Positions 1 through 64,000 of a stretch of DNA of 64,000 nt are shown in pieces (the stretch's first letter is position 1; each line of letters begins with the position of its first letter). This DNA is from Styela clava. Lineage: Eukaryota. The translations under genes were made by a program, and so were the position numbers. Location: assembly GCF_964204865.1 (NCBI RefSeq), contig NC_135258.1, positions 8,804,001 to 8,868,000 of the forward strand, read 5' to 3'. The notes beneath the pieces are model-generated. The model saw only the letters and a program-made list of their open reading frames with translations. It searched no databases and was not told the origin of the DNA.

Positions 1-3000
1 CAGATCGATAAAAAGGCATCATAATTTCTTCTCGGCGTTCGTTTATTTGTTTTGCGTGCGTCAATTGTCGAAAAACGTTTAATTTACGATTTAATCTAGC
101 TATATCTGATATACTTTTTAAAATGAAAAGGCGCTTTTTATTGGATTTATTTTGATTTATGACAGAATACTGTCATTGAATTGCCAGTGTCTACGAAAGA
201 ATAATAGCTTGAGACAACTAAGTGCAAACAAGCGAACGATGCGAAGTACTTTGTCGGATTCGAGAAGTGCGGTTTTCCGTTCCTTTATAACTTGGACGAT
301 CTGGAAGGCTAACCTTTGTGACTCTGTAGATATTGGCTCGACTTCGAATGAATGGATAGAATTGTTATGTAGCAGTTTCGACGTGGTATTGGCGTCATAT
401 ATTGCAGTTTTCTGTTATGGATAATTGAAAGAAAATCATTTTCACGGTTCTCTGGCTTTCTCGGATTTAGTCAATTTTGAAGTGCCGAGTATAGATTTCC
501 ACGGTTTCAAGTTACACCAGCACTAGATCGGACTTCGTATTAGATTTGGGTAACTCAGATAGCAGTGGTGGCATATCAATTATAGTAACCGGTGTAGATG
601 ACTTATGTTGCTAATGCTATTGTAAACTGCAATTGGGCATGAATCTACTACTTCGTAACTGTACGAAGATATCGAATATACGGAAGATAAGACAACACAC
701 CCAGAGCAGCACAATACTAGAATTTTCTGGTTTGAAATATGATTAAGTTTTATATTGAGACTGTAGGCCATATTTAAAATACCCAAGAAATCAGTTTATA
801 TTCTCACGAAAAAAAAAACGTTCAGGCACGTTGCGCTTTTAGCCTTTGCCACGAAAAATATTTTTGGATTAAGAATTGAAATTTGAAGATTTTGCGTGCG
901 TCGTCAACTTATACTACTCAAAATATATTTTATATTTTTGTAAAATCACCCATGCGCAGCGTGGGAAAAGACAGTTTTGCAAGTTGAATCCAAGTGGCAT
1001 AAATCCAAGTTTCGCAAAGGTATAAAAGCAGCTGAAACATTCAAAAATTACAGTTTGCTGCTGGGAATAAGTTGCCACCTCAGTAAAAATATAAATACAT
1101 GAGGTATTATTGTTGAAGGTAAAATTATATAAAACAAAATTGGAAACCTACAATTTTATGGTCGCATTCCTGTGATTAAAGAATAATTTGGTCAACACAA
1201 AATAATTTCGTTAAAATTGTTTCTACCGGTAATAGTTTTTCTGGTGTAATTTTTCTTGCGTGACTCTCCAATTATGACGCATTATTTCACGCAAAACTCT
1301 TGGAATTTTAATACAGCCCGCCGGCGTACAAGATGACAATTATTATTATTAATGGGAATTGGGGGTTGAAGCGGCAGACCCAGGTGCATCAAATAGCTTA
1401 GGATACGAATGAACTGGAGACTGTATTTTTGAGCAATCATTCCAAGAGCGTTTCACGCACCATATTCCGCTTTGTAGGTATATAGACTTTTTGTATGTAT
1501 TTTTCAGAGCTAGACGACCACGGGGTGATTTACCGGGATCACAGCGGTGCACATAGCGTCTCAATTCTCAGAAGTGAGAAATTTTCTAGATCGATACGAG
1601 AGCACGCAATTTTAGTGCTAAACGAAATGACTTATTACATGGTATTATATTGTTAGCATTATCATAACATAAGAGCAAAAAGTGAAAAATCGCTTTGCGA
1701 TATGGTGGCATAACTGCGATAGATAAAGTGAAAAGTGTTAGAAGGAGGCTAATGTTCCCATCGCAGCGCCGAACGAGAGTGCGAATAGTAGGACAGTTAT
1801 AAACGGAGGCGACAACCAAATTCTAGTCACTTCAGAATAGTTCTCTTCCCAGAGCGCGGTTTTAGTAAGGAATGTTTCAAAACGGTTAGCAGATCTTAGT
1901 CTTTGAATTTAACCAAATTGAGAAATGATCAACCCATAGGTCACTATAATACTAAGTCAATTCAATGGATATATATCGAAATACTATTTAGTATACGCAA
2001 TATAGTAAAATACTACGCCCTTGCATGGGCCACTGATTAATCATGTTTCTGTACTTCTCATCAACAATTTCGTGCTTAGACATAACTTTTGCATTTTCAG
2101 ATCACAGATCAACCCTCTAATATACTTAGCGATATTAATCAAAAATACGTGTCAAAATACTCAAAAACCTAACTCAATTTTATAGACAAGTTCAAATTGG
2201 ATTTGTACGGATATCGATTTATATTTTCTATCATTTGGTTGAATACATTAGGCTAAGTAATTTGAAAACTAAATGATGCGTATGACTACCTTGCTAAATC
2301 TATCTTTACGACCGTGTCTTATAATTAAAAACGGAAGCTGTAATAATACGTTAGAGAGCCCTATATTTGATGTGATTTACGGCACCACGTATTACAATAA
2401 GTTTACCTAATAAAATAAAGAAATTTTTCGAGTGCGAGTAAATGTAGATGACTAGATAATTATTCAAGAGTGCTTGTACGTTTCTGTGCAAAAGCTATAA
2501 TTAATTTGTGCAGTCAGTGTTCGAGAATTTTTGCAAGTTTGGAGAATTTGACTAAGTTTGACCAAAACAGGAGGCTTTTGACCAGTATAAAAAATGCTTA
2601 ATTCATGTTAATTCAGTAAAAACTGGCCCTGGTCAGAGTTTTTGAACTGACCTGCATAGCAATAGCATAGGTCAGTTTCAGTTGGATGTTTCGTGAATAT
2701 ATATAGCTGACGAAATAATATGTTGAAATCAAGAGGTCTGTTTTGACGTTATTGTTTTTGAGTTAAATCAAAATTTAATAAAAGTAAACACAAATAGATT
2801 ATAGCGTGTTCATACCAACATAACATGTAGTAACAACTACGCTATGGATTTAAAGGGATTTAATGTAATGTTTTGAAAAGCGACGGATTAAAGAAATTTG
2901 AGCTAAATTTGGAGAAAATATGGCAGATAGAATGTTACAAGTGTCGTTTCGGTTTAGGAGAGTATGGCACTATGAAGAATAGTATCTATGTAAGGATTTA

Positions 3001-4037
3001 GGTTTGTAAAGTATGGACGCGATCCAACTTTGCACCGACTTTACATAAAAATTGCTATCTAAAGGCAGAAAGGCAATACAGGATAGGTGAAGAGTTGGTG
3101 TTAATTCCGAACAAACATAAAATAATCTTGTGATAAAATTCTAATAAATACTACACCAGGAATGATACAAGAACGGGAACGCTTCAAGGAATCTATCTTA
3201 ATATGAGCTAAACTTTAATAAGAAATGTTATTTTTTATCTTAACCTTTTGCCCTAAGAATATCCTGATATCCACTCATTTAATGTGTTCAATTGATATTT
3301 AAAAATAAAAATAAATATGTATATTTTTTTATTTGTACTGAATTGTTTTCAGTCTGAACAACACATCTTTAGAAATCTGAGAAAAATCGAGCATATATAA
3401 TTTCCATCAATTAGTTATAGTTAAATTTGCTTCTTAATCCTGACAAATTGTTCCAAGTTATTACAATAATTTTAGCGCCTCAATTTTACCAAAAGGAGAT
3501 AAATCTCCCAATTTATTCGCATTAACTAGGTGAGACATTTGTTTACTGTTCAAGTATGAAATATTGAGATATCACGGCTACTTGAGCAATATATCTATAA
3601 TCCACGCTTGATTGAAAGTTTTAATCTCGGACGTGTGGCTAAATCGAGACATACTTTTGTCGCTTCTAAGGTGCGATATAATAAACAAGCGCGTGTTTAG
3701 GTGAGAAGCTTTCTCCTGCTGGCTTCAATCGTTCGGCTGCTTTGTAGTTTAAAGCATAGATTAGACGTTATTACTTCAAATTTGTTCTAGGCGAAGCTGA
3801 GCTAATGCCGACATGAGAAAATTCATGTATTTTTTTACCATTGGTATAGCGTCATTTTTTCAAAAATAATTCATAGCTATTTTTGTTTCGTCCTATTCAG
3901 TCTTATTTTTATCTACCTAGCTAACGTTTTGTGCCAGAGCAGACATTGTCTTACTTACCATTGAGTAAAAACCACAAGACTACTATACCAAAGAATATTT
4001 TCGATATCGGGAATTTTGAGGAATTTAGCAGACTACG

Positions 4038-7000
4038 ATGGCGTATATTATCAGCACAATCTGTGATTATCGACCGAGAGTCATTGTTAAACTTATCGTC
4101 GTCTTACTGATAGCAGGAGCACGATCTGAATGGTGGTAAGTCTTGTTATTTGTATTATTATATTACAATGATGTAATATTATGTACAGTGTGTCCAATTT
4201 CGTCCAAAATCCCAAAAAGATATTGTGGATATTATTTTTCAAATCAGAATATACCGATAGTGAACATAATAGTCGTAATTAATCTATTCTGGACATTGAG
4301 TTACCTGATAACATAACTTGAATAATATTTAATAAAATAGATAACTTAAAATATCAAATCAACAAGTAAAACCCATCCCATGTATGTTCTATATCATAAT
4401 GATTTAGCCAATAACTCTTCCCAGCATCATATATCTATAGTAAATGTAAAAGAACGGCTAAATATTTGCACTTTCACCCAAGATTATCAAATTTCAGTTC
4501 AACTCGGTGCTTATATTTGCATTAATTTTACCAAATAAGCTTATTTGATAAAAATAATGTTTTTTTTTCCAATATTTTCTCACAGTTTTGTGTAATTATA
4601 GATTTGATCAAAAAACACATCGTTGAATAAATAAACTTTTATGGTACAGAATAGCCCCAAACTATAAGGACGCTATTATTCTGCACTACATCGTTTGGTA
4701 GATTTCTGATATGATAACTCAAATTTAAATGACGAAACATGTAAAACTCAATAGAAACTCAAATAGAATTAGTGCGTCATTCTTTGTAATACTCATAATA
4801 TTTTGATGTAGGAAAATATCATTCTTATTGAAATAGTAGAACACAATGATTTTTTTTAAGATCTATCTTTTTGATGTTTTTTGACGAGGTTCAAGTAGGG
4901 AATTTTGTGCTCGTTTTGCCAAATGTAAATATTATATAACAAGCCAGACTTTTATATAGAATGAGGAATAAGTTTGAAAATAAATATAGAATTAACTAAC
5001 ATATACCAGATAACTTTTCAAAATTGAAGTATATGTATCCGATCCAAATATCATCATCGAACAAATTGCAAAATAGAAATGTAAATGTAGTACAGCAAAA
5101 AGGGTGAATATTCTACATTTTTAAGGCTTTAGCATTTGTTTGATTTACTTACTGTTGTGTTATCACCATTTCACTGACATGCTACTTGTTCGCCACAAAC
5201 CGTAGCAAGACCCAGTTACCGCCACCCATAATGAATAAAACTTTTAGTGTACAAAAAGTGAAAAATATTTTCTAAATCCGATTTGAATAGATTAACGATC
5301 TTACCCTTTGTTCTGCCATTCACCATTTATTGCCAAAATGCCGTCAATATATGGTAAATTAATGGGAAACCTAACAACAAGCGGCGAAGTGTTAACGGGA
5401 ACTATAGTTTGACCCGTGACTGGCGACGGCTGGCAGCTTACTCTTCAAAGGTAACCTTGACTCAGCCTCTGAACTATTAAACGTTCCATTTAGGTAAAAA
5501 GCAAATTTGCCCACTTGTAACTGTTGATTCGTTTCATCCAAGCTACAGATGAAAATTACGAATATCTCTTACGCATATTTCGTATCATATCAAGACATTA
5601 AATAATATTCTCTCAATTTCATTTTTACAGGGAATTGGGGTCGAATAAGAAGTCTCTGAATCGAGCCGCTGATGAAAGTATTCCTTGTAGTGAAATGCGA
5701 AGTTTGTCCCGCAGTCAGCGGACATTGTGTGAAAGATACCGAGATCACATCGAATTCGTGAGCGAAGGAGCAAAAGAAGGAATTGATGAATGTCAATGGC
5801 AGTTTAGAGCAAACAGATGGAATTGTACGACCGCCGAAAACAAGAAACGAAATGTTGATCTCAACACTAGCACTTTGTTCGGGAAAGTGATTGATATAGG
5901 TAAGATTCATTTTTATTTTTGGGAGAATTTATATATATGACGTGGTTCAGAGAATCTAAAAGTTGTTTTATGAAACTACTACAATATGTTCTTGCGAAAA
6001 ATCTGGTAATAGTTGACAGTTGGGACGTACGAATGAATGGGTTCCGTCGTTCATCATCTTTTCCACACAAACACCAACCGCGCACTGCATTGTGGTCGAC
6101 TTTTATGACTGTTTACATTCACAACTTGCCAAAATTATCAGAACCAACAACGAGTTTTTTAACTAATGCAAACGGCCGCCTGCGCAATGAAATAATATCC
6201 ATTTCGTTTACGCTTCGTTGTTTTCCGCAATTAAGGCTACTTAGCGGTTTTTGATGATGCTTCAAGATTAAGATAACCCAACTAAAATCCAGCTGAGATG
6301 GCAACCGTGACCTCAATTTTGACCCTGTATTTTTCTCCAACCTCCCTCTAAAACATTTGTTTCGGCGACAGGAATAGATAGCGCTCCATCCGTTTTGACG
6401 GAATAAAAACAATAAATACGACCTTGTTCATACACCCTAATAGCTTTCTTTTGATTTCCGATTTCCAAAATATAGATGGAAGTGATTTTGACGTATAAAT
6501 GATCCAATATTAGGGGTTTGTATATAGAAAATCTATTAGCCGTGAAATGCGTGTAAAACCTAAAATGGCAGGCTTCTATCAAAATCAACACATTTCCGCT
6601 ACATCAGTTCATGCCAGTATTCCTAATGTGCAGGAAGTTTTCAGAGTTTTATGATAGATTTGAATATCTTTTTTATGGCCGTAATGTATGAGTAATATAT
6701 AGACCATAACAAAATTATTGAGCATTGAGTTCGTAAAACTGAGTTGTTGCTCAATGGTCAACCGGACTCGCTCCCAGTTTGGCTCATAAGTTCCGAGTTA
6801 CCAAGTGAACTGTGTCGATTGGTGTCATTTTTATTCAACCGTTATTTGATTTGATTTGACAAAGTGGATCGACAAAAGTTAAATAGGTTTTATTAAAAGC
6901 CACAAAATTTTTAGGACAACGTTGGGAACATACAGTACTGATGTACTGTAAGTTTTTATCTATTCTGGGAATTTCTAGTCATGGATCACGCGCTAATTCA

Positions 7001-10000
7001 AAAACAACAAACACCGTACAAGCTTCTTAGATCACAATATTATGATTCGTTTACGCTTCGCGATAATGGAAATAGCGCTTTCAGTTTTGAGAACACGAAC
7101 GTCAATCTTGAACTAGGGCAAATTTTTCCATGGAGGTGCGATAATTATGACCCATACCGAGCTGCGTCTAATTTACGAGACCAAAATTTTCGTTATGGCA
7201 AAAGTTCATGTCCACCCAACCAAAAAGCTAGACAGCTATCAGTTAAGGTCAAAATTTCAGCGCCACAAGTTCAATTTGTTGTGAAGTAAACTAAATCAGT
7301 TTTGACGACCAATTGTTTTCTGATCGTTTTAAAAACAGATCCCCTGACTTTAACATTCTAATTGATCAGTAAAAATTAAACCAAGAATTCCCATTTCGCT
7401 CAATTTTGTCGAGTCCGCAGGTGTGAGACGTTTTGTAAACTTCTTATCATGCGGAAACATGTCTGGGATATCTTTCAGAGTTGTTCATGTACTTAACCAA
7501 AATGTTATAATTGCTGGACTAGGCTAGACAATGTCAATCTTCAAAAAATCAATGTAGTCTTTATTTTGGTTTCAGTAATTCCATTAAATGACATACATGG
7601 CAACGAGAAGTAAACAACTATCAATATTTTAGAAAATAAATAACAAACTTTAAATGTTTCAATAGTAAAAGTAAGAGTAACATCTACCAGTGTCGAAACA
7701 ATTTCGGTCACTCTTCTTCATCAGAGCAAGTAAATTAGGATCGCTTTCCTTACAAAGGCTCAAACTCTAGGTTTGTGTCCTAAACATTATTCGAGAGTGG
7801 GTAAAACAGGCAAGAATGTTTAAACAATTAGAATAAAGTACGTGAAAGCGAATCCGGTGCTAATTTTTCAATTCAATGAATAAAGAAAATAGGGTACACT
7901 AACTGTGTTAAATTCACTATGTGCGTCACAATTTGTTTTCTAAAAACTTTGAACAAGTTGGGGGTGGCTGAAAACTGTGATTTCAAAAAGATCTACCATG
8001 ACATGTAAACTACCACGATGTTTTGGCTGGATTAGTTATCCCAACATAAATGCTATTTATGAAAGTATTACATTTTGTCCACATTTGCTATTAACTGAAT
8101 TCATATTATTTTAATATATATGAATCTCAATAAAGACGAGTATACCAAAACGATCTTAGCTAATGCCGTTAGCATGCTTTTGGGTATATATTTTAGGTAT
8201 TTTGAGTGTTTAAGTTTGAAACACTGTAGAACTTTCTGACTTCGAGTACACGCATGCCGTTCAGAGTTTGGTTAACCATCACACCTGTCTCCTATGGGTC
8301 AGCTGTTCTCAAAAACACGACCCAATTCACATCCAGGTTATGGCAGATGTAAGTGCTTCGCAATGCTTACCTCCAAACAAAATATTAAGTTTAATAATAC
8401 ACTGAACGCAAAACAGCGTTGCGTGTGCGTATGGGAAGATTTTAGATTTTGTACAATTTTGTGGGTAACGATCTACGCATTTTCGGTCACCTTGTGGTGA
8501 CATTTGACCTATACGAAAAGAAACACAAAACAAATTTCTCTTTGATTCCCCTTTGAAGCGTTTTTACATCTAACAATAAATTTTTCCTGGGTTTAGAATG
8601 TTCCGCCCTGACATGAAAATTAGGCTGCAGTTGTCGCGAATTAATCAAAATCCAACCCCAGATGACGTCCGTCTGAGTAGGTTCGGTATCAGGTTACTTG
8701 CGGTGACGTGTATGGATAAAAAATCAGACAGGCACTTGAGGGAACAGCTGGTACAAATTGGGCTGAATTATTCACTTAATATCATTGGGAAGATTATTCT
8801 TAACACTATTTGAAATTAGTTTCAAGATTAAGTTGAAGTTCAAAAATCGCTTTACCCAGTTTGTATCGACCCTCAGTTTGCGGTCCCAGTCTCTAGAAGC
8901 GTGAAATTGTTTTCTGGGTAGGATTATTCCGTCCATCATCACCAAAACTAATCTTGGCATTCGCCAATCTCCAAACCCACAATAGTCACAGTGATTTCAC
9001 ACAATACAAGTATTTTGAAACACGGAAGAAAAAATTAGAGTGAAGTGAGTTCAAATCTGAGCCACTGAGTACATATTCTGGTTAGAATTGGACCCTACCG
9101 CATTTACATTGGTTGGCAGGAAATGCTGTTGGATGAGTAATGGCGTTGACAGCCGTTTGATATGCTGAATTTTTTGCGAAGCGATCATCAACTAATAACA
9201 GATATATTAATCACACTTATAAGCAATTTTACCGCATCATTCAATTAACACTCGACAAACTTTCGTCACTCAGGCGATAATTTCATTTCATTGGATTTCA
9301 GCACATTAGCGCCTCTATGATGAATTGCCAAACTACATCATTTGGGCGGAAGAGTAATTGTTGAAATCATAGATGATATATTTCGATTCGAATAAGAGAT
9401 ACACAGACAAATTCACAACAAGCATGAAGTTTAAATAAAACTCTAAACGTACCTAACATGATTCGTGATTAAATATTTGTAACCAAACTGTCTAATATGA
9501 TTTTATACATCGTACTCCGATTTAAACCGATTTACTAATACTGTTGATTCATGAAATCATTTTCTTTTGTTACAGGAAGTCGAGAAACAGCTTTTACCTA
9601 CGCCATATCCGCCGCAGGGGTCGTCCACAAGATTGCCAGGGCATGCAAAGAAGGAAAACTCGAAGCTTGTGGCTGCAGTAATCAGGCAAGACCAAAGGGC
9701 CTTGGCGCAATGTGGGTACGTACAATTAAAATGTTGGAAGATTTGAATAAAATAAAACCATTGGCTTGAGATGAAAGTTAAATTTCGCACATCGAATCGT
9801 ACGACTTTAAGATTTTATCTAGCGTGCTGTTAATTGAATACCAGTTAATGCGTCGTAAAGTCAATTTCCGTCGATGAATACTCTTGTTGTGAGTAACGTT
9901 AAGAGCTATTCATAACTCTGAACCAACGAATGCCAATTTCATAAAGCCAAATTTAGCGTGAACGTCATGCTCAGATCAACAGACACTCATTAAAGATTAA

Positions 10001-12733
10001 GTTAAGTCTGTAATATCGCGTGTTTTCTCCCATCGGCAAGCTACCGTTGATAAATGCATGTTACACAAAACGGAATGACGAAAGACAGGATTTTGCTAAA
10101 TTTCAAGCCATTAAAGCGAATCTTTATCTTTTGAACTTGTTCCCTGGTGCAGATGGCATTATTTAGTTCAATTTTTGTGCCCTGTCAAAGTTTTTGTATA
10201 AAACTAATATCTCTCAATTCAGGAATGGGGAGGATGCGGAGACAACACCGACTACGCATATGGATTCGCAAGAGAATTCATTGATGCTAGAGAAAGAGAC
10301 GTACAATCACCACGAAGCCCAGAGTCACGTGCCAAAAAAGCTATGAACATCCATAATAACGAAGTTGGAAGATTGGTAAGTTAAACATTAAATTTGAAAA
10401 TGTTCTCTCGAAAGGGTGTACATCCACCTGCCTATATAATGTATAAACAGTAAAAAGTATTGATGGCCTTCAAGCCAAAGCTTTCCCCACACATACACGC
10501 CAAAACATAGAGATTATAGGATTTCTTTTGGTCAGAGGTTAGGAAATACAAGAAAATATTACGACAGCTAATCCAATACCATCTGAAGTTTCATGGCTTG
10601 GTTTACCTGGTGGATCGAGAAGGATACCCGTACCTTTCTACACATGCAATGATATAGTAACATAGTAACTTATTGCTACATAACTTAATCCAAAAATCGG
10701 TATTGGTACTTACATGATATGTTCTGAACATTTGTTCCAGATTTTACTAAAAAATTTACGAGAAATTGGCACGTTTTACGCCACGGCTCATTACTTGTTC
10801 ACAAGTAACAAACTAATATTTTGTTATATGCAATATTACACCGATTTTCATAAACAACCTACTTGCGTATAACGTACCGTGGGTTGACAAGCGGTTACGT
10901 GAGTCTGGGAACGACAAAATCTTTGTTTGCCTTCGCTACGCGCAACTTAGGAATCAAACGCAAAACAAGACAATAGGTAAAGAGGGACGTAGGTGGGTCG
11001 AACTTGGGGATACGTGCCATTTACTGCAAAGAATTTGTTGAATGCCTATCATTAGGTATCTACAGATTTACCTATATATCCCTAAAATCTCAAATTTGAT
11101 CTTGTGCAATGTAAATTCATATATAATTTCTGACCTTGTTTCAAGTCAGTTCTTAGTATTTTCCATTTGATATGAGAAATTCAACGAAAAAAATCGTTTA
11201 CAAACAACAAAAAAAATGGTTAAATGAGATAGAAACCTCATTTAAATTTAAAAAATTTAAGGGTCATGGCGTGTATTATGACTCGTGAGTTCTTAGGAAT
11301 GTGAAGCAAGTTTAAGTTCAACCTCTCAAACCATATCGGTACCCGCACATTGCGCCCTAGCCACATCAAAAGGGGTTAAGAGTCAACATTCATTACTTAT
11401 TTTTTACTTTGATCAACCCACATGTTCTAGTTAATTTCCCAGAGTAATGATGCATAGCTTGACATGTTAACGGGGTGAAAAACGAAAATATGATAAATTT
11501 TAGTTTTTTCAATTCAAATTTATAAAGAGGAAAAATTCTTTAATGAGTGATCACGCAAAAAATGAGAAGATAACACTTACATAGTGTATATATTCTAAAA
11601 TCATCAAAATACAGATTCCATAACTTTCCTCTAATCGCATTACAGCGACAAATAAAAATTGAGATTTTTTGCTCTGGCAATCAATTAATTAAGAAAGAAA
11701 TGATAATGCTCATTTTTGGAATTTAGAAAAAAAGAGTTATGCTTCAGGAGGGCGTGTTTGCATAAGAACGTGACCCTTACGCCCCGATACCCCCCATTCT
11801 TGCGACATTGCCTGATATACTGAACTTTTTCGTGAGAACTCGATGTCGTTAACCAAAAGTCCTCACCCACCACTCGGGTGTGTTTAATTTACCAAATACG
11901 ACATCGTTACATGATATCATCCGCGGCTAAATATTATCGACAGCGCAAAACTAATTTGTCACAAAAATAAGGTTTTATCACACTAGTAATATAGTGAAAG
12001 AACGTAATTTTGAGTGTTTGCTCGGTAACGTTACCGATGACGTACTGGCTGTGTTTGTTATGGTGATAGCTTATAGTGCAACCTAATCTCAATGCTGCTC
12101 CCGTTGAAATTAGAAGTTAGACTAAGCACAGTCAAGCCCGTTTCGACTAATTTTGTACTAAAGATCAAATTTGATCGACAGTGATTTTATGTTATTTGAA
12201 TTTTTTTCACACATGAGGGGACTTTTGGTCAAAAATAAATATTTTTCAAGTTTCGTATCAATATGTTTTTACAGGCTGTTGTCAGAGCAGCGCGCCCAAC
12301 CTGCAAGTGCCATGGGGTCTCAGGATCGTGCAGTCTGAACACCTGCTGGCTTCAAGTTCCTGGTTTTCGTGAAATTGGCGAAAAGTTAGAGGAAAAACAC
12401 AACAATGCAATTGAAGTCAAGGTCACCAAGCGTGGGGAATTAAGGAAAAGAAAGAGAAGTAGTCCAGATGTTGGAATGATGGATCTCGTCTATCTTGATT
12501 CCTCTCCCGATTATTGCAGCCCCAACCCTCGAACAGGGGTTCTCGGTACGAAAGGTCGTGAATGCAATAAAGATTCATTTGGAAAAGATGGATGCGGGTT
12601 TCTATGCTGTGGAAGAGGTTACGATTCATTCACAGTAGAAATAGTTGAAAGATGTAACTGTAAATTTCAGTGGTGCTGCGTTGTTAAATGCCAGAAATGT
12701 AAGAAACGTGTATTGAAACATATTTGCCGATGA
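4038..12733 (+). CDS. Wnt5: Wnt5-family secreted ligand, paralog A (372 aa, 5 coding exons)
   Basis: Exons 4038-4135, 5631-5899, 9576-9715, 10223-10375, 12275-12733; all GT-AG, phases 2/1/0/0, 1119 nt open frame. Signal peptide [33 protein letters not shown]. Motifs [64 protein letters not shown] (lipidated Ser), SPDYC, CCGRG and [16 protein letters not shown] closely match Wnt5. Confidence 0.95.
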
Positions 12734-13118
12734 TCTTGCAATATTGAATAGATCCACAAAGTGGAACAACATCAACTTGCTTGAATATGCAATTGAAACG
12801 ACGTTTCTGCCACAGAATGAAATACGATGCAGGGCGCGCATTCCGATGATCAAAAATCAAGGACAAAGTGCGTTTGGGTTGATGCATAAACTCTACATAG
12901 GAAGCCCAACAATCCGTACTTATTATTATATATTAAGTGCGAATGGAACACCTCTCGGACGAATATAATAAGTCTGACTAAACCAGTTTTATTCGTAATT
13001 ATTTTGTAGAATGCAGAATCCGTAATAGCATTATTAATATGCGTAATACTGTAGACATGTTCTCAAAGAGCTGCATTTCAACTACACCACATTCGTGACT
13101 GATTGATAATTTGCTGCC

Positions 13119-13207
13119 AATAAACTGGTTATGTTATTTTTATATAACTTAATATGTTTTTGTATATTTTTATGCTGACACTGTGATCGAAATTTTCCAA
13201 CAATAAA
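13119..13207 (+). terminator. Candidate polyadenylation signals of Wnt5-A
   Basis: AATAAA at 13119-13124 and 13202-13207, 390-470 nt after the stop codon, in a T-rich context. Confidence 0.45.
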
Positions 13208-14586
13208 TATCAAACTATTTATGAGTTTTCTATCTTTCCAGAATTTCAGATATGTAACTCCAACTAAACGGAAGATATATTAGCATAACCAAAAAGAAGT
13301 AAAATATGCAAACCTACCTCTAAATCTGAAAAAGTAGTAGGTCTGATATGATATTTACAGCTTAAAGTCGACAAATATATCATAAGTAGTGACAAAAATT
13401 TTCGCTTTAAAGGTTTATAATGAAAGCTGTAGAGACTGCTATTTGACGACGTAAATTTTATTAACTTCCCATAGCATATTTCCTTTACTCACATACATTT
13501 TGTTCAATCTTGTCGTACATAAAAGGCTGAAGAATCTGCTTAACGTTTAGAATTGTTAAATAACGGATGGCAACATTTTTTTAGGCGAAACAACTTTACG
13601 CAAAGAACCAAATTTGTGAGGCATTTGCTCCTGCTGAAGAATGAAACCGAAACAGTACCGAATATTAAATTTCACAATCACGATATTTCCCAAACGTGGT
13701 GGTTTCAATTAAGCTATATGAATGATTTGCTAGAAAGACGCAGCAACCAAACAGAAGCACAGCTTCGCTGGTTAGATTTTTTACGTGGGAGTCATGGGCT
13801 ACGGTTAGGTTATTTTCTTTGCGCTGTATCAACTTTACAACCCTTGCTTTGGCAAGAATACCCAAGGGACTGGTATATATACCTGTATACCGTAGAGCGC
13901 AGGGGAAGTCATTTCTAGTAGCCTATCACGCTACCCATAGCCTACACTCTTCGGCATGTCAACATTATCAATGATGGCATCTTAAACCCCCATATGAAAA
14001 TATCAGAAACATATAAGAGGCATTTTATAATTTAATTTTGATTCATAAGCCATGACCAAAAAAAATACGTGATATATAAATCCTGCATTGTATACTTGAA
14101 TACCGTAAGCTCACGAACATGGTAGAGCTACTGGATAGTTCACAAGGTAATATACAAAGACATTCATACCTGTCAATAGTCATTACTACTGATAGCGATT
14201 CCCTGGTCAGCAACAGCAAGATACTAAACTAGCAGGCGTACCGTTAGGACCACGCTTGCCGTCGCGAATCTGATGGTTACCTACTTACCTTGGACAGCTT
14301 GAAATATTTGAATCTCGCAGAATTGGGCACGAAAGGTATATCTAAATATCGATCTTTTTTTGTAATTGTTGTTGTTGCTGAAGGGTAAAAATAATGCTTT
14401 ACTCGTTCTTCCTAAACTGAACTAATACAAGTCTTCTGGGCCTTTTGTTGTGTTTATTTGTAGGCCCAAGTTCAAAATACGAATTGTGTCAAACCCGAAC
14501 TTGCAATTGACAACTAAAGTCAGGCCTGACAAAGCCAAGTTAATCAATATCATGAAATACATTACAAAAGCAATTATACTTAAACA

Positions 14587-14749
14587 TTCGGCGCTTCAGA
14601 AGTATGTGTACCAATATGGAGGCAACTATTTTTTTTTTGCCTATTTTACATCAAATTGTGCAAAGGGACTGAAACCTATGGCCATTTGGCTAACAAAGAC
14701 AGTCCCCGAACCTGACCTAACCTGATACACATACTTCGGGAGTCCCGAA
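14587..14749. mobile_element. MITE-like element with about 27-bp imperfect terminal inverted repeats
   Basis: TTCGGCGCTTCAGAAGTATGTGTACCA (14587-14613) vs TGATACACATACTTCGGGAGTCCCGAA (14723-14749); related copy at 42468. Confidence 0.6.
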
Positions 14750-17287
14750 CATTCTGTCTTCGCAGCATTGAAACAAACGTATCTGTAAATGTAATGGGAT
14801 TCATAAAAGAAGATAATCCCCAAAAGGACATGATTTTTGTTCATATTCATACGCAAAACCAGCATCACTCTGTGAATTACTGGGATGTGGTGGGCAAAAA
14901 CACCAAATATTGAAACTGAAATTCTTGGATGTGTTCAAAATTATAAATATATATTCGGATGTGGAAAAATCACAGTGCGTATAACCATCAGAGAAGTAAA
15001 ATGAAATAAATTGAATTTGTGCTTAAACATTAAATAATTATAACGTTGTAAATGTAATATTTGACAAAAATAAATTAAATGCTAGTACACAAAAGTATAT
15101 ATATACTTTTCTCATTTGTTTAATTTCGTAATATAACTAACCGCGTGTCACCTGTACAACAATTAAGATAAACTATTATTTCTAAAAATACCGTTGGAAA
15201 GTCTAGCTTCAATCACACGTTTTTTTAATTAAGTCACTAATTGCATATTTGACGGATACCTTGAGTTATGAACTTGGATAATTCGACAGAATACTTCGAA
15301 TAATTGTATGTTGAAGTTGCTATCAATTGAACAAATCTGTGGGAAGAAAAGTTTATTTTGTTACTTTTGTATTGCATCCGGAAGTTTGGGTTTAAAAATT
15401 GTTTAATTAAAGATGTTGCGCAAAACTTTTTTTGGGGTTTCCTTGAAGTTATATATCCACTACAGTGGTATTTTGAATGTCATGAAGTCTACAATTTGCA
15501 ACAACAAAGGAAAATGGCCAATATAGAAGCACTACCATGTTGGCACATTGAATACACACGTTTTCACTCATGTGCGATTCTACATAGTAGTTCATACAGC
15601 CACAAGTATGTAATTGCATTTGCTTTGATCACTTCCAATAAGATTGCAGAGCAGTCAATATTTGCCACATGAAGCCATTCATAATTTTGGTCAGTTCAAT
15701 CTCTCCCAACAAACAACCATCCATGTAATATATTCTTACTAACTTGCTGCATCATTCATTCTTTTTTAGCGGTTCACCAAACAATAGACCAAACAACAGT
15801 CGCCGTTTATGTTTGCAACAAGCCAGATTAAGCATTAAGAAATTTTTGTGCTGTTCTCGTACACAAACTTGTATTTCGTTCCATGCAACCGCATGCGCGT
15901 TCTAACTGTAGCAGTAATCTCAGAAAATATGCAGAACTAGCACATTTCAGTTCGCTAAAATGACCGTTCCAGCGCATCAGTTTCTTGCTAACGAAATATG
16001 GACGAATGCTGCACTGCCATGTTTGAACTTTAGATCGCATATCATAGCTAGTCCTACATACTCAGTGTCAACCCTAGCCAATTTGGCGAACGATCGTCAA
16101 TGTTGCACTATGTTATCGAGAAAAAGTTTTATGTTGAGACTTGAATGCACACAGGAGACATTGCTTTTACCAGACTATACACGCCAAACTCGGCGTAAGC
16201 GGCGGGTGTTCCTTCCGAGGGTACGGTAAAAATCTGGATTAATTTGTATTCAGAATCGTCAGTCTACTTCGCGAAGATAAATGAAAAAATGATGTTTTGG
16301 CAGTTTATTTGCGAACAAGTTTCATAAATATAAAATATAGTAAAAGCGAGCAACAATAATCAAAAAGCAATCAAAATAAACAGCAATACAAATGCGAAGA
16401 TAAACCAACACTCAAAAGTAAATCATAAAGTTGACATCGTAGCGGGTTTAGCTAATGTGTTGAATGAAAAGAAATTATTGGCAATTTTAAGGTAATTGGA
16501 TTTAATTTGTACGCTTCAATAGAATTATACGATTTTATAAACTGTAATTATTCACATTATGTGAAAGGGCCCTATTTCGTCATGTCAATAAACTTATGTG
16601 CAAATGGTGATCGAAGGAGCAGGAGGAGTACAAAGAGTGCTATTGAAAACAATGTTTTATCAGTGGTTTTATCATCGTGATTAACGGGTGCAAAAAACGT
16701 GCAAAAACTCCAAATCACAAAGTGCAATCTAATTCAACCCCATTTGTGAAATAAGAGGATAACTAATAATGTGCTTGTATTTGGATCATGCTTTCTGCAT
16801 GTCTTGGTGAAATAAAGCAGGCAACTGTAATTAGACAGAAAAATGTCAAAGGCAGTCCAGATCAAATTTTACATAACACATATTTATTCTTAAAACGTTT
16901 TTTGAGTAAATGCTTAGACTGAAGTGCAAAATTTGGTAAAACACGGATAAAAATAAAAATCAATAAAACAAAGTTAAATAGATGATGTACCGGAATGACC
17001 AATAAACAGTCACGTATGAGAAAAGACAGTTTGAGGTCAACATCATTTTTGTAGTTTCTATACATCTGCATTTCACTTATTTGAATAGCAGTGTTTATAC
17101 TGTTGTCCATTTTTTCTGTGTGCTTGGAGGACGTTCTTATTTACAAGAAATATTCTTTTCCTACACCTTGTTTTTCTTCGGATTCTAAACTTCGGACGTG
17201 CAACGCCACAATACGGCTTCATTTATCAGGAGGCATTTGTGCCTACATGGAACACTAGTGCAGAGTAGTTAATACCAAACAAAAACC

Positions 17288-20200
17288 TCAATTGCAAATG
17301 TGTTTGAGCACTGTTTCTGTACATTGCTGGCATTTTACATAACAGCACCACTGGAATTTGCAATGACAAGGCTTGACGGTTTCAACTTCGCGTGTCACGA
17401 AACCGCGTCCGCAACACATAAGTCCGCATCCGTCCATTCCAGTTGAGTCTTTGTTACACTCACGACCAGAAGTACCCATGACCCCCATTTTTGGATTTGG
17501 GTTGCAATAATCTGGCGAGGAGTCTAGAAATACGAGGTCGACAATGGTTGGTGATGCTATATTTCCCCATCTTGTTTTGAGTTGTCCACGATGAGTGACT
17601 TTCATCTCCACGGCACCTTGGTATCTTTGTCGTAACCTATCACCGACATCTCTGAAGTCAGGTACTTGCATCCAGCAAGTTTTTAAACTGCAAGAACCAG
17701 ACACTCCGTGGCATTTGCAAGTAGGTCTCGTGGCTCTGACAACACTCTAAAAAATAAATAGTATATTGGTAAAAGCGATACTTAATAACAAAAGAAAGTT
17801 TCATCAAATTCAAACGTAATGGACAAATTACGAAACATTTATATTTAAAGAATTTGAAAAATTGAAGTGCTCGGGATTGAGTCGTAAACACCCTGATAAT
17901 TTGAGATCATGGCTAAACAATCTTCAAAGATTCGTGACAACACATGACAGTAGTTTGGTTTGTAAATCTTGAAAGTTATACAGGATTATAAGATTTAATA
18001 TTGATGACGACATTCGCCATTCAAAACGAAGACAAGCTGGATTGACTTTACCAAAATATACCCAGAATGTGTATGTTATTAAGATGATTATGAGTTATCT
18101 TTATACTGATAAATCACATAAGCCGGAAATCGCGAAGTGGTCGTCTACCGAGACCCATTGTCCAGTTAAATCCAATGCTTTGCGAACACTCACTCACACA
18201 ACTATGGCCGCAGTTAGATGACCTTCCATGTAATATATTTATTAAAGACTTTTTGTAAAAAAAATAAAGCGAATCCATACTACCTTCGACATGGTTTAAT
18301 ACTCTAAACATGAACTGAGAAAAATTGGCGGTAATTTGACCTTTTGCGCACCCTAGTGTTTATATCTCTACGAGTGCTAAGCGTATGTTCCGTAATCTGA
18401 AATTTGATGGTTATCACCGTATGAAACAAGCAACAATTTGTCCGTGTTTTTATTTGTTTGTTTCAAGATAGATATCAGTATACCCACATTAAAAGGTAAT
18501 CCAAATTTACATAACAAATTTGTTTGATATTAGTGGTTGTTGATAAAATAGGGAGATATCCAGAAAATTGGAAATACTTGTATTTTGTCTGTTATTAGTT
18601 ACCAGCGGAATAATGTTTGTTGCGCAACATTTTGGTGATAATACAAAATACTCATATTTGATAAATTTGGAATTTTGAGAGTTTAGGCTATAGTTTATTT
18701 ACAGTATACTTGTAGTGAGTTTTCTGATATTTATTACAGCATAAAGAGGTAAAAGAAAAATCAAAGACCCAAAGCACATTAGATTTTATCTCTAAGTTCA
18801 AACATAACGCATCTGCATTTGATAGACAGTACATGTATTCAAATGTCATGAAGAGCAACTGTGTTCGATTGGTATCTTATAGGAACTATGTAATTAGAGT
18901 TAAATTTTGACGAGAAAAGCACAAATACGAAGAAACTAATTGAGGAATTTAAAAAGTTGCTGTAAATATTTCTCTATTTTCGAGAAGAGACAAAATGGGA
19001 TCGTGATGGAACGTTGCTTAGTTGTCTAGATAAAATTCCCAATTTAAACGGCCAATACACGACGAAAATATAGTCAGCCGTTTCTATAAAGTAGAATAGC
19101 ATTACTTTAGGTAAGGAATAGTTGCAGGCATTAGGTATTCAAATGTTGGTGAATATATATATATATATACATGATGAAACATAAAAAAGCTACTGAGCAC
19201 AATTGCTCATTTAACCACTGGAATTGTTCAAGTGTAAATCAACATTGCTTGTTTCCAATTTAATGAAAGCTTTGCTGAAATCTGCGAAGCTGCAAAGGTT
19301 GAATAAAATAATAGATTTATAAGTGTTTTGAGTTGTAGAGTTATGTGAATTGCGAATTCTTGTGCGTCGGCCAGACCATACGAATACTCAAAAAGTCATT
19401 AATCATACTCAAATCAAGCGGATATTTAGTATGAGTCCTCTTCATTTGAAAATGATTACACATCGGAGAACGTTACCAGAGTAATGAAAACAAGGTGACT
19501 CGATTTGTTTTTTTAATAATCGTAAGTTATTGAAATTACACATTTTAGTACACGATCAATCGTACTCTTGAAGGAAATAGTGGTATTATAAACAAACAAC
19601 AACGAAATCAATCAAAAATCGCAATTTTCACGTTTCGTTTCAAGAATTATATTCGTTCAGCTAGGTATCGTGTTGACCCAACGATGGAAGGGAAGGCTTC
19701 GGGGATCTTATGCCTAGACTTATGAGTTCAAATGACCGAGACTGTCAAGTCATGCAGCAGTCCGAAATCACATTGGGAGTGATTATTGGGTATAGATAGA
19801 TACTATCTACTTGATTCCATATAAGTTCTAAGCATTTTTGGTAAATATTTTTCCCGGATTCGATAATCTTTGGTTGTATTTTGATATTGTTTTGAATACA
19901 AATTTATTTTAACACCATGAAATCTCTAATACCGCATTCAAGTTGCATGAGTCACAAGTTCGTTCTGCTTTAATTTTAGTTTTATAAAGATCAATACACT
20001 AACCAGAGCACGTATATGAAAAAAAGCTCTCCCCCAGCCCCTTTCAGTGTATTGTAAACAAGAAAAGATTTGGTGGTTTTACACAAATAGGATTTTTAAT
20101 AGAAGGGTGGGGCTGTTAAGAATCACGTCTAAACGAGTACTTAAATAGCGTTAAAAGGTGTTAAAGCCCCACGCAGATAAACACGGTGGTCAAAAACCTC

Positions 20201-23200
20201 ATGAATTATGGCATGTCATTTTGTGTGGTAAGTGTCATCGAGAATGCGGCTAGATACCATTATGTTGGATTGTCACGTATAATATACAAAAAATTGCTTT
20301 GACGGATCAAACTAATCAAAGTTGGTCTCTGGTAACTTTTGGGCATTGGGGACATAAAAAATGACGATACCGAAAAATCGCTGGTAATTTTTGTGTCAGT
20401 TGACATATGGCTTTTAGATAAAACAATATAAATTGAATGTGTAATCCATGTATTATGAACTGAACGAATGACAAATAATTTAAAAATAAACGATTTTTGA
20501 ATTTACAACTTCGGAGACAGCATTTTATGTGATCGGAGTCGAAAGGGTATCGTCATTATTTACACTAGAGTTTACTTTCCGGATATACGGGGCATCAAAT
20601 GGAAAGTAAAGTCGGAAGACAAACGACACACGCCCGGATGAGATTGTTTAAGTAACCCAATTTCTGGGAGCTATTAGAATGAATAGCTGTGAAAATCACA
20701 CTTGCGCGCTGGATGAAAACAAGAGTAGTCGAAAGTATCGGCCGCATAAAAGGGGGCTCTACATATTTGGGAAAGATGTTTGCACAACACAAAACGCGGA
20801 CAATTGTAGACTAGGGCATTTACACGTTTTAGAATTAATGTCACAATGGGAAAAGTAACGACAAAAAAACGTCCACGTTGAAATGACGTCACCTCATCGG
20901 TGACGTAGTGTTGTTTATTCTAATTTATAATATTTTCAATGAACCTACCACTCGTCCAGCTTCATTGTTATGTATATTCATTGTCCGCCGGGATTTTGTC
21001 TTCTTATCCTGCGGTGATTGACTTTCTCTTTCACGTGCATCTATGAATTCATGTGCAAAACCATAGGCGTAGTCTGTGTCGTCGCCACACCCTCCCCAAG
21101 ACTGAAATATCATAAGATTTGAAAAAATGAGTATGATAAAATAATAATGAAAAATAGTTCAGTCTATTTCTGTTATTGTGATTTCGACAGGGTGGCTAAT
21201 TCACGAAAGCAGGTCGTACAAATTTATTAGTTTTTACTTACCCAATCGTTAGATAGTCCATCGGGCCGACTGTGCTTACTACAACCACAAGCTTTGAGTT
21301 CTCCGTTCTTGCACGCTCTTGCAATTGCATGAACAACTCCAGCTGACGTGATGGCGTAGGAAAAAGCAACTTCTTTGCTCCCTGAAAAGGAATAGCGACT
21401 AGATAAATATATTGATTTAAGATGGTTTATCTTTACCCTCCATCAGCTTTTTTGTTTACACGCTCTTTACATCATCTATTAGGTGTTATACGGTGTTGCA
21501 GCTCCATAAAACAATGGGTCAACAACAGAATACCGAAACTGGGTTAAGCTAAATTCTGAAAGTTATGGCCCATCAATCGGCGACCGTAGATGTATGTTTT
21601 GATAACAAAGAAAAATGTGGGGTTAAATATGCCAAATAAAACTTCAACATGGGAAATTCCCGATCACGTTTGATTGAGGATATATCAGTTCAACTTTAAA
21701 GACTTTTTAGCTGAACTTACAAAGGTGAGAACTGCTGTTGACCCCGAGTTTACAATCTTCTCAAGCGCATACAAAGATTTCTAAAATTGGTTTTTCGTTT
21801 GTTTACAAATCAGATATTTTTTCAGAAAAAGATATACTGAGCATAGAAGAATGAGTTTTTGAGAAATTGCCAAATATTTATGAAAACTGATGATATTTTT
21901 AGAAGTGCTTTATGGTCTTTATGCTTATAACCTTAAAAGATGATCTCATTAAAATATTCAATCTTGTAGCAATTATTTTTGCAATAAAAATGTTCTATTA
22001 TATCACATACATTGGCAATAAAAATTAACAAAAGTATTGAAATATATTTGCGTGAGTGTGCAGCAAGACTCTGAAATCACCTAAAACTATTGAAGTCTTT
22101 TAAACATCTCCTGGAATGCGTAGAGAGACATAGAAATGATTCGATTTATTTTCAGTTCGAAGCTTGATCAAACATATTTATTTGTTTTGTTCTTGAAACT
22201 ATGTGACTAATTCCCCAATAACGAGCATGTAACCATCTTTTGCGGCAAATCAGAAAAGGTTGTTAAGAGGATACGCCAAAATAGGAAACAAAATCAATCC
22301 CAATAATGTGGACATGAAAATACGGCTGTATTGCTACAAACAGATTTAAAAGTTGTTTTAGCACGCTAACATAATTTTACTTTTTTTCGGCAAATAATTG
22401 AAAAATAAAATGAAATATATTGCCCTCGCGGTATAGAATAAAAAACTTTTTACGTCGTAAAACGTTTAATCTTTTTTTTAAGTAAGTTTTCTTATTACGA
22501 CTGAAAATGCTAATGGTGACAGTATAACAACACCCTGTAACACTAATTCAAATTTGTTCAATATAATGGTTTACGATATTTTGGGTCATGTTCGGGGGAC
22601 ACTTTAGATGTCATTGAAGATAACTGTCTTAATCAGTCAATAATTGTCCCTTTCAAATGTGATCAAATTTGTCAAATCAAAAAGAAAATTTAACTCTAGT
22701 TCCTTTCTAAACTTAGATATTACACCACTGTTACTGAAGAGCTATTAAAAACGTAGAATGTTATATTGATCATTATTCTATTAGCACAGAAAATGAAACA
22801 GCTGCGGAAATTTATTTTTCTGTTTTATTTCTTTAAAATTTCCTCCAAATTTACGTCGCGGCAGGGTCACACGGTAAATACAGACCATCAGCGAAAACGC
22901 ACGTTTGTCCCAATTCTCATATAATTATTGTTTTCTGTCAACACAGCTATAAACCATTAAAGAGTCGCAACATTTTGCCCTTACACTACGGAGAAAGTGT
23001 GACGCCGTGTGAATCATACACGAATACAAAAAACAGATACCTCATAAGATAGGCCAACCAAGAAACTTAGCGAGTTGCTTTGATGTAACGGCAATTCCGC
23101 CAAACCCATGCGTTTCTAATGCCATAATAAAAGAAACGCCTAATTTTCAGACCCCGAACTGTATATTTACTGTACCATACAAAGTGTGCTTTGATACGTC

Positions 23201-26200
23201 CTCGGTTTTTGTACTCACAGCAATTATATGTCATTAGTGTAAAGTATGTGAGAATTTTTTCTCTACACATCAGACCACACATACAGGTAAAACGTATATT
23301 GTAACAGAATTTAATTTCAATAGGTCTTTCATCTTGTTTCAACAAAATCATTTTGTCATGTTAGCTAAAAGGCCTTTTTTGTTATAAAGACTACAAATTC
23401 ACTTTTCTTTGTTTTAACTCCAATGGTCTTAATATGGATTGTGAAGTATAGAATCTGTAACTCGGAGGCGAGGCGCCTGTTTCAACGGTTATATAGGTGC
23501 CAAGTTGATAGTTCGATAGCTCACTGAGATGTAAACACAGAGCAAGCTTTTAGCAATTAAATATAGCGATGACTATCATACTTTCATTTTGTTAAATCGC
23601 TCGACCGGATAGCCATCGTGATACTGCTGTATATCTATCTCATAAACAATAAAATGTGGTAAAATATAAAACATATTATTGCGTTTGACACTGAAATTCA
23701 TGTTTAGGCTTCGAAAGTAAGTATGACGAAACACGCACTTGTTTGTATATTATTTATAATTACATTTCGATCTTAATAATTAACCAATCAGTAATAATGT
23801 CCTATTTTGGATTCGTGCAATTCTCCAATTGCGTGAATAAACTTGTTTTATTATAATGCTGAAAGCGTTTTGTTATCTTATTACGATTCATTACAAATTA
23901 CAATTCGGTGTTACTTATTTCTAAAGTACTAAATTAACAAATGATGTCAATCTACCCATCACGTCATAATATATTAGGTTCCTTGGAGAACTAAAATAAA
24001 AATTGGGGCAAAAATAGGTAATCGAATTAACAATCAAAACAAACTTAATTTTTGCCTTTCTCTCCAGGATTACAGACGAACCACGCATAACTTTATTCAT
24101 GGCTAGTCCAAATTAAATGACGCGATCGTCATTAAAAGTGAGACGCTTCAATTAGTCGTTTGAATCTCAGTGATCATAAATGTTGATTGTTTATTTTAGA
24201 AGTTTTCCATTGCTAAATATTGAGAAAATACACATCTAAGTATACATTTAGTTTAGGCTGGTCAGTAAAAGTTTTAAAGCAATGACGTTATATGATAAGG
24301 TGTACCGCCCGTTTTATATAAACAATAATGGTTTATATTGTTTGCAAACCAAGGGTGAAATCGTTAGCAAGGTAGGAGAAAGGGGAAATGTCGATATACA
24401 AAGGTCTCTCTGCTAGAGACAAGCCCTGGGGGCCTTAACGGGAACTATATGTTAACTCGAAAACTACTATTTACCAACTGTCGAAATAAGTATTTTAGCA
24501 AAAAACGAAATGTCATTAAGTTTGTTGCTTGATATACACCGAGTTGTGTTGCGTTTCGCTTGAATCCCAATAATAGTCAGTGACCTGGAGTTTGAGCGTA
24601 AAGTTAATAAAAACAACACATTCGAATATTTTAGGGTTGTTGATTGAAATCTCCTAAAATATCACCATTAAAAGATACGGGGTTGGATTTAGATTCAGTG
24701 ATGACAAACGAATGCGGAGTTTCAGTCATATTAACGATCGGTAAAGAAGGCATGCACGGTCAATTTCAAATTTCGACGACACATGGCCCGTGGTTAGCGC
24801 GAGGACGTAGCATACTTAAACTCGTTCGAATATTGACAATACACTCGGTTAGGAATGCGGAAAGGTAGACAAAGGCCACTTGGAGCCGTCTTAACCGGTA
24901 CTCCAACTATCATCAATATTAAGATTATACATGAATAGGGTACTCAAGTACGTACTGTAAGTTCAGAACAAGAGTTTTTATGTTACAACAATAGCCTTTG
25001 GTATGTATATATGATCCAAAAATAGACTTTATTGAATACATATAATTACTTCGTATAAAAACGTGAATTTGTTATTTTTATTATAAAGGACTGTCGGGAG
25101 TCGTTATTATAATTAGAATTCATCCATTCATCTATCTATTTTTAGCATGAATAATATTTCATTAACGGATGGTAATATTTTCTTATATCGATAGGTGGCA
25201 TTTGTCAGCCATTTGATAAAAGTAACGAAGCAAGTAGTTAACCCGATTGAGGGCATGAATCGCAGAACAGCGATGCAGTGCACAGTAAAGTTGCATATTT
25301 AAGTTCTCACCAACTGTAATGGATTTTTCTGGATTCGTTTCAGGTGACGTGCTACAATTCCATCTGCTTTCTTGCATTTGATGTTTGCATTCTGCCAAGC
25401 CGTTCCGTGCACCCATGTTTACGTAAGGCATATGGTCATTGTATCGGTGACATAGAGACCTCTGATTTCTAGACAGTCCGCGTAAATTATGACATTTAAC
25501 AGGACGACTTTCTTCTAATTCGATTCCTTCATTTGCCAAAGTCCTGCAAAATAAACGATATGGTTTAATTGAGAATTCCTTTTTGGGCTCTATACGTAAG
25601 AAGAAACTTGTCAAGCTGAACGATGTGGAATTTCACATTTATAGTCAACCCTCAAATGCATGTAAATTTTTTTAATATTTTTAACAGTCAATAGTTGAAA
25701 CATTCCAAAACGACGTGACGGCAACATTATCTTAATTTGCGCATCTGCAAACGCGCGAAAACATCTGATAATTGCCGGATAATGTCCTTATAATCAGCCT
25801 CCCATTAAGAAGATTACATATTTCATTGTCAAGTCCGCTGATACAGTAACGCAACAACATTTGGTTACAGACGAACGATACCGGACAAAATCATAATGTT
25901 CAATCGAACGGTAAACCGTTATTATTGAACTTATAAACTAGTAATTTAACAATTACTCGTGAACGTGGAAGTTGGTATACTATATAGAATGGTAATTTCG
26001 GGGTAGGGTTCAGTGTTTAACAACAAAATAATCTAAAAATAGTATGAAAAAATAATAGAGAAATTCCGATGCCGAAGTAGCGAATCAGGCATGTCATAAG
26101 GTGGCTGAACTTATAAAATATTTTACGACGATTAGGACCTATGGGCAGGGCATATTTTGAGATTATAAAAAAAACGTTTTGGTAAACGTAACGATTATTC

Positions 26201-29200
26201 CCCAAAATCAGCAGAATATGTAACTCTATTTTACAGTTATATTGATGAAAATGGTAATTATATATTAGAATGCCATAAGTGTGCAATTTAACAAGTGTGA
26301 ACGAGATTTCTTAATTTGATGGTTGTGGATCTTAATTTTCACCTTCGCTTACGGTATGTTTTTTAGCGCACGCGATTCGTTTCGGAATGATTCGCGTCGT
26401 TTCGCTTAACTGCGACTATCTTCCCTTTCTCATAATTGTTACGTTTGAGTCAACATAATTCGCTAATTTAGCAACGTTTTCCATGTTTTGATCGGCATCT
26501 ATGGGAGAACCCAACAACTTCTTGTTGACCTATAATGCGGTTCGACGATTTTCAAACAAGAGGAAGAAATTTCTCCAGTGCTTTTGCGCAATTTCAATGG
26601 CCCCGGAAGTCGCGGCTGTCAAATTTTATGCCATTCCGGCGTCGAAACAGCTATTTCAAATTTTAGGAAAACCGCCCTACTATTTGCCTTAACCACACGG
26701 CCGCTAATGAACCGGTATGCCATACCACCAAAACCAAAACCGCAAAAATCAAGGATAAGCCGTCTACAAGATCTTTATATTCATTGTTCGAAGTCACTTG
26801 GTGTACATAATGCAAAGCATGATTGGGAATTTAAGAAGTTACCGACAATGGTTAATCCGCACAAGAGATATAGAAAGTCTACTTCTTATCCGTTCATTAA
26901 CCTAGATACGTTATCCTGTTTAAGTCGTATAAATCGTGTATACGCTTACAGCTAAAGGCAATGTAAATCAATCTAGCCAATTTTAATTCACAAATCTTTG
27001 GCCAAAAATTCCACCTGCCATTCAAACAAATGTCCAGAATTTAACCCGGTTAAGTTTCAGATGGAACCAGTGGAATTTAGTGTTGGATGAGAAACTTGTC
27101 TTTTAGACCATATTGGACGATTGTCAATCCTATAATGGGCCGTGGATGACGCAATAATTGGTTATGACATCACTACAGTATTGTTGATGTTCTGTGGGGT
27201 CGTGAGAACCAGAAACCACCAATTTCGTGACTAAGCTTATAAAACCATCGGGGTAGCACATGAGGCCAAAAATAGAACTCGCCCACGATAATCTGCGGTA
27301 AATCCAATGAATCCAACATTTTTGAAGTACCCCAAATGTGGTCGAGCAATGTTAATGCCTGGCTAAGTACACGCTAAGCAATTATTTACTACAGGGTGAT
27401 CGTTACCTACCATACAACCAATTCTTATGTGATAATGTGGAACATGCAATGTGGATTTGAGGTACACATTGGTTTCTATATACTGGCACTCCAATTTACT
27501 GGGCTAACATTACCATCGCAGTCCTAAAATATGATGAAGGATGAACCAAAATAACATTCTATTTTTATCGACGATAAAGACGACTCTGATCTCTGAGATT
27601 TAAACAACTTATTCCAACCGATTAACATATTTTATGCGATAACCTTAAATCCTATTGTTAGTAAAGTTGAAAAACTGTGCATAATGAGTTGTATCCAATG
27701 GTCATTATTTCATTTACATCGCCGCAGAAAAAATTTAAAAATGAAAATATAATAAAATAATTAGGACAATTAATTACAGCAGAGTTTATATTTATTAAAA
27801 ATGCAAAGATTACTCAACGATACTTTATTTGTTTGCTCATTTGCATCACTATTAATTAGTTTATATCAATATTCCAACAAGACGGGGTCATAAACTTGTA
27901 TCGTTTATACAAATTTCTGCATTTATCATTTTAGTAATATAATTTTAGAGATGCATCGCCATAAAACTGTCATTTAGGGAGAGCGGCGATGTTGCTTGGC
28001 AATTACGACAAGACGAAGTGACTAATTGTTATTCCATCCATCCAATACAAATGTAACATCTACCAAACATGGTATATATTTTATTATGGTGGTTATTTGC
28101 AAATATATCTTAGGCCAAGTATCAATCATACATGGTCTGTAAATTTATGAGTTTTCGAATACGGATGTGAGACCAGCATGGGGCTTTGGCTTCTTGTTAT
28201 ACAGCGGAAATCATGGAATAATCTTCTCGATGTTGCGTCAAAATTCACCGATTCGTAAACAACGAATGGAGTTTGTTTACTTGCAGTTACTTGCACATAA
28301 CGCAACGTCACTACGTGTCGACTGTCAAGTATTATGGAGACCTAAAATCACTTTTCATTTTTTTTTCAATTCAATTAACGATAAAGTTGCCGAATGCTTC
28401 ATTTTCTTTTTATTATGTTATATATTTTCTGCCTACATTATCAGATGATTTCGAGTTACATTTTGGTGTTGTATTTCGGCAGGATTCTGCAATGATATCA
28501 TGAGATTTGAAATAATGCAAACTGCGAAACATTATTGGCCGATTCCAAACTAACAGACAATAAGAGTCGTGAAAAACATTTTAGTCCAGACTATCCCGTT
28601 GATGAGCTACGTTCTGCCCCGTTGCGAGTCGGAAGCATTTGGTATTATTTCAAAATATCACACCATTTCGAGGTTTCTCTGCGTGATCGCAGACAACAAG
28701 ACTGCTGAAGTACCGGCAAAAGTTATCGTCACAGACACAGGCGCGTGAGTAACACTAGACTTTTCCGAACACCGCGGGTATCCCGATACACGATTTCTCA
28801 CGGTGATGGTAAGGCTACCACCCCTCAAAAATAACAATAAGGTCACGTTGAAGGTCAACCTCACAAGAGGGCGCTGAAAATTGTATGCTGATATTTACTT
28901 TCTTAGATATGTTCACGCTTGTGTGGTATTTGAAATGATAAACATACACTTATCATGTATAATCTATACAAGGAAAAGAGCATATAAATTTGTCATCAAC
29001 GTGTTTAAAACCTTTTCCACTTTCAATATTGAAGACCAAACTTTGCATGCCTAATTGGATTTGGACGGCCAAGAGGTCTAAGCCTTCTATTGTTGCAGGG
29101 CTAAGCTCTTAAGAACCTACTAACAATACAAATAGAAATACTCTACTTCTTGTGATCATTAACACTTGTTCCAAGAAAGAAAAGCCACAAGATTATTTGA

Positions 29201-30962
29201 AAACAAAATTGAGGGTGACGTCATGTTTTAAATGTAATTTTGTTTTCGGTTATGATCTTCCGAATAATAATATAACCCTAAAACATGCAATTCATTACAC
29301 AAATATAAAATTAATCTAACAATAATATTTTGAGGAATGGCTGTATAAACTTAAAACATTGAACATTGAAGGTATGTATTGCCGACTCAAAATTTGTTTT
29401 TGGTATGAGGGAACGGATCTGTATTTATAACTAGCTGAAGCGAATGTTTGTATTTCAAAAAAGGTCATCCTTTTATTCTTTTCAAACGGAAATTGGTAGA
29501 AATATTCTGAATATCTGAGTGAGGAGTCACAAATTACTCCGGTAAACATTTAGTGTCCAGTATAGTACAGTCCAATAATTTGGGTACAATACTGAGTGTA
29601 ATGTACGAGTGATATTAGCCTGGCCACACGCAGTAAATAACATAATTTGCAACAACTGACTTAAAACGCACCATTGCCATTTCCTGTGGCGTAGCATGCC
29701 CTGCCTTAGCGTGACAAAGCCCACTTTACTACCGTTGGGGCATATCGTAAAATCGGCGCCAGAGAGGGTCCATCGAAATAGCGATTTTAGCTTAGACCAA
29801 TCCACACCGCCAACATGGGTTGCGTGATTCCGTATATGTCCCTGTCACCAGTATATCACAATGTTTTTTATATTTCCCACATATTATAAAAGGTGTCAGT
29901 TACAACCGACGTCAATCTCCGGTCACGAGGGCAAAGTTGGAATCAATAAAATACATATTATTTGACTTTTTGTGTAGGAATACGTTGATTTATGTCAAAC
30001 ATGCCCCGAATACAAGCACGGAACTATCAAGGGTCGAAAAAACATCTTAAAATGACACGAATGGTTTAAGCTGGAATGAAAACATTTGACGAAAACGGAA
30101 ATTATCCCAATACTTTGTGTTAACAAAATGTGTAAACTGCGACAATTGGTAAAAATTAGTTATTTGGAGGTTGAATTAAAGTATCAGCTGATCCATTTGT
30201 GATTAAAAGATAATAATTTTTAGTACCGTACGATAGATTGATACTTTGGTGAATATGTTACAAAGCAATTGAGATTTTACAGAGTCCGAAACTTTATCGT
30301 CCTAATCTCACAATGTATAAAATTTGATCAGCCATGAGTGATTTTAAATTTATTTGTGTTAAATATTTTAGCTTTCCTATAACTAACCCGCGTGCCAAAT
30401 ATTCCAGATGAAAAATGATTCCAATCCCTATCGCACAAAAACGAGCAAACGTGCAGCTGGCGAAATTAGAATAAAATCGTTCAAAACTTAAATCCTAACG
30501 ATCAGTAGATACTTTCACACCATTTCAAAAGCTTAGTTCACTTTTAGCTGATAATGACAGATTTAAAGATTTGGGGATTTGTGTTAATCTCGTAGCTTGT
30601 ACTGTGGTATAGTTACATTCACGGTATATGAATTTGAAATAAATTTTTTTTTATTCAAATAAATAGGTTTTGGTTAATCGAGCTATAACAGTTTTTATGT
30701 ACACATAGTAGATAATTGAGGCATATGAGTATATATAAAACTTCAGCCTCGATTAGCAATAGAACCTCGACTCCCACTTTTGTTTATGTTCAAATCTATT
30801 TCTCTTTCGTAGTCCAGCCAGGTCTATTTATAACTCGAAATAATAGGGTAAATAAAGATATTTAGAAGCTTACCAAAGTTGTCCTGAGCTTCTGGTCGCC
30901 AGGGAAAGTATAAAAACAGCTAATCCAATAGTCCAATGCCCGTAAACAGCGATCAAAGACAT
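17288..30962 (-). CDS. Wnt5: Wnt5-family secreted ligand, paralog B (357 aa, 5 coding exons)
   Basis: Minus-strand exons 30962-30874 ([30 protein letters not shown]), 25543-25311, 21381-21242 ([34 protein letters not shown]), 21101-20949 ([27 protein letters not shown]), 17746-17288 ([32 protein letters not shown]). Same intron phases as paralog A; 1074 nt open frame. Confidence 0.94.
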
Positions 30963-33900
30963 TCTGTGGTGTCGATCCTTTGATTTGAAGTAGAAATCCC
31001 GAAGCCTTGTAAATGTAAACAAACCTATCACACCGCAATTTGATAAATTAGTCTATGATAAGCGGCTAAATATTAACATAATGAAATAAAGTTAAGAAGA
31101 ATCGAAAGATACCACACTTATGTATTCAGCTGTAATTTCGAATATAAATAAAAGCTAGAACAGGGAGAAAACTGTTTCCCGTACAATGAGTTAAATCGCT
31201 CGGTAAAGCAATTAATCACTGCGACACCGAGTCGTGCATCGCCTCCGAGCAACTTGCATCCTCGCGTAACGACAGACGAGGGCTGTCTGATGATCTCCGC
31301 TGTGGTGCGTCTCATTGACAAACGCATTTTTTCTCGGACTCGGCATGCCGCCGTCTGTCTGACCCTGGTCGCACTACTCGAATAAATTATCCACAAAATT
31401 GAAAAGACAAATTGGCAGGGTAATTATATTATTCGGGCGTTAAACTTTCTCTATACTTTGTAGCGAGAGACTTAAATTTAAACTTTCTCTTTTGATTAGG
31501 ACTTTCGTTGAAATTGCGCAATCATCAAAGAGGTGTTCCAATAAATGCAGCCTTGAATTAGGGCTAATTAAAAATGTCTAACTCTAAAACTTTCCTAGAA
31601 TACAATAATTTTGGACGTTTTTAAGTACAGAATTTCAGCATTTGGTTTACTCTTTATACAATCTGACTCAAAATAAACAGTGTGGACGAGAGACTGTACT
31701 CGACTATAGCAATCCTTATACTGTGCTATGCTATACCCTGTTTTATAAGGCAAATCACACAGTTGACAAAACGTCACTGCTTCAATTGCTGCTACATTGA
31801 GTAACACCAACTTTATTTTTAAAATCTAGTTCATAACCTGGTACTAGTAATACGGCTGCGCTGTTAGAACGACAAATATGCGAATGTTGAATATTCATTG
31901 TCACGTCAAATAATAAATGGCGGGGATTTCTCAGAACCTAACGTAAACAAATATTGGATATGTCACCTGTCACTCGCCGTACTCCAACCTTAACTTGAAC
32001 CCGAGTACGCACGCCGTCGACGCAAAGATAACACGCTATAAGCATAACAATTTTTGTTTGCGTATTTAAACTAAACCTCGACGCTGGCTAGATGTACGTT
32101 ACGCAAGGTGCGTAATGTAAATTTGATATTTGCCAAATTCAATACCTGTGAACAGATGCATTAGATTAAATTGCCAAATGTGACTGCAAAAATTTGTTAC
32201 ATTTCAAACGACTCGCACTTTTATTCGGGAATATTAATCGAAACAACAATGTGCTTGTGAACAAAAGCGTTTTGTTTAAAATCAGTAATCAGTCTGTAAC
32301 ATCGTTTAAAATTCATATTATGTAATCATGATCAACAGTTTACCCAAACAGTTATAGGTATTGAATATTTATTCTCTTTCAGATTCGGTATGCTAAGCCA
32401 AATATAATTTTCTGAACATGAGCGATCCCGTTGGACTGGCCGAACTGGGACAAACACGATTGTCAGAAAGAAATCCGTTTCAGTGAGAAATACAAGTCAT
32501 GCAGAAATACAATACTACGAAAATATGTGTGTGTTTTATTCACTCCAAACATACCTTTACCTTTAGCAAGTTAATATTGAGAAACCGCTTATACCATCAC
32601 GTATAAGTTCCCATTAATCATATTAATAAAATGTGGGATTGTTGAAATATATTTTCAAGCATCGATTACACATGAACCGCATTAAATTTACAATCTTATT
32701 CGAATGTTTTTTTACTACCAAGCGTGGATTGGGATTACCAACATGAATAAGAAACAATACGTGATAAGCGAATAAACACTGAGATTGGAATTTTGTTTTT
32801 AAGATGGTTACTGTTGTTATTACTGTGTGACTCAACTAGTTTTACGTTTGTAACGCCACGCATTTAGAAATAGTTCATGCTTTATGGAGTTGTTAGAAAC
32901 AAAGCGAAAATTGGCAAAATTGAAAGAATATTTAGCCAAACGAAGATTTTATTGATAATTCATGAATATAAATTTAACGGATGATATTTGATAGTGTATA
33001 TTTGCATGTGTTAACGTCACGTTTGTAAATGACTAATATTATCAATTTTCCCATTTTCCACATTTCGAGACGTTACGCTAAATTAAAGTATCAGTAATCA
33101 AATGTTCAGTTGCTTAAGACGTTTCGCAGTTTTGAGCAATGGATTAACAAAACAAAATTTTCCTTTCTTTCACTTAATTTGAGGACTGTGGTAGGTCACA
33201 TAGAGGCTATGTTTGAGCAATTTTCACAAGAAAATTTTTTTAGCTTGTGGGCGACATCTAGTGTAACGCCAAAACAAAATTTCTAATATGTAAAAACACT
33301 GAGTTCAAATAATCGTCACGTGAAACATGGATAAACGCAATAACATAAACGCTCTAGACATAACAGCGACCGCCTTAATCACTTGCTCAATAGTCTGATA
33401 AGAAACATTGTTTCTAAGTTCTCAATCTTTGTAATTATTGCGAGCTTAACGCGCTTGATAACAATGACCTTCAAGTACGAACACAGGCTAACGTGACAAT
33501 TATACATATTGTTACAATATGTTGCAATTAAGCCGCCTTATTGTCTCATGTCTCAACCTATCATCGTTTGTTCACAATACTGAGGCATTCAACCAAATGT
33601 TTTTGAAGCGTTTGTCAGCTCAAACATGTTACTTTTGGCAAAATTTTTTATATGGTTCCCGGCTTTTGTATATATATTTGATATTTTCTGCTGTCATCAA
33701 ATTTATTCACAATTTATTTACGTTTCTTCTTTCACCAAAAACTCTTGGTATTTTGGCATAATTAAACTGCTTGCATGTCTGGGAAACGGGGGTTTATGGT
33801 GTCATGGACCAAGCCAGCATAGTAGATAACAAACCTAAAGACGAATGGGATCACACCAAGTACGGAATCCATGCCCAGAATAATACAGTGTATCTTGTTT

Positions 33901-33969
33901 CCCGTTTGCAACGCAATTATACATCTGTGTGGTAATATGCTAGGATTCCGAGACAGAGTGGAGGTAACC

Positions 33970-34296
33970 TTATTACTTATCGATCTCGATCGGTAGATAA
34001 GCTGATAAGTATTTCTCTGTTCGTTTGTTTGTCTGTTAGACACTTTCGTATGTTACGCGATATCTCACGAAAGCGAGGTTAAATCTGCTCCAAATTTTGC
34101 ATGTGCATTCATCATATTTCGGACCAGAAGCCTATTAACTTAGGAGTTGGTAATTAATTAGTGATGGGACACGCGGTGTCGCTATTGAGTCAGAGCAAAG
34201 GAATCGAAACCGCAGTTTCTGTTTTGGGGATCCCCTAACTTTCGTCGCTGCGAACGAAAGATCGTTAAGTCGGCGGTCTCCGATAGCTATCTCGTT
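33970..34296 (+). mobile_element. Non-autonomous Helentron-associated (HINE/DINE-1-like) element, family 1
   Basis: Subterminal inverted repeats ACTTATCGATCT (33975-33986) and AGATCGTTAAGT (34259-34270), 11/12 match; nearby partial IR GATAAGT; GTTT/GTCT microsatellite at about 34018-34037; imperfect 3' hairpin GCGGTCTCCGATAGC followed by CTCGTT; T-rich ends. Confidence 0.6.
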
Positions 34297-34358
34297 AATG
34301 TATTGATCAGTGTGATTATATGGCAGTAGGGTAACATATACCGTAGGCCTACCAATTA

Positions 34359-34383
34359 ATATATATATATATATATATATATA
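34359..34383. repeat. (AT)12 microsatellite
   Basis: Perfect AT dinucleotide run. Confidence 0.9.
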
Positions 34384-35434
34384 CGGGATAAAACAGTACA
34401 GCAGTATACTCAGATACTGGTATACCAGTATGGGGTTGGTTGGACTAGCTTACATCGGTACATTCACGTTACGTCTGTGGATACTTAGCACAGCCAGAGC
34501 TTGATTCTGAATTTTTTTGCCAGTAAACGGAAAAATGCAGAAATGGCAATACAAAATCTGAATTTGCCCTCTTTACAGTTCTAGACTTTGAAATGTTAGT
34601 ACAATAGTATCTAATTACTGAATGAAGTTAAACGGCTAAATTATCAACAGCTTTATGATGATCGGATGGATACCCAACCTACAGGAACAAGAGAAGTTGC
34701 TCTACACCAAGGGTATCCAACTCAAAATATGTCATGGGCCACTTTTTGAACTTTATTAATGACGCGGGCCACAAACCAACAAATTACGTTCAAAATGGAT
34801 ACACAATAATAACATAAGAAATCTGAATATATTTGGTGGAACTACATTGAACTCTCACATCATACAAGACATGAAACATATTCATGTATATTTACTTGTG
34901 CTGGATATTTGGCACTGTTTTGTAGCGGCGATAAACTTATTTAGCGTTGGTTTGATAGTCTTGAGACAGCATACAAATGTTCGTCGTGTGCGGAGGGCTA
35001 TTTGGTAACTGCTCGGGGCAAACATCTATATTAAAAAAAATCTGTTTTATTTTTTTCTATGTATTATTTGCGAAAGTATTCAAATGATGAGTAACATTTA
35101 TCCAACATATTGGAGTAAATGTTAGAGCACGATTTGTTGTTTCCACGTTGGATGTTCGCTAATAAAAAGCATAATTAAATCACAACTAGTCATCTCATTT
35201 AACGCAACGTACAAAAAATATGGCGACTAAGATGAGTAATCGCAATTTGCTGTCATTTAATGTTTATAGTTTTCATAATATCAGAATTAACATCACGGAA
35301 GATGGACCATCATATCATAACCTTATGAGGAATATGAACCAGTGAGTCTTATCCGCATATTCATTACTCATCACACTATATCTCTCAGAACGACTCTAAA
35401 AAGTAATTGAAGGAAAAATCGATATGAATTTTTA

Positions 35435-35529
35435 ATGACGACTTTCCTGTAACGGAACAAAGAATTCTATAAAAGGGGACAATACGCATATTTTGCATCA
35501 TTTCACTTTGTATAAACGAAAGAACTCAG
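35435..35529 (+). promoter_or_regulatory. P1 core promoter and short non-coding first exon
   Basis: ATGACGACTTTCC at 35435-35447, TATAAAA 35468-35474, Inr-like TCATTT (A at 35500), CAG|GTGAG donor at 35529/35530; same layout in P2 and P3. Confidence 0.75.
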
Positions 35530-35758
35530 GTGAGATTTTAGAGAAAATATTTTTTTTTTCATGTAATTATGAGTGTTTCATTAGTAAGTATTGCCTTTGA
35601 TAACTCAGTTTTTCAAACACACTCTACACTGGAGAAGTTCAAGTTTTATAATATTACTTTGTTTCTATTAAGATATTCCTTAATCTTTAAAAATGTTCAT
35701 TTTATCTCCAATGACTTTGCAAAATTTCTATAACAGAAGTTTTACACATCTCAGAATC

Positions 35759-37146
35759 ATGAAAACTGCAATCATTCTAGCTTTGGTAGCAATATTTGTT
35801 GTTAATGTCTCAGGAGGATGGAAAGGCTTTACACGGAACCTGAAAAAACCCGGTTCAGTAGCGGTTAAAGCAGGTTCTGTCGCGCTCAAGGCAGCGAATA
35901 GTCCGTAAGTCATTTTATTCACACATTAAATATGATTTCATGAATAATTTTTTCTCATTATTTTTACTTGGAAAATGCATAGTCTTTCATAGATAAAAAT
36001 TTTGTCATGTTGTTTTGCTGAGAAGTATAAAGAAGTTGTCAAGTTTTAAAACTTTTCAACTTTTAAATTATAGACCGGGAAAGTATCAAAAAGATAAATG
36101 ACGAATAAGAATAACATAATTCCTTTACACGAAATAGCAAGTATATTTGTGAACATATTTGTGAACTAACGGAAGCTGACAAATATACATGCTTATTTGT
36201 GAAACGAAAATATTTAAAGTTATCCACCGCGCATTGTTAATTCATTCATTTTCTGTATTCAGGACGGGACAAATAGCAATGGGAAGCGCAATGAGCCAGC
36301 TCGGTGATATGCGTGCAATTAGAGAAATGGTAAGATTTGATTATTTTTCCTAAATATTTGTCTACAACAAATAAAACAAAATTCAACTCAAACGAGGGAG
36401 AAAAACTGCACAAATACTGAGGTTATACAGAATAAAAACAGCGCCCAGACTTGAAATTTAAAAAATTTGAAAAATTGAGAAACAAATAATGAAAGTACAC
36501 ATTTGTCAAAATTTTTCTCATAAATTTGATACTTGTGAATAATTATAATATTAATAAATCTTTTCGTTTATTTAATATCCAAAAGTTTAATAATCCATCT
36601 TTATCGTCACAATCAGAAGTTTTTAATTGTAGACCTAGATCAGCTCAGTTACATTCGCAATTGAATAATGCCTTCATATTTTCCCAGGACGAGACCAAAA
36701 TTAGTCAATTGTTTGACGCAATTGAAATGATCAGAGAAATGGACGACGGTATGTTTTTTGGATAAAATCACAAAAAAATTAAAAAAACATACAAAAATAA
36801 TTAATTTTGAATCTAGTCAAAATTTATCTTGCCAGTATTGAAATATTAAAAAAATAGCATTGAATATTTTATCATTTTCAAATTTTACAAGTAATATAAA
36901 TTAGTTACAAACTGGCTATATATCCGTTATTCCATATAGATTTTCAGATTTTTATATTATTAGTAAATTTTTGACTGCATAACATTTTTCTTTATTTTTA
37001 ATTAGTTAATTTAGTAAAATATTCATAACATAAACAATAAAATACCATAAACGATTGCTATTGAGAAAGTATCATTAAATTATAATATCGTTTCAGACGA
37101 ATTCCTCTACTTCGCAAAAGCTGCAAGCATGAAAGATTTTCAATAG
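35759..37146 (+). CDS. P1: secreted cationic peptide precursor (putative antimicrobial prepropeptide, styelin/papillosin-like), 107 aa
   Basis: Coding exons 35759-35904, 36263-36329, 36688-36748, 37097-37146 (GT-AG, phases 2/0/1). Translation MKTAIILALVAIFVVNVSG-GWKGFTRNLKKPGSVAVKAGSVALKAANSPTGQIAMGSAMSQL-G-DMRAIREMDETKISQLFDAIEMIREMDDDEFLYFAKAASMKDFQ*. Exon structure is conserved in two paralogs; TATA upstream and AATAAA at 37352. Confidence 0.88.
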
Positions 37147-38381
37147 AGAGTGATATAATGGAGTAAAGACAAAAAGCTACAACAATTTTTCTTAACATTT
37201 GATTTAATACTGAATTGTCAAATATTGCTTGTCTAATCAGATATATACTTCCAAAAAGTAAACGGTCAAAACTCATGTCAAAATTAACAACAATAATCTG
37301 TATTTCTTTCATGTTGCAATATGGTTGTTTTGTCACATTTTTTGTTGCCCAAATAAAGAAAGGTTTATTGAAAAATACGTGTTTATTGATAATCAAAATC
37401 AATTTATTAACCATCTGAACAGTTGTAAAAACGTTGGATGTGTTACCACCCGCTTCGTATGGAGCTCGTTATTTCCGAATTCGGTAATTTCGGGTTTTTG
37501 GGTGATTAAATATGATATGGGATTATAATCATATCCACCAATATGTGAGAGCTTATTCTTCAAGAGTCGGCCTTACGAGCAAGATGCTCGATTGTTGATA
37601 AAACGGTTTGTTATTGCCCACTTGTGGCATGTAAAATTGCCATCGTGCTATACAACATGGAGCCTCAAAGAAGTCGATTCATTCCATGAAACAATTCATC
37701 GTTATTATTTATTTGTGCGCTCATATTCAGAGAATAAATACTAGTTGAGATGCAAGTGCTAGTTGAATTTTGTAGACATATCGCTACTCGCTTTGGCAAA
37801 AAATATAGGAAAAGTAATAATCTCTCCCCTCATCCCGAGAAGTTTTATAGTGAATAGAAATCGTACAAGATTGTAGTTTTTTGTTTACCTTTTCTACGTG
37901 GGGCTTTTTAAAATTGAAATTCTGTGCGGAAATACGATTCTTTTCATTTTGAAATAAACTTACTATATATTGCGTATAACAACCTTGAATTGACACGCTC
38001 CGTGAAACATTTTTTATTATTCCTTCTGGAGATTCATAGCATAATAGTTTATAATATATATATAAAATAATAATTTCACACGACTCATGTCTTTCTATCT
38101 AAACCAGAGTTAAATCCCAAACAAAACTGACCTATTTTCATTTCCTAGATTATTGTAATCTCCTGTAATATTACAACATCAACGGGTAATGGAGAACATT
38201 GACTAAGATGTCGTCGAGGTGTGAATTCTATCATATATAATTTCCGGAATTTATTTATATAGCTAACTGTTCTCTGCAGGACTCCTTAATCATGTAAAGA
38301 AACTAAGCCATGTTTATATTTCAACCTCGGAAATAGAAAGGAGTTACTAACCCTTTACTATGCACCTTATAACAAACAAAT

Positions 38382-38460
38382 ACTGTATTTTATGAACCAC
38401 AAGGCGCACTTTGAATCATATTTTTAAAAAGCGATCGTGCGCCTTATAAGCTGGCGCGCC
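38382..38460 (+). mobile_element. Degenerate Tc2/pogo-like DNA transposon terminus in the spacer of the inverted duplication
   Basis: TACTGTATTTT...AAGGCGCAC(n)GTGCGCCTTATAA with internal inverted AAGGCGCAC/GTGCGCCTT; resembles Tc2-type ends as I remember them; no partner end found. Confidence 0.35.
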
Positions 38461-39972
38461 TCAATTGAGCACCCCACGGTGACAATACTATATCATTTGC
38501 TACCCGAAAGCAGTAGCCTAGCCTAAAAGGTTGACTGTGGTGACTAGAGTATGTTTTTGTTACTGTGACGTGATATTTTTTTAATCTAGTTGTTGCTTTT
38601 TTTTTAGCTAATATCCATACCTCTGTAACGATCTCAAAGATCTTACTACGGTTTTCACTATTGCACGTCTAATCGTAATACATGGAGGTTGTTTTGCTTG
38701 ATTTAGGAATCCAGCAGAGAACAGTTGGCTATATAAATAAATTCTGGAATTTATATCAGATAGAATTCACACCTCGGCAACATCCTAGTCAATGTTTTCT
38801 ATTACCCGTTGATATTGCAATATTACAGAAGATTGGAAACGAAAATATGGCAGTTTTGTTTGGCATTTAACTCTGGTTTAGATTGAAACACATGGGTCAT
38901 GTGAAATCCTCATTTTCACTTTTGTTTGACATTTTTTTTCTGGACTAGATAGCAAGAGGTGAGTCTCAGGGGATCCTTATTTCATAATATATTACGCTAC
39001 GAATCATAAGAAGGGATAATTGAAAGTGTTTAAAGCAGCTTCTTCAATTCAAGATTTATTCATTTCAGACATGTTGTTATATTTGATAACATAGAGGGAA
39101 TTTCTTTCAATTGTACTCAATAAACAGTCAATTTATTTCAGAATGAAGAAAATCGTGTTTCCGCGCAGAATTTCAATTTTAAAAAGACCCACGTAAAAAT
39201 TTAAACCAAAATTTACAATGATTTTTATTCACTATAAAACTTCTCGGTATGAGGGTGAGATAAATAAATACTTTTCCTATATTTTATGAGAGCGGGTAGC
39301 GATACGTCTAAGCAATTTAGCTAGCCCATGCATCTTAACTATTGTTTATTCTTTGGATATGCGCGCACAAACAAATAATAACGATGAATTGTTTCACGGA
39401 ATGGAACGTCTCCATGGCCATATCCTAGGTCCCTATAGTATAATCGAAATTTTACATGCCGCAAGTGGGCGATAACAAATTGATTTCTAAAAAATCAAGC
39501 AACACGATCGTTAGGGCCATCTCTAGTAGTGGTTGTTCATCTGTAACTAGCAAAGCGCCAAGAAGAATAAGTTGTTACAGATTTGAAGGTATAATCCCAG
39601 ATCATAATTAATCACCCAAAAACCCCAAATTACCGAATTCGGAAATAACAGGCTCCGTAACGTAGCGAGGTTTAACACATCCAAAGTTTTTGCAACTGTA
39701 CTTTGTTCAGATGGTTAATAAATTGATTTTGTTTATCAACAAATACGTATTTTCAATAAACCTTTTTTTATTTGGGTAACAAAAAGTGTGACAAAACAGC
39801 CATATAGCAAGATCAAAGAAATACTGATTTATTGTTGTTAATTTTCACATAAGTTTTGACCGTTTCTTTCTTTGAAATATGATTAGACAAGCAATATTTG
39901 GCAGTTTAGTATTAAATCGAATATTAAGAAAAATAGTTGTAGATTTTTGTCTTTACTCCATTTTAACACTCG

Positions 39973-41452
39973 TTATTCAAAATCTTCCATGCTTGCAGCT
40001 TTTGCGAAGTAGAGGAATTCGTCTGAAATGATATTATAATTTAATTTAATTAATAGTAATTGTATATGTTCAATATTTTACCAGATTGATTGAAAAACAT
40101 ATAGATCGAAAATTTAATAAATATCTAATGAAAATCTCAATTGAGTAACATTTGAATAGGTAGTTCAGTGTCTTATTTATATTTCTCACAAAATTTTTGA
40201 AAAGTCATAAATATCAAATGTTAATTTTTCAGGATTCTGTCAATATAATCTACACCGAAGTGTCACAAAACTAGTTATTTTTTATGTTATTTTTATTCAT
40301 TTTATTTTCGTGGTATTATGTAAAAATATACCGTCGTCCATTTCTCTGATCATTTGAATTGCATCAAACAATTGATTAATTTCAGTCTCGTCCTGGAAAA
40401 TTTTGAATGCATTGTTAATACGAATAATATTGATATCTATTTCAACGATTAAGAACTTCTAGTTGTAAATAAATAATGTAGAGACAAACAATCAGTTGAG
40501 TATTCAAAAAATCAAAGGCATTAATGACTATTTTATTATTTTCAATCAATCAAATGTATGAAAAAATATTTCTTGTCAACTGGTAGGTGTTTACATTTTT
40601 GTCGTAGGCGAATATTTAGGACAGTAAATTGAAACTCACCATTTCTCTAATTGCTTGCACATCACCGACAAGGCCTATTGCGGCATTCACTCCAGATTTT
40701 ATTATTGCTCTACCAGTCCTAAAGACAGAAAGTGAATAATTTAAATAAAAACCGTGATTAACGTCTAACTTGAGAGTTTTTAAAACACTGAAATTACTTT
40801 GTACTTCACAGCAATATGTCATGAAATTTTATATTTAATGGACACGGAGTGGACTTATGGATCGTTGTTTGTTGTTGTTGTTCTTGTTAGAATTCATCTT
40901 CTTACATTTTTTAAAAGTCGCTTTACTCTTTAATTACTGGACCAATTGCTTTGTAATTTTCAGTTGTCAAAGATTGTTCGTTAAAGACTGTTACTTTTAT
41001 TTATTTCAAAAATTTTCGTGGGCTCTAAGAGATTCGTTTTTTTTGTATGCGATGACGCCATCAGAATAAAAAAACGCTGCTTGTGGTGATTTCGTCCGGA
41101 GACAATGCCGTGAACACAGCGGGTACCGGTAGGATATTGCGAAAGACTGTATGCGCGTACTACTCCGTGTCCATATATTTGAGCATCGGTTTCTTGTAAT
41201 TGAATGCTATTTTTTTACAAATTGACAATGATGATGTCAAAGTAAAATACTTTAAGGTAATAATTACAAAGTCGTTGTCACATGAGTGCGTATTGAGTGT
41301 GAGAATAAAATGACTTACGGACTTGTCGCTGCTTTAGCCACAGCTTTGCCAGCCTTTGCACCAAACTTCAAGATTTTTCTTCCAAATCCCCATCCTTCGG
41401 TGTTTTCAACAACAAGCAATGCTACTAAAGTCAAAATGATTGCGGTCTTCAT
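39973..41452 (-). CDS. P2: secreted cationic peptide precursor (putative antimicrobial prepropeptide), 107 aa
   Basis: Minus-strand exons 41452-41319, 40718-40640, 40392-40332, 40022-39973. Translation MKTAIILTLVALLVVENTE-GWGFGRKILKFGAKAGKAVAKAATSPTGRAIIKSGVNAAIGLV-G-DVQAIREMDETEINQLFDAIQMIREMDDDEFLYFAKAASMEDFE*. AATAAA (minus) at 39767-39772. Confidence 0.88.
40834..41197 (+). mobile_element. Non-autonomous HINE/DINE-1-like element, family 2, inside an intron of P2
   Basis: Perfect 12-bp subterminal IR TGGACACGGAGT (40839-40850) / ACTCCGTGTCCA (41162-41173), (GTT)n tract at about 40864-40888, 3' end TATATTTGAGCATCGGTTTCTTGT; homologous to 50239-50510. Confidence 0.65.
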
Positions 41453-41744
41453 GGTTTTGTTTTCTGAAGTTTAATATGGTATTTTATCAATTATACATTA
41501 TGTTTGGTCATTCCCCACAAAATACAAGGTTTGTATGGTTTTTGAAATAAAATCTAAACGAATTCCAAATAAAAAACTATGAAGAAATAGGAGTTTATAA
41601 ATAGAAACAAAAAATAGAATACATATAGAGTATATACGCTAACTTCTCTGTTGTAATGGGCTTTGTAAGAATTCGTTTAAAAAGATAAAAAATAATGCTA
41701 AACCCACGACTATACAGAAATTATCAATTTTTCTGAAATCTCAC

Positions 41745-41841
41745 CTGAGTCTTCTTCGTCTTTACAAAGTGAAGTGATGCAAAAGATGTGTGTTGTGCCT
41801 TCTTTATAAAAATCCTTGCTGGTTGACGGGAAATTCGTCAT
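41745..41841 (-). promoter_or_regulatory. P2 core promoter and short non-coding first exon
   Basis: Minus strand: ATGACGAATTTCCC (GGGAAATTCG on + at 41828-41837), TATAAAG 41808-41802, Inr-like TCACTT (about 41775), CAG|GTGAG donor at 41745/41744. Confidence 0.75.
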
Positions 41842-42467
41842 TGAAAATCCATCTGGATTTTTTCTTTAATTACTTTCATAACTTTTTAAGACAGGAAAGG
41901 ATTTAGAGCCGCTTTGATGGGTAACGCAATGCGTAATGAATCATATTTGTACCTGATGTTTACCATACGGTTATGACGAAAAAGTTCGTTTTACGTTTTA
42001 TGAACTCTGACATTCTCTAACTCCATGAACATGACATGAATTTTCTTGTTTGTTTTTGCTAAAATCACTCAACTCATTTTGGTCGTGTTGTCGGTTATGT
42101 TCCATATTTTTGCTACATTGTGTTAAAATGAGATGACTAGATGTGATTTTGTTTTTTATGCTTTTATTAGCAAACACCCTAATAGTGATCTATCATTTAC
42201 TTCAGTATGCTGAATGAATATTACACATCACATGAAAGATAGCAATCTTATTTTGCTAACATGCACAGTGACTCGAAAAAACACAACCCAGAAATTTCTT
42301 TATCACCCTTGCAAAAATGAAGAACATTTATTTCACGCTTTGTGTATGATTGTACACCAAAGATTCAGTAATTGGAAACAAAACAAAAGTTCGCACAAAA
42401 GTTATGTTCTCTCGAGAATGTGTTCCTAATAACCTGTACATTAACTAAACACATATTTTCGATAATT

Positions 42468-42580
42468 TTCGGTATTCCCGAAGTATGTGTACCAGGTTGA
42501 AGGCCATTATTTTGTACCAATTTTCCTTATTTCAGTTCTATTACGAGTTCGAGGACTAGCCAAGTGACTCCCGTATAGTA
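42468..42580. mobile_element. Partial copy of the same MITE-like family
   Basis: TTCGGTATTCCCGAAGTATGTGTACCAGGTT matches the TIR above; internal GTTCGAGGACTAGCCAA matches the reverse complement of TTGGCTA..AGTCCCCGAAC at about 14686-14711. Confidence 0.5.
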
Positions 42581-45464
42581 TAATTTTATTGTTATAGCGT
42601 CGAAAGTACTGTGCTCGATACAGAATTTAATATTAAAAGGTAATTTCGTATATATAGAACCTTTCCAAATATGGTAACTACATTTATGCATCAAAAATCT
42701 GAACTTGTATGCTCGTGTCAGATCTCTATTGTTGACTGGGCGAACTGCCATGATGGTATTTTATTTTATTTAGAAGTATTCTCGCATTTCTGCTTTCTGC
42801 TATAATTTTCTCTTCTCTTACACATAACATTATTGCGCGGTAAAATATTTTAAATTTTTGTCTGTTAAATCTGTTTAATTTAGTCAATTCAATATTTTCC
42901 ATTCAACTCACACTCTTTTGCTTGAATCATCCATTGATTTTTTGCATTGTAATGCCCTTTTTATTTAATAAAAATGAAAAATACAATTTTATAATTTATT
43001 ACCGATACAAACTTTAGCAATGTTCATAAACCTATTTTTTTTTATTATTCCCTCGCGTTGTCGCAGCTTTGTGTCAATCTTTACCCTGTCAAAGACCGAA
43101 TATTGAAAAAATCAAACGCAGCAGTTATTGAAGACTGACGAAGATCTCATACTCGTAGCACATTTTATGTTTACTCAAGTTGTTATGTATGGAGCGCAAT
43201 TGCGCGCAACCGTGGGAAAATTAACTTACGTAGCACAGCCCCCAAAAAATTACAAAATAGTGCGATACACTTGTACTCACAATGATAAACTAAATACATT
43301 CAGAGTGTTCATTTTTCTTATTTCTTTTTTTTTCGAGAGATGTTTAGATTATACGGCAACGTCAATTATAAATATACTTTTCCGACCCGGAAGCGAATTT
43401 TTCTGAATCATAAACACTTTTCTCGATTGGCATTGTGCGGCTTTGTGTGTTCGACCTAATTTTCAATTTGCAACGATATTATTCTAAATCGCGATCCCAC
43501 AATGTCAAATGATAGCTTTTCACGCGATACCTACTTTCGTCCGAAAAGTATTAAAATATATTTAAACCTTTTAATTAGCTATGGTATGTGTTGAATATTT
43601 TACTAGTCGTTTGATTATGTTTTTTATTTGCAAACACTCATTGTGAAAATATCAAATCGTGCTCTATCATTTATCGCAAGATGTTGGATGAATGTTACAC
43701 GACATGCGAAAACCATCTAATTTATTTTGTTAATATATTTAATAAACATACATTTAGACTTTTGCACAACAGTAAAGGAGATTATTATAATACAATTTTA
43801 CAACATTTCTCAAACGGGGAAAAAATTTGATGTTTCGAGGATCAAAATGTTTCTTTTTATTTGCATGTGGTATTACTATACTACTGGTATATTATATTTG
43901 CTGGTATTTTGTGACTGTTAATTAGTTTCAGCTGCTGAAATAAAGATTCCATTTTATAATTAACGATGATTTTATTTTCATATTTCTGAAATTGTTATGC
44001 TTAATACAAAATTGAATATATATTGAAAATATATACATATAAATATTTTTGTTAAAAACTCCTACATTTGTAGAAAATATTTGAATAAATCAAAATATAA
44101 ACTTGGTGTCATATTCGATCTTAAAAATGTTGACTAAGGACGTCTGTGTTTTTATTTTATTCCCGTAGGCGATTTTATTCTCTTTCTTTCTGATGCGATT
44201 TGAAAATATCTTTTTAACTTAAGTCATCTAAAGATTGACTAAATTGCGCTATATTTTAATTATTTGAACTTCTATAGCAAGTATAAGAAATGAAAAGTAC
44301 CAAGTAAATGTCTCATTGAATAAATTTTACGTTGCATGAACCAGATAAATGTCTTGCTGCAGTAATACTTGTTCGATTATCCCGATAGAAGTAAACCGCC
44401 AAACTGTTTCGGTAATATTTCATTTCACAAAATAATTTTTTTTAAATTAAAATCTAATAAAAATGGAATCATTGTAGAACTTCAACAAGTATGTGTGACT
44501 AGCGAACAATGTATTCTCACTAGTTTTTTATCAAATATTTTTAATACTTATTAAGTGTTATATCAAGCGCAGTAGTTTCAGAATATGACCAAGAGGGAAG
44601 CTTTTTAAATATAAAAATAGAATAAACAGGACTGATTTCACCTATAATGAAATTTTTTTTTATTATATTTTGCTGCTACTTTAGAGTGAGGTCTACCGCT
44701 ATGTATAGCTTACTCAGATGCGGCAATTAGAGTGTTTATAAAAAAATGCATGAAAAGGTGTGTTCATGAGGGGGGCGTGGTCCATTCTTGTCTTTCTTGA
44801 AAGAGTATATTATTTTTCCGTATACAAATCATTTATTGCATCCAAAAAAAATTCATTATTGCAAAATATATGTTATGTTTTACAGTTTCCAATCGCCTTT
44901 GTTCTGTGATAATAACTGCACTCGTGCTTATAAACGTGAAGGAAAAGGTGTAAATGTAAATCTCTCATATGCATTTAAGTTATTTTTTGAAGTTGAAAGT
45001 TGGGAAGTCGGTCACAAAAACCAGGCAAACATTTCTAATGAAAAATTTTTTATATTTTTTTTTATCCGAGGTATATATCGATGCATTCATGTGTTTATTA
45101 ATATTTATCTAACATATTGGTGTATATCTGGATCACGACTTTTTATGTACTGGGATTTGCTAATAAAAATACAATTAAATCACAACTAGTCATCTCATTT
45201 TACACAATATACAGAAAATATGAAGAAAAATTGAAAATACGTCCAAGATGAGTAAGTGTCAGTCATTAAAGGATTATAGTTTTCATAATGTGAGAATTCA
45301 CAAAACGGAAGATAAACCATCTTGTCATGAACCTATGGAAAACAATAAGATGTCTTCTCCGCTTATTCATTAGTCATCACATTATTCCTCAGAACGACTC
45401 TGAATCCCTTCCTGTCTTAATGATTTACAAAAGTAATCAAATCATAAATCCAGATGGATATTCA

Positions 45465-45561
45465 ATGACGAATTTCCTGTCAACCAACAAGGAATTCTAT
45501 AAAAAGGGGACAATACACATCTTTTGCATCACTTCACTTTTCAAAGACGAAGAATACTCAG
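45465..45561 (+). promoter_or_regulatory. P3 core promoter and short non-coding first exon
   Basis: ATGACGAATTTCC at 45465-45477, TATAAAA 45498-45504, Inr-like TCACTT (A at 45531), CAG|GTGAG donor at 45561/45562; acceptor TTTCAG at 45844 just before the ATG exon. Confidence 0.75.
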
Positions 45562-45855
45562 GTGAGATTTCAGATATAATATTTTTTTATATTTCATGGT
45601 GAGTGTTTAATTAGTTCTGCCTTTGCAAACTCAGTTTTTTAAACAATCTCTACAATAGAGAAGTTTGAGTTTTAATATATTATTCTGCTGTTGTTTCTAT
45701 CAAGAAACTTCTTAAATCTTTACAATTATTCAGTTCGAATTCATTTCATTTACAATGACTTCACAAATAACAAAAGCCTTCTCGGTTTCATTGCATTCCA
45801 TATAAATTCATTTTGTTTTCATTAATCAAGTCATTTAATTTCAGGAAACAAAATC

Positions 45856-47136
45856 ATGAAGACTGCAATCATTCTAGCTTTGGTAGCATTGTTTGTTGTT
45901 GATGTATCCGGAGGATGGGGAAGCTTTACAAGGGTCTTGAAAAAAGCTGGTTCAGCCGCGTTCAAAGCAGCAAAAAGCCCGTAAGTCATTTTATTCACGC
46001 ATTTAATGTGCATTCAGGGAATACCGCTTTTGATAATTTGCTTCTCAGGTATTTCAATAAATTTATCTCATTGTTCCTAATTTGTAAACGCATGGCATTT
46101 AATTAATGGATAAATATATAATTTTTATGGCATTTTGCTGAAAAGTATAAAATGGTTGTCAATTTTTAAAACTTCCTGCCTTTTAAATTATCGATAATAT
46201 CATTAACATAATATCATTAAACAAAATATCCAGTATATACATATGTTAGCTTACTTACATTTATACTTGCTATTTTGTAAAAAGAGAATACTTCATAGCG
46301 CGTCTCTAAATTATTCACTTTTTTTTATACAGTACCGGTCAAACAGTTATTAGAACTGGATTAAACCTGCTCGGTGATGTCCGTGCAATTAGAGAAATGG
46401 TGAGATATAATTTAATTTCTTGAATACTTGCGTACCACAAAAGAGTAAAAACTTACCCAGAACTAGAACAAAAACTACACAACTTCTAAGGTTACAAAGT
46501 TGAACACAATTAGCGTAAAACATTAAAAATTGGATTTAAGCAAGATATTTGAAAAAGAGCGAATTTGCACATTTGTCAAGAAATTTCTTCATAACGGTAT
46601 TGCTTGCAAATAATTAAAATATAAATCAATGTAAATTTTTTTTTTTTTCAATTACCCAAAAGTTTCATATACAATTGTTACAATCAAAAGTTTTCAGTTA
46701 TTGAACTAGATCATATCAGTGTCATACGCAATTAACAATGCATTTATATTTTCCCAGGACGAGACTGAAATTAATCAATTGTTTGATGCAATTCAAATGA
46801 TCAGAGAAATGGACAACGGTATGTTTTTAGAAAATATCAGAAAAACTAATGAAACAAACACAGAAAAATAGTCTTTTCATCTAATTTAAATTTACTCTAC
46901 CAAAAACCTGAAAGTCGAATATTTAACGTTTTCGGAATTTGTTTTAAAATGTACTTGATGTACTTTGTATTTTGTACATCGGTATTTTTCATTTTTAGTA
47001 AATATTCGGTTGCATGAACCAATTTTAGGAAAATATTCAACACAACTATTTAAAAATAATATCAATAGATGATAACACCTTTTTAGACGAATTCCTGGTT
47101 TTCGCAAAGGCTGCAAGCATGGAAGATTTTGAATAA
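45856..47136 (+). CDS. P3: secreted cationic peptide precursor (putative antimicrobial prepropeptide), 100 aa
   Basis: Exons 45856-45980, 46333-46399, 46758-46818, 47087-47136. Translation MKTAIILALVALFVVDVSG-GWGSFTRVLKKAGSAAFKAAKSPTGQTVIRTGLNLL-G-DVRAIREMDETEINQLFDAIQMIREMDNDEFLVFAKAASMEDFE*. AATAAA at 47354-47359. Confidence 0.88.
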
Positions 47137-50100
47137 TGAGTATCAAAATGGAGTAAAGACAAAAAACTACAATTTTTTCTGATTATTTGACTTAATATTA
47201 ATTTGTTGAATATTGCTATATTAATCAGATAAATAGGGCCTACTTTAGAAAAGTTAACAATCGAAACTTATTTGAAAATTAAATAGAATAAATCAATATT
47301 TCTTATGTTTTTGATATTGCTATGTGGCTGTTTTTTCGAACTATTTTTGCCCGAATAAAGAAAACTCTATTGAAAATATGTGTCCATTGATAAATAAAAT
47401 AAAATCATCTGAGGCTGAGCAACCTTTAGATGCACAAACATTACAGTTCTTTGCATTTATAACATATAGATCTTGTCTTCTTCTGGTTAGGTAATTTTGG
47501 GTATTTTGATAATTAACTATGTTCTGAGATTATACCAGTCAGCCTGTATGCTGGTTCCTGGCGTTTTGCTGGTAACATATCAGCAATCACTATGAAAGTT
47601 GGCCTAACGAGCATTCTGCTGGATTGTTGCGGTTTGTTATCATCCACTTGCGACATGTAGGATAGCCAATACGACAGGAACATAGAGACTTGAGGAGACG
47701 GTTTGTTACAACAATTCAACAATTTTTATTCATTTGTGAACACATATACACAGAAAATATAAAAATTAAAGGGTGAATATTGAAAGGCTCGCTAAATTTC
47801 AATGACGTATAATTTCGAGATTGTGAAAAATATAGAAAAAACATTATTCCTTGTTTCTTCACCTCTTGAAGTTGCTTTTGAAAAAAAAAGTAACTAAGCA
47901 GTTGATATAACGATTCACTCTGATATCAGTTTCAGGAAAATTTATACATTGATCACACAAAAAAAAATCTAGTATACGCGTTAGCACTGTTTTGGATTTT
48001 ATTCAAATGTGCTGAAACATTTAAAAAATAAATTTTTAAAGTAACGCAAGTTGTGGCATCATGACAATGACGTTTAGCAAATCACTTCGTCTGTGTAACC
48101 GCACTATCTAATACAAGCAAATTACTGTAGCGTTTAAAATAAGAGTCCATTTATCATAAGTATTTTTTGTTTATAGAATTTTTTATTTTGTTGATTAGTT
48201 GCTTAAATATTAATTACTACTTTTTTATTTTTATATCTCCTAAATTTCCCATTGATTTTGTCTCCAAAAAAAAAAATCTCAGAATTTTAGGAACAATACA
48301 AATTAGAACCATATATCTAAGTAAATGTTATTACTACAAGCATTTCCGACTCACGTTTATATGTTTTGTACAGAATAGCACACATCCTATCAGAACTACT
48401 TTGAATATTTTCGTAGTATCAGCAAAAGCGTTGAAACAGAAATAAAAAACACTCCAAATCAAAAACACTACAAAACCTTTATCATTCATATCAGCTGTGA
48501 ATTTTCATTTCTTTCAGGTTTTAGGGCAAAAAAAGTATTTCACTTTGTCGAACGTGAGGTTCATAGTAACTTGTGTTAGGGCCGGATTTGTCATCTGGCT
48601 GGGTAGGCTGAGATCAAAAGGCCTCGACATTCAAGTTTAAATTATTAATTATTTCACGTTGTTCTTAAAATGAAAGGCTTGTTCTGTAGCTAGACTATAA
48701 GCAGTTTAAAATGTTTTGAAACCCCCAAACCCAAATATATTCCGTTTTACCTTTGCTCTTTCTCGATGAAAATCGAACTAATCTGAAATTGTTCAAAGCG
48801 AATGTATTCTGAGAATTCATCTTGGGATGAACCAAGTTTTTTTTAGTGCGTCACGGACAATAATGACAATAACTGAATAAAAATGCTTTGCGTACTACTT
48901 GTACTGCGATGCAAATAGAGGGCAAGTTGATGGCCCTATTTAGAGGCAGGTTTGCTGTCTGTGTTGGTTGTGAGGAAAGTAGGGGTTTTGTGTTGGGCCG
49001 ACAAAAAAAGACAATGCATAGAGATTTACTGAAAAGCGGAGTTGATTTCCTTTGACGGAAGGCTGCTTATTTATACGAGCAACTAACTATCTTTGTTCTT
49101 TCAAGGAGTATTTATGTTCACAACACAGATCAGATGACGGGGAATTCAGTACGAAAGAAGAAAATGATTCTTCTTTTTAAGTCACAATAATTGATTCAAT
49201 TCCTAATACTTCGATTCTGTTTTGTTCTAAACAACGCCCTTTTGGATGAAGTTGAGTTCCAGTTGAGAGTGTCAGCAAAGTTCATTACGTATTTTCAATT
49301 TTTCAATTCAACATCTACCGTTTGAATTCCGGTTTTTATAGAATATACCGTAAAATTGGTGGTCTACCCACTTACATTCCTTACTTTCGATTTAAATTTC
49401 TGATGTGTCCATTAACCCGACGTCATTGTCACGGTCATTGAACAGCAAGGCGTACTTGCACAAAAGCTATTGCGCATTCCCGCATTGCGAATCGATTGTT
49501 GGCAAAAGCAAACTTACATGTACTTAAATCTAAAAGTAAATCTTTTTCATGACAAAAATGACATTCATCAACTTTTTCACTTCTGTGTTGACGAGTTCAG
49601 GATTTGAAGTCAACCGTATAGCAGTTCATTTGTCTTATGTCGTTCCAAAAAGATATTTAACATTTATGATGAGATCGTGATATACCCAGCAAAACGTTAC
49701 GCATATGTAGCAAAGATAATATAATGTGGTGGTTATGGTATTTTGATAGGGTTGGTTTAAAACAGTTTCTGCGTGGTCAAACAAATTACCTAAGATGACA
49801 GCAGTTATTATGCTCCATTTATATCGTATACAAAGACCAGGTATTGTTGGAACAATGGATATGTTGTATTCCGCAAAGTGGAATATTTGACCAAATTGAA
49901 TTGTGCTACCCCTATACAGTCCAATACCTTTTTAAATGAAACAATTCAAAATTTAAATCTTATTCGCAATATTGATTTGGTTACATTATTTGTAATGTGC
50001 ATTATATTGTATTTTTGAATACATGCGTTGATGTTTGAAAGACATGGCGCTAAGTCGGTGCAAAACTTCTGTCTCCAGCCTAACCTTCAATTAAATAGCA

Positions 50101-50238
50101 TATCTATCGATAAGCTTCTTCATAAGCACGATCCCATCAACGGTCACTGAATACGTCTATTTACTAATTGTGGTAATCCTTTTTTCTGAATATTTTCTCT
50201 TGCAGTGCATACTCATCTTAGCTGGTTATTCGTTTTCC

Positions 50239-50510
50239 TTATTGGACACGAAGTGGACCCGTTTTGTCATTTTGTATTCCTATTCTTGTTGTTACCGTTT
50301 GGAAATATTCGCTTGACACATTAATTACTAAACGAATTGCATTGAAACCTTCAGTGGTTGAAGATTGTATTTTTAGCTATTATTTTTATTTGTTTCAAAA
50401 ATTTCTGTGGGCTCTATGGAAGTGGTCAGGCGAAGTCATTGTGAAAGATTGCATACCCGTACTGCTTCGTTTTGATCTTTGTGTTCATATATTTAAGCAT
50501 CTCTTTTTTG
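50239..50510 (+). mobile_element. Second copy of HINE-like family 2
   Basis: Starts TTATTGGACACGAAGTGGAC; internal TTAATTACT..AATTGC..TTCAGT..AAGATTGT..TTCAAAAATTT..GTGGGCTCTA matches 40930-41030; ends GTGTTCATATATTTAAGCATCTCTTT. Confidence 0.6.
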
Positions 50511-53100
50511 GGTTATTTTATAGTACTTCCAAATTCGAAATCTATATCATTAAGGTATGTAGATTTATCAATATATATACAGAGCATTTTGTTTGATAAA
50601 TTAATTAACTTATTGCAAATTATGATTAGTTTAACAAAAACTTTAATGAAAGAAAAATTTTGATTTCTTGCCGTTTTTAACAATTGTAAAGTAATCTCCT
50701 ACCTTGACGTCCACGCAAATTGTATTCAGTTTGGTCTAGTTTAAAATTGGAGTTCGTATGAGAATATCACACTAACTTACTGAGGTATTTTAAAAAAATT
50801 GACAAAAAAACCTATTTCAAATTCTTTTCACCTTATTAATCAAGAATTAAATGTAATAATGAGGTATAACGTTTTTTATTCTCATGGATGTTTGTAAAAA
50901 GATAAAAATTAAAAGCCAATGAAATTCCTAAAGTCCTAAAATAGCACTACAGTGCTGGAACATCTGTGCATTAATATCAATCAACTATCATTTATTTCTT
51001 AAAATAATCTGGTTTATGACGTAACTCTAAACCAACGCTAAAATGCTCCAATGAATTTCAGAACGTCATGTAATCGACCATGCAATGGTGTACATAAGCA
51101 AAATTTTGTCACAAATCCAATCTGAAGATTTGCGGGTATATTGCAGCTGTGGTAGTGTTTAGAAGCTAACAGCCAACCAAGTACGAATTAATAATCGAAC
51201 AAACCAGCTTAGATTGATTTATCTATGATTTATCGTGCATCAACCAATATCGAGTCAAAAATTATTCAGAAGAGTTTGGTGAGAAAAAGATATCTGATAT
51301 ACTGATGTTGACAACTTCCGACACGGTATTATACGCCAATGAAAAGAAACAAATCAGATTCACCGTGAAACACCAAACCACCTTGGAAACTTGATCCAGT
51401 TGCAACTTTTATAGCATCCATCTGCAATTCAAAATGTAGTGTACTAATTAGGATATTAGTTATTCGCGTAAAGTAGAAAACGAGAGAAAATGTGAGAGAA
51501 ATGGAGCAAATTTGAAAAAGGAATAAAATCAAAGAAGAACAGAAAAAATTCTAAAATGCCTCAGAAATAACTATATATGAATGATATAATGTATTCACAT
51601 ATTTTTAGACGCATTTTGATTCATTCAATTTTGCTTATTACCAAAAAAATTATGGAATCTTACAAGAAAGCTCTTAACTGCGTGGACGTAAATTGCAACT
51701 TTTTTCCGCACGCTTACTCGTTTATTTTAAAAACAAACCTATATACATGACATTTCGTCTCCTTTGGCAAACTCTGGTTTGTCCGTAAATAACCTGCAAT
51801 ATTTAGAAAACAGACCTTTTTATATTTTGAAGGAGCAGAAACACGAACTTACGCAATTCATTTTCGTAGAAACATGACAACAACAGGTGGGTATTTGGAT
51901 GATACAATCTTAAGCCTGTTTTACATATTCGTTTTGCACTCAACGTTTTAGCATGTTCTAATTCCCACTTTAATACATAGGCTAACATGATATTCATGCG
52001 TAATAGTCGCAAGGTGGAAGGATTGGCGGTCAAAGATTAATGAGGACAAAACAACGTTGAATCCATCGGTATGAGATATTAATAGAATAACTCCAATGCT
52101 GCATGAACTCCATGCGTAGTCGAGTTAAAAGAATAAGAATAACTCATTTCGTATAGTTTCGATTTTAATGAAGATTTTGATATTATATTCGAATTAGATT
52201 TTATACCCAAAATATAAAACAATTGTGTGACATATATACTTGAAATACTAAACTGAAGAGTCAAATAAATTCTGCAGTAATGATTTTTATGTGAAACAAA
52301 TTATGAGAGACTTTTTTCCAGTCTATCAATTTCAGTTGATTCAAGAATATGACTTTTAAAGAAACTAACTTGTCGTGAATTAGAGATGTAAGCCTAAGTG
52401 AATCGTAAAAATTAACTCCCTATATAAAAATTGCAAATAATTGACCAAGTCGCGAGTCATACCTCATCCTCAAATGCACTTCAATGAACAACCTTAAAAG
52501 CATGTGAAGATAATTGTTTTATATGTTCCAAGTCAATAACGTTTAACGCTGATCATATAAATTGAACTGCCTTTATGATTAGGATTGTCATATAATACCC
52601 ATAATATTTGGGGATGTATAATTTTACATACTTGCCATTTCTGTTTTGCATTGTTGCGTGTGCAAGATTAATTTGGAATAGTCTTATTAACTTAAATTTT
52701 ACGGTGAGTTAAAAGATAGGAATGCATATGATCAGAATACATTTCATGATATCATGATATAAAATATCTCTTCTTGCACTCATTATATCATTTTATTAAT
52801 AATTTTTAAATTTGCACCAATAGTACTCACTTTGTTGTGGATTTGTTAGGACAAGTAAAGCACATATTTGAACTCTTTAAAATTACAAGAAAAGCGGTGA
52901 GCAACTCAACTCCAAATGAGAGTTATTAATATCAATGACGTGCACCATCGCGTGATGAATTTTTGAGTAGTGCCACTGGCACAAGATGTAATTACATATG
53001 AGATTATTCTCTGATCAAGCATGACTATTTACCAACACACATCGCGTTTATATTTCTTTATTTTATAATATTATTTCATATTATATTCGCCATGGGAAAT

Positions 53101-53134
53101 CAAGAGAGTAATGCTCAAATATATTGACACGAAA
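53101..53134 (-). mobile_element. 3' end fragment of HINE-like family 2
   Basis: Reverse complement TTTCGTGTCAATATATTTGAGCATTACTCTCTTG matches the 3' ends at 41165-41197 and 50479-50510. Confidence 0.45.
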
Positions 53135-56100
53135 ATCGCGCATACGTATTGATACGATAAGGACTTTTTCAATGGTATTATTCATTTTTAGATTGCACTA
53201 TAAAAAAAGCAGTTTAATTTTATTGTAATCAAATTTAACAAATCAATTTGCTACTTTTTGTAGTCTTCTGTGAGTCGTTTTATCGCTGCTTGATCGAAAG
53301 AATTTAATTTAAGCACTGAAAATCTATATATTTCGCAGTATAAGCGATGTTGATGTTGGTGTCGATGACTGAATTTGAGACAACACTTTAATGTTTTATT
53401 CAAATTTTAAACTTTACGATCAAAGCAAGTACAAATAAGACTGTGGTGGAAGATTATCTCGATATTGAAATCAAAATACCTTAATGATTTAACTTCTTCA
53501 CGCGATTGCTGACACGGGGGTTCAAGAAATATGATAACTTTGCATACTCAATGCTATGTCAGAGTCAGGTGTCCAGTTCATTTACGGTTTGGTCATGGTA
53601 TTGAAAAAGTGCGTAAGACTTTCCGAAAATGCGATCTATATTTGCAGATCGATTCCCAAAAATAACTCGAAGTGGTTGTTTTTGTCGACATAAAAATCAA
53701 ACGGATGTCATTTTTGGTATAAATAGCAAATATGGTAAACTAAATCAACTGCAACGATACAAACAATCAAATTTACCTATTTCTTACTAAATGGATTTGC
53801 TTTCCCATGACACTCATTTTTTGTCCATTACTGTTTTTATGCGATACCCAAGAATACGTTTTACGCTGTCCACGCTTATTAAATTAATAAAAATAACAGA
53901 AATTCTTCGGGGCCATTGCTTGTGATAAGTAGCCAGTTTAAAGACCGGTCATCATACCAGCCTGGATAAAAATCAATGGTGTTTAGGTTGGAAATACCAA
54001 GCTTGGTATTTGATCTATATTATTAAGGAACTTCTTGTTCCGTCCAAGAATAAGAAAATACTGCCATGAAGAAAATACTACTTGTATAGAAAAATAGCAA
54101 CCTTATCACATATCAACGAGAAATATACATAGGAATTTATTGATGTAGTTAGTATTCGCACCTAATTTTAACAACTGTCTCACACACGAATTCAAATTGT
54201 CGTGAATATGAGATAAATTAGTTAGGAGTTCACGCCTTTTTTTACATTACCCCCTGATAGTGATATACAATAGAAATCATTGAATTAATGATGCTGAACA
54301 TTCATTATTATATATAAATTTTACACAGACACAAAATTTACACATGATATTCAGCGTTCTTATAATTTTAAAGCCTATAGCAAAAACTCACAAAAAACTG
54401 TAGATGACAAACTTTTTACGGATTTGAAAAATGCGCGGTATTAGCGAGATTATGTGCAAAATATTATATATAACTTAAATATGTTGATACCACCACGCCG
54501 TCGTTCTGTGGGTCACCTTAATGCTCATATGTCAACATACATATGGCAGAGGCCACGCAAGGTTGCAAGAGGTCACACGATGTGTGGCAATAGCATCAGC
54601 GCAGCGTTTGATTTGATTTTCTGCCCGACTAGAGGTCTTAACAAACGACTTAGGTAATTTTCTTCGCTTTGAAATCTTTTGATCCAGTTTAATGGCAATA
54701 ATAATATTAATAATATCGCCATACCACACGCAGGTTTCCAAGTTTTGTTAAAAACTAATAACTTAAATAACGTTAAGCTTGACCAAACATAAAATAGTTT
54801 GATGTGCTCAAATTGAAACTACAATGTTGGTATAGTAAATAATAAACATTGATTCGTTTTGAGGATGTATGACCTACTATATAAATAAAAATTAAACATG
54901 TTCGTTCTATAGGTTTATATTTAGGCATTAATAATCAATATTTATTCATAAGCTGTATATGAACTCTTCGAAAAAATTACGAATTTTCAACTTAACCCAT
55001 ATCCTGGTTCTCTATTAGGCTGCTGCGATTTAATGATGCGAAACGTGGCCTCATTTAAAAAGGGGTTCCTGAGGGTGTGTTCAACAGTTTAGCATTTAGT
55101 GAGGCAAGTGCGTAGATATCTGGAGGTATTCTTCTGTGTAAAACTAAATGGTTTCGATGTAAATATTATATTTAAATTCTAATTGTAGTTCAAAAAGTTT
55201 GTAATGCAAAAGTAATTTATTCAATATTCGAAGGTTTCATCCCAGGTTTGAAGAAAAACTGATACAAAAAGTCACCTATAGGCAGAGATAATAGGAATCA
55301 TTTTGCACAGTTATATTTTACTCAACGTTTTGGATTTGGGTTGTGATTGGTTGGCCAAATTATTGATGTTATCGTTCAGCAATCAGTTGATTAAAAGTGC
55401 TATAAGTAGCGCATAATTATTTACTTACATAGATAAAACTTCTATTACTAAATATTACTATAACACCGTAAAAGGAATTATGGGCGGAAAATTGTTCTTT
55501 TGCCACATGCTATGCTCGACGTGTACATTAACAATTTTACCTAATTTTCCGCAAAAATTTTAATACAATGCAAGTCTGTATTAGTGTAAATGCATAAATT
55601 ATTTTTGCCGAACGTGATCAACGGAAAAAAACGCGCGCCATTGTGTTTAAATCGTGTATGAAAGTAACATGGATTTAGAGAAGTTACCAGGATAGTGAGA
55701 TTTATATTATTTTAAAAATCAATATTTTTGAGTTTGAATGTATAAAATTAGATATATTGTTTGCATAACTCAAATTTTCGAATTTTGTGGAAAATAAATT
55801 CGATATTGATGAAATAATCGAAAATTTATCTTTGACAGATTATACATGGATTATGTCAAATAAACTACTGGTTCCATTACCATTTTAAACTCTGAACATA
55901 CCTAAATGACACAGTGTTTAAATATTAAGTATAATATTAAATTGTCTGATTGTGACTTATTCGTTACATATAAGAAAAATTATCTAAGATGCATATTATA
56001 AAATTACCGGAACGATTAGTTACTGTTTTGAGACCAAATTTTAGGCTTTGTTGACCAAACATTAGAAAACTTTAGGAGGCACGATTCATCGCCATTACGT

Positions 56101-56924
56101 TAAAGTCGGCTCAATTTTAAACGTCTTTCTAGAGTGGTAGCAGAAGCCTTTGAAATTAGCCAGTTATTCAATTGCGGTAACGTGGATGCCCTAATTAACA
56201 GTTTGTTAGTTTTTTAGTAAAGTGGCCCATTAGCATTGATAAAATACTTCACCAATTATCCTCTTGACGGTATGTGAAATTGAAAATATACTCATGGTAC
56301 GCCTATGCTTTACCGCTCTTCACGCGCACTTCATAATCACCCACACGAGGGGAAGTATATGCAAACTTATTGGTAATTACTAAAAGGCGCGAAATGAGAA
56401 TATTCCAGACTAAAAACATAACTGGATTTTAAGACCGGGTGCTTTGACTGCTGTAGTTTTATCTGACACGCTAATGCTATACCGAATCCAAAATATAGTG
56501 CGTTATTTTGATCATTATGAATTGTAAGAAAAACTTCAAAAACATGTCACTCACCAAGTGGCGACCAAGTCGCACCAAGTTGAAAATTCAAGAATAGGTT
56601 TTCTTTTGTGTCGAACTCACTAACAGGTTGTATCATTTCAGAAAATGTATGTATGTTGTTATTATACGTAAGCTGCTTTAACATTAACGTTAATTTTAGT
56701 AGCGAGACAGACAGACGACGAATTATAATCGCCTACCTTCTGTAATTTAATGGAGGCCGTTGGTTACTCAATCTCTCAAAATGAAATATATTTTTATGTT
56801 TTGTTTTAATTTAAATATACATTGGAATGCAAATCCAAACAATTAATAGTAAAAGATGTTTTTATTTTTTCCCAAGAAAAATATTATATTAAATAGAAAT
56901 TGGGGATATAAAGAAACTTTTAAG

Positions 56925-59900
56925 ATGTATCTGAGTCAAAGAACTATCTTATTGTATGTTAGATTTCTCATAGCTTTCACATTCAACGTGGAAGTGAACA
57001 GTCATTGGTGGTAAGTGTAAATTTTTTTCTCTCGATATATGAAACTTTAAAATGATATTGGTATTTCAGAACGAAGAAATTAAATTTTACACCCTCAAGT
57101 ATTTTTGAATTCCTAACATGTTATTAATTGAACACAAAACTTTGACCCTCAGGAGTGGCACGTTGCCAACCAAAATTTTTTAAAACATTTTACTATTTTT
57201 TGATCCAATTTAGGTCAATGTCAAACAAGCCCCTCTCAATCACACTGGATAATCACAAAACAAAATCAATTTGCGAATACGTCGAAGGATTATCACGAAA
57301 TCAGAAAACTTTATGCAGAAGATATTATAATCACATGTCGTTCGTTAGTGAAGGAGCACAAAACGGAATTAATGAATGTCAACATCAGTTCGATGGTCAT
57401 AGATGGAATTGCTCTACTGTTAAAGACAGTTCTGTGTTTGGGAAAGTTTTAAAGATAGGTAGGTTGTTGATGTTAGATTCAATAGCTGCAATGTTGAGTA
57501 CGCTCAAGCACGTGATCGATTTCTCACAATTACAGAAGTTATTATAATAATAATATATTACAAACTTTGATAAAAAGTTAAAAATGTCAATTTTCACACA
57601 TGACACTTAACAATGAAGATTTTTAGTTTTGTACAAAACTTGCGTGCTACCTTTGCAAAAATGATTATACATTATTTTTATACACCTGTTCACAGAAAAC
57701 TTGGGAAAAGTCTTTTGACCATGTCTTGTTGTTACATTTGATATGTTTGTAAATGTCAAAAATGGGTCGCTATGTAATTTGATATCCTTACTGTGACAAA
57801 AATTCAATCACCCTCGTCAAACGCAGGTGCAAGAAGGAATGCGGGTACCATCTGGTTCTTTTCCGTTTCAATCCCAAATGCTTGTATTATCCTTGGATAT
57901 AACCGGAATGGAAGTAGTTTTTATTTCCAAAATACCATTTTAGTACGATAAAATGCTTAAAACGATACAAAATCACAAAAAAATTTCCTGTATTCAAAAA
58001 ATATTTTTCAAATTCTATTTTTATTTATACAATATGAGTACATCCTATTTGTCATATAAAAACTATAGTTTTCAGCATAAACACGTTCAATGTTATCAAA
58101 GAACTCAAAATATTGCTTTTTGTTACATAAAATTTCATGTCACAAACATCCTATTTTTCCATGTATATATAATTATTCAGTTTTACTACTCGGATTTCAA
58201 TATATTATTATATAAACTCAAGCGCGCTTTTATTCTATGAACTTATTTATACTTGACTGAAGTTCAGGCGTTCAATACTATTATGATAAAGCAAAACAGT
58301 TTTACAATAGCGTGAAGGCATTTGGACGCGGTATTTTGTTGTCAACTGCCGTAAAATGTTATGCGAGTATTTGTTGAAGTTTTCAAATTATGCATAACAT
58401 TCTGCATAAAGCAATTCATCCGTGTACAGTTGTATTTCAAACCACTTACATTTACGTTTATGAAATTACATCATTTTTAAATTTGGATCCGTTCATTCAT
58501 AAAGCAAACTTGAATGTTTCGATTTCTTTTGATATCATCTATGGGAATAAGATTTCACGCGTAGTCCAAGTCTTTGATTAAAAGGGAAATACTGTGTCGT
58601 TTTTCACAACCAATTCATTTGTTTTACACAAAGTAGAATGTAAAAAGCGTGGATTTAACGCTTTACTGACAAAATTTGACGCTGATAATATGTACTCTGC
58701 GAACCCCAATCATATACAAACTTTATAAAAATATATAAAAATTAACAAAAGTCATTTTCTACTTTCTTTTTAGGGAGTAAAGAAACTGCTTTTACATATG
58801 CCGTTGCAGCAGCTGGAGTAGTTTACTCAGTAGCAAAGGGTTGCAAAAGTGATACATTGGGCACATGTGGGTGCAGTCGGAAACAACGACCAATGGGATT
58901 AGCAAAGGAGTGGGTAAGCGTTTGTTGGTTCTAGTATATTTACAGCGTAGTACTACAAAAATTTCCAAACATAAACAAATTATCAATTCTTATCTTATCC
59001 TGTGAAGCATCGTGGTTTCACTAATGACACTGTTTAAAAATTGGTTTGAGAATCTGTGATTAACCAATCAGTTTGATATCTTGGTGGGGTTTAAGTTTGA
59101 AATTCCAGGTTCAAATCCTAGTTTGTGTCGCCTGCTGTGTAACACAACTTGCAAGTAACCTAATTAATCAGGATCCCAAAGTTTCAAGCTTTTTCGGACT
59201 CTGAATCTCGATGGTTGACGATCTAGCAGTTTGATTAATTCTTCCTACTTTGTGTAGAGATGGGGAGGCTGTGGAGATGATACCGATTATGCTTATGGAT
59301 TTGCAAGAGAATTCATTGATGCGAGAGAACGAGACAATCTCTCTCCTAGAGGAAGAAAGGAGAGAGCAAGAAAAATTATGAACATGCACAACAACGAAGC
59401 TGGAAGAATGGTGGGTAGGAATTTTGATCGCCTTTCATGACTTCTAGTACAAGACAAGCTTAAACAAATAGCTTAACCTTAGGCCATTGTACTCAGTTAT
59501 GGAAGTGGGTGAACTGAAAAAACAGCCCCATTCGTCAGACGTCAAAATAATTTCTTCAAAAACGACCATGCAAGTGTAAGAAACTGCGTCATCGAGATAG
59601 ACCGTCGTAAAAGGGACTAGAAATTTTCAGTTTTTAGTAGACTACACGTAAACATCTAGCTTGACTAATAATGTTCATGCGATTACGATTTGAAGCCGAT
59701 ATATTCATTATGCATATATAATAACTTCAATGAGCGGTCAATAATGAAATACAATAAAAAAAATTCCACTTTGGAAGAAAAACAGCACGACCTGGAAACA
59801 AAACTTTTTAGGTTCACAATCAAATAAATAGATTTCTATTTTACCCAAAGCAAAGAATTTCAAGTACTTGTCGGTGTCGAGTCACGTCTACTTGAAACAC

Positions 59901-61070
59901 TCAAAGCTTGACAATCAATTTCGTTTATTGTAAAAATATTGATACATTCAGTCGTATAAAGAAATCGTTCGGTCATGTGATTACTAGATGACATGTATTT
60001 CCGTTTCTCATGAGCTTCGAATCTTTTGCGTGACTATCATCGGTAAATTAGTCTATACTAGATAGACTCGAAAGCGAACAAATACAAGAATGGAGTGTGT
60101 TATTTGACTGTCTATGGCGAAATGTTTTTAAGACAATGTTTACATCTCCGTCAAATGTCAAACAGTTGTCTTAGTCTGATGTGTAAATTGTATTCTATTC
60201 TTAAACGTTAAACAAGAACAGTTATATACAACAATATACATACAAATGAATCGCTCAAAATTAGGAATTCATTTTTGATAACACTGACCAAAGTTTTTGA
60301 CCTGCCTTTGGGACGTACTTCAAAAATATAGTCTATTTCTAAGTACTCACAAGCAGATAAAATAGAAGCGTAGCAAAGAAGTTACCCACCCATCTTAGTA
60401 GTGTTACTGAGAAGTGTGCTATTTTGCATTTCCTTTACAATTGCTTTTATGCAATGATGACAAATTGATAACAGTCATATCTTTCATTGTTTGGTGTATA
60501 ACGCTCTCTAATTGCATTGACATGCATATTGTATATATATTTTGAGCATTCCCTATTTAAAAATGAACTTTTAAATTTCCTAGTTTATATTCAATTCGTT
60601 TACTTTTACAGGCTGCAGTTCGTGCTACTCGTCCAGCATGTAAGTGTCATGGCGTATCTGGTTCCTGTAGTTTGAAAAGTTGCTGGTACCAGGTTCCCGA
60701 CTTCAGAGTCATTGGCGATATGTTGAAAGTAGAACATAAAAGAGCCATTGAAATGAGAATGAATAAAAGGGGACTTATTCGACCCCGTAAAAGGCCACGA
60801 GAGGCGCCATTTATCACTGACTTGATATTTATAGAGTCCTCTCCGGATTACTGCAGACGTAATACTCGTACTGGTGTTCTCGGCACTAGAGGTCGGGAAT
60901 GTAAACTAAACTCTCGTGGTATGGACGGTTGTGGATTACTATGTTGTGGTCGAGGATATAGAACAAAAATGATTGAAGTTACCGAAAGATGTAATTGTAA
61001 ATTTGAATGGTGTTGCGAAGTCCGATGCCAGAAATGTAAAAGAAAAATTGTCCAATATACATGTAAATAA
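56925..61070 (+). CDS. Wnt5: Wnt5-family secreted ligand, paralog C (360 aa, 5 coding exons)
   Basis: Exons 56925-57010 ([29 protein letters not shown]), 57214-57458, 58774-58913, 59258-59410, 60612-61070; GT-AG, same phases, 1083 nt open frame, full Wnt Cys pattern. The start codon is less certain: the frame stays open upstream to a possible acceptor at about 56876. Confidence 0.93.
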
Positions 61071-64000
61071 AGGCTGGAACCAACAAGTGTTCATATCATA
61101 CGGAGAAATGGAATAATATCACGCTTCGAATCAATACAAAATTTTCTATGATTTTCCATGGCGACCATAAATAGTGGAACGAATGAAACTGAACTGAAAT
61201 ATGGATTAAGGATTCAATATTTCTAAATAAAGGTAAATAACATTTATAAATGTGTATTTATAGTAGTTATGAGTAATATACATGTATTCCAATATACATA
61301 TATGGTAATACCCTAAACTAGTATGACGTATTTGGAATATTGACAATATATTTATCTAAATAAACAGACATCTATTTGCTAATTAATAAAGTTTGAGACG
61401 CTAATAAGGAGATAACTATGACCATATATTTTTCAGAATTAATTAAATATATTAACAAAAAAATATTGTACATTTCAGTTTGGCCGAAGCAAGAAAAATA
61501 AAAGAAATAACATATGATGAAAAAGAACGTTGAATTTATCTATTTTGAAATGAACAAAATAATTATATATCGAAACTTTTAAAATAATTAACCTAAAAAT
61601 GGAGAATATTGCTAAATATGGCTTAGAGATGTAACTGGTATATGATAACTTTTATGTTCCAAGTATAATTTTCCTCTATTATATATAAAGCTCGTCTTGA
61701 GTGACATTTTCCGTTGTTTTTTGTTATCATGCGACTCATTTTCCAGGTGTATCTTTCATTCGTTTGTTTTTCTTTATTTTTGATTATCGTGATTTTTGTA
61801 GTATTATTTATTTATTTTTTTGTAAATTATTTTCAAACACTGTGAATAAATGCTGTAATGACCTCTTTCGTTAAAATGTTTCTATTGAGTTGTTTTTATC
61901 GTAGTATACCTCGAATATCACAAGAACGGCGGTTTAGAAAAAGCAAGTATATTTTAACGAAAAATTAGGTGAACATTAATGCTTACAATCGAGTCAATTG
62001 TATATAAAAAGTCAAATCACTGAAAGAAAAATAATGATAATTGTAAAGCTGAGAGGTAGAAGATAGCGTCCTTTTACCATCGCTTGTCCATTTTCCAGTG
62101 AAACTAATCATTAAAATTTATATTTTTCACCTTTTTATGCCATATATGCATATATGACATTAAAAAAACGTTTATTTTTCAATATGTGGTTATTTAAAAA
62201 TCAGAATACTAATATCACACATAATGATCAATAGACTTTGGTTAAAAACAAATTCCAGACTTCAAATTTGTACATTGTGGCCTATTGACGCGTACGACTT
62301 CAGCGAAATGGGTGCCGACATGTCTCCCATTTTTGGTTTCGTTCATACCGGCAACCCAACCTTGTTAATTAAATTCAGTTCATGTTATTTTAACCCATCA
62401 ACACCCAGTTCAAGTGGCTCCAGGATGTCAATAATTTTTTTGAACGAGGTTAAATCCTAAGGTTGGGACATATCTAGATCAAGTATGGCCTTTCTCTTAA
62501 GCCTTGTATTTAAACCCAATGCTTGGCGGTAAAGAAATAATTATCTATTCGAAAATTATTTGGTGAAATTACTCGACTCTATCAATGAGTATAGTATGTT
62601 AAGTATTTCATATGAATATATAATATTTTTGAAATTCTTTTTGAGAAAAACGTGTCTGTTGAACTTTTTTCTTATAATATCTCATTCTTCATAAAACGTA
62701 ATTTAAGATTATATTATTCGTATATTCAAATTAAACTCATTTAATTTTCATTCCCAGACTTTCTGAGTGAAGAGAAGATTTTTATTTACCTAAGTAATTT
62801 ACTTCATTTTAAAGACAAACTTTTAACCTTATGAACTCCCACACACACATATTTTGAAAACATAAAATAGAATTTTGTGGAGGTTTAAATCCAATATGAC
62901 CCAAGTTCATGTTCAGTTCACAGTATTTTACGTTTGTATGATGGCATGTATTTTTCGTCTCGGAATTGGTAGCAGAATCAATACCAAAGTATTGCGAGAT
63001 TGATATAAATTGCTACTTTTGACGAAAAAATTCCCAATCCGACCTATTCAACTTTTGCAATAGTATAACTCACGACTTTTATTGTCAAAGCCACCTACGA
63101 CCGTACTATTAGGTGTTGTCATAGCGATACGTGGTACACATTGCGTGCTCACGGTGAGGACCAGGACACACAGGGTATGATTACAAAACACATTCGTAAT
63201 GGCAGAACACATTTGCAATGACAAAATCGTATTTGAACAGCGGTGTATAATTAATTAGTAATAGTAAGATTTTCGAGTGAAAATTAAGAATACTGATTTT
63301 TAATTTAATTAACATTTTAGGTTTGGTTGAATAAATAGACACAATAGTTTGTCAATTTGAGTGCAAGAATATAGACTGGAAAACAAGTTCATTGGTAACT
63401 ACGTGAAAATTTTTCCCACAATAAAATATTAGGACATTTATAGTTTCTTTTTTATTTCTTCGTATTATATGAAATTAGTGATGATTACTCTCATCGAAAC
63501 GCGATGAAATTACAACTTCAACCAAACTGCTTTTTAAAAATTAAACTGGTAGCCTGACCCATCTCAATTAAATTTTTTCTTCGTCGTCGGTCATACGGTG
63601 TCCACTCTGACTCATCTATAACGGGCAGTGTAGAAATGATCAGTCCAGTACTACATTTATCGCATGTTTATGATGATCTACGCAGGTGAAGAATTGGTAC
63701 GGGGAAGTTAAAAATCAATTTGCTATGTTTTGGGTATAAACATGCACCCAGCCACCTCTTACTTTTGACTCGGCTTTTTGATGGAGTTAACTCACCATTT
63801 TGCAAGCAAGGTCCTAAGATTTTACAAGTCTACGGAAACAATTAACAACCGTCGCACATGCTTGTTTTGTATCGTAGGGAAGGGAAAATATCGTGTACGG
63901 CGCCACACGGTGTTTTCGAAAATAGCCTCCATGCTATCTATCATACGCGACCGAAGCTTTAATTACTTTAATTTGACATGTTCAAATTTTAATTTTCAAT

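Follow-up and report, generated by a model that had tools for sequence, protein, structure and literature searches.

Styelins C, D and E have been described from Styela clava (Lee 1997; Zhao 1997; Taylor 2000; summarised in PMC8659048). Their precursors consist of a signal peptide of 22 residues, a peptide of 31-32 aa, an amide-donor Gly and a propiece of 26 aa, and styelin D carries a 6-bromo-Trp at position 2 (PMC8659048). The mature styelins are rich in Phe, Tyr and His and have a conserved KHK motif (PMC9966394). A styelin-like prepropeptide of 158 aa, botryllin, is known from the styelid Botryllus schlosseri. Its mature peptide of 37 aa has a net charge of +11 and keeps the KHK motif, the propeptide is stored in the granules of morula cells, and the synthetic peptide is bactericidal (PMC9966394). 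The clavanins and clavaspirin are 23-residue histidine-rich peptides (PMC9966394). Papillosin of Halocynthia papillosa (Galinier 2009) is a 34-aa hemocyte peptide rich in Lys, Ala and Gly that starts with G-F-W (PMC4306955). No description of its precursor was found in the texts consulted.

Here we describe three paralogous genes, G1 (+), G2 (-) and G3 (+), in a stretch of 64,000 nucleotides of S. clava chromosome 10 (NC_135258.1, positions 8,804,001 to 8,868,000; hereafter the window). No paper was found that names them. From their sequence features it is fairly probable that they belong to a divergent branch of styelin-type antimicrobial precursors, in which an amidated, membrane-active cationic peptide is paired with an acidic propiece.

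Each gene has a non-coding exon 1, which is short and preceded by a TATA box, and four coding exons (Table 1). The coding exon sizes of 50-146 bp and the GT..AG ends of all introns (9/9 coding introns) reproduce the structures of the original prediction. That prediction had also called the family hidden. The open reading frame track alone does miss the genes, but RefSeq holds all three, each labelled "uncharacterized protein [Styela clava]" and with a coding sequence identical to our model. G1 corresponds to XP_039264094.2, G2 to XP_039264093.2 (exon 2 being residues 1-45) and G3 to the last 100 residues of XP_039263405.2. The 36 extra residues of the latter are read through the G3 TATA box, and the start of this record is probably wrong.

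Table 1. Features of the G1-G3 locus in window coordinates. Exon coordinates were derived from the sequence.
Gene	Feature	Position	Strand	Content
G1	TATA box	35468..35475	+	tataaaag; motif and leader also kept upstream of G2 and G3
G1	non-coding exon 1	35490..35529	+	5' end approximate; donor gtgaga from 35530
G1	exon 2	35737..35904	+	5'UTR, ATG 35759, signal, N-terminal part of cationic peptide to Ser-Pro
G1	exon 3	36263..36329	+	C-terminal part of peptide, predicted Gly-Asp processing point, propiece start (..LGDMRAIREM)
G1	exon 4	36688..36748	+	predicted acidic helix of propiece (DETKISQLFDAIEMIREMDD)
G1	exon 5	37097..37357	+	propiece end, stop codon to 37146, 3'UTR, AATAAA 37352-37357
G1	CDS	35759-35904, 36263-36329, 36688-36748, 37097-37146	+	107 aa
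G1/G2	tail-to-tail inverted duplication with G1 and G2	38064..38916		centre
G2	TATA box and non-coding exon 1	41745..41812	-	TATA box ~41801-41808; exon 1 ~41785 down to 41745
G2	exon 2	41319..41463	-	ATG 41452, signal peptide, N-terminal part of peptide
G2	exon 3	40640..40718	-	C-terminal part of peptide, Gly-Asp, propiece start
G2	exon 4	40332..40392	-	acidic propiece
G2	exon 5	39767..40022	-	propiece end, CDS to 39973, 3'UTR, AATAAA 39767-39772
G2	CDS	41452-41319, 40718-40640, 40392-40332, 40022-39973	-	107 aa
G3	TATA box and non-coding exon 1	45498..45561	+	TATA box 45498-45505; exon 1 to 45561
G3	exon 2	45845..45980	+	ATG 45856, signal peptide, N-terminal part of peptide
G3	exon 3	46333..46399	+	
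G3	exon 4	46758..46818	+	
G3	exon 5	47087..47359	+	CDS to 47136, 3'UTR, AATAAA 47354-47359
G3	CDS	45856-45980, 46333-46399, 46758-46818, 47087-47136	+	100 aa

Spliced transcripts were found at the predicted junctions. The contigs of runs X1, X2 and X4, whose RNA nature is a tool's guess, contain all six coding junctions of G1 (35904>36263, 36329>36688 and 36748>37097) and G2 (40022>40332, 40392>40640 and 40718>41319). The G1 joint 35904>36263 is carried by all three runs and the G2 joint 40022>40332 by X2. The 5'UTR junction of G2 is seen at 41467, where loose ends in X1 and X4 run into the letters of 41749-41778 within its non-coding exon 1. Neither this junction nor any of the six coding junctions occurs in the contigs of the DNA run X5. 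The exon 1-2 junction of G1 lies outside contig coverage and is predicted by homology with that of G2, which is confirmed. The exon 4-5 junction of G3 may be backed indirectly by an X4 loose end at 40332, which by eye matches the start of G3 exon 5. A contig at 37133-37352 covers part of G1 exon 5, and beyond G2 exon 5 contigs of lower depth reach about 38760. In pairwise comparisons dN/dS stays under 1 throughout, at 0.32 for the signal, 0.54 for the mature region and 0.31 for the propiece. The RNA-like junctions, the RefSeq identity and this constraint together exclude chance open reading frames.

The predicted precursors of G1-G3 share one layout of signal peptide, cationic peptide, Gly and acidic propiece. 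A predicted signal peptide of 19-20 residues is followed by mature regions of 43, 43 and 36 aa in G1, G2 and G3, with net charges of +6, +8 and +6 (K+R 6, 8 and 6) and no Asp or Glu. These contain the SPTG hinge and end in L/V-G-D, the Gly-Asp leading into a propiece of 44 aa with net charges of -6, -11 and -9; the lengths and charges first predicted were recovered exactly. The predicted GW mature start (G20 and W21) is invariant in 5/5 chromosome-10 genes. The G2 signal cleavage site is uncertain because a Glu immediately precedes its GW. As had been anticipated, the Tyr and His richness of styelins and clavanins is missing: the three mature peptides have no His, no Tyr and no KHK. Membership in the clavanins or clavaspirin is rejected by this lack of His and by the length of 36-43 residues.

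A helix-hinge-helix fold had been proposed for the peptides, and the computed features agree with it. The amphipathicity of the N-terminal half exceeds that of shuffles in G2-G5 (z 3.2-3.6, p<=0.002). For G1 the value is lower (z 2.1, p 0.018) because the split came at an earlier Pro, leaving a segment of 10 residues. An AF2 model of low confidence (mean pLDDT 46.7) places helices at 24-42 and 45-60 with a break at Ser-Pro, and makes segments of the propiece helical. Insect cecropins have Trp 2, and their cationic, amphipathic N-terminal helix is joined by a Gly/Pro hinge to a more hydrophobic C-terminal helix that is amidated via Gly; a long acidic C-terminal propiece is not known from their precursors. 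The family would be a functional analogue, with Trp 2, helix-hinge-helix and amide, likened by description and not by sequence kinship. Styelins themselves were reportedly described first as cecropin-like, in the title of Zhao 1997.

Processing can be envisaged as follows. Each gene would yield a prepropeptide of 100-107 aa, which its signal peptide would direct into the secretory pathway and whose N-terminus after signal removal would be Gly-Trp (or Trp). The chain would be cut between the invariant Gly and Asp in styelin fashion, the Gly would be consumed in amidating the C-terminus so created, and the acidic propiece would be set free after neutralising the cationic part. The product, free of acidic residues and charged +6 to +8, would fold into two helices around a Ser-Pro-Thr-Gly hinge, the N-terminal one amphipathic and the C-terminal one more hydrophobic. 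Such a cecropin-like design would most likely act on microbial membranes. Beside the cleavage points and amidation, we infer the antimicrobial action, the cell type and any bromination of Trp.

The family is larger than the three genes first proposed. Two further copies lie 45-87 kb downstream, giving five members on chromosome 10, and chromosome 4 has a sister cluster with 11 or more genes. Two additional, more distant copies exist besides these, and intermediate families with the same cassette are found on chromosomes 4 and 3. Beyond S. clava no homologue was found, including by a search of 1.84 billion representatives with the exon-2 profile; the styelins were not among its results either. 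No Pfam family was matched by query P0001, even at E<=10.

Over at least 16 paralogues the mature region diverges fast, while the signal and propiece stay conserved. The mature dN is about 4x that of the flanks which, as a sequence pattern, is the usual one for host-defence peptide families. It is the opposite of what receptor-constrained ligands show, and bears on the view that the products are signals, such as an amidated neuropeptide, hormone or cytokine-like peptide, rather than microbicides, the precursor layout being that of any processed secretory peptide. Neuropeptide precursors likewise combine a signal peptide with a conserved pro-region and a Gly ahead of the cleavage point, and the RNA-like samples are of unspecified tissue. 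However, dibasic cleavage sites are absent from the precursors, the predicted cut point is Gly-Asp as in styelins, the peptides are long, amphipathic and strongly cationic, and the gene is kin to that of a styelin. A signalling role is very unlikely.

Conservation along the precursor is highest in the propiece (dN 0.087; identity 82% among members of the chromosome-10 clade and 53% with the sister cluster), which, as predicted, is longer than that of styelins, by 18 residues. This would fit a propiece that either is the functional product or serves in granule sorting or metal binding, with the cationic part as spacer or neutraliser. A mere spacer would not keep the invariant GW, the hinge, the zero acidic residues and the amphipathicity, and the active product isolated for styelins is the cationic part. 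A conserved pro-region with a variable peptide is moreover the rule in antimicrobial families, for example the amphibian preprodermaseptins. We consider a functional propiece highly improbable, and retain the cationic peptide as the likely effector.

The gene of styelin E was located in the same genome, on the same chromosome and 7.5 Mb away. In both systems a signal and a cationic peptide come first, followed by a Gly (the amide donor in styelins, predicted to be so in the family) and last by an acidic propiece, and both have four coding exons (113/58/57/18 nt in styelin E vs 125-146/67-79/61/50 nt in the family). The signals are similar (MKATILIVLVALF vs MKTAIILALVALF), and in styelin E too the signal is followed by GW (..SEA|GW), later by ..LGDM with its Gly-Asp processing point, and then by an acidic tail that contains a DEF motif (DEEFQDF vs DDEFLYF). 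The first two introns match in place and phase, intron 1 interrupting the mature peptide in phase 2 and intron 2 coming after GD..M in phase 0. The original prediction likened EMDDDEFLYFAK to the propiece of styelins; styelin E bears this out, its propiece DMTDEEFQDFMK aligning with the family eMDeDEFndFak. The differences are also clear. Intron 3 is in phase 0 in styelin E vs phase 1 in the family. The styelin mature peptide has 32 aa vs 36-43 aa, the family has the Ser-Pro-Thr-Gly hinge and no Tyr/His/Phe richness or KHK, and its 44-aa propiece (26 aa in styelin) has an internal IREMD..IREMD repeat.

The likeness may in principle be convergent, or confined to a shared signal-peptide exon, with the family an independent invention. 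Against 3000 shuffles that kept the composition of signal, mature region and propiece separate, the family HMM scores full-length styelin E at 26.3 bits, above every shuffle (maximum 16.7; 0/3000). Without the signal peptide the score falls to 4.9 bits and 57/3000 shuffles are at least as good (p ~0.02); the propiece alone gives p ~0.016, and the mature region has no significant similarity to styelin. The sequence likeness beyond the signal peptide is weak, and the intron 3 phase and tail length differ. But GW at the signal cut, the phase 2 intron, the phase 0 intron and the DEF motif coincide in order, and the intermediate families share the cassette, so that independent invention is unlikely. 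The family is best read, on these sequence features, as a divergent branch of a styelin-type precursor superfamily. It had been called distinct; this holds for the mature peptides, and not for the signal, GW, Gly-Asp, DEF motif and two introns shared with styelin E.

A membrane-active peptide need not be primarily antibacterial. Cytolytic effectors against eukaryotic cells (in allorejection, anti-predator or anti-fouling roles, from morula-type cells), with antibacterial action secondary, would have the same design of a cationic amphipathic helix. The features described above fit this and the antimicrobial reading alike. It seems quite unlikely; the peptides are of moderate hydrophobicity and rich in Ala, Gly and Lys, which usually favour bacterial selectivity. 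Styelins are reported to be hemolytic and cytotoxic besides antimicrobial (PMC10608444), and the morula cells that produce botryllin are cytotoxic (PMC9966394). Compared by description only, botryllin and the family are both styelin-like with a cationic mature peptide, whereas botryllin differs in its KHK motif, higher charge and longer precursor.

Compared by eye, the elements KK-GSAA-aromatic, KAA-K and GLN-L follow one another alike in the G3 peptide and in papillosin. Roughly 15 residues match in order, with gaps, between these low-complexity Lys/Ala/Gly-rich peptides; the likeness is a lead, and papillosin has no Pro hinge. It is possible, though tentative, that styelins are the tip of a large S. 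clava superfamily (the chromosome-10 clade, at least 11 chromosome-4 genes and the chromosome-3 copies) built on one cassette, and that the window clade is a new cecropin-like helix-hinge-helix class and perhaps a papillosin orthologue. In this cassette a cationic core that diverges fast would be flanked by a conserved signal exon and by propiece exons coding for acidic helices. If true, tunicates would have their own counterpart of the dermaseptin superfamily of amphibians. Among language-model clusters the closest are those of bombinin (0.81) and dermaseptin (0.77), antimicrobial precursors of amphibians; being below 0.9, these scores serve as a lead only. The amphibian preprodermaseptins and bombinins likewise come from clustered multigene families in which the signal and acidic pro-region are conserved and the cationic peptide diverges fast. 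These precursors have no sequence homology with the family, and their acidic piece precedes the peptide, whereas in the family it comes after.

The arms of the G1/G2 inverted duplication (36509-37979 vs 40571-39111) are 74% alike, and the inner arms 83%. In this comparison the promoter is part of the duplicated unit.

Three paralogous peptide-precursor genes, G1, G2 and G3, were modelled by reading positions 35000-48000 of the window and translating the exons from its sequence (table). Each has a non-coding first exon with the donor gtgaga, followed by four coding exons, and all nine coding introns run from GT to AG. In every copy a TATA box lies about 25 bases upstream of the conserved leader and an AATAAA lies about 210-225 bases 3' of the stop. 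The precursors are 107 (G1), 107 (G2) and 100 (G3) aa long. Counted from GW up to the invariant Gly-Asp, their core peptides have 43, 43 and 36 residues, contain no Asp or Glu, and carry net charges of +6, +8 and +6. The propieces that follow are 44 residues long with net charges of -6, -11 and -9. These values, recomputed from the translations, reproduce exactly the peptide lengths, propiece length and charges of the original prediction.

Window genes (window positions of coding exons) and distant relatives on chromosome 3 (C3)
Feature	Position	Strand	Basis or characters
G1 CDS exons	35759-35904, 36263-36329, 36688-36748, 37097-37146	+	translation
G2 CDS exons	41452-41319, 40718-40640, 40392-40332, 40022-39973	-	translation
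G3 CDS exons	45856-45980, 46333-46399, 46758-46818, 47087-47136	+	translation
distant GW-peptide gene	C3:19872809		..ALREM exon end, LFDAVNRIR-like acidic exon; longer tail
distant GW-peptide gene	C3:23057163	-	..ALREM exon end, LFDAVNRIR-like acidic exon; longer tail

G1 is identical to RefSeq XP_039264094.2 (LOC120339922), G2 to XP_039264093.2 (LOC120339921), and G3 to the C-terminal 100 residues of XP_039263405.2 (LOC120339236). These exact matches also confirm Styela clava as the species. All three are named 'uncharacterized protein'; RefSeq already lists the genes without a proper name, and their description here is an incremental advance. The 36 extra N-terminal residues of XP_039263405.2 are translated across the TATA box, so the annotated start is probably wrong. 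RefSeq begins both this protein (window 45450-45561) and XP_039264431.2 (LOC120340204), which has a homologous leader, at upstream ATGs, and in both the true start is probably the Met of the signal peptide.

Logan contigs from four sequencing runs were placed on positions 35500-41499, which hold G1 and most of G2. Runs X1, X2 and X4 were chosen with about one fifth of the words of the stretch each, roughly the exon total; the tool guessed them to be RNA, and contig depth is unable to rank the genes. Run X5, in which nearly all words of the stretch are present, served as the DNA control. The G1 joints 35904>36263, 36329>36688 and 36748>37097 were seen in contigs of X1, X2 and X4, and the G2 joints 40022>40332, 40392>40640 and 40718>41319 among contigs of the same runs. 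All six are bounded by GT..AG (or CT..AC), and none occurs in the X5 contigs of 35500-41499, which bears out the coding junctions predicted for these two genes. A loose end at 41467 runs on with the letters of 41749-41778, which confirms the 5'UTR intron of G2. Loose ends at 40332, compared by eye, match the beginning of exon 5 in G3 (X4) and in G5, a paralogue downstream of the window (X1 and X2), so G3 and G5 appear to be spliced and expressed as well.

Some contigs placed here differ from the gene models. One from X4 tracks the signal-peptide sequence of G1 to 35821 and continues with 119 different letters, which read by eye start G-S-F-F-R-K-A-A-S-T and suggest that an allele or paralogue outside the five assembled chromosome 10 genes is expressed. 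The non-canonical joint 36758 > 37064 (TG..TG) skips 305 bases within intron 4 of G1; X1, X2 and X4 carry it at low depth, and X5 lacks it. It may reflect an indel allele in unspliced RNA or a misplaced paralogue. On the minus strand (38759-39810), lower-depth contigs of X1, X2 and X4 reach 0.6-1 kb past the AATAAA of G2 and could represent read-through or a longer 3'UTR isoform. They disagree with the assembly at numerous sites and may therefore derive from other alleles.

Searching the genome at the DNA level identified two further copies on chromosome 10 (C10:8908679 and C10:8951155; LOC120340203 and LOC120340204), which make up the pair G4 and G5. Weaker DNA matches led to chromosome 4, where C4:4.844-4.971 Mb carries at least 11 genes with the same four-coding-exon layout, counted over the part of the cluster that was read. 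One subgroup of these starts with GWLGK..NP followed by TVKK.. and has one Cys, and the other starts with GFFGK..SP followed by TGKK... All of the chromosome 4 genes finish GD(V/M)R(T/S)LRE(M/L), then 61- and 50-nt exons coding NDAEMDQMLEAIKMIRDMDE and DEFNDFENAQSVEDLE. In one member (C4:4902503-4905598) exons 2, 3 and 5 are present and no acidic exon 4 is recognisable in the 1.5 kb examined; this gene may be in decay. Chromosome 3 carries two genes of more distant kinship, which retain GW, ..ALREM and ..LFDAVNRIR.., with peptides of the types GWKWWKKAVKTAKKIWNHP.. and WGFIRKGIKKALHVVKK... The three genes originally described in the window stand, and the family is not limited to them.

G1 and G2 lie tail to tail in an inverted duplication with its centre at about 38500. 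Its arms (36509-37979 and 40571-39111) are 74% identical, and the inner arms near the centre (38064-38298 and 38916-38693) are 83% identical. The same unit of about 2.8 kb, promoter included, occurs a third time as G3 (45024-47769). Since the three units are only 67-74% alike, introns and promoter included, the duplications are old as judged by their divergence.

To find a styelin gene, the genome was searched with a degenerate pattern based on the N-termini of styelins D and E, alongside a reversed control. The pattern had one exact match (C10:16312502) and the reversed control none, which placed a styelin E gene 7.5 Mb from the window. Across the genome a pattern for the styelin D motif KFYYKHKYY gave chance matches only, because an intron splits the motif. 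The styelin E gene (C10:16311002-16314034) has four coding exons of 113, 58, 57 and 18 nt. The 81-aa precursor consists of a 22-aa signal, a 32-aa peptide from GWLRK.., a Gly and a 26-aa acidic tail, in agreement with the published layout of styelin precursors (PMC8659048). An acceptor 9 bases upstream of the ATG suggests a non-coding first exon like that of the window family.

Styelin E and the window family share several features. The signal core is MKATILIVLVALF in styelin E and MKTAIILALVALF in the family, GW follows the signal immediately, and a phase 2 intron lies within the mature peptide. The styelin E sequence ..LGDM corresponds to ..LGD(V/M)..M, followed in both by a phase-0 intron, and both have an acidic helical tail (DEEFQDF in styelin E, DDEFLYF in the family). 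The mature peptide sequences are unrelated. The tail of the window family is 18 residues longer and holds the near-repeat AIREMDE .. MIREMDD, and the third intron is in phase 1 whereas that of styelin E is in phase 0.

Styelin E scores 26.3 bits against an HMM built from eleven members of the family. Shuffles of styelin E (3000, preserving the signal, mature and tail compositions separately) gave a mean of 1.1 bits, a standard deviation of 1.8 and a maximum of 16.7. Most of the score comes from the signal peptide and GW. Without the signal, p is about 0.02 for mature peptide plus tail and about 0.016 for the tail alone, where the best local alignment pairs DMTDEEFQDFMK of styelin E with eMDeDEFndFak of the family. 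This alignment supports the propiece likeness to styelin named in the original prediction. When sequence, feature order and intron phases are taken together, the window family and the styelins quite probably share common descent. The family has the precursor cassette and gene structure of styelin, and its composition places it outside both styelins and clavanins as defined. We therefore file it, on these sequence characters, within the styelin-type kind, as neither a styelin nor a new kind.

Members of the chromosome 10 clade (G1-G5) share 81% of signal, 55% of mature-peptide and 82% of propiece residues; between this clade and the chromosome 4 cluster the corresponding identities are 60%, 32% and 53%. 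Pairwise dN/dS among the five genes (signal 0.32, mature 0.54, propiece 0.31) indicates constraint on all parts. Positive selection on the mature peptide is unsupported at this ratio, with dS raised there too and few sites. In the codon alignment of these genes the mature dS of 0.67 is about twice that of the signal (0.36) and propiece (0.28). The difference could stem from gene conversion in the flanks, from locally higher mutation, or from alignment noise over few sites.

The cleavage, amidation and activity of the window peptides are predictions. By homology with the styelins, removal of the signal peptide would leave a GW N-terminus; in G2 the residue preceding GW is Glu, and under the -3/-1 rule the cut may leave W instead. 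A second cut would fall between Gly and Asp, with the Gly donating the C-terminal amide, and the acidic tail would offset the charge of the cationic core. Charge balancing is the usual proposal for acidic propieces; the strong conservation of the tail suggests a further role in sorting, folding or protease recognition. Styelin D carries 6-bromination of Trp (PMC8659048), and the invariant Trp of the family is a candidate for this modification.

The N-terminal halves of the G2-G5 peptides greatly exceed their own shuffles in amphipathicity (z 3.2-3.6), and G1, split at an earlier Pro, gave z 2.1 for a 10-residue N-terminal segment. With a pLDDT of 46.7 the AF2 model was unsuited to a fold search, and its secondary structure alone was used. 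At this low confidence it places core helices at 24-42 and 45-60, interrupted at Ser-Pro, and tail helices at 65-69, 73-88 and 91-103. Cecropins combine Trp2 with a cationic amphipathic helix that a hinge joins to a hydrophobic one, and they are amidated; the window peptides follow this plan as modelled.

For homologues outside S. clava, an exon-2 profile compared with 1.84 billion representatives returned the family's own cluster only, and word searches of 5.8 billion proteins with a single protein and with a profile returned the five S. clava genes only. The word searches covered a limited length range, required 5-residue words in common and also missed the chromosome 4 sister cluster; missing relatives outside S. 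clava are not proof of absence. Pfam had no family matches, and among the papers searched none cites these genes by LOC or XP identifier. The entry 'Cla-H' was rejected as related literature; it is a clavanin derivative and unrelated. The papillosin likeness named in the original prediction is a lead: compared by eye with papillosin as printed (PMC4306955), the G3 peptide shares KK-GSAA-aromatic, KAA-K and GLN-L in order, and both are rich in Lys, Ala and Gly. Among language-model clusters, amphibian antimicrobial precursors lie nearest (bombinin at 0.81, dermaseptin at 0.77), a likeness below the level of reliance and a lead only.

Styelins and clavanins of S. clava are already templates for antibiotics. 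If active, the peptides would add a natural, salt-water-evolved, cecropin-like set to this repertoire, and at least 16 natural variants on a fixed scaffold would form a ready structure-activity series. The styelin precursor cassette would have been reused many times within one genome. The non-basic cut at Gly-Asp and the conservation of the 44-residue acidic tail suggest a putative processing protease that the family would share with styelins and clavanins.

Two introns of the window genes contain repeats. Positions 40900-41190 in intron 2 of G2 hold a high-copy dispersed repeat; summed X5 depth reaches about 49,600 there, compared with about 52 in the adjoining sequence, and X5 shows many alternative joints. 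In G1, a stretch of some 50-120 bp within intron 2 (approximately 36096-36217; query positions 598-750) has more than 40 genome matches on many chromosomes at 85-94% identity and probably represents a MITE or another small dispersed repeat.
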